Source: Vibrio cholerae ATCC 14035
GTDB taxonomy: Bacteria > Pseudomonadota > Gammaproteobacteria > Enterobacterales > Vibrionaceae
Direction: 5' to 3'
Length of the DNA stretch: 32,000 bases
Assembly: GCF_000621645.1 (NCBI RefSeq)
Contig: NZ_JHXR01000004.1
Location: 60,001 to 92,000, forward strand
The first letter of the stretch is position 1; the number at the start of each line of letters is the position of its first letter. The position numbers and the translations under genes were made by a program. This document shows positions 1 through 32,000 of the stretch, piece after piece. Under the pieces are notes generated by a model that saw nothing but the letters and a program-made list of their open reading frames with translations, was not told where the DNA came from and ran no database searches.

Positions 1-400
1 TGGCTCGGGCTAAATCGGTAATACGCTCGGCCTGACCATCTAACTCTAGCTCAACCTTTTCTAAAGCACGCTGACGAGATTTTGTGCCAGCAAAGTAGGC
101 TTGAGTATGGGTCAAGAGTGCGGTGCTTTTGCACAGAGTTTCTAGCTCGATTTGGGCTTGATGTGCTTTGCTGTACAGCACATCAAAATCTTGATAAGGC
201 TGGACAATAGGGTAATTTTGGTTAGCGATACCGTACAAACCACTTAAGCTATGACGAAACAGCTTAGAGCTGACTTCGTTTTGTTGTGACTCTTCGCGGT
301 TATCTTCCGTTGAATTGGTGGTTAATGGCACAGCCGCCATGGCAGGAGCACGGCTCAGCAGCAATAACATTAAGGCTGTGGTACGTAGCAATAGACTCAT
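1..400 (-). CDS. Exported protein of unknown function; only the N-terminal 133 codons are in the window
   Basis: ATG at 398-400 (minus) is preceded by AAGGAG with a 5-nt spacer (rc of 401-411). It translates to MSLLLRTTALMLLLLSRAPAMAAVPL..., with a signal-peptide-like n/h/c region and an AMA-A site. I translated the frame by hand to position 1 and found no stop. It is absent from the ORF track because it has no stop in the window. Confidence 0.6.
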   Translation of the reverse strand, partial: MSLLLRTTALMLLLLSRAPAMAAVPLTTNSTEDNREESQQNEVSSKLFRHSLSGLYGIANQNYPIVQPYQDFDVLYSKAHQAQIELETLCKSTALLTHTQAYFAGTKSRQRALEKVELELDGQAERITDLARA

Positions 401-577
401 TCACTCTCCTTAGCTTGCGCTGTTCAGTCAAAAAGTAGATCTAGAAGGCGTTTTCTGACAGTGCAATCAAAGTGGGTTTAGTGTTCCTTTCTGCTCACTA
501 TGATCAATTGGGCCTTGTTGTTCCTTTTCCAATTCAATCTGGATTTTCAGTTGTAAGAATTTGTTATCCATCACATA

Positions 578-712
578 TCTTCTTCCTATTTGAAGCTGCA
601 AGGGCGATGTTCGCGCACGCCAATCACATAGTCTGTCTGTGTTTATTGGAATTCACTCATCTGCGCCTATCTGCCATTTCAGGTTCTGCAACTTCAAATC
701 GTTTGGAAAGAA
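578..712 (+). repeat. ERIC/IRU-type intergenic repeat, degenerate copy
   Basis: Termini cttcctatttgaagctgca ... tgcaacttcaaatcgtttggaaag are inverted repeats. The core cgcacgccaatcacatagtc...ttggaattcactcatctgcgcc aligns with the copies at 9846 and 13511. It carries extra bases (atttcaggt) near the right arm. Confidence 0.7.
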
Positions 713-868
713 CATAGGCATCCATTCAGACTTCGAGTTTTCGATGGAGTTCCAAAGCCTTAGGTAAAGAAATGTAACCGTCGAACAGATGGGGAGGGAC
801 AAATTCGTGCTACCGCGGGAGCAGAAGATCCGCTACTCTTGGCGGCAGCAAATGAAAAGGAGTAGAAG

Positions 869-1525
869 ATGCGAGATCCTGAGTTTTGGCATAACAAATG
901 GGCGGCGAACCAGATTGGTTTTCACCTTGAAGACGTGAACCCGCTATTGATCCGCTTTTGGTCTGATCTTGCCCCTAAACGCAGTGAAAAAGTGCTCGTC
1001 CCTTTGTGTGGTAAGAGTGAAGATCTGATTTGGCTGGCGAATCAGCATGACAGTGTTCAAGGGGTTGAACTGAGTCAAATCGCGGTACGTTCTTTCTTTG
1101 CCGAGCATTTCTATACCCCGACAGTGACCCGACTCAATGCGCAACATGAACTATATCAGTTTGATGAGCTTACGCTTTTTACCGGAGATTTCTTCACAGC
1201 TCCTGTTGAATCGGTGGACTTAGTTTATGATCGTGCGGCGCTAGTGGCATTGCCGGAAGAGATGCGCACAGAGTACGCGCAGCGCGTGTTGCAACTGCTT
1301 AAACCGGGTGGGCGCATTTTGCTGGTCAGTATGGATTATGTGCAAACTGAGTTGTCAGGGCCGCCATTTTCGGTTCCTGAAGCGGAAATTCGAACCTTGT
1401 TTATGGGATGTGAGGTGCGCAGAGTTTACCAAGATACGAGCATAGATCCGCATCTGAATAAGCGCACACAAGCGGGCTTAAGCCGCTTTGCCGAAGAAGT
1501 TTGGGTGATTGAGAAAAGCGAGTGA
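869..1525 (+). CDS. tpm: Thiopurine S-methyltransferase
   Basis: 218-aa ORF with AAGGAG 6 nt upstream of the ATG. The N-terminus [20 protein letters not shown] and the SAM-MTase motif [16 protein letters not shown] are typical of the bacterial TPMT family. Confidence 0.9.
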
Positions 1526-1556
1526 CTCTGACTCTTTGAACGCCACTAAGTAGAAA

Positions 1557-1590
1557 TGAAAAAAGCGCGCTGAATGAGCGCGCTTTCTGA
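1557..1590. terminator. Bidirectional Rho-independent terminator between convergent tpm and purT
   Basis: aaagcgcgc-tgaatga-gcgcgcttt forms a 9-bp GC-rich stem, flanked by an A-run on the left and T-rich sequence on the right. Confidence 0.6.
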
Positions 1591-1617
1591 TAGTGCTGAT
1601 AAAGATAAAGAGCTGAA

Positions 1618-2793
1618 TTAGTAATGAATCTTCACGGCTTTCGCACACTCAATCGCGCGATCAGTGGCTTCTTGCGTCGTTTTTCCTCGGCTCAGGGCAA
1701 CACCTAAGCGACGACGACCCGCAATATCTGGCTTGCCAAATAAGCGCACTTGGGTGTGAGGAATGCTTAGGGCGTCATCAAGCGCACTGAACTGGATGTT
1801 CTGTGATTGGCCTTGACCGAGGATCGCCGCAGAGGCTGATGGGCCATATTGCACGATTTGACCAATCGGTAGACCAGTAAACGCGCGCACATGCAAAGCG
1901 AATTCAGAGAGCTCTTGAGAAATGAGCGTCACCATTCCGGTATCGTGTGGACGAGGGGAAACCTCGTTGAAGATGACCTTGTCACCTTTCACAAACAGTT
2001 CAACTCCAAACAAGCCATAACCACCAAGCGCGTTAACCACCTGTTCTGCCACATATTCAGCCGCTTTAATGGCATTTTCTGACATCAGTTGTGGTTGCCA
2101 TGACTCGCGGTAATCGCCATCTTCTTGGCGATGGCCAATTGGAGCGCAGAAATGGACGCCATCCACAGCGCGTACGGTCAGCAGTGTGATTTCGTAATCA
2201 AAATCCACGAAGCCTTCCACAATCACTCGGCCAGCGCCACTGCGTCCACCTTGTTGTGCGTATTGCCAAGCCGCTTCGATCTGCTCTGGTGTGCGAATAA
2301 CACTTTGGCCTTTGCCCGATGAACTCATGACAGGCTTACAGACACAAGGTAAACCGATGGTTTCTACTGCCGCGGCAAAGCTCTCATAGCTGTCTGCGAA
2401 TTGATACGCGGAAGTGGGCAACCCTAACTCTTCAGCGGCTAAACGGCGAATGCCTTCACGGTTCATGGTGAGGCGAGTTGCATTGGCGGTAGGCACAACG
2501 TTTAAGCCTTGCGCTTCTAACTCCACTAACTTGCTGGTGGCAATCGCTTCAATCTCTGGAACCACGAAATGTGGCTTTTCTAAATCAATCACTTGTTGTA
2601 GTGCATCGGCATCGAGCATATCAAACACGTGGCTGCGATGGGCGACCTGCATGGCAGGCGCCTCGGCGTAACGATCACAGGCGATGACTTCGAGGCCAAG
2701 GCGCTGACACTCAATCGCGACTTCCTTACCAAGTTCACCAGAGCCAAGCAAAAGTACTCGCGTTGCGTTATCCCGAGTCGCTGTCCCAAACAT
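1618..2793 (-). CDS. purT: Formate-dependent phosphoribosylglycinamide formyltransferase (GAR transformylase 2)
   Basis: Collinear with E. coli PurT as I recall it ([45 protein letters not shown]). The track ORF starts at a TTG at 2799. I prefer the ATG at 2793, which has AAGGA 6 nt upstream. Confidence 0.95.
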
Positions 2794-2863
2794 AGACAAT
2801 CCTTATAGTCATTCAGTCAACATTAGCAAAAAACAGCGGCCATGATACTGGAACAAAGCACAA

Positions 2864-2879
2864 AAGAAAACGTTTGCTT
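2864..2879 (-). promoter_or_regulatory. PurR operator (PUR box) upstream of purT
   Basis: The minus strand reads AAGCAAACGTTTTCTT, matching 15 of 16 positions of the E. coli PUR box ACGCAAACGTTTTCTT. It lies 71-86 nt upstream of the purT start. Confidence 0.7.
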
Positions 2880-2946
2880 CCCGCTGTAGCCAGTCAGATT
2901 ACCCCGTATTCTGGTCAAGTTTATGACAGTTTTATGGCGAACAGGA

Positions 2947-3822
2947 TCAGAGTGAAAGAGCGATAAACAGCAATATGGGCAGGCTTAATAAGCTGAAGAA
3001 ATTACCAAACAACACCATAGCCGCAACCTGAGTAGGCTCGATGTGATAACGCTCGGCGAACAGATAATTCATCACTGCGGGGGGCAACATGGTAAACAGC
3101 ACCATCATTTGCAGTTGTAAGGGAGGCAGTGGAATGAAAAAGTAAATCAGCGCAAACGCGCAGGCTCCGGTGAGCAGAGATTGTGCCGTTGAAACAAGGC
3201 CAACTTTGAGCCCGGCTAAGCGCAGGTTGATCATTTGTGAGCCGAGCGAAAGCAGCATCACAGGAACGGCAGCTTGTCCCAGTAAAGCGGTGGCGTTGTA
3301 CAAGGGGGACCAGATAGAGACTCCACTTAGATTGAGCAGTAAAGCCAGTGAGGATGCTAAAAAGACCGGAGCGCTGAGCACGGTTTTCAATACGCTGCCT
3401 TTGCTCAGCATGGCTACCCCTAAGCTAATGTGCAGACACATAGAAACCACAAACAGCAACACGGCAGAGGGGAGCGCGGTTTCGCCAAACGCATAAGTAA
3501 ACAGGGGAATCGCTAAATTACCGCTGTTGCGAAACATGTGCAGTGGAGCCCATGTTTTAAATGACCAGCGACCCAAACGACATATCAGGAGCATTAACAT
3601 GCCGGGCAGCAATACCGCGACAAGAGCGGCAAGCAACAGAGGTGTTTGCTGCGTATCCAGTGGCATGTTGACCAGTGAAGAAAACACCAACGCAGGCACA
3701 AAGGCCTCCATATTGATGCGATTGATCGGGCGAAAATCGGGTTTGAGCCAGAGAGCAATCAAATAGCCAATCAAGACTAAGCTCATCACAGGAAAGAGAA
3801 TGGCAATGATTTGTTCAAACAT
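2947..3822 (-). CDS. AEC (auxin efflux carrier) family membrane transporter
   Basis: 291 aa and almost entirely hydrophobic, with about 9-10 predicted TM segments. The N-terminus (MFEQIIAILFPVMSLVLIGY) and two-half architecture resemble AEC-family permeases. The substrate is unknown. Confidence 0.7.
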   Translation of the reverse strand: MFEQIIAILFPVMSLVLIGYLIALWLKPDFRPINRINMEAFVPALVFSSLVNMPLDTQQTPLLLAALVAVLLPGMLMLLICRLGRWSFKTWAPLHMFRNSGNLAIPLFTYAFGETALPSAVLLFVVSMCLHISLGVAMLSKGSVLKTVLSAPVFLASSLALLLNLSGVSIWSPLYNATALLGQAAVPVMLLSLGSQMINLRLAGLKVGLVSTAQSLLTGACAFALIYFFIPLPPLQLQMMVLFTMLPPAVMNYLFAERYHIEPTQVAAMVLFGNFFSLLSLPILLFIALSL

Positions 3823-3943
3823 AGCTTGCGAGAGATACGTGTAAAAAGCGCAAGTTATCAGGCTTTATTCAGAACGTCATGGTGGGTGATGGAAAAGTGT
3901 GCGCGCGACATCTTTAGTAAGAGGTGGACTAAGAGAGCTAGTA

Positions 3944-3973
3944 GCAAAAAGTGAAGAGGCCAATGGCTTCTTC
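3944..3973 (-). terminator. Rho-independent terminator after cdd
   Basis: gaagaggcc-aat-ggcttcttc gives a 9-bp stem with one G-U pair. On the minus strand it is followed by ACTTTTTGC. Confidence 0.55.
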
Positions 3974-3980
3974 ATTCGGT

Positions 3981-4868
3981 TTACAGTGAGAGATAAGAAA
4001 GTGGAATATCGGGATTGATCACTTCCAGCGTTGCTTGAGTATCGGCAAGATGGCTGATTTTGCCGGTTGCACTCTCTACCAGAGCTGCGGCTTCAATATC
4101 CTCGAATGATTCACCCATCATCATCGCTTGTGCTAAGGCAACTTGTAGCGGTGGCAAACTTGGGTTAAACGCAGCATTTTCGGCATACGCGCCAAGGTAA
4201 ATCGCGCCACTGCGCATTTTCAGTGCCACACCACTGAAGTTTTGGGTATAAGGCGAGTGGCTGATGTTCATCGCGCGCAGAGCTTGCTGGATCAGCTCTT
4301 CATCATCGTCACTGGTTTTACCATGATTGACTGGGCTCATCAGGCCAGAATCAATGCCGAGATCGGCAGGGCCAAACGACTCAGGGAGGTACTCTTGCAA
4401 AGTTTTGGCAGCACGCTTGGGCAGTTGAATTTTCAGCGAAGACGCTGTGGTCAGCTCATTCATAAACTGGCGGCAATGGCCGCAAGGGCTAAAGTTGATG
4501 GTGATGTCTGCCACCCCTTTTTCCCCTTTCATCCAAGCATGGCTAATGGCGCATTGCTCAGCATGTACGGTTTGTCCAAGCTGCGCACCAGTAAATTCCA
4601 TATTGGCGCCCAGATAGAGGCGGCCGGAGATGCCACGTACAATCGCACCGACATAAAATTCAGAGATGGGGGCATACGAGTAAGCGGCAGCGATAGGTAA
4701 CAGCGCGACGCGCAAATCGGCATCTTCCATACCCGAAAGGGTCAAAAGCTGCTGATACTGCTCGGCAGAGAAAGTGGCATCGAAATCCTTGGCCAACACC
4801 AATTCACGTAAATATGGGGCAAAAGAAGCAGGCATTTGTTGTAATGCTTGTTCAATACGGTTTCTCAT
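3981..4868 (-). CDS. cdd: Cytidine deaminase (dimeric, two-domain type)
   Basis: 295 aa with the zinc-site motifs [11 protein letters not shown] and [16 protein letters not shown] lies 6 nt upstream of the ATG. The position next to yohJK matches E. coli. Confidence 0.95.
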
Positions 4869-4897
4869 AGTGATTCCTTTTCATTGCATGGAATCCT

Positions 4898-4939
4898 ATT
4901 TTAGGTAATGCGAGATTTTATAAGGTGATCAGTGTCACG
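4898..4939 (-). promoter_or_regulatory. Putative cdd promoter: -10 TAAAAT plus a class II CRP site
   Basis: GGTGA-tcagtg-TCACG (4924-4939) fits TGTGA-N6-TCACA. TAAAAT (rc of 4898-4903) lies at the distance expected if CRP is centred near -41.5. Predicted TSS is near 4891. Confidence 0.5.
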
Positions 4940-5037
4940 TTAAGTTGTGTAATTTATTTTTATGTTTCATTATTAGAGTGACGTCACACATGATAACGAT
5001 TGCAAGCGTATGAGATGTGACGCCACTCGAAATGAAA

Positions 5038-5712
5038 TTATTGAAGCCAGAGTGCGAAAGCAAACAGACTTGGCGCTAATACAGACGTGATAACACCACA
5101 CACGACAAGGGCTAGTGAGCTGAACGCGGCGTCGCGAGGATCTTTTTCAGCGCACGTGGCTGTGCCGAGGGCATGGGATACCGTACCCATGGTCAGCCCT
5201 TTGGCGATGGGATGCGTAATATTGAGCAGTTTGTAAATCGGGTAGGCAAGAATGGCACCAAATAGCCCGACGAGTAGCACCAAAATCGCAGCAATCGCGG
5301 GCTCGCCGCCCAACTGGCGTGCCACTTCCATCGCGATCGGCGTTGTCACTGATTTTCCCATTAAGGCGGCAATCAGTTCTAAATCTGCCCCCATGCTTAC
5401 GGCTATCAAACTGGCGGTGATCATCGACATCACACTGCCCACGCCACAAGCCAAAGCGATAATTCGCCAGTTGGCACGAATTTGTGGCAACTGCTCGTAA
5501 AGTGGATAAGCCAAAGCAACAACCGCTGGCTGGAGTAGATAACTCAACCACTGATTATCAGCGTAGTAAGTCTCAAAAGGTACTTTGAGGTAAGTCAGCA
5601 GTGGAATAAGTATACCGATACTGATCAGAAGCGGATTGGCCAGTGGGGTATTGCATTTTTGAGCCACCCAACGGGCGACGAAAAATACCCCAAGTGTGAT
5701 GATCAGCCACAT
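5038..5712 (-). CDS. yohK: LrgB/CidB family membrane protein (YohK-like)
   Basis: 224 aa. It matches E. coli YohK as I recall it ([36 protein letters not shown]). The start overlaps the upstream gene by 10 nt. Confidence 0.9.
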
Positions 5713-6077
5713 GACTTTTTCCCCTTCTTGAGCATTCGATCCAGTATCAGTCCCAGTGTCACCATGACAATTAAGGTACCGCCGATAGCGCTAGCGAGGA
5801 TCGGGGCGAGGTTTGCCAGTAGCGTATCGAAGTGCACCATCAAGCCGACACTGATCGGGACGAACAGCAAAATCATGTAACGAATAAACAGGGTGGCACT
5901 GGGCTTGACCCATTCGACAGGCACTAAACCGCTGGCCATCAAGCCAAATAGGATCAGTAACCCAATAATGCTGCCGGGAATAGCAATGCCTAACCAAGTT
6001 TGTAAGTTGATGCCCGCCAACAGACAGAGAAAAATCAGTCCCATGGAGACACAGTATTGAGCTATTTTTTTTATCAT
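5703..6077 (-). CDS. yohJ: LrgA/CidA holin-like membrane protein (YohJ-like)
   Basis: Four-TM small protein with motifs [12 protein letters not shown] and [14 protein letters not shown]. The track ORF starts at a TTG at 6092. The ATG at 6077 aligns better with the YohJ N-terminus, but no clear SD supports either start. Confidence 0.8.
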
Positions 6078-6108
6078 CAATAAAATCAGCAAGTAAAAAT
6101 AAACGATG

Positions 6109-7533
6109 TTAGCAAGCGAGTTTTTCCACGTAATGGTAGACGGATTTTAAAATCGCCATTTTCTTTGGATCAGCTTGATGCTCATGCACCAGATTTTCCA
6201 AATTCAACATATAACCTTCTAGATTGCGCTCGAAATAGTCACGACAATGCGCTGCCCAGCGGCGTTGCTCGGTATCGGTTAAGGTGTGGGGATAATGGCG
6301 CGCACGATAACGAAACAGCAGCGGTTCAATGCGCTTATCGGCCACCCGGATCGCTAAGCTGCCCAGATTCTCCGGTGCAGTGGTGCGGATGATCTCCATC
6401 GCCGCGCGATCGGCTGGGGAGAAAAAGCCGGCATAGAGTTGGCTATCCACATCACTCTCTTGGTTAAATTCGCGCTCTTGGCTAAATACCGTCACCAGCT
6501 TTTCACGAATCTCGGGGTGTTGACGAATCACATTCAAGTGCGCGAGACACTGTTCGCGGTCAATACCAATCTTTTGTGCATTTTCTGCGGTCAAGGTTTT
6601 GGCCGGAGCGAGAATAGGGCATTTATTGAGATGCACCAATTTCACGGGTACTGGTAGCTCATCCGGCGCTAGGTCTTCATACCGCGTATAGAGACGCGCT
6701 TGCAGCGTTTCGGCATCGAGCTCCAGCAGCGGCTGAGGGTCTTTACCCAAATCCACCACAATCACCGCATTTTGATTGGTTGGATGCCAAGCAATAGGCA
6801 CAATCCAGCTAGTGTAGTGACGCTCACGCCCAAGCATGCCAGAAACATGCATCAGCGGAGTTTGGTTCACAATATCAATCAGTTCTGTCAGCTTTCGTTT
6901 GTGGCGCATAGTGAAGAAGTAGTCGAACAATTTCGGCTGCGCGGCTTTGACTTTTTTCGCCAGTTCAATGGTGGCAATCACATCGGCCATCGCATCGTGC
7001 GCGTTGCTGTGCTCAATGCCGTTGGCAACAGAAAGATGTTCCAGTTTAAAGCTGGTGAAGCCGTCATCATTTTCCGGCCACTCGATACCTTCAGGACGCA
7101 AAGCATGACACGCGCGAAGCACATCCAGCAGATCCCAACGGGAATTGCCGTGTTGCCAGCTCCAAGCATAGGGGTCGATAAAGTTGCGATAGCAGGTGTA
7201 GCGCGTCACTTCATCATCAAAACGTATGCTGTTATAACCTAGGTTGATGGTATTGGGTGTGGAGAGCTCAGCATGAATACGCGCGATAAATTCGGGCTCC
7301 GCGAGACCTTGGCTATTGGCTTTTTGAGGGGTGATCCCTGTGATCAATGCGGCCTCAGGGGCGGGCAAATAGTCGTTGGGCAGCTGACAGTAAATTACCA
7401 AAGGCTCGCCGATGATGTTGAAGTCCATATCGGTACGCACACCCGCAAACTGACTAGGACGATCTTTTGCGGGATTGACTCCCCAAGTCTCGTAGTCGAA
7501 AAAGAAGAATGTGGGCTGGTGTTCTTGCTGCAT
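6109..7533 (-). CDS. sbcB: Exodeoxyribonuclease I
   Basis: [27 protein letters not shown] is the ExoI DEDD exonuclease motif, and HDAMADV is also present. The track start at 7593 is a TTG. The ATG at 7533 ([16 protein letters not shown]) matches the E. coli N-terminus spacing. Confidence 0.93.
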
Positions 7534-7635
7534 GTGGCTTACCAAATCGCTAAAAATTGCCGTTATTAGACCATCCTGACCCTGACATAGCAATTGCTGC
7601 CCTTGTGCTATCCCATTATTTGTTCAGCCTTTCAA

Positions 7636-7665
7636 CAAAAAAAAGCCGATGCTGGGCATCGGCTT
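7636..7665 (-). terminator. Rho-independent terminator after tcyP
   Basis: aagccgatgc-tgg-gcatcggctt forms a 10-bp stem. On the minus strand it is followed by a T8 run (the A-run at 7637-7644 on plus). Confidence 0.8.
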
Positions 7666-7678
7666 TGGCAAGGTAAGA

Positions 7679-9052
7679 TTAGGCTTGCTGAGTTTGCGGC
7701 TCAGGCTCTTCGTTTGTCTCTTTAAGCAAACGGCTTGTGACTGTGCCTGCCGTCATCGAACCTGATACGTTAAGCGCCGTACGCGCCATATCAATCAGTG
7801 GCTCGATAGAAATCAAAAGCGCCGCAATCGTGACGGGTAAGCCCATGGCTGGCAGCACAATCAGAGCTGCGAAGGTTGCACCGCCACCCACGCCTGCAAT
7901 ACCAAAGGAGCTAATGGTGATCATCGCAATCAGCGATACGATAAAGTGAATATCCAGTGGGTTAATCCCAACGGTTGGAGCAACCATTACCGCCAACATC
8001 GCAGGGTAAATGCCCGCACAGCCGTTTTGCCCAATCGTGGCACCGAATGAAGCTGACAGGTTAGCAATTGCAGGTGGCACATTCAGTTTGGTGATTTGCG
8101 CTTCCACATTGAGAGGAATCGTGGCCGCAGAGCTGCGCGATGTGAAGGCAAAAGTCAGTACTGGCCAGATGTTTTTAAAGTAACGGGTTGGGTTAACGCC
8201 CACCATAGCAACCAGTAATCCGTGCACCACAAACATCAGGGCTATCGCCACATAAGAAGCCACAATGAAACCGAGCAAGTTCAGAATGTCGGTAGCACTG
8301 GATGTCGCGACGACTTTCGCCATCAGCGCGGCGATACCGTAAGGTGTCAGCGCCATGATCATTTTCACTAAACGCATCACAATCGCTTGTGCTGCTTCAA
8401 CAAAAGTGCGAATTGGCGTTTCTAACTCTTGTTTATCGGCAATCACTTTGCGTGCGGCAATACCAGTGAGCACGCCGAAAATCACCACCGCGATGATGGA
8501 GGTTGAACGTGCGCCGGTTAAATCGGCAAAGGGGTTGGTTGGGATAAAGCTCAACAGAATTTGTGGAATCGTTAGGTCGGCAACCGTTGATGCGCGGCTT
8601 TCAAGTGCTGCAATACGTGCGGTTTCGCGTGCGCCTTCAACCAAACCTTCAGCCGTCAGGCCAAATGCTTGAGTGATGAGAATACCGATCAGCGCAGAAA
8701 TCGCAGTAGTCACCAGCAAAATACCGATAGTCAGACTGGAGATTTTGCCCAGTGAACCGTTTTTATCCAGACGTACCACGGCAGAGATCATCGATACCAG
8801 CACCAGTGGCATGATGACCATTTTCAGTAGACCCACGTAGCCATTGCCGACGATAGCAACCCAAGATAGGGTTTCTTGAATAGCGGGATGGCCTTCACCG
8901 AGCACTACTTGCAGTGCCAAACCAAATGCACTACCTAGTACTAAACCAAACAAAACTTGACGAGAAAGGGTGGCGGCTTTTTTCTGTAGCCCAAACAGAT
9001 AGAGCAATAGACCGGCGAAAATCACCAGTGCTGCAAGGGTAACCACTGACAT
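7679..9052 (-). CDS. tcyP: Sodium:dicarboxylate symporter family transporter, YdjN/TcyP-like L-cystine importer
   Basis: Near-collinear with E. coli YdjN as I recall it ([72 protein letters not shown]). I prefer the ATG at 9052 (AAGGA 7 nt upstream) to the track start at 9097. Confidence 0.85.
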
Positions 9053-9397
9053 AAGCAAATCCTTAAAAGGGGGAAGGAGAGTAACAACGGCCATCAAAGC
9101 AAGCCGATTGTTCTATCCTAAATGAGAACGATTTTCTTGGAATATAGCGATCGCTATCACGAAAATAAACTGAGAAAAAATCATGTTTTATAACTAATGG
9201 TTATCAAAAACAGAGGGTTGACTAATTGGCGATCAATTTGACTAAGCATTGCCCGAACTGTGCTGCTTTTGCAGGTGTGTATTTTGGTGATCTGAATGCA
9301 ATAAGATTGGTGCATCCGCGGTCTATATTCTTCCAGCTTGACGCTGCCGTACTAAGTCGTTTGAGCATAGTCAATAGTCCAACAAGAGGAGAGAGCA

Positions 9398-9844
9398 ATG
9401 TTGAACTGGCAACAGGTGTTGGATTTTGCAAACCAAGGCAATCCTAAGCCAGAGCGTGAAGTGACGCGCAGTGATGAAGAGTGGCGCACTTTGCTTGATG
9501 AACAGCAGTATTACGTGATGCGTCAACATGGCACAGAGAGAGCCTTTTCTAATGCGATGTGTGAGCTGTTTGAGCCGGGTTTATACCAATGTGCCGGTTG
9601 CCAAACCCTGTTATTTGATTCGGCAACCAAATTTGATTCAGGCACAGGCTGGCCTTCGTTTTCGCAGCCAGTCAAATTCAATGCCATTTCCTACCATATG
9701 GATCAAAGCTTAGCGCGTGCTCGAGTGGAAGTGCGTTGTAACACTTGCGAGTCGCACCTAGGGCATGTGTTTCCTGATGGGCCGCCGCCAAGCGGTTTGC
9801 GTTACTGCATCAATTCGGTTGCCGTGAACAAACTCAGTGCATAA
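9398..9844 (+). CDS. msrB: Peptide-methionine (R)-S-oxide reductase
   Basis: SelR domain with the zinc motifs CAGC and CNTC, plus GTGWPSF and the catalytic RYCINS. A strong purine SD, GAGGAGAGAG, lies upstream. Confidence 0.95.
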   Translation: MLNWQQVLDFANQGNPKPEREVTRSDEEWRTLLDEQQYYVMRQHGTERAFSNAMCELFEPGLYQCAGCQTLLFDSATKFDSGTGWPSFSQPVKFNAISYHMDQSLARARVEVRCNTCESHLGHVFPDGPPPSGLRYCINSVAVNKLSA

Positions 9845-9845
9845 A

Positions 9846-9973
9846 TATACCCTTCCTACTTGAAGTTGCAGCGGTGTTGGCTACGTTCGTTCACCCCAAT
9901 CACATAGTTTGCCTATGCTCATGGGGATTCACTTACTTGCCGCCTACCTGCAACTCCAAGTTGTTTGGGTATA
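9846..9973 (+). repeat. ERIC/IRU-type repeat, full length (128 bp)
   Basis: Terminal inverted repeats are tatacccttcctacttgaagttgcag and ctgcaactccaagttgtttgggtata. The core CGTTCACCCCAATCAC...CATGGGGATTCACTTACTTGCCGCC resembles the enterobacterial ERIC core CGCTCACCCCAGTCAC...CCTGGGGATTCACTCACTTGCCGCC. It starts 2 nt after the msrB stop codon. Confidence 0.85.
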
Positions 9974-9978
9974 AGCTC

Positions 9979-10025
9979 ATGCCCTCAGGTCTGTGTTCCG
10001 CAGGCCTGATGGGCATTTCTTTTTC
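9979..10025 (+). terminator. Rho-independent terminator ending the msrB-ERIC transcript
   Basis: atgccctcaggtctg / caggcctgatgggcat forms a 15-bp stem with one bulge and one G-U pair. It is followed by TTCTTTTTC. Confidence 0.7.
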
Positions 10026-10032
10026 AATGGAA

Positions 10033-10119
10033 TTAGGTCAGTGCAAACGGTACGCGCTTGCCTTTTTTATTGGCAGGTTTATTCGGCTTTGGTTTCGGTG
10101 ATCTTTGGTTAGCAATCAT
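10033..10119 (-). CDS. Candidate 28-aa highly basic small protein (MIANQRSPKPKPNKPANKKGKRVPFALT)
   Basis: ATG at 10117-10119 (minus) is preceded by a perfect AAGGAG (rc of 10127-10132) with a 7-nt spacer. The TAA stop is at 10033-10035. It falls below the ORF-track length cutoff. Confidence 0.35.
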   Translation of the reverse strand: MIANQRSPKPKPNKPANKKGKRVPFALT

Positions 10120-10250
10120 GGTACAGCTCCTTGTGGTGTCTCAAGCAAGAGACAACGTTAAAACAGGATAACCAAACTGAAGCATTAAAAGATGAAGCAC
10201 TATTTGTACCAAAGTATAGAACAGACTGGTTCAAATGCTTATATCCGTCT

Positions 10251-10296
10251 TATCTCCTTCCTACTTGAAGCTGTAACTCCAAGTAGTGTGGGTATA
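10251..10296 (+). repeat. Miniature ERIC derivative (46 bp, the two termini fused)
   Basis: tatctccttcctacttgaagctg|taactccaagtagtgtgggtata contains only the left and right ERIC arms, with the central ~80 bp missing. Confidence 0.7.
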
Positions 10297-10454
10297 TTGG
10301 ATGCCGAGACTAATGTCAGACGCGGCGGCAAGTCGTTTGCGCTGAGAGTGTGGTGTAGTAGGCAAAATAAGTGAAGGCTTTTGCTTTGTTGTTCAGAGCG
10401 AGTAGACTGTGCCGCATTTGTTTTCATGCCTTAAAAAGAAGTAAGGATGCCCGC

Positions 10455-11480
10455 ATGTTAGATCGCTCATTCAGCGCCGAAATCCAACAACGAATCGATC
10501 AAAAAACCAAGCCACTCGGGGCGCTAGGGCAACTTGAGCGCGTCGCGCATCATTTAGCACTCATCCAAAGCCAAAACCAAGATCAAGCGGTAACTCAACT
10601 GGCGATTCATCAGCCGACCGTTTTGGTTTTTGCCGCCGATCACGGCATCGCTGCGCAAGGTGTCAGTATTGCGCCAAGCGCAGTGACTGAGCAAATGGTG
10701 CAAAACTTTCTCGCGGGCGGCGCGGCCATCAACTGTTTTTGTCGTACTGAACACGCCGCGATGCGGGTGATTGACTGCGGTATTTTGCGAGCTCAGCCCG
10801 CTCACGCGGATTTGATTGAGCAGCGTCTCGGTGCGGGCACGCATAATTTGGCCGAGCAAGCCGCCATGTCTTCAGAGCAGGTGCAAGAGGGAATCGCACT
10901 TGGCAAGGCGTTGATTCATCGTGAAGTTGAGTCGGGCTGTAATCTATTGATGTTTGGTGAGATGGGCATTGGCAATACCAGCAGTGCAGCAGCAATCTTG
11001 GCGGCACTCTCCGGCTTGCCGATTGAAGTGTGTGTTGGACGTGGCACCGGCATTACGGATGAGCAGTACCAACGTAAACGAGCGTTGGTTACCCAAGGTG
11101 TTGAGCGCTGTTTAGGCGCTGCGCCACAAGATGTCTTGCAGCAAGTTGGCGGGTTTGAAATTGTCCAAATGGTCGGGGCATTTATGGGGGCATACGAAAA
11201 GCAAACCCCAGTGCTGGTGGACGGTTTTATTGTGACGGTTGCCGCTTATGTTGCGACCTTAATCGAGCCAAATGTACGAGACTTTTTGCTGTTTGCCCAC
11301 TGCTCACAAGAAACGGGGCACCGCGCAGTATTAGAAATGCTGGCCGCAGAGCCACTGTTGGATTTAGGTTTACGTTTAGGTGAAGGTACCGGAGCTGTGT
11401 TGGCGCTGGGTCTTGTTCGTGCTGCAGTGGAGTTTTACAACCACATGGCCAGTTTTGCTGATGCAGGAGTCACAGTGTAA
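10455..11480 (+). CDS. cobT: Nicotinate-nucleotide--dimethylbenzimidazole phosphoribosyltransferase
   Basis: Motifs [23 protein letters not shown] and LGEGTGA. The ATG at 10455 (AAGGA 7 nt upstream) is preferred over the GTG at 10371. Confidence 0.9.
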
Positions 11481-12265
11481 TGGCGGCCATTTTACGTTAT
11501 CAACTGGAGCTGTTTTTGCTGGCCGTGAGCTTCTTCTCCCGCATTCCTGTGCCGGTGAGTTTGCCTTATAGCAGTGAGCGAATGAATCAAGCTGGGCGCT
11601 ATTTTGCTCTGGTTGGACTCCTGCTCGGGGCGATTTGCGCTTTGGTTTATTCGCTCGCGACGCAGCTTTTTTCTACCAACATCAGCGTGTTTTTGACCAT
11701 GGTGTTGAGCTTGTTATTGACCGGTGCCTTTCATGAAGACGGCTTAGCGGATATGGCTGACGGTGTGGGCGGTGGTATGACGGCTGAGCGACGTCTAGAG
11801 ATCATGAAAGACAGCCGCATTGGCACTTATGGCTCTAGCGCTTTGATTATGGTTTTGCTGGGTAAATATTTGCTACTCACCGAATTGGCCGATCTTACTT
11901 CACTGGTTCCTGTTTGGTTACTGGCTTATACCCTAAGCCGCGCGGTGGCGGCGTCTTTGATTCGTAATACGCCTTATGTCTCCGATACCGACAGCAGTAA
12001 AAGTAAGCCGCTGGCGCAGCAGCTGTCGGGTACGGATGTGGCCGTGTTATCCCTTACCGCCTTAGCGACACTGCTTTACTTCTCATGGCAGTTTATTGGA
12101 GTGATGATCGCCGCCAGCTTGATTTTCAGACAGATTTTCCGCCAATGGCTTATCAGACGTTTGGGTGGCTTTACTGGCGATTGCCTTGGCGCCGCACAGC
12201 AGTTGATGGAAATTCTGATCTATCTGATCTTGCTTGCTTTTTTACAGCATGAAGTGATGATTTAG
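11480..12265 (+). CDS. cobS: Adenosylcobinamide-GDP ribazoletransferase (cobalamin synthase)
   Basis: Polytopic membrane protein with the [12 protein letters not shown] motif. Its ATG overlaps the cobT stop (TAATG). Confidence 0.9.
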
Positions 12266-12273
12266 GGGGCAAA

Positions 12274-12813
12274 GTGACGGTTCATTTCGTTTTAGGTGGT
12301 GCCCGTAGTGGTAAATCGAGTTACGCAGAGTTACTCGCCAAACAAACTGCACAAGCTTTGGGGGCGACCTTGCATTATGTGGCGACCGCCACGGCCTTAG
12401 ATGATGAGATGCGCGAGCGGATTGCTCATCATCAAGCCCGACGAACCGCAGAGTGGAATGAACATGAAGTGCCGCTGGCTTTGGCTGAGGCGTTAACTCG
12501 CTTTCAACGCCAAGATTTGGTGTTAGTCGATTGCCTCACGTTATGGCTCAATAATCTGCTTTTTGAACACGAAGCCGCGCTCTGTGCAGCGCGGATTGAG
12601 CAGCATGTCGATTCGCTGTTGGCGGCATTGGCTCAAACCCAAGCTCACATTATTTTGGTCAGCAATGAAGTGGGTATGGGAGTCGTACCTATGGGCGAAT
12701 TGACTCGCATGTTTGTTGACCACGCGGGATGGATGAACCAGAAAATCGCGGCATTGGCCGATTCGGTAACGTTTGTCGTGGCGGGTCTGCCACAGCGTTT
12801 AAAAGGCGAGTAG
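12274..12813 (+). CDS. cobU: Bifunctional adenosylcobinamide kinase / adenosylcobinamide-phosphate guanylyltransferase
   Basis: 179 aa with the P-loop GGARSGKSSYAE and an LVSNEVGMG motif. It starts at a GTG 8 nt after cobS. Confidence 0.9.
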   Translation: MTVHFVLGGARSGKSSYAELLAKQTAQALGATLHYVATATALDDEMRERIAHHQARRTAEWNEHEVPLALAEALTRFQRQDLVLVDCLTLWLNNLLFEHEAALCAARIEQHVDSLLAALAQTQAHIILVSNEVGMGVVPMGELTRMFVDHAGWMNQKIAALADSVTFVVAGLPQRLKGE

Positions 12814-12819
12814 CAAGGC

Positions 12820-13422
12820 ATGATCCGAATTTGGTTACTGCGTCACGGCAAAACACAAGGCCCTGCAGCCCTGAATGGTATAACGGATGTCGCGGTGAAG
12901 CCGAGCGTGCAGCAAGCGATAGCCAGCCAATTGAGCACTTTGCCGTTTACTCGTGTGATAAGCTCCCCCTTACGTCGCTGCGCCGATCTGGCGCGATTGC
13001 TCCAATCAGCTCGTCCGCACGTTATGCTCGATTTCGACCCGCAGCTCCAAGAGCTTAACTTTGGTGAGTTGGATGGGCAAAGTTTTGCCGACTTGGAGAC
13101 TCAATGGCCAATATTGGATGCCTTTTGGCAAGACCCCGCAAAGAACACACTGCCACAAGCTGAACCTCTCGCTATGGCCTATCAAAGAGTGAGTCAAGCT
13201 TGGCAACAATGGTTACCTAAGCTTGAGAGCGATACGCTTATCCTCTGCCATGCAGGAACCATACGTTTGATTTTGGCACACGTATTGGGTGTCGATTGGC
13301 GCAACCCACACTGGCATACTCGGTTAACCATTCCTCATCAATCGGTGACAGAGCTTGTCCTTTATCCCGGTGAGCCACCGATAGTGAGCGTGACCAGCAT
13401 CGGAAATGCGCTTTGCCGTTAG
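12820..13422 (+). CDS. cobC: Histidine phosphatase family protein, probable alpha-ribazole-5'-phosphate phosphatase
   Basis: Contains the LLRHGKT catalytic motif and a C-terminal CHAGTIR motif. It sits directly after cobTSU. The functional assignment rests on context. Confidence 0.7.
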   Translation: MIRIWLLRHGKTQGPAALNGITDVAVKPSVQQAIASQLSTLPFTRVISSPLRRCADLARLLQSARPHVMLDFDPQLQELNFGELDGQSFADLETQWPILDAFWQDPAKNTLPQAEPLAMAYQRVSQAWQQWLPKLESDTLILCHAGTIRLILAHVLGVDWRNPHWHTRLTIPHQSVTELVLYPGEPPIVSVTSIGNALCR

Positions 13423-13510
13423 CCCATAAAGCGAATTGAATATGGAGCATCTCATTGAATTAGTGGTAGAATCCGCGCCTATATCGTCGTCTGGCTGGGA
13501 ATAAAAAGAT

Positions 13511-13627
13511 CTATTCCTTGATACTTGAAGCTGCAGCGGTGTTGGCTATATTCGCTCACCCCAATCACTGAGTATTTCTATGATGGGGGATCACTCTCCA
13601 CCTGCAACTCCAAGTCGTTTGGGTAGA
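13511..13627 (+). repeat. ERIC/IRU-type repeat (about 117 bp)
   Basis: ctattccttgatacttgaagctgcagcggtgttggctat...cgctcaccccaatcac...gggggatcac...ctgcaactccaagtcgtttgggtagag aligns with the 9846 copy along its whole length. Confidence 0.85.
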
Positions 13628-13737
13628 GTGCCGTTAACGACCACGGATATTGAATGGGTGATGATAAGTGCGATCATCTTGGCATAAATTGTTCGTACAA
13701 TTTCTTAACATACCGCTGTGCAATAAAGGAGTAGCGC

Positions 13738-14766
13738 ATGACGAAGTCTCTCTTCCGCCAATCTTTTCTTTTCGACAGCTTAGATCTTGACCATCCCATG
13801 GTCGCGCAAACCGTACGTACAGAGCAGGGTGTGACCTTAAAGCTGCATCAACGTGGCGTGTTGGAAGTGATCCCAGCTCAAACGGACGCGGCGACAAAAA
13901 ATATGGTGATCTCCTGTGGGGTACATGGTGATGAAACCGCACCTATGGAACTGCTGGATAAATGGATTGACGATATCGTCAGCGGATTTCAACCCGTTGC
14001 TGAGCGCTGCTTATTTATTCTGGCGCACCCGCAAGCCACGGTGCGCCATGTCCGTTTTATTGAGCAGAATCTCAACCGCTTATTTGATGATAAGCCCCAC
14101 ACTCCGAGCACTGAGCTGGCGATTGCCGATAACCTCAAAGTTCTGCTTAAACAGTTTTTTGCTAACACGGACGAGCACTCGCGTTGGCACCTAGATTTGC
14201 ACTGTGCCATTCGTGGCTCGAAACACTATTCGTTTGCAGTAAGCCCGAAAGCGCGTCATCCGGTGCGCAGCCGTAGCCTGATGCAATTTATCGAGCAAGC
14301 CCATATTGAAGCCGTGATGCTATCGAATGCGCCTTCCAGTACGTTTAGTTGGTATTCAGCCGAGCATTATGCTGCGCAAGCCTTAACCTTAGAGCTTGGT
14401 CAAGTGGCACGCTTAGGTGAAAATCTATTAGACCGTCTGCTGGCCTTTGATCTGGCGATGCGAGATCTCATCTCTCGCCATAAACCCGAGCACTTACCGA
14501 GAAAATCGGTGATGTACCGAGTCAGTCGCACCATAGTGCGTCTGCATGATGATTTTGATTTTCGCTTCAGTGACGACGTGGAAAACTTCACCGCCTTTAT
14601 GCATGGGGAAGTGTTTGGTCACGATGGTGATAAGCCTTTAATGGCGAAAAATGAAGGGGAAGCGATTGTTTTCCCGAACCGCAAAGTGGCCATTGGCCAG
14701 CGTGCTGCCTTGATGGTGTGTAAGGTGAACACGCGCTATGAAGATGACCAATTGGTGTACGACTGA
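13738..14766 (+). CDS. astE: Succinylglutamate desuccinylase / aspartoacylase family protein (AstE-like)
   Basis: 342 aa with the metal-site motif GVHGDETAP and a later DLHCAIR motif. The AAAGGAG SD lies 6 nt upstream of the ATG. Confidence 0.8.
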   Translation: MTKSLFRQSFLFDSLDLDHPMVAQTVRTEQGVTLKLHQRGVLEVIPAQTDAATKNMVISCGVHGDETAPMELLDKWIDDIVSGFQPVAERCLFILAHPQATVRHVRFIEQNLNRLFDDKPHTPSTELAIADNLKVLLKQFFANTDEHSRWHLDLHCAIRGSKHYSFAVSPKARHPVRSRSLMQFIEQAHIEAVMLSNAPSSTFSWYSAEHYAAQALTLELGQVARLGENLLDRLLAFDLAMRDLISRHKPEHLPRKSVMYRVSRTIVRLHDDFDFRFSDDVENFTAFMHGEVFGHDGDKPLMAKNEGEAIVFPNRKVAIGQRAALMVCKVNTRYEDDQLVYD

Positions 14767-14798
14767 TCTTGCTTGGTCATGATCTCCTTTCTATTTAA

Positions 14799-14832
14799 AT
14801 GGCTTAACGGTAAGGTTAGGCCATTCTTTTTT
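14799..14832 (+). terminator. Rho-independent terminator-like hairpin after astE, ending 3 nt before the btuC ATG
   Basis: atggcttaac-ggtaag-gttaggccat forms a 10-bp stem with one G-U pair. It is followed by TCTTTTTT (14825-14832). Confidence 0.6.
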
Positions 14833-14834
14833 CT

Positions 14835-15842
14835 ATGAACGACAAGATGGATTTTCATCGACTGCTTCAACATAAACAGCAACGCTGGCAGCGCAGCAGT
14901 TATCTGCTGGTCGGGCTGTTTTTGAGTGTGTGTGTCCTTTATTTGTTGGTGGGAGAGCTGTGGCTATCTCCTTTTTCCGCTTGGTCTTCTCTCGAACAGC
15001 AGTTGGTATGGGAACTGCGTTTGCCAAGATTACTGGCTGCGGCGGTGATTGGGGCTTCTCTGGCCGTGGCGGGAGCCACCTTACAAGTGTTGCTAGGCAA
15101 TGTGCTTGCTGAGCCGGGCGTGGTGGGGGTATCGGGTGGTGCAAGCGTGGCGATGGTGATTCTGCTGCTGTTTTTCCCGAGTTTAAATTCCCCTGTGGCT
15201 TTTATGGCGGCCGCGGTATTGGGCGCGCTGTTGTTTACATTGCTCTTGGTGGTGATGGCTCGTAAGTTACGCCTGACCACCGCAAGGCTATTACTGATCG
15301 GGGTCGCATTGGGGATTTTGTCTGGCGCGGTAGTCACTTGGGCTTTCTATTTCAGTGATGACCTTGGTTTGCGTCAACTGATGTACTGGTTAATGGGCAG
15401 TGTCGCAGGCGTCAGTTGGTATCAACATCTCCTCTCTTTGGTGGCGGTGCCTGTCGTGATTTGGCTTGTCTTGCAAGGTGGTGTTCTGGATAAGCTGATG
15501 CTTGGTGAAGGGCATGCCAAACAGTTAGGGGTCGATATTCATCGTGTTCGCTGGCGGCTCATTCTCGCTATCGCATTACTGGTCGGGGCTTCCGTCGCAC
15601 TAGGGGGAGTGATCGGTTTTGTTGGGTTAGTGGTTCCTCATTTGCTGCGTTTAACGCTAGGCTCGGAAAATCGTCTATTGCTGCCACTTTCTGCTCTGTG
15701 CGGCGCTTTATTACTGGTGAGTGCGGATCTGATTGCGCGTTTGGCGCTGGGCAGCGGCGAATTGCCATTGGGGGTAGTCACCACCACTCTGGGCGCGCCC
15801 ATTTTTATCTGGATGTTGGTGAGAAACCATGATTCGTGTTAA
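14835..15842 (+). CDS. btuC: Vitamin B12 ABC transporter permease
   Basis: FecCD-family permease resembling E. coli BtuC ([38 protein letters not shown]). The start is uncertain between 14835 and 14847, and neither has a good SD. Confidence 0.88.
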
Positions 15843-16584
15843 CAGCTTACAGGTGGATTCTCGTCTGCTGCCGTTGTCATTACAGGCTAACGCTGGCGAA
15901 GTTTGGCATGTGATTGGCCCCAACGGCTGTGGCAAAAGCACCTTGCTTGCCGCTTTAGCGGGGATGATCCCTTTCTCTGGATCTGTGCAGGTTGGTGGCT
16001 TAAACGTGAGTCAAGCAAGCTTATCTGAACTCGCCCGCCATCGCGCTTATCTGGCACAAAATGATAAACCCAGCTTTCAACTGCACGTTTTCCAATATTT
16101 GGCGCTGTCGGTTCCTGCGAACGTAGCCCTAGAACGCTCGGAAGTGGCCAGCGAAATCGATCAGATCAGCCGTTTACTCAATATTGATGACAAACTACAC
16201 CGTTCGATTCACCAGCTTTCTGGTGGTGAATGGCAGCGTGTGCGTCTAGCCGGAAGTTGTCTACAGGTCTCACCGGTTTTGAATCCTTCTGCGCGTTTAC
16301 TGATTTGGGATGAGCCAGCGGCACCCTTGGATATTGCGCAAGAAAGCCTGTTGTATCGTCTGATTGAGCGTATGGCAGGGCAGGGATTAACGGTGATCAT
16401 GGCCAATCATGACTTGAACCGCACTTTGCGTCACGCTGATCAAGTGTTACTGCTCAGTCGTGGCGTTCTATACCGTGCTGGAAGTGCGAAAGAGGTACTG
16501 ACTCAAGAAGTGCTGCAATCCGTGTTTGGCACGTCAATTCGCCGAGTGGAACTGGAAGGGCATCCTCACTTGCTGTTCGATTGA
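15829..16584 (+). CDS. btuD: Vitamin B12 ABC transporter ATP-binding protein
   Basis: Walker [10 protein letters not shown], signature LSGGEWQRV and Walker B LLIWDEP are present. It overlaps btuC by 14 nt. Confidence 0.9.
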
Positions 16585-16630
16585 GCCTAAGACGCCAGCA
16601 TCTTATCAGGTGTTGCGTTGACCAATCATG

Positions 16631-16657
16631 GCGCATGGAGCACTGTTTTAGCGCATG
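16631..16657 (+). promoter_or_regulatory. Putative upstream activator sequence for the sigma-54 promoter
   Basis: GCGCATG is repeated exactly 20 bp apart (16631-16637 and 16651-16657). The repeats bracket a GCAC-N7-GCGC dyad (16640-16654). The element lies about 110-136 bp upstream of the predicted TSS. Confidence 0.35.
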
Positions 16658-16701
16658 TTGCTGGAAGAATAGGCGAGAAAGTTTTTTAGTATTTGTTTAT
16701 T

Positions 16702-16714
16702 TATCAATGATTTG
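16702..16714 (+). promoter_or_regulatory. IHF binding site
   Basis: TATCAATGATTTG matches the WATCAANNNNTTR consensus at every defined position. An A/T-rich tract precedes it, and it sits between the putative UAS and the -24/-12 element. Confidence 0.45.
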
Positions 16715-16740
16715 TGTTTTTTAACGCAAGGAAAAAATAT

Positions 16741-16756
16741 TGGCACACAATTCGCA
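16741..16756 (+). promoter_or_regulatory. Sigma-54 (RpoN) -24/-12 promoter
   Basis: TGGCAC-acaat-TCGCA compares with the consensus TGGCAC-N5-TTGCW. The GG and GC dinucleotides are 12 nt apart, as required, with one mismatch. Confidence 0.7.
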
Positions 16757-16766
16757 ATACTAGATT

Positions 16767-16926
16767 TGATACATTCTCGTTCTTGTTAGGCTCATCACTC
16801 TTCGGCAGATCCCTTGGCACTCTCTCCTGAATGGTGCCTTGGTATAAGAGTATTGAGTTTGTGCTGAACTGATTGGCCCCAATCAGACGCAGTATGCCAC
16901 CTTAGTGACTAAGGTGGCCTTTTTTT
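16767..16926 (+). ncRNA. Predicted sigma-54-dependent small RNA (about 160 nt), unnamed
   Basis: The transcript is bounded by the sigma-54 promoter (TSS estimated at 16766-16769) and the terminator at 16896-16926. The longest ORF is 13 codons with no SD. Internal hairpins are GGCAC/GTGCC, presenting the CU-rich loop tctctcctgaatg, and ctgatt-ggcccc-aatcag. Confidence 0.55.
16896..16926 (+). terminator. Strong Rho-independent terminator
   Basis: gccaccttag-tga-ctaaggtggc forms a perfect 10-bp stem followed by C and T7. Only the plus-strand orientation has a U-tract. Confidence 0.85.
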
Positions 16927-16968
16927 ATCTGGATACTCGATATCTTGCCAAGGTAAAGCAGAGGCTGA

Positions 16969-17544
16969 TTACTGAGTGAGTGCTGCGAGGTTAGCAGGGC
17001 GGTAATAAACCGACTTCAGCACTTTGCCCTGACGCACGGTTTTAGACTCAGAGATAAAATCCTCTGCGCATTTGGCAATAATATACTCACCTTGATGAAC
17101 CGCCATTAGCTTGACACCTTGTTCAGCATAGAATTTCTCAGTATCTAAATACTCTTGTTCACTGCGACACACTTTACTCATGTTGGAGCTGTGTACTTCA
17201 TCCCAGCATGAAAGAAAGTCGATATTTAAGTTAGCCGCAACATGCAAAAGTAGGTCAATCAAATAGCTGATCGCTAGATTGTCTTCTACCTTAGCGTGGC
17301 CTAAATGCACCAATCTTCCCATCAACACATAGACGGTATCCACAATCGCATCCGCTTGTTCGGTTTTATTGTCGGCTTGGGCAAGCTCAGTCAGCTCTTC
17401 AATCGCCAAAGAAGTGTGTAAGGTGTCAGCCTGGGAATTTAAGGTCTGTGGTGCAGCGACAGGCAGATCAAAGGTTTGGCGGAATTCACTGATATCACGG
17501 TATAAGTGGTCGAAAATCTCTTGCGTCAGCTTAGTTAATTGCAT
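16969..17544 (-). CDS. All-alpha NTP pyrophosphohydrolase-like protein (MazG/PRA-PH superfamily, COG4696-like)
   Basis: 191 aa with an EExxE...ExxD-type metal motif (LAIEELTELAQA ... EQADAIVDTVYVLMG). The C-terminal VHSSNMSK ... RQGKVLKS pattern is one I associate with this family. The assignment is from memory of the family motifs. Confidence 0.5.
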   Translation of the reverse strand: MQLTKLTQEIFDHLYRDISEFRQTFDLPVAAPQTLNSQADTLHTSLAIEELTELAQADNKTEQADAIVDTVYVLMGRLVHLGHAKVEDNLAISYLIDLLLHVAANLNIDFLSCWDEVHSSNMSKVCRSEQEYLDTEKFYAEQGVKLMAVHQGEYIIAKCAEDFISESKTVRQGKVLKSVYYRPANLAALTQ

Positions 17545-17644
17545 GCTTGCGTTCCGAATGGGGTTTAACAGGAGGGCAAGTGTAACAAAGCTTGTGCAGC
17601 GGGGCTACGTCAGCACATGAATCACAGGATTGAAAAACAAAGTG

Positions 17645-17675
17645 AGCAAAAACAAAAGGCGCAATTAAGCGCCTT
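17645..17675 (-). terminator. Rho-independent terminator after the DUF2750-like gene
   Basis: aaggcgc-aattaa-gcgcctt forms a 7-bp stem. On the minus strand it is followed by TTTTGTTTTTGC. Confidence 0.7.
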
Positions 17676-17722
17676 ATCGGTAGGGAGAACTGAAATACCG
17701 ATTAACCTACATAGGGAATAGG

Positions 17723-18073
17723 TTATAGGTAGAGTTTGGCCAGTTGTGATGGCTCTAATTCTTTACCTTCGAGGTTGGCATTCCAGTTCGTTCCGACCAG
17801 AACACCATCTTCATCAAGAGTGATTAACCAATCTTCTACAAAAACATCCAGCGGGATTTCTACCACTTCAAAGTCAGCCCACTCTTCAACGTTATGAATT
17901 TGCGCATCTTTTTTGGATGACCAGAAAGGCATCACTTCACTTTCTTCAAATTCAGTCGACTCACAAGAGAGCCAACCTTCTTCATTGCGTAAACCCCAAA
18001 CAAGTTGGCTTTCTTGGGTTTCCTGAATAAACAGCGCTAGATTCGCTTCGATATCTGCCGTTAATTTGCTCAT
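17723..18073 (-). CDS. Small acidic cytoplasmic protein, DUF2750-like
   Basis: 116 aa from the ATG at 18073, which I prefer to the track start at 18118. Features I associate with DUF2750 are LVWGLRNEEGW, MPFWSSKKDA and VLVGTNWN. There is no signal peptide. Confidence 0.5.
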   Translation of the reverse strand: MSKLTADIEANLALFIQETQESQLVWGLRNEEGWLSCESTEFEESEVMPFWSSKKDAQIHNVEEWADFEVVEIPLDVFVEDWLITLDEDGVLVGTNWNANLEGKELEPSQLAKLYL

Positions 18074-18165
18074 TTTATTCTCTCGCAGTAGATAATGCCG
18101 TAAGGGTAGCACTTTCATCGAAGAATGCCCATGCTGATCTCTGTCTGCTCATAAAAAGAGTGAGA

Positions 18166-19776
18166 TCACAGTTTAAAGGCCGTCAGTTTTTGGTCGAGTT
18201 GACGCGACAAGTCAGCCAGTTTTTCACTCTCTTCTGCTAAATAAGTGGCCGCTTGCGACATTTCCAGCGCCGCATCATTAATGCCACTTACGTTACGGTT
18301 CATCTCTTCGGCAACGGCACTTTGTTCTTCCGCTGCGGTGGCAATCTGAGTGGCTTTGTCGCTGACGTGCTGAATGTGATTCACAATCAGAGATAAGTCG
18401 CTGCCCGCATTTTCTGCGGTTGCCACGCTGTTAGCCGCCAATGCTTGGCTTTTTTGCATCGCACTGGCTGTGCTTACCGCCAGTTGTTGCAGACGGTTAA
18501 TCATGGTTTGGATTTCATCGGTGGAATGATGAGTTCGGCTGGCTAAATTCCGTACCTCGTCGGCGACCACAGCAAAGCCGCGACCTTGATCGCCCGCTCG
18601 CGCCGCTTCAATCGCCGCATTTAAAGCAAGAAGGTTCGTTTGTTCGGAAATGCCACTGATGACCGAGGTGACTTCGCTAATTTGCATCACCCCTTCTTTG
18701 AGCTTATTCACTTGATCAGTTGCAACGCCCAGTTCAACCGATAAGGCGCGAATGCTGTCTACGCTCGAATGGACGTCCTTATCTCCTAGGTTCGCTTCTT
18801 TGCTAGCATCGAGGGTATCGCGCGCGGTGTCTTCTGCATGGCCTGCCACATCAGCCACGGTCGCGGTCATCTGGTTCATCGCGGTGGCAAGTTGGCTTAA
18901 TTGGTCACGTTGTGAAACCACGGCTTGGCTGGTTTCTTCGGCAGAGGAGGCGATGCGGATCGCCGCTTCCGCGACAGAAGAGGCGGACTGTACGGATTCA
19001 ACCAAGGCATCATGTACGGCGGCAATACTGTTATTGATGCGCTGGGCAACAATACCAAGCTCATCTTTACCCAGCACAGGAATCTGTGCGGTGAGATCGC
19101 CTTGGGCAACTTTTTTCATCACATCTTTGATGGTATCGAGTGGTTGAATCACCGCACGACTGATCACAACACCCAGACCTATCATAACGAGCGTCACTAT
19201 GAGGGTGGCGAAACCCATTCTCAGGAACTGTTGGTAAACCGCGTGTTCAATATCGTCCAACAACATGCCTGAGCCTAAAATCCATCCCCAAGGCGCAAAG
19301 CCATTGACGAACGAGAGTTTATCGGCAGGGTTGCCTTGTTGATTTTTCCAAGGGTAGATCAACGAGCCTTGTTGACCATTGCGCGCTAAGTCGATCATGG
19401 TGAACCAGAATTGACCTTCTGTATCTTTGCCCGGATTCCCCATCTGTTGACCAACCAGATCCTGACGGATCGGGTGTACCACTGTGTAGCGTGATTCATC
19501 AATCACGAACATATAGTTGTTGCCATCAAATCGTAGCGCGTTAATCAGGGCTTTGGCCTGTTCTTGAGCTTGTTCTTTGGGTAGGGTTTGGTTGAGATAA
19601 GCCACCTGAGATAGGGTGCTTTGAATCACTGCTTTCAAACGTGCTTCACGCTCAGCAACCAAGTTTTCTTTTAGGGCATTGGCAGAGATAAAGAGCAGGC
19701 TCAAAAATCCAACAATACCGACGATGACAATAGCGGCCAGTTTATAACTGACCTTGATATTCTCTAGCTTCAACAT
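18166..19776 (-). CDS. Methyl-accepting chemotaxis protein with a periplasmic Cache-type sensor and HAMP domain
   Basis: It has an N-terminal TM segment, then a Cache-like region ([15 protein letters not shown] ... [16 protein letters not shown]), a second TM segment and HAMP. The conserved signalling hairpin [35 protein letters not shown] is present. AGGTGG SD. Confidence 0.9.
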
Positions 19777-20006
19777 GACGTTACCACCTAACTGAGCGCT
19801 GTAATGTTTATGGTCTTATTCGGCTAGGTTATTGTTTGAATGAATAGGCCGATAAGGACTAATAAAAGGATGGTTCACAACGGCTGATTTGCCACTGGCC
19901 TCAGTTCATTTTGTTAACCAGCTCAACTATTTGATGAGAGTTAGTGCAATAACTCAAACGCAAGCAGGGAGGCTAAGCCTCCCTCGTTAGGATGGGATGA
20001 AAAGAG

Positions 20007-20519
20007 TTAAGCTTCGAGCGTCACGCGAGTATCTTCGCTTAACGCTTCAAGCTCATTGATGACGTCATCGATTTCAATATTCACTGGCAGGCGCATAGCG
20101 ACATTGGCCGTAAATAGGCTTGAGCTGATACCGCCACCGCCGGCGATAAACACACGTTGGCAGTCCATATCTAAGATGCTAATACCTTGGCCATCAAGCA
20201 GATGAGTTATTTCATTCACGATCCCTGCGCGATCGTTGGCATCCAATCTGACCTTATAGACAGCATCACTCTTATGGACATGCGGGTCGGCATCGGTAAT
20301 TTCGACCAAAAGACTGGGGTAGGTTTGGAAGGCTTGCTTCACTGTGCTGGCATTGTCTGCAGGTAATTCAATTTTGATCACAGCAGCAACGCTGTCTTCA
20401 ATGAAATTCACCTTACTGATGAGCCACTTACCTCCATTTTCGTGAGTGACGGCTGCCAGTTGCTTTATGGTGGCAGGCGTTGCTTTTCCGACAAAATTCA
20501 CAATAAATGTGCTGTTCAT
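20007..20519 (-). CDS. Tandem ACT-domain protein, GcvR (glycine cleavage system regulator) family-like
   Basis: 170 aa comprising two ~75-aa ACT-like halves (FIVNFVGKATPATIKQLA..., YKVRLDANDRAGIVNEITHLL...). AGGAGG SD. The family call is from the overall pattern only. Confidence 0.55.
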   Translation of the reverse strand: MNSTFIVNFVGKATPATIKQLAAVTHENGGKWLISKVNFIEDSVAAVIKIELPADNASTVKQAFQTYPSLLVEITDADPHVHKSDAVYKVRLDANDRAGIVNEITHLLDGQGISILDMDCQRVFIAGGGGISSSLFTANVAMRLPVNIEIDDVINELEALSEDTRVTLEA

Positions 20520-20748
20520 GTTGGCCTCCTGACAAGGAATACGCGTTGCTCGCTCTTTGAGTGTAGGAGGTTAACTTGGGGTGGAATTGACCAAAATCAA
20601 TTTTTGGACAGGGAGTCTCAGCAGAAGGACAATAATTCTACTTGCGCCACAGATTTATCCCCTTCTGGCTGGCACTGAGCTTCAATTTTAGATTATTTGG
20701 TTCTCTTGCGAGGAGAGAATGAAAGGGAACGTGAAGGCGAATAATGCA

Positions 20749-20777
20749 GACAGGCTATACCTTAGGTATAGCCTGTC
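20749..20777 (-). terminator. Perfect 13-bp hairpin after the exported-protein gene (possible terminator)
   Basis: gacaggctatacc-tta-ggtatagcctgtc. The minus-strand tail TGCATTATTCGCC is only moderately U-rich. Confidence 0.4.
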
Positions 20778-20784
20778 GCACAGA

Positions 20785-21684
20785 TTAGAAGGTGATTTTA
20801 AAATTGACGCCGTAATACTGTGAATCGTATGGAGCACCTGCATCCAACGCATATTTGGCTGCATCTGGGTTGTTTGACCAAGGGCTGCTTTGGAAGGAAA
20901 CATCCGCAGAGCCTCCCCAAGCACTGCTGACCCAGCCATGAATATGACCGATTGGGTTGAGGAAGAAGAGAGTCACGCCACCCATAGTATCGGAGCCCAT
21001 GACTTCACCCCCATTCGCCACAATATTTTGTTCGGCTTCAAACATCAGTTCACCGATCACAGCACCAAAAAACGGGGTGATGAAAATATCTTGCCACGAG
21101 GGGACTTCTGCGAAAGCTTCAACCCCATATTCCCAGAAGAACGTCGACATGGTGGCCGAGTAGAGGAAGGATTCGAACTCGTTGAATCCTGCATGACGCG
21201 CCGCCGTGTAATAAACACCACCAAAGTATGGGTGCATAATGTAGTTCAGAAAATGTTCGTCACGATCCCAAGTTGGGCCTGAGGTAACATTATCTTTCCA
21301 CTTTTTACCAAGGCCGCTCAGTTTGCGATCTTCTGCGTCCCATTTTGTGATGGATTCAGGGAGTAAAGTCATCAATCCTGCGGTCATAACACTCAGGCCG
21401 AGAATGGTATAGGTTTGACCTTTCAGATAATCCCAGTCACGGGTGTCTTGCACCATTAAATATTTGGGAAGATGTTCATCGAGCTTGAGTGAAGAAGCAT
21501 CATTGAGACTCAAAGAAAAAGGGTTACCAACAGAGTCGGTATAATAATTGCTTGAATAGCAGCCGTTCTGTTCACAGCTCAATGGATAGGTAAAATCAGA
21601 TTTGAAGTTCACATCTTGTTGCTGTGCACTTACGCAGGCGGAAAATGTCAACAACATCATTGAGGTGATGTTTTTCTTGAGCAC
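20785..21684 (-). CDS. Exported, probably outer-membrane-associated protein (DUF3943-like)
   Basis: GTG start with GGAGA 5 nt upstream. The signal peptide is MLKKNITSMMLLTFSACVSA-QQ, and the C-terminus is YYGVNFKITF with a terminal Phe, as in many OMPs. The NYIMHPYFGGVYYTAARHAG motif is one I associate with DUF3943. Confidence 0.5.
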   Translation of the reverse strand: MLKKNITSMMLLTFSACVSAQQQDVNFKSDFTYPLSCEQNGCYSSNYYTDSVGNPFSLSLNDASSLKLDEHLPKYLMVQDTRDWDYLKGQTYTILGLSVMTAGLMTLLPESITKWDAEDRKLSGLGKKWKDNVTSGPTWDRDEHFLNYIMHPYFGGVYYTAARHAGFNEFESFLYSATMSTFFWEYGVEAFAEVPSWQDIFITPFFGAVIGELMFEAEQNIVANGGEVMGSDTMGGVTLFFLNPIGHIHGWVSSAWGGSADVSFQSSPWSNNPDAAKYALDAGAPYDSQYYGVNFKITF

Positions 21685-21856
21685 AGATGTCTCCAGTTAG
21701 GTGATATGTCGATCAGGGTAACAATTATCCATAAAACTCACAAACAAGGAACCGATAATTCGCGCTTGTTTGAAATAGCTTAGTCGATAAAACATTCTTT
21801 TCTATTAGCTTATTGTAAGCCAATATGGAAACTGCATTTACATCAGGATGGCAAAT

Positions 21857-23095
21857 ATGTTGAAAATAGCAATGCTCAGTACCGGCGAAGAAGTTTTGCA
21901 CGGTGATATCGTCGATTCTAACGCCGCTTGGCTAGCGCGCGAATTTTATCAACATGGCTTTTCACTGGCTAAACGCGCCACGGTTGGAGATAGCTTGCCT
22001 GCTCTGGTGGAAGAATTAATGATGCTGAGCTTTAACTCGGATGTGGTAATCGTCAATGGTGGTTTAGGCCCGACCAGCGATGATATCACTGCCCAAGCTG
22101 CGGCTCAGGCAGCAGAACAACCGCTGGTTTTGAACGCAGATTGGTTGAGTCAACTGGAAGCCTTTTTCATTGGGCGTGGTCGAGCGATGCCAGAAAGTAA
22201 TCGCAAACAAGCGATGCTGCCAGCCAATGCCGAGGTGATTGATAACCCAATTGGTACCGCTTGTGGTTTTAAAATGCAGATCAACGATTGCTGGTTTTAT
22301 TTCACTCCGGGCGTTCCCAAAGAGTTTTACAAAATGGTCAGCGAGCAGATCTTGCCTAATCTGCAGCGGCAATTTCCTTCCGTTCAAGGGCAACAGTGTA
22401 GCCGCTTATATACCTTCGGCACTTCGGAATCCTCCATCTCCGATAAGCTAGATAAAATGCATTTGCCGGAAGGCTACACCTTAGGTTATCGCTCTTATCT
22501 GCCGTTTATTGAAGTCAAACTGTTTGGCCCAGACCAAGATCAAGAACGTCGCCTCAGCTTACTGAAAATCATACATTCGCATCTAGAACAGTATGTGGTG
22601 AGCATTGATGAACCCATGTTGACCTATTTAGGCCATGTGATGGCAGAAAAAGGGCTCTCTTTGGCTTTGGCAGAGCAAGCAACCCAAGGTGGGTTGTCGA
22701 GTTGGCTGCTGAGTGATCCCAACGTTGAAGCCCTCGCCGGCCATTCTTGGATCTTAAGCCACAGAGTATCGTCTGAGCTTGCTCATCAAGACCCACTAGC
22801 AGCAGCGTTTGCCCTAGCAGGAGCGACGAAAGACAAATGCGGTACCCAAATGGCACTGGTTACAGGGGCTTTGAAAGAGGATCACGTTTCGGTTGCGCTC
22901 TCAACCCCAAATGGTGAGTGGGGGCAAACAGTCAAATTTGTGCGTCGTTTTAGCGCACAAGAGCAAAAAGAGTGGATCGCAACACTGGCTGCGGACATGT
23001 TACTGCGCTATCTCACTGGACGTTCTATGTTTGTGGGTTACAGTGCGGTTGAGCGGGTCAAAGAGATGCATTTGCCGAGTAGCGTGCTCAATTAA
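21857..23095 (+). CDS. cinA: CinA-like competence/damage-inducible protein (MoCF-type N-domain plus C-terminal CinA domain)
   Basis: Motifs LSTGEEVLHGDIVDSNAAWLA and VNGGLGPTSDDIT. The ATG at 21857 has AGGA 8 nt upstream and is preferred over 21848. Confidence 0.85.
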   Translation: MLKIAMLSTGEEVLHGDIVDSNAAWLAREFYQHGFSLAKRATVGDSLPALVEELMMLSFNSDVVIVNGGLGPTSDDITAQAAAQAAEQPLVLNADWLSQLEAFFIGRGRAMPESNRKQAMLPANAEVIDNPIGTACGFKMQINDCWFYFTPGVPKEFYKMVSEQILPNLQRQFPSVQGQQCSRLYTFGTSESSISDKLDKMHLPEGYTLGYRSYLPFIEVKLFGPDQDQERRLSLLKIIHSHLEQYVVSIDEPMLTYLGHVMAEKGLSLALAEQATQGGLSSWLLSDPNVEALAGHSWILSHRVSSELAHQDPLAAAFALAGATKDKCGTQMALVTGALKEDHVSVALSTPNGEWGQTVKFVRRFSAQEQKEWIATLAADMLLRYLTGRSMFVGYSAVERVKEMHLPSSVLN

Positions 23096-23344
23096 AAATC
23101 AAAATCTTACAATAATGGATTGATTTTAAATGGCTTTTTTATCGTTACGCGTTCGGTGTTAACTGAATGAATCCGCTACTTATTCTGCTTATTGATGGTT
23201 TAGCTTTCGTTATGCGTATTTTGTCTAATCAATAAGCGGATGATTTATTTAGAGAGCATGATTTGTCTCAAAAGAGAGGCTTTAAACCCTTGGTTGGATC
23301 GGTACACTGACTGCTCCCCCGAAAAGTGGCGGCAGGAGGCTGAC

Positions 23345-23599
23345 ATGTTTCAACACTCGAAAATCTTGGTTTGGTATAAAATCGCCAGTCAAAAAGTCGT
23401 TTTAGGAGAAGCACATAGCGACGGAACTGAGGATGTAGTTTCACTCTGGTTACACGCTCCAACCCAATTCGATAACGCCAGTAACCAAGGCTATTGGTTA
23501 TCGCTATTTGATGATGGCGGACGCGAAATCGGCAATAAGTGGGTATCCATGAGAACTGCGGATGCGATTTTGTGTGGCGGGAATAGAGCCAGAGCCTAA
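23345..23599 (+). CDS. Hypothetical 84-aa protein
   Basis: The ATG at 23345 is preceded by AGGAGG with a 5-nt spacer. The longer track ORF from 23240 has no SD. I recognise no motif (MFQHSKILVWYKIASQKVVLGEAHSDGTEDVVSLWLHAPTQFDN...). Confidence 0.45.
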   Translation: MFQHSKILVWYKIASQKVVLGEAHSDGTEDVVSLWLHAPTQFDNASNQGYWLSLFDDGGREIGNKWVSMRTADAILCGGNRARA

Positions 23600-23667
23600 G
23601 CTCTGGTTTGTGCATATCCTGTGAAGCCGCCGTATTCATGGCGGCAACTTCATATTCAATGGCTTTT

Positions 23668-23713
23668 CCCCTTCCTACTTGAAGCTGCAACGCCAAATAG
23701 TTTGGGTAGAGTT
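23668..23713 (+). repeat. Miniature ERIC derivative (46 bp)
   Basis: tccccttcctacttgaagctgcaacgccaaatagtttgggtagag is the left and right ERIC arms fused. It has the same structure as the 10251 copy. Confidence 0.7.
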
Positions 23714-23796
23714 CACCTCACTTTTCTCAACTCAAACGGTTATCGACCTCATCGACTTATTGATAAAGTCGAAAACCATTGGTTGGGCGCGATGGG

Positions 23797-24075
23797 TTAA
23801 GCGCGTTTGGCTTTTAGCTGATACGTGACTTGTTCTATCTCAAGTGCCGTTTTTGCACGGCAGATACAAGGTAGAATTTCATTGCCTTGTGTATAAGCCA
23901 TGGCAAAACCAACATACTCGACTTCACCAGAGATGAGCTGACAACGACAAGCACCACAGTGCCCGTCGCGACAGTTGTATTCTGGCTCTAACCCTGCTTG
24001 TTCCATACTTTCAAGCAGAGTATGGCTCGAGTTAGATTCAATTGTCAGCAGCTTGTTGATTTTGATTGCAGCCAT
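23797..24075 (-). CDS. yfaE: 2Fe-2S ferredoxin YfaE (class Ia RNR diferric-tyrosyl cofactor maintenance)
   Basis: 92 aa with the Cys cluster CRDGHCGACRC plus a later PCIC motif. Its ATG overlaps the nrdB stop (TAATG), as in the enterobacterial nrdAB-yfaE operon. Confidence 0.9.
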   Translation of the reverse strand: MAAIKINKLLTIESNSSHTLLESMEQAGLEPEYNCRDGHCGACRCQLISGEVEYVGFAMAYTQGNEILPCICRAKTALEIEQVTYQLKAKRA

Positions 24076-25208
24076 TACAGTTCAAAGCCCTCGAAATCAT
24101 CGGCGCTTACCTCGTTGTCGATTTGACCCACTAAGTAAGAACTGATCTCAGCCTCTTGAGGTGCCACTTGCACGTTATCAGAAGACAGCCATGCGTTGAT
24201 CCATGGGATCGGGTTATTCGTCGCGGCTGGGTATGCCGGCTCTAAACCGACGGCTTGCATACGGATATTGGTAATGTACTCGACGTACTGACACAGAATA
24301 TCTTTATTAAGGCCGATCATCGAACCGTCTTTGAACAGGTATTCTGCCCACTCTTTCTCTTGTTCAGCGGCTTCTTTGAACAAATCGAAGCTTTCTTGCT
24401 TACACTCTTCTGCCACTTGCAGGAAGGTAAAATCATCCATGCCGTTGCGCAGTAGATTCAACATGTGTTGAGTACCCGTCAGGTGCAAGGCTTCGTCACG
24501 TGCAATCAGTTTGATGATTTTCGCGTTACCTTCCATCAGTTCACGTTCTGCAAACGCGAAAGAGCAGGCAAAGCTTACATAGAAGCGAATCGCCTCCAGT
24601 GCATTGACTGACATCAAGCAGAGATACAGCTTCTTCTTCAGCTCTTTCAGCGATACCGTGATGGTTTCACCGTTGATCTGATGTTGGCCTTCACCATAGC
24701 GGTGATAGTCATTAGTCAGCTCAATCAAATCATCGTAGTAGTGGGCGATGTCTTTCGCACGCTTGATGATGTGCTCGTTTTCAACGATGTCGTCAAACAC
24801 CACTGCAGGATCATTCACGATATTACGAATGATGTGAGTGTAAGAGCGTGAGTGAATGGTTTCAGAGAAAGACCAAGTTTCAATCCACGTTTCCAGCTCT
24901 GGCAGTGAAACCAGTGGCAGCAGTGCGACGTTCGGGCTACGGCCTTGAATGGAGTCGAGCAGAGTTTGGTATTTCAGGTTAGAAATGAAAATATGCTTTT
25001 CATGATCCGGCAATTTGCCGTAGTCAATTCGATCGCTGGATACATCCACTTCTTCTGGACGCCAGAAGAAGGAGAGTTGCTTTTCAATCAGCTTCTCAAA
25101 AATCTCATATTTTTGTTGGTCGTAACGTGCGACGTTGACAGGCTGACCAAGGAACATAGGTTCTTTAAGTTGGTCATTCTTCTTTTGGGTAAAAGTACTG
25201 TAAGCCAT
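24075..25208 (-). CDS. nrdB: Ribonucleoside-diphosphate reductase class Ia beta subunit
   Basis: Nearly identical over long stretches to E. coli NrdB as I recall it ([34 protein letters not shown]..., [21 protein letters not shown]). The ATG at 25208 matches the E. coli N-terminus, whereas the track start at 25244 adds 12 codons. Confidence 0.97.
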
Positions 25209-25227
25209 TGTTGCCTTCATCCGTTTG

Positions 25228-25249
25228 GCCTCTTGCCTAAGCAAGAGGC
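25228..25249 (-). other. Intercistronic stem-loop between nrdA and nrdB
   Basis: gcctcttgc-ctaa-gcaagaggc forms a perfect 9-bp stem with no U-tract. It lies 20 nt upstream of the nrdB start. Confidence 0.4.
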
Positions 25250-25303
25250 ATGCAAATCAAAGAGTTAAACTATTTTCTCGTGTTGTGCTTTAGAAGCAGG
25301 CGC

Positions 25304-27589
25304 TTAGATCTTACAAGCGCCGCTGGCACAATCGTCTTCCTGCACTTTCACCGTAGCATCGGTCTGCTCGTCTTTCGCGCCATCACGAGTGTTATGGTAG
25401 TACAAGGTTTTCACACCAAACTTATACGCTGTCAGCAGATCTTGGAGCAGTTTTTTCATCGGTACTTTGCCAGAATCGAAATTGCTTGGATCGTAGTTAG
25501 TATTGGCAGAGATCGCTTGGTCAACGAACTTTTGCATGATACCCACTAAGTGCAGATAGCCATCGTTTGAGCCGATGTTCCACAGCAGTTCATAGTTCTC
25601 TTTTAAGCGAGTGAATTCTGGAACCACTTGTTTCAAGATACCGTCTTTTGAGGCTTTGACCGAGACGTAACCACGTGGTGGCTCAATACCGTTGGTCGCG
25701 TTAGAGATTTGCGATGAAGTCTCAGAAGGCATCAGTGCCGTCAGCGTAGAGTTACGCAGACCGTGTTCCATGATCTCGTGACGCAGCTTATCCCAGTCGT
25801 AATGCAGAGGCTCTGCACACACCAGATCGATATCTTTCTTATAAGTATCGATTGGCATCAAGCCTTTCGCGTAGTTGGTCTCATGGAACAGTGGGCAACG
25901 ACCTTGTTCTTTCGCCAGCTTCATAGAAGCGCGCAGCAAGTGATACTGCATGGCTTCAAACGTGCGGTGCGTCAGGCCATTTGCGCTGCCGTCAGAGTAT
26001 TTCACACCGTTTTTCGCTAGGTAGTAAGCGTAGTTGATCACACCCACACCCAGAGTACGGCGGTTCATTGAAGAACGACGTGCCGCAGGCAGTGGGTAGT
26101 CTTGGTAATCCAATAATGCATCTAGAGCACGAACCACAAGGTCAGACAGCTCTTCAAAATCATCCAGTGACTCAATCGCGCCTAAGTTAAACGCAGAGAG
26201 GGTACACAGAGCAATTTCACCGCTTTCATCTTCCACATTCGCCAGTGGCGAAGTCGGTAGCGCGATTTCCAGACACAGGTTTGATTGACGCACAGGTGCA
26301 ACCGCCGCATCAAATGGGCTGTGCGTGTTACAGTGGTCAACGTTTTGGATGTAGATACGGCCTGTTGAAGCACGCTCTTGCATCAGCAGAGTAAAGATTT
26401 CCAGCGCTTTAACGGTTTTCTTCTTAATTGAAGGATCGTTTTCGTACTTCACGTACAGGCGTTCGAACTCATCCTGATCTTGGAAGAAAGCGTCGTACAG
26501 TCCCGGCACATCAGAAGGAGAGAACAGGGTAATGTTGCCACCTTCAACCAGACGCTTGTACATCAGTTTGTTGAGCTGAACACCGTAATCCATATGACGA
26601 ACACGGTTCTCTTCTACACCACGGTTGTTCTTCAGAACCAGCAGAGATTCCGCTTCACCATGCCACAGAGGGTAGAATACGGTTGCTGCACCACCACGAA
26701 CACCACCTTGCGAGCAGCATTTCACTGCGGTTTGGAAGTATTTGTAGAAGGGGATACAGCCAGTGTGGAACGCTTCACCACCACGGATTTCCGAACCCAG
26801 CGCACGAATGCGGCCTGCGTTGATACCAATACCGGCACGTTGAGAAACGTAGCGAACAATCGAGCTTGCCGTTGCATTGATAGAATCAAGGCTGTCACCA
26901 CATTCAATCAGTACACAAGAGCTGAACTGACGAGTAGGAGTACGTACACCCGACATAATCGGTGTAGGTAGCGAGATCTTAAAGGTCGACGTCGCATCGT
27001 AGAAACGCTTGATGTAATCAAGGCGCGTCTCTTTGGGATACTTCGCAAACAGGCAAGCCGCAACCAGAATATAGAGGAACTGTGCACTTTCGTAGATTTG
27101 GCCGGTAACACGGTTTTGTACGAAATATTTGCCTTCAAGCTGTTTCACTGCAGCGTAAGAGAAATCAAGGTCACGACGGTGATCAATGAACTGATCCATC
27201 AGCTCCAGCTCTTCACGGGTATAGTCTTCGAGCAAATGCTTGTCGTATTTGCCTTTCTCAACCATCTTGGTGACATGAGCGAGCAGTGTAGGTGGCTCGT
27301 ATTGACCGTAGGCCTTTTTGCGCAGGTGGAAAACCGCAAGACGCGCAGCAAGGTATTGGTAGTCGGGGGTCTCTTCTGAGATCAGATCCGCTGCTGACTT
27401 AATGATGGTTTCATGAATGTCTGAAGTCGTAATGCCGTCATAGAACTGAATGTGAGCGCGCAGTTCTACTTGTGAGACAGATACGTTTTGCAGACCTTCG
27501 GCAGCCCAAGTGATCACTCGGTGGATCTTATCCAGATCAATGTTTTCTTTGCGGCCATCACGCTTGGTGACAGTAAGTTGTTGGTTCAT
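25304..27589 (-). CDS. nrdA: Ribonucleoside-diphosphate reductase class Ia alpha subunit
   Basis: 761 aa with an ATP-cone N-terminus (VTKRDGRKENIDLDKIHRV), the active-site region SNLCLEI and the C-terminal CASGACKI redox pair. Confidence 0.97.
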   Translation of the reverse strand: MNQQLTVTKRDGRKENIDLDKIHRVITWAAEGLQNVSVSQVELRAHIQFYDGITTSDIHETIIKSAADLISEETPDYQYLAARLAVFHLRKKAYGQYEPPTLLAHVTKMVEKGKYDKHLLEDYTREELELMDQFIDHRRDLDFSYAAVKQLEGKYFVQNRVTGQIYESAQFLYILVAACLFAKYPKETRLDYIKRFYDATSTFKISLPTPIMSGVRTPTRQFSSCVLIECGDSLDSINATASSIVRYVSQRAGIGINAGRIRALGSEIRGGEAFHTGCIPFYKYFQTAVKCCSQGGVRGGAATVFYPLWHGEAESLLVLKNNRGVEENRVRHMDYGVQLNKLMYKRLVEGGNITLFSPSDVPGLYDAFFQDQDEFERLYVKYENDPSIKKKTVKALEIFTLLMQERASTGRIYIQNVDHCNTHSPFDAAVAPVRQSNLCLEIALPTSPLANVEDESGEIALCTLSAFNLGAIESLDDFEELSDLVVRALDALLDYQDYPLPAARRSSMNRRTLGVGVINYAYYLAKNGVKYSDGSANGLTHRTFEAMQYHLLRASMKLAKEQGRCPLFHETNYAKGLMPIDTYKKDIDLVCAEPLHYDWDKLRHEIMEHGLRNSTLTALMPSETSSQISNATNGIEPPRGYVSVKASKDGILKQVVPEFTRLKENYELLWNIGSNDGYLHLVGIMQKFVDQAISANTNYDPSNFDSGKVPMKKLLQDLLTAYKFGVKTLYYHNTRDGAKDEQTDATVKVQEDDCASGACKI

Positions 27590-27676
27590 TCTGCTTCATT
27601 TCCCTAACAAAACTGATAAAAGCCGTGTTTTTGTCTAAATCTTGTAAATTGAATCGAGGCTTTTGTGATCGAGCTC

Positions 27677-27713
27677 GCCCTACATATAGTGTCATAAACA
27701 CTATATGTAGGGG
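27677..27713 (-). promoter_or_regulatory. Two tandem NrdR boxes in the nrdA promoter region
   Basis: ACACTATATGTAGGGG (27698-27713) and its mirror (27677-27692) each match 13 of 16 positions of the NrdR-box consensus acaCwAtATaTwGtgt. Their centres are 21 bp apart. Confidence 0.65.
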
Positions 27714-27782
27714 TGCTTCAGTGTTCGGGTTACAAGATAGTGCTATAGCATCGGTATTGCAAGTTACAGCTTTGGGACATTT

Positions 27783-27791
27783 TGTGGATAA
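27783..27791 (-). promoter_or_regulatory. DnaA box upstream of nrdA
   Basis: The minus strand reads TTATCCACA, a perfect 9-mer consensus, about 195 nt upstream of the nrdA ATG. Confidence 0.5.
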
Positions 27792-27981
27792 CTAGCAAAA
27801 TTAAAAAAATCAGTTAGTACCTACTTACTGATGATCTAAGAGCAGAATTGATTGTAAAAAATCGCCGTTTGCACATCGCTTTATTCGTAACCACAAACGA
27901 AAAAAAATTTCTTGATCTTTAAGGAAAAATTCACCCTAAAAATGGATCGTTTAAAATGGAATCAAACGCACGAAAAATAGG

Positions 27982-28011
27982 CTAAAAAAGCGCGGTAACT
28001 TGTGCTACCGC
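27982..28011 (-). terminator. Rho-independent terminator after ubiG
   Basis: The minus strand reads gcggta-gcacaagt-taccgc followed by GCTTTTTTAG. Confidence 0.7.
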
Positions 28012-28037
28012 ATCGATTTTTTAGCGTGGAGTATGCG

Positions 28038-28775
28038 CTAAAAAAGGCGAGTATGGACGATGTAATTCACATCGACATTCGACCCTAAACGATAGGTATC
28101 GGTAAACGGATTGTAGTGTAAACCTGTGATGCCTTGTTCTTGCAGCGCAGTATGATCAACCATCTTCAAAAGCTCAGAAGGGCGAATGAATTTGTTGTGG
28201 TCATGCGTGCCTTCTGGAACGATTTTCAGCAGCTTCTCAGCCCCCACAATCGCAAATAGATAGGATTTGACGTTGCGATTCAGGGTCGAGAAAAACACAT
28301 GGCCGCCGGGCTTAACCAGTTTGGCGCAAGACTGGATCACGGAAAGTGGGTCAGGAACGTGCTCCAGCATCTCCATGCAAGTCACTACATCATAGGTGTG
28401 CGGGTTGGCCTCAGCATGTGCTTCCACCGTGCTTTGGATGTAGGTGAGTTTGGTACCCGTCTCAAGGGCATGTAAACGTGCTACTTCAAGCGGCTCTTTC
28501 CCCATATCAAGACCAGTCACTTGTGCGCCTTCGCGCGCCATGCTTTCGGCTAAAATGCCGCCACCACAGCCGACATCCAAAACCCTCTTCCCAAACAGGC
28601 CATTGGCTTTTTCTAGCACATAGTTCAAACGTAGAGGGTTGATCTGGTGTAAAGGCTTAAATTCGCCTTCCAGATCCCACCAACGGGAAGCCATATCCTC
28701 AAATTTTTTGATTTCATTAGGATCGACGTTCTGTGTTGCTGTCAGTGGTGTCGAAGCCAAGTCTATTGAAGCCAT
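28038..28775 (-). CDS. ubiG: Bifunctional 3-demethylubiquinol 3-O-methyltransferase / 2-polyprenyl-6-hydroxyphenol methylase
   Basis: Collinear with E. coli UbiG as I recall it ([47 protein letters not shown]). Confidence 0.95.
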
Positions 28776-28994
28776 CTTGTATCGCCTGTGTTACGCATCC
28801 GTGAAGAGTGGGCATTATAGCGCGCTGAGTAAATCGCACCAGTTGAGATGCCAGATTTGACGATGAGCGTTTAAAAAACAACCATCTAACTTTGCCAAGT
28901 GCAAGGAATGTGTAAATTCTCGGCATTTAAGACGCAACCAAGGTCACAACCTGATAAAAGGTCAGGGAAAGTAATGCCGAAGCGTGGAAAGATG

Positions 28995-29003
28995 TGTTAT
29001 ATT
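28995..29003 (+). promoter_or_regulatory. Candidate extended -10 promoter element for gyrA
   Basis: TGtTATATT lies about 125 nt upstream of the gyrA ATG. The -35 (TGCCGA) is weak. Pattern match only. Confidence 0.3.
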
Positions 29004-29126
29004 TTTTCACCTTATAAGTATCAAGAATATCCAGTTCTCGACTGACTTGGCGCTCAATCTTGTAGTGAGCTTCGTTTCAGTAAGAATTTGGGTATACCGA
29101 TCAAACTATAGAGGGATAATGGCTCT

Positions 29127-31811
29127 ATGAGCGATCTAGCTAAAGAGATCACGCCCGTAAACATCGAAGACGAGCTACGCAGTTCGTATTTGGACTACGC
29201 GATGTCGGTTATCGTGGGTCGTGCTCTTCCTGATGTGCGTGATGGCCTTAAACCAGTACACCGACGCGTACTGTTCGCGATGAATGTGCTGGGCAACGAC
29301 TGGAACAAAGCCTATAAAAAATCTGCCCGTGTGGTAGGTGACGTAATCGGTAAATATCACCCTCATGGTGACAGTGCGGTTTACGACACCATCGTGCGTA
29401 TGGCGCAGCCTTTCTCACTTCGTTACATGTTGGTCGATGGCCAAGGTAACTTTGGCTCGATCGACGGCGACTCCGCGGCGGCAATGCGTTATACCGAAGT
29501 TCGTATGTCGAAAATCGCGCACGAACTCTTGGCAGACCTAGACAAAGAAACCGTTGACTACGTTCCGAACTATGACGGCACCGAGCAGATCCCTGCGGTA
29601 TTGCCGACAAAGATCCCGAACCTGCTGATCAACGGCGCATCTGGTATTGCGGTGGGTATGGCAACCAACATTCCTCCGCACAATTTAGGTGAAGTGATCG
29701 ATGGCTGTTTAGCCTACATCGATAATGAAGCGATCACCATTGATGAGTTGATGGACTACATTCCTGGTCCAGATTTCCCAACCGCCGCGCTGATCAGTGG
29801 CCGTAAAGGCATCATTGACGCGTACAAAACCGGCCGCGGCAAGGTTTACATGCGCTCGAAAGCGGAAATCGAAACCGATAAGAACGGCAAAGAAACCATT
29901 ATCGTCAGCGAAATCCCTTATCAAGTGAACAAAGCGCGCTTGATCGAAAAAATCGCTGAGTTGGTGAAAGAGAAAAAAGTCGAAGGGATCAGTGCACTGC
30001 GTGACGAGTCTGACAAAGACGGTATGCGCATTGTGATTGAGTGTAAGCGTGATGCGGTTGGCGAAGTGGTTTTGAACAACCTGTATGCCAACACTCAGCT
30101 GCAAACCACCTTCGGTATCAACATGGTGGCACTCGATAACGGTCAGCCTAAGCTGTTTAACCTGAAAGAGATGCTGAAGTGTTTCGTCGACCACCGCCGC
30201 GAAGTGGTGACTCGTCGTACTATTTTTGAACTGCGTAAAGCGCGTGAGCGTGCCCACATCCTTGAAGGTTTGGCACTGGCTCTGGCTAACATTGATGAAA
30301 TCATTGAACTGATCCGCCGTGCCGCCACGCCTGCAGAAGCAAAAGAAGGCTTAATTGCCCGTGGTTGGGATCTTGGCAACGTTGCGGCAATGCTTGAGCG
30401 TGCAGGTACGGATGCGGCGCGTCCTGAGTGGCTTGAGCCACAATACGGCATCCGCGATGGCAAGTACTTCCTGACTGAGCAACAAGCGCAAGCGATTCTG
30501 GATCTGCGTCTGCACAAGCTGACTGGTCTAGAGCACGAGAAGATCCTCGATGAGTACAAGCAGCTTCTCGAAGAAATCGCGGCATTGATGCACATTCTGG
30601 CGAGCACAGAGCGCTTGATGGAAGTGATCCGTGAAGAGCTAGAAGCGATTCGCGCTGGCTTTAGCGATGCGCGCCGCACTGAAATCACGGCAGCAACGCA
30701 CGACATCGACATGGAAGAGCTGATCGCTCGTGAAGATGTGGTTGTGACTCTGTCACACGAAGGTTATGTGAAGTATCAATTACTGAGCGACTACGAAGCA
30801 CAGCGTCGTGGTGGTAAAGGTAAGAGCGCAACCAAGATGAAAGAAGAGGACTACATTGAGCGTCTTCTGGTTGCCAATACTCACGATAACATTCTGCTGT
30901 TCTCGACTCGCGGCAAAACTTACCGTATGAAGGTATACCAACTGCCGCTCGCCAGCCGTACTGCGCGTGGTAAGCCAATCGTGAACCTGCTTCCTCTGGA
31001 AGAAAACGAGCGCATCACCGCGATTCTGCCAGTGACTGAGTTTAGTGAAGATAAATTCATCTTCATGGCAACCGGTGACGGTACTGTGAAGAAAACATCG
31101 CTGGATCAGTTTGCCAACGTTCGTGCGAATGGTTTGATTGCGCTCAACCTGCGTGACGAAGACTCGCTGATTGGTGTGGATATCACCGATGGCGAAAGCG
31201 AAATTATGCTGTTCTCTAAATTCGGTAAAGTGGTTCGCTTTAAAGAGTCCGAAGAAACCGCGGTTGTGGATGAAAATGGTCAACCTGTGCTGGATGAAAA
31301 TGGCCAGCCAGAGATCAAGTTCAAAGGCGTAAGACCAATGGGTCGTACCGCTGCGGGTGTTCGCGGCATGAAACTGGCTGATGGCGACCAAGTGGTATCG
31401 CTCATCGTGCCGAAGACCGAAGGTGACGTACTCACCGTAACTGAAAATGGTTACGGCAAACGTACCAGCCTATCTGAATACCCAACCAAAGGTCGTGGAA
31501 CTCAGGGTGTGGTTTCGATCAAAGTCTCTGAGCGTAACGGCAGCGTTGTGGGTGCAGTACAAGTGGCCGAGGGTGATGAGTTCATGATGATCACCAATGC
31601 CGGTACACTGGTACGTACTCGCGTGGCGGAAGTGAGCCAAGTGGGCCGTAATACTCAAGGCGTGACCCTGATCCGTACTTCGGAAGGTGAAAGTGTGGTA
31701 GGTCTGCAGCGTATCGATGAAATCGAAGAGTCGGAATTGCCAGAAGGTGAGGAAGCACTTGTCGAGAACGATGCACCTGTTGCACAAGATGATGATGGTG
31801 AACAAGAGTAA
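29127..31811 (+). CDS. gyrA: DNA gyrase subunit A
   Basis: 894 aa with the QRDR sequence [18 protein letters not shown], the catalytic-Tyr region AAMRYTEVR, the GyrA-box QRRGGKG and an acidic C-terminal tail. Confidence 0.98.
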
Positions 31812-31874
31812 TTTGCTCTGTCATACCCCTGCCTAATCACCCTTGGGTAGGGAAATTCATAAAGTGCCTAATCA

Positions 31875-31900
31875 AAGCCGGACAATCGTCCGGCTTTTTT
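31875..31900 (+). terminator. Rho-independent terminator after gyrA
   Basis: aagccggac-aatc-gtccggctt forms a 9-bp stem running into a T6 tract. Confidence 0.85.
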
Positions 31901-32000
31901 GATCCTGCCTATGCCTAGATAGCAGTACTATTGATCGCATCAGACGCTATACCCCCAAAAACACTCCGTATTTGTCATCGGTTTGCTTGGGTATAATGCC

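Follow-up and report, generated by a model that had tools for sequence, protein, structure and literature searches.

Vcr051 of Vibrio cholerae: a catalogued Hfq-associated sRNA with a conserved candidate sigma-54 promoter and NtrC-type upstream sites

Introduction

The small RNAs (sRNAs) closest in layout to the one considered here are Qrr1-4, which are intergenic, primary, Hfq-associated transcripts with a sigma-54 promoter, an intrinsic terminator and a site for an NtrC-family activator ~100-150 bp upstream, a layout that Vcr051 of Vibrio cholerae, with its candidate promoter and activator site, has in common with them. Similarly, GlmY of the Enterobacteriaceae is under sigma-54, GlrR and IHF control, and combines activator sites, an IHF site and a -24/-12 element, the architecture predicted for Vcr051. 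GlmY acts by protein sequestration, however, and not through a 5' seed as proposed for Vcr051, and the boxes recognized by GlrR (TGTC-N10-GACA) are absent at Vcr051. NrsZ of Pseudomonas aeruginosa was found by the same logic as that followed here, and its dependence on NtrC and RpoN has been shown.

More than 100 sRNA candidates have been catalogued in V. cholerae, mostly without a known signal. Among them is Vcr051, which published tables place at 1317848-1318006 on the + strand of N16961 chromosome 1, as a 158-nt sRNA of class IGR with four internal RNase E sites (Hoyos et al. 2020, PMC7398697; Huber et al. 2022, PMC9732341), and which appears as RNA2 in the row VC1244-Vcr051 of an Hfq RIL-seq table, with 103 chimeras (p = 2e-219). 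The cultures behind the catalogue were grown in LB, a medium in which little NtrC activity is expected; basal expression would account for the low chimera count, though that count proves nothing. The tabulated V. cholerae catalogue entries for Vcr051 are silent on promoter type, regulator, conservation and function, and our literature search retrieved no text match for Vcr051, Vcr51 or the seed sequence, no paper naming a regulator or function of Vcr051, no data on its expression in relation to rpoN, ntrC or nitrogen limitation, and no NtrC-dependent Vibrio sRNA. As an RNA, Vcr051 was known before, and systems of this kind are familiar; here we describe its promoter, conservation and probable mode of action, starting from a 32-kb stretch of V. 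cholerae DNA (the window) that carries the gene.

Results

Identity of the transcript

The sRNA encoded at the flagged locus is Vcr051, which in V. cholerae is a primary intergenic transcript associated with Hfq. N16961 positions were transferred to the window with an offset of ~1301080, which was set by placing the Vcr051 3' end at T16926 and derives from coordinates only. As a cross-check on RIL-seq coordinates, this same single offset makes btuC coincide with VC1244, the DUF2750 ORF with VC1247 and the MCP gene with VC1248, and the position, strand and ends of Vcr051 agree with the published annotation (1317848-1318006 becoming 16768-16926; Table 1). The first-pass annotation of this DNA had predicted an orphan sigma-54/enhancer-type promoter and, driven by it, a non-coding, terminator-ended transcript starting at ~16767; Vcr051 is annotated exactly there, with its 5' end at G16768 and its 3' end at the T-run. 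The RNA is already present in published sRNA tables and Hfq RIL-seq data. G16768 is also the first base of the block that is invariant in homologues, and two segments of the window, 16768-16846 and 16855-16926, are hit by covariance model R1. A real sRNA is almost certainly encoded here, and the published tables document that the transcript exists, where it begins and ends, that it associates with Hfq and that RNase E cleaves it.

Table 1. Features of the Vcr051 locus, in window coordinates.
Feature	Position	Strand	Basis or remark
btuD (VC1245)	15829..16584	+	NCBIfam BtuD, E 3.6e-106
Upstream activator site 1, TGACCAATCATGGCGCA	16619..16635	+	NtrC-type 17-mer, weak left half, strong right half
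Upstream activator site 2, AGCACTGTTTTAGCGCA	16639..16655	+	NtrC-type dyad WGCAC-N7-GNNCA
IHF-like site, TATCAATGATTTG	16702..16714 (-66 to -54)	+	fits WATCAANNNNTTR
Candidate sigma-54 -24/-12 element, TGGCACacaatTCGCA	16741..16756	+	motif match and conservation in 36 sequences
Vcr051 transcription start, G16768	16768..16768	+	equals N16961 chr1 1317848, published annotation
Full-length sRNA Vcr051	16768..16926	+	159 nt here; published annotation, covariance model
Invariant 5' region (proposed seed), GAUACAUUCUCGUUCUUGUUAGGCU	16768..16792	+	conservation, folding
Stem-loop 1	16788..16860	+	4-5 bp hairpin in most species, expanded in V. cholerae
Stem-loop 2, contains CUGAUUGGCCCCAAUCAG	16861..16895	+	specific to V. 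cholerae and V. metoecus
Rho-independent terminator	16896..16926	+	10-bp stem, 3-nt loop, C + U7; Hfq-type 3' end
VC1246, PRA-PH / MazG-like family, 191 aa	16969..17544	-	convergent ORF

The -24/-12 element

All of the motifs listed in the first-pass annotation are present where it had placed them; taken singly, none of them occurs in this window more often than chance would give: the -24/-12 pattern with at most one mismatch was found once against 2.5 occurrences expected per 32 kb, and the NtrC-type dyad with at most two mismatches 11 times against 22.5 expected. Being at or below chance, these patterns carry no weight alone, and since single-sequence evidence is weak, significance has to come from comparative data and published transcript maps. 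We therefore rely on a comparison set of 36-37 distinct Vibrio homologues.

The proposed element, TGGCACacaatTCGCA, has GG at 16742-43 and GC at 16754-55 and differs at one position from TGGCAC-N5-TTGCW, as had been claimed; the C of its -12 GC sits 13 nt upstream of G16768. Positions T-27, G-26, G-25, C-24, A-23, T-16, G-14 and C-13 are identical in 34-36 of 36 distinct homologues, with variation at -22 to -17 and -15. In 36/37 homologues the start of the element and the invariant +1 G are 27 nt apart. Two homologues (L053 and L057) have GT, not GC, at -12. Conservation of the -24/-12 element had been set beforehand as a refutation test, which the proposal survives: its dinucleotides, the IHF-like site and the dyads are kept in position across ~36 homologues while neighbouring bases vary. 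One strain carries 10 intergenic SNPs, all of them outside the activator half-sites, the -24/-12 element and the seed. A search of 16300-17700 for sigma-70-like promoters gave none, and VC124x goes unmentioned in the main text of the RpoN ChIP-seq/RNA-seq paper on V. cholerae. Judged from the sequence comparison, transcription of Vcr051 is very probably sigma-54-dependent, and we infer that in vivo it would require both sigma-54 and an enhancer-binding protein (bEBP).

IHF-like site and upstream activator sites

The IHF-like sequence TATCAATGATTTG at 16702-14 fits WATCAANNNNTTR, again in line with the first reading. The strict pattern occurs in 21/37 homologues and a relaxed form in 31/37, nearly always at -55/-56, and the copy in the window lies ~10 bp farther upstream. 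Two GCGCATG repeats are found, as reported, at 16631-37 and 16651-57, 20 bp apart, together with the dyad AGCACTGTTTTAGCGCA at 16639-55, which is two mismatches from the NtrC dyad TGCACY-N5-RGTGCA. Genus-wide, the upstream element takes the form TTTGGTGCA-N3-WGCAC-N7-GNNCA and comprises two NtrC-type dyads 20 bp apart, the separation also seen between the centres of activator sites 1 and 2. Its core, GTGCA-N3-WGCAC-N7-GNNCA, is present in 36/37 homologues with TTTG in front, which yields an exact NtrC right half, TGGTGCA.

The right half of site 1, GGCGCA in the window, is TGGTGCA in most species, and (TT)TGGTGCA is kept in almost all of 36 homologues. Its left half is weak in most species because there it overlaps the last codons of btuD; it becomes a full AGCAC only with a longer intergenic region (V. 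anguillarum, V. ordalii and V. aestuarianus). In site 2, WGCAC is near-invariant and G..CA follows at the fixed N7 spacing in 35/36 homologues. Both right half-sites in V. cholerae read GCGCA, not GTGCA, and V. anguillarum has two full, perfect dyads, AGCACAACTGTCGTGCA gtc AGCACACTTTTAGCGCA. The enhancer sites of E. coli glnAp2, TGCACCAACATGGTGCT and AGCACTATATTGGTGCA, match the Vibrio dyads, and the -24 context of glnAp2, AAAAGTTGGCAC, is the same as at Vcr051. Distances from the upstream element to the start site cluster at 124-126, 135-138 and 146-147 nt, approximately one helical turn apart. The region thus has the marks of an NtrC enhancer: 17-bp dyads, and at least two phased sites on one face of the helix, ~100-150 bp upstream. 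Where the first-pass annotation had left the enhancer-binding protein unnamed, the half-sites point to NtrC, which we somewhat favour as the activator of the Vcr051 promoter in a comparison made with E. coli sites only. No bEBP gene that could encode a local activator was found among the large ORFs of the window.

Seed, fold and terminator

Within the 25-nt 5' region of the RNA, 33-36 of 36 homologues are identical at every position, and both single-sequence and consensus fold predictions leave the first ~20 nt unpaired. The consensus fold consists of the unpaired seed, a small hairpin and the terminator, and the RNA of the window folds better than 200/200 shuffles (z = -3.9). The terminator hairpin spans 16896-16918 (10 pairs, six of them G-C, and a 3-nt loop) and is followed by C + T7 to 16926, as the first reading had it, and on the minus strand the hairpin lacks a T-run, in keeping with the proposed function on the + strand only. 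From btuD as far as the gene that follows, 16896-16926 is the sole + strand terminator and the only one available to btuCD, and three pairs of its stem show compensatory changes among orthologues. These features are those of an Hfq-type sRNA, namely a 10-bp stem with U7 (at least six U), an unpaired conserved seed and a covarying terminator, and Hfq association itself comes from the literature, in which Vcr051 occurs in Hfq RIL-seq chimeras. The longest ATG-initiated ORF in the transcript has 13 codons, as claimed, with TTG-initiated frames of 17 and 15 codons in addition, and no ORF is common to the homologues of different species.

The length of ~160 nt is specific to V. cholerae, and in most species the RNA is ~70 nt long. 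This core has been expanded independently in two lineages; in V. cholerae the lineage-specific expansion amounts to ~90 nt and is cut by RNase E. It includes an insertion of ~60-70 nt in stem-loop 1, common to V. metoecus in part only, which carries the CU-rich loop. The first-pass annotation had suggested testing this loop for conservation; the conserved functional module is the 25-nt 5' end and not the loop. An origin of the insertion as a repeat or mobile element was rejected, as no other copy was found.

Neighbourhood and distribution

The gene for Vcr051 is single-copy and occurs in approximately one-third of the sampled Vibrio species. All 38/38 occurrences are directly downstream of btuD, and most face a VC1246 homologue, seven sRNA-bearing loci having no such homologue adjacent; in the window the next gene is convergent, as stated in the first reading, and corresponds to the 191-aa ORF at 16969-17544(-). 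V. mimicus retains the terminator alone after btuD, the rest of the sRNA gene being deleted, and a CAATCAGA remnant persists. Long btuD-VC1246 spacers of species without the core were considered as sources of variant sRNAs and rejected, since these spacers lack a sigma-54 site and contain a further gene on the minus strand.

Discussion

The promoter, IHF site, upstream activator sites, seed and structure of Vcr051 are conserved. From these we infer RpoN dependence, activation by NtrC, a nitrogen signal and a trans-acting seed mechanism, and consider it fairly probable, taking all parts together, that Vcr051 is a sigma-54-dependent, probably NtrC-activated, Hfq-associated sRNA that acts in trans through its 5' seed. 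In the proposed mechanism, E-sigma54 would form a closed complex on TGGCAC-N5-TCGCA (16741-56), and a phosphorylated NtrC-type protein, most likely NtrC, would assemble on the two adjacent 17-bp dyads at ~-150 to -113; with NtrC as the most likely activator, the promoter would respond to nitrogen limitation. IHF bound at ~-60 would bend the DNA, allowing the activator ATPase to remodel the closed complex, and transcription would run from G16768 to the hairpin-U7 terminator (16896-16926). The invariant, unstructured 5' 20-25 nt would then pair with mRNAs in trans, while Hfq would be held by the 3' U-tail and a U-rich linker. Pairing in trans via the 5' seed is, in our judgement, likely.

The identity of the activator admits a second reading, in which the sigma-54 promoter answers to a bEBP other than NtrC (DctD-type, VC1522-type or another NtrC-family protein), the central palindrome GTGCA-N3-TGCAC is a single site, and the signal is not nitrogen. 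Within the upstream element conservation is highest in the inner GTGCA-N3-WGCAC, a 13-bp palindrome with the 5-3-5 geometry of the LuxO box, and the outer half-sites are weaker; moreover, the sites compared for the NtrC reading were those of E. coli, and no bEBP gene in the 32-kb window indicates a local activator. We regard this reading as unlikely, because the outer right half G-N-[G/T]-C-A lies at the exact N7 spacing in 35/36 homologues, the left flank TTTGGTGCA is a full 7-nt NtrC half-site, and the species with longer spacers have two complete TGCAC-N7-GTGCA dyads matching E. coli glnAp2. That Vcr051 might be a divergent fifth LuxO-controlled Qrr is suggested by the shared layout, in which a short Hfq-type sRNA follows a sigma-54 promoter with an NtrC-family upstream site at ~-130, and is effectively refuted by the absence of any Rfam Qrr match even at E <= 10, of any TTGCAW3TGCAA box within three mismatches in 16585-16767, and of any peak near 1.3178 Mb among the five in LuxO ChIP-seq, which reports only qrr1-4 and VC1142/43, as well as by an unrelated seed sequence. 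Rfam searches of the whole window at gathering score, and of 16500-17050 and a short-form homologue at E <= 10, returned nothing relevant, every hit scoring far under the threshold, and the earlier verdict that this RNA is not a Qrr stands.

Two further readings tie the RNA to its neighbours. Vcr051 could be mainly a by-product of btuCD, that is, a 3'-UTR fragment generated by read-through and RNase E, with the sigma-54 site unproductive or minor. There is no + strand terminator from the btuD stop to 16896, the Vcr051 RIL-seq reads begin ~7 nt upstream of the annotated 5' end, btuC, which lies on the same strand 1.25 kb upstream, is the only RIL-seq partner listed, four RNase E sites lie within the RNA, and V. 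mimicus keeps the terminator without the sRNA. Read-through from btuCD to the same terminator, which the first-pass annotation had allowed as a second origin of the 3' end, is indeed consistent with the sequence and fits V. mimicus, where the terminator alone follows btuD. As the main source of Vcr051 it is nevertheless very improbable: Vcr051 is classed IGR and is not among the listed 3'-UTR sRNAs with an RNase E site as 5' end, the 5' end given in the annotation is the first invariant base, 13 nt past the -12 GC, and a silent site would give no reason for the -24/-12 element, the IHF site and the phased upstream sites to be under purifying selection throughout the genus. The element could also act in cis, either on the convergent PRA-PH-family gene, as its antisense or terminator element, or on btuCD mRNA, as its regulator, in line with its strict synteny (38/38 directly downstream of btuD, most opposite a VC1246 homologue), its Hfq RIL-seq chimeras with the btuC CDS, and the minus-strand terminator hairpin without T-run, a feature that could allow transcripts of VC1246 to extend into the sRNA gene in antisense. 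This we hold to be extremely unlikely, as seed complementarity does not exceed that of shuffled seeds either at the start region of VC1246 homologues from 27 species (mean -11.4 versus -11.6 kcal/mol) or in 34 btuC-btuD mRNA sequences (mean -19.2 versus -19.1 kcal/mol), and the seven sRNA-bearing loci without an adjacent VC1246 homologue also speak against it. The btuC RIL-seq site, in turn, is of average complementarity in a restricted duplex analysis (-27.6 versus -25.8 +/- 3.5 kcal/mol) and pairs only with V. cholerae-specific segments of Vcr051; full-length duplex prediction against btuC is uninformative because long duplexes form everywhere. A seed scan across the 32-kb window returned unremarkable sites only.

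In terms of significance, Vcr051 may be the founder of a new sRNA family present in approximately one-third of sampled Vibrio species, the first Vibrionaceae sRNA with its own enhancer-dependent NtrC/sigma-54/nitrogen-stress promoter and, in V. cholerae, the only sigma-54 primary sRNA besides Qrr1-4, with a 25-nt invariant seed that would imply a conserved regulon linking nitrogen status to post-transcriptional control; we see the case for this wider claim as evenly balanced. From the present analysis Vcr051 gains a specific candidate input (RpoN and NtrC, hence nitrogen limitation), a defined seed and a family of ~36 homologues for target prediction. The locus also illustrates how such genes evolve, through expansion of the core and the clean deletion in V. 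mimicus, with the enhancer kept in helical phase despite indels of 10-11 bp.

Unlike Qrr1-4, to which it has no sequence or covariance-model similarity and whose activator box is TTGCA/TGCAA rather than GTGCA/TGCAC, Vcr051 is single-copy, always beside btuD, and found in approximately one-third of the sampled Vibrio species. GlnZ of the Enterobacteriaceae has its expression set by the NtrC/sigma-54 enhancer of glnAp2, whose half-sites and -24 context resemble those of Vcr051, and is likewise an Hfq-dependent base-pairing RNA, but it is processed from the 3' UTR of the glnA mRNA, whereas Vcr051 has its own promoter and start, and the sequences are unrelated. NrsZ also has an orphan sigma-54 promoter between tail-to-tail genes, and its control by NtrB/C, processing to shorter forms and post-transcriptional action are further points of likeness to the model proposed for Vcr051. 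The two have no sequence relationship and no Rfam match; NrsZ consists of three repeated stem-loops and lies beside ntrC, Vcr051 has a single 5' seed and lies beside btuD, and NtrC dependence, shown for NrsZ, is predicted for Vcr051. If the proposed mechanism holds, Vcr051 would represent a second class of sigma-54-dependent sRNA next to the Qrr RNAs and would give Vibrio riboregulation a nitrogen-stress arm, comparable to that of NrsZ in Pseudomonas and of GlnZ in enterics.

Locus layout and catalogued identity

The first-pass annotation had proposed, from sequence alone, an orphan sigma-54 promoter driving a ~160-nt sRNA downstream of btuD. All of its motifs were recovered on re-reading the sequence (Table), as was its ceiling of 13 codons on open reading frames (the longest ATG frame has 13 codons), and, from btuD to the next gene, the plus strand has no terminator-like site other than its hairpin plus T7 downstream of the promoter. 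Because chance alone predicts 2.5 -24/-12 patterns (≤1 mismatch) and 22 NtrC-type dyads (≤2 mismatches) per window, these motifs are not significant in a single sequence.

Table. Features of the btuD-downstream locus, its neighbors and the deletion loci (window positions unless a comparison locus is named)
Feature	Position	Strand	Basis
cobT	10371-11480		
btuC	14835-15842	+	NCBIfam equivalog
btuD (VC1245)	15829-16584	+	NCBIfam equivalog
GCGCATG repeats	16631-37 and 16651-57		sequence reading
NtrC-type dyad AGCACTGTTTTAGCGCA	16639-55	+	sequence reading
IHF-like site TATCAATGATTTG	16702-16714	+	sequence reading
sigma-54 -24/-12 element TGGCACacaatTCGCA	16741-16756	+	sequence reading
Terminator, 10-bp hairpin then C + T7	hairpin 16896-16918	+	terminator search
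Convergent 191-aa ORF (VC1246), PRA-PH (MazG-like) domain	16969-17544	-	
VC1247, DUF2750 ORF	17723-18118	-	
VC1248, chemoreceptor gene	18166-19776		RIL-seq range matched by coordinate offset
sRNA-gene deletion, V. mimicus CAIM 602	L002 3757-3830		
sRNA-gene deletion	L003 1073-1140		

The RNA is already known. In the Hfq RIL-seq table of Huber et al. 2022 (PMC9732341), the VC1244 (btuC) coding sequence is paired with the Vcr051 sRNA (103 chimeras, p = 2e-219; read span 1317841-1318007, + strand), and supplementary file 2B of Hoyos et al. 2020 (PMC7398697) places Vcr051 at chr1 1317848-1318006 (158 nt, sense, class "IGR") and records four RNase E sites inside it. A coordinate offset of ~1,301,080, obtained by placing the Vcr051 3' end on the final T of the T-run (16926), puts the annotated 5' end at G16768; with it, the RIL-seq ranges listed for VC1244, VC1247 and VC1248 land on btuC, the DUF2750 ORF and the chemoreceptor gene. 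Since the annotated ends and neighboring ranges agree, the RNA between VC1245 and VC1246 is Vcr051. Whether it was catalogued had been raised in the first-pass annotation: Rfam holds no family for it, and the published V. cholerae sRNA tables list it. Our literature search found no text mention of Vcr051 and no NtrC- or RpoN-dependent Vibrio sRNA besides the Qrr RNAs; as far as searched, the promoter class, NtrC-type enhancer, genus-wide family and seed (the invariant 5' region) are so far undescribed. The published Hfq RIL-seq table also pairs VC1247 with Vcr043 (670 chimeras) and with VqmR (296 chimeras).

The sRNA gene ends a cobalamin neighborhood (10371-16584) in which cobT is followed by three more plus-strand ORFs up to 13422, an AstE/aspartoacylase-family gene and btuCD; within the window, no hit to a cobalamin riboswitch passed the Rfam threshold. 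The Rfam scan returned two full-length matches to V_AS5 (RF02818, Vibrio antisense RNA AS5), at 580-712(-) and 9850-9974(-), scoring 128 and 102 bits (gathering score, 96).

Distribution in the Vibrionaceae

A btuD-anchored scan of one genome per species yielded 80 Vibrionaceae loci, and the block GATACATTCTCGTTCTTGTTAGGCT lies slightly more than 100 nt downstream of btuD in 25 of them, including V. metoecus, V. furnissii, V. anguillarum, V. ordalii, V. aestuarianus, V. metschnikovii, V. ruber, V. coralliilyticus and V. plantisponsor. A covariance model made from 15 short-form sRNAs matched 26 of the 80 loci and the window, and an exact 20-mer scan of metagenomes added 13 copies, in which, wherever flanks were present, btuD is followed by the RNA and then a convergent VC1246 homologue. 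Ten intergenic SNPs set one V. cholerae assembly apart, and none of them hits the dyads, -24/-12 element or seed. One record titled "Vibrio cholerae strain BI-5D" (L054, JACGDM010000003.1) encodes a BtuD sharing only 57% identity with that of the window, along with an sRNA of the second expanded type, and is probably a mislabelled species.

Promoter and upstream element

Of 36 distinct sequences, 34-36 have the same base at each of T-27 G-26 G-25 C-24 A-23, T-16 and G-14 C-13, while no such constraint holds at -22 to -17 or at -15. The -24/-12 element proposed in the first-pass annotation is thus conserved in the way sigma-54 contact bases should be. It begins 27 nt before an invariant +1 G in 36/37 sequences, and a promoter search of the region found no sigma-70-like promoter. 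This strong phylogenetic footprint and the lack of a sigma-70 promoter make sigma-54 dependence highly probable. Two promoters may be weakened: those of V. profundum (L053 3855-3870) and V. sinus (L057 3863-3878), which have TTGT rather than TTGC at the -12 element and, at the start, GGTACA or TGTACA in place of GATACA.

Upstream, (TT)TGGTGCA-N3-WGCAC-N7-G-N-[G/T]-C-A occurs in 36/37 sequences and reads as two adjacent 17-bp NtrC-type dyads (TGCAC-N7-GTGCA) with centers 20 bp apart. Dyad 1 has a weak left half in every case where that half extends into the final btuD codons; both dyads are complete where the spacer is longer, as in V. anguillarum (AGCACAACTGTCGTGCA gtc AGCACACTTTTAGCGCA). The E. 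coli glnAp2 region, read directly as a reference, contains TGCACCAACATGGTGCT and AGCACTATATTGGTGCA and shares the -24 context AAAAGTTGGCAC with the Vcr051 promoter. Element-to-start distances form three classes (124-126, 135-138 and 146-147 nt) spaced by roughly one helical turn, the pattern predicted for an activator that has to face the promoter. An IHF-like site lies at -55/-56 in most of the 37 sequences, with the strict IHF-type WATCAANNNNTTR in 21. V. cholerae has ~10 extra bp (TTTAACGCAAGG region, 16715-16740) between this site and the -24 element, shifting it by one helical turn from -56 to -66, in agreement with the 10-11-bp distance classes.

Half-site identity, spacing and position, the only basis here, point with moderate confidence to NtrC as the putative activator. 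Another bacterial enhancer-binding protein (bEBP) might instead read the central GTGCA-N3-TGCAC palindrome, which is the less likely reading. LuxO can be ruled out: the intergenic region has no LuxO box (TTGCAW3TGCAA) within three mismatches, and published LuxO ChIP-seq peaks lie only at qrr1-4 and VC1142/43. Protein-family searches found no bEBP gene among the large ORFs examined in the window; the activator is therefore not encoded nearby within it.

Structure and expansion of the RNA

In most species the sRNA is ~70 nt long, comprising a 20-nt invariant 5' end predicted to be unpaired, a 4-5-bp hairpin (AGGCU/AGUCU, one G.U to A-U change), a U-rich linker, and a GCCACCUUG/CAAGGUGGC terminator in which three pairs show compensatory changes and a U-tail follows the stem. 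In V. cholerae (159 nt) and V. metoecus (134 nt) the RNA has gained ~65-90 nt (window 16793-16895) through an insertion into the first hairpin's loop and an additional hairpin. The V. cholerae insertion, which contains the CU-rich loop of the first-pass annotation, is not conserved across species and, judging from a search for other copies, is not a repeat. The predicted 161-nt RNA folds better than 200/200 shuffles (z = -3.9). A second lineage has a different expansion of ~55 nt, ending in GACTATGGCAGCTTCCGCCACCTAAGG. From comparison of the window with L048, L052, L054, L081, L083, L086, L087 and L091 downstream of the seed, the body has expanded independently at least twice, with seed and terminator fixed in both lineages.

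In V. mimicus and a related MAG, the upstream sites, promoter and seed are missing, and only a short CAATCAGA remnant and a GCCACCTTAG..TAAGGTGGC terminator follow btuD. The flanking homologues of btuD and VC1246 share 86% and 94% identity with those of the window. Retention of the hairpin after btuD in this natural deletion shows that it terminates btuCD.

Mode of action and known systems

Collectively, the best-supported reading, which we consider fairly likely, is a primary sigma-54-dependent sRNA: an NtrC-type bEBP would activate the promoter by IHF-assisted looping, and the RNA would act in trans by its 5' seed, together with Hfq. A purely 3'-UTR origin from btuCD is unlikely because Vcr051 is published as IGR and its own promoter is under selection; it is also absent from the list of 3'-UTR sRNAs with a cleavage-site 5' end (PMC7398697). 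It is nonetheless plausible that btuCD transcription runs on to the shared terminator, and this could account for the same-strand btuC chimeras. The btuC site in the RIL-seq data (15586-15622, CDS) contains GGGGGAGUGAU, which can pair with the V. cholerae-specific sRNA segments AUCACUCUU and CACUCUCUC (16793-16828), but with an energy no better than that of other btuCD segments. Action in cis on neighboring genes is not supported, since seed complementarity to the start region of VC1246 homologues and to the btuC-btuD mRNA equals that of shuffled seeds (27-34 species).

With its putative NtrC-family activator, sigma-54 promoter and Hfq association, Vcr051 resembles the Qrr RNAs, yet it falls outside that group on every membership test (Rfam family, LuxO box and LuxO ChIP-seq peaks), as the first-pass annotation had held. 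In function it comes nearest to NrsZ of P. aeruginosa, a processed, NtrC-dependent RNA with an orphan RpoN promoter between tail-to-tail genes; the two are unrelated in sequence.
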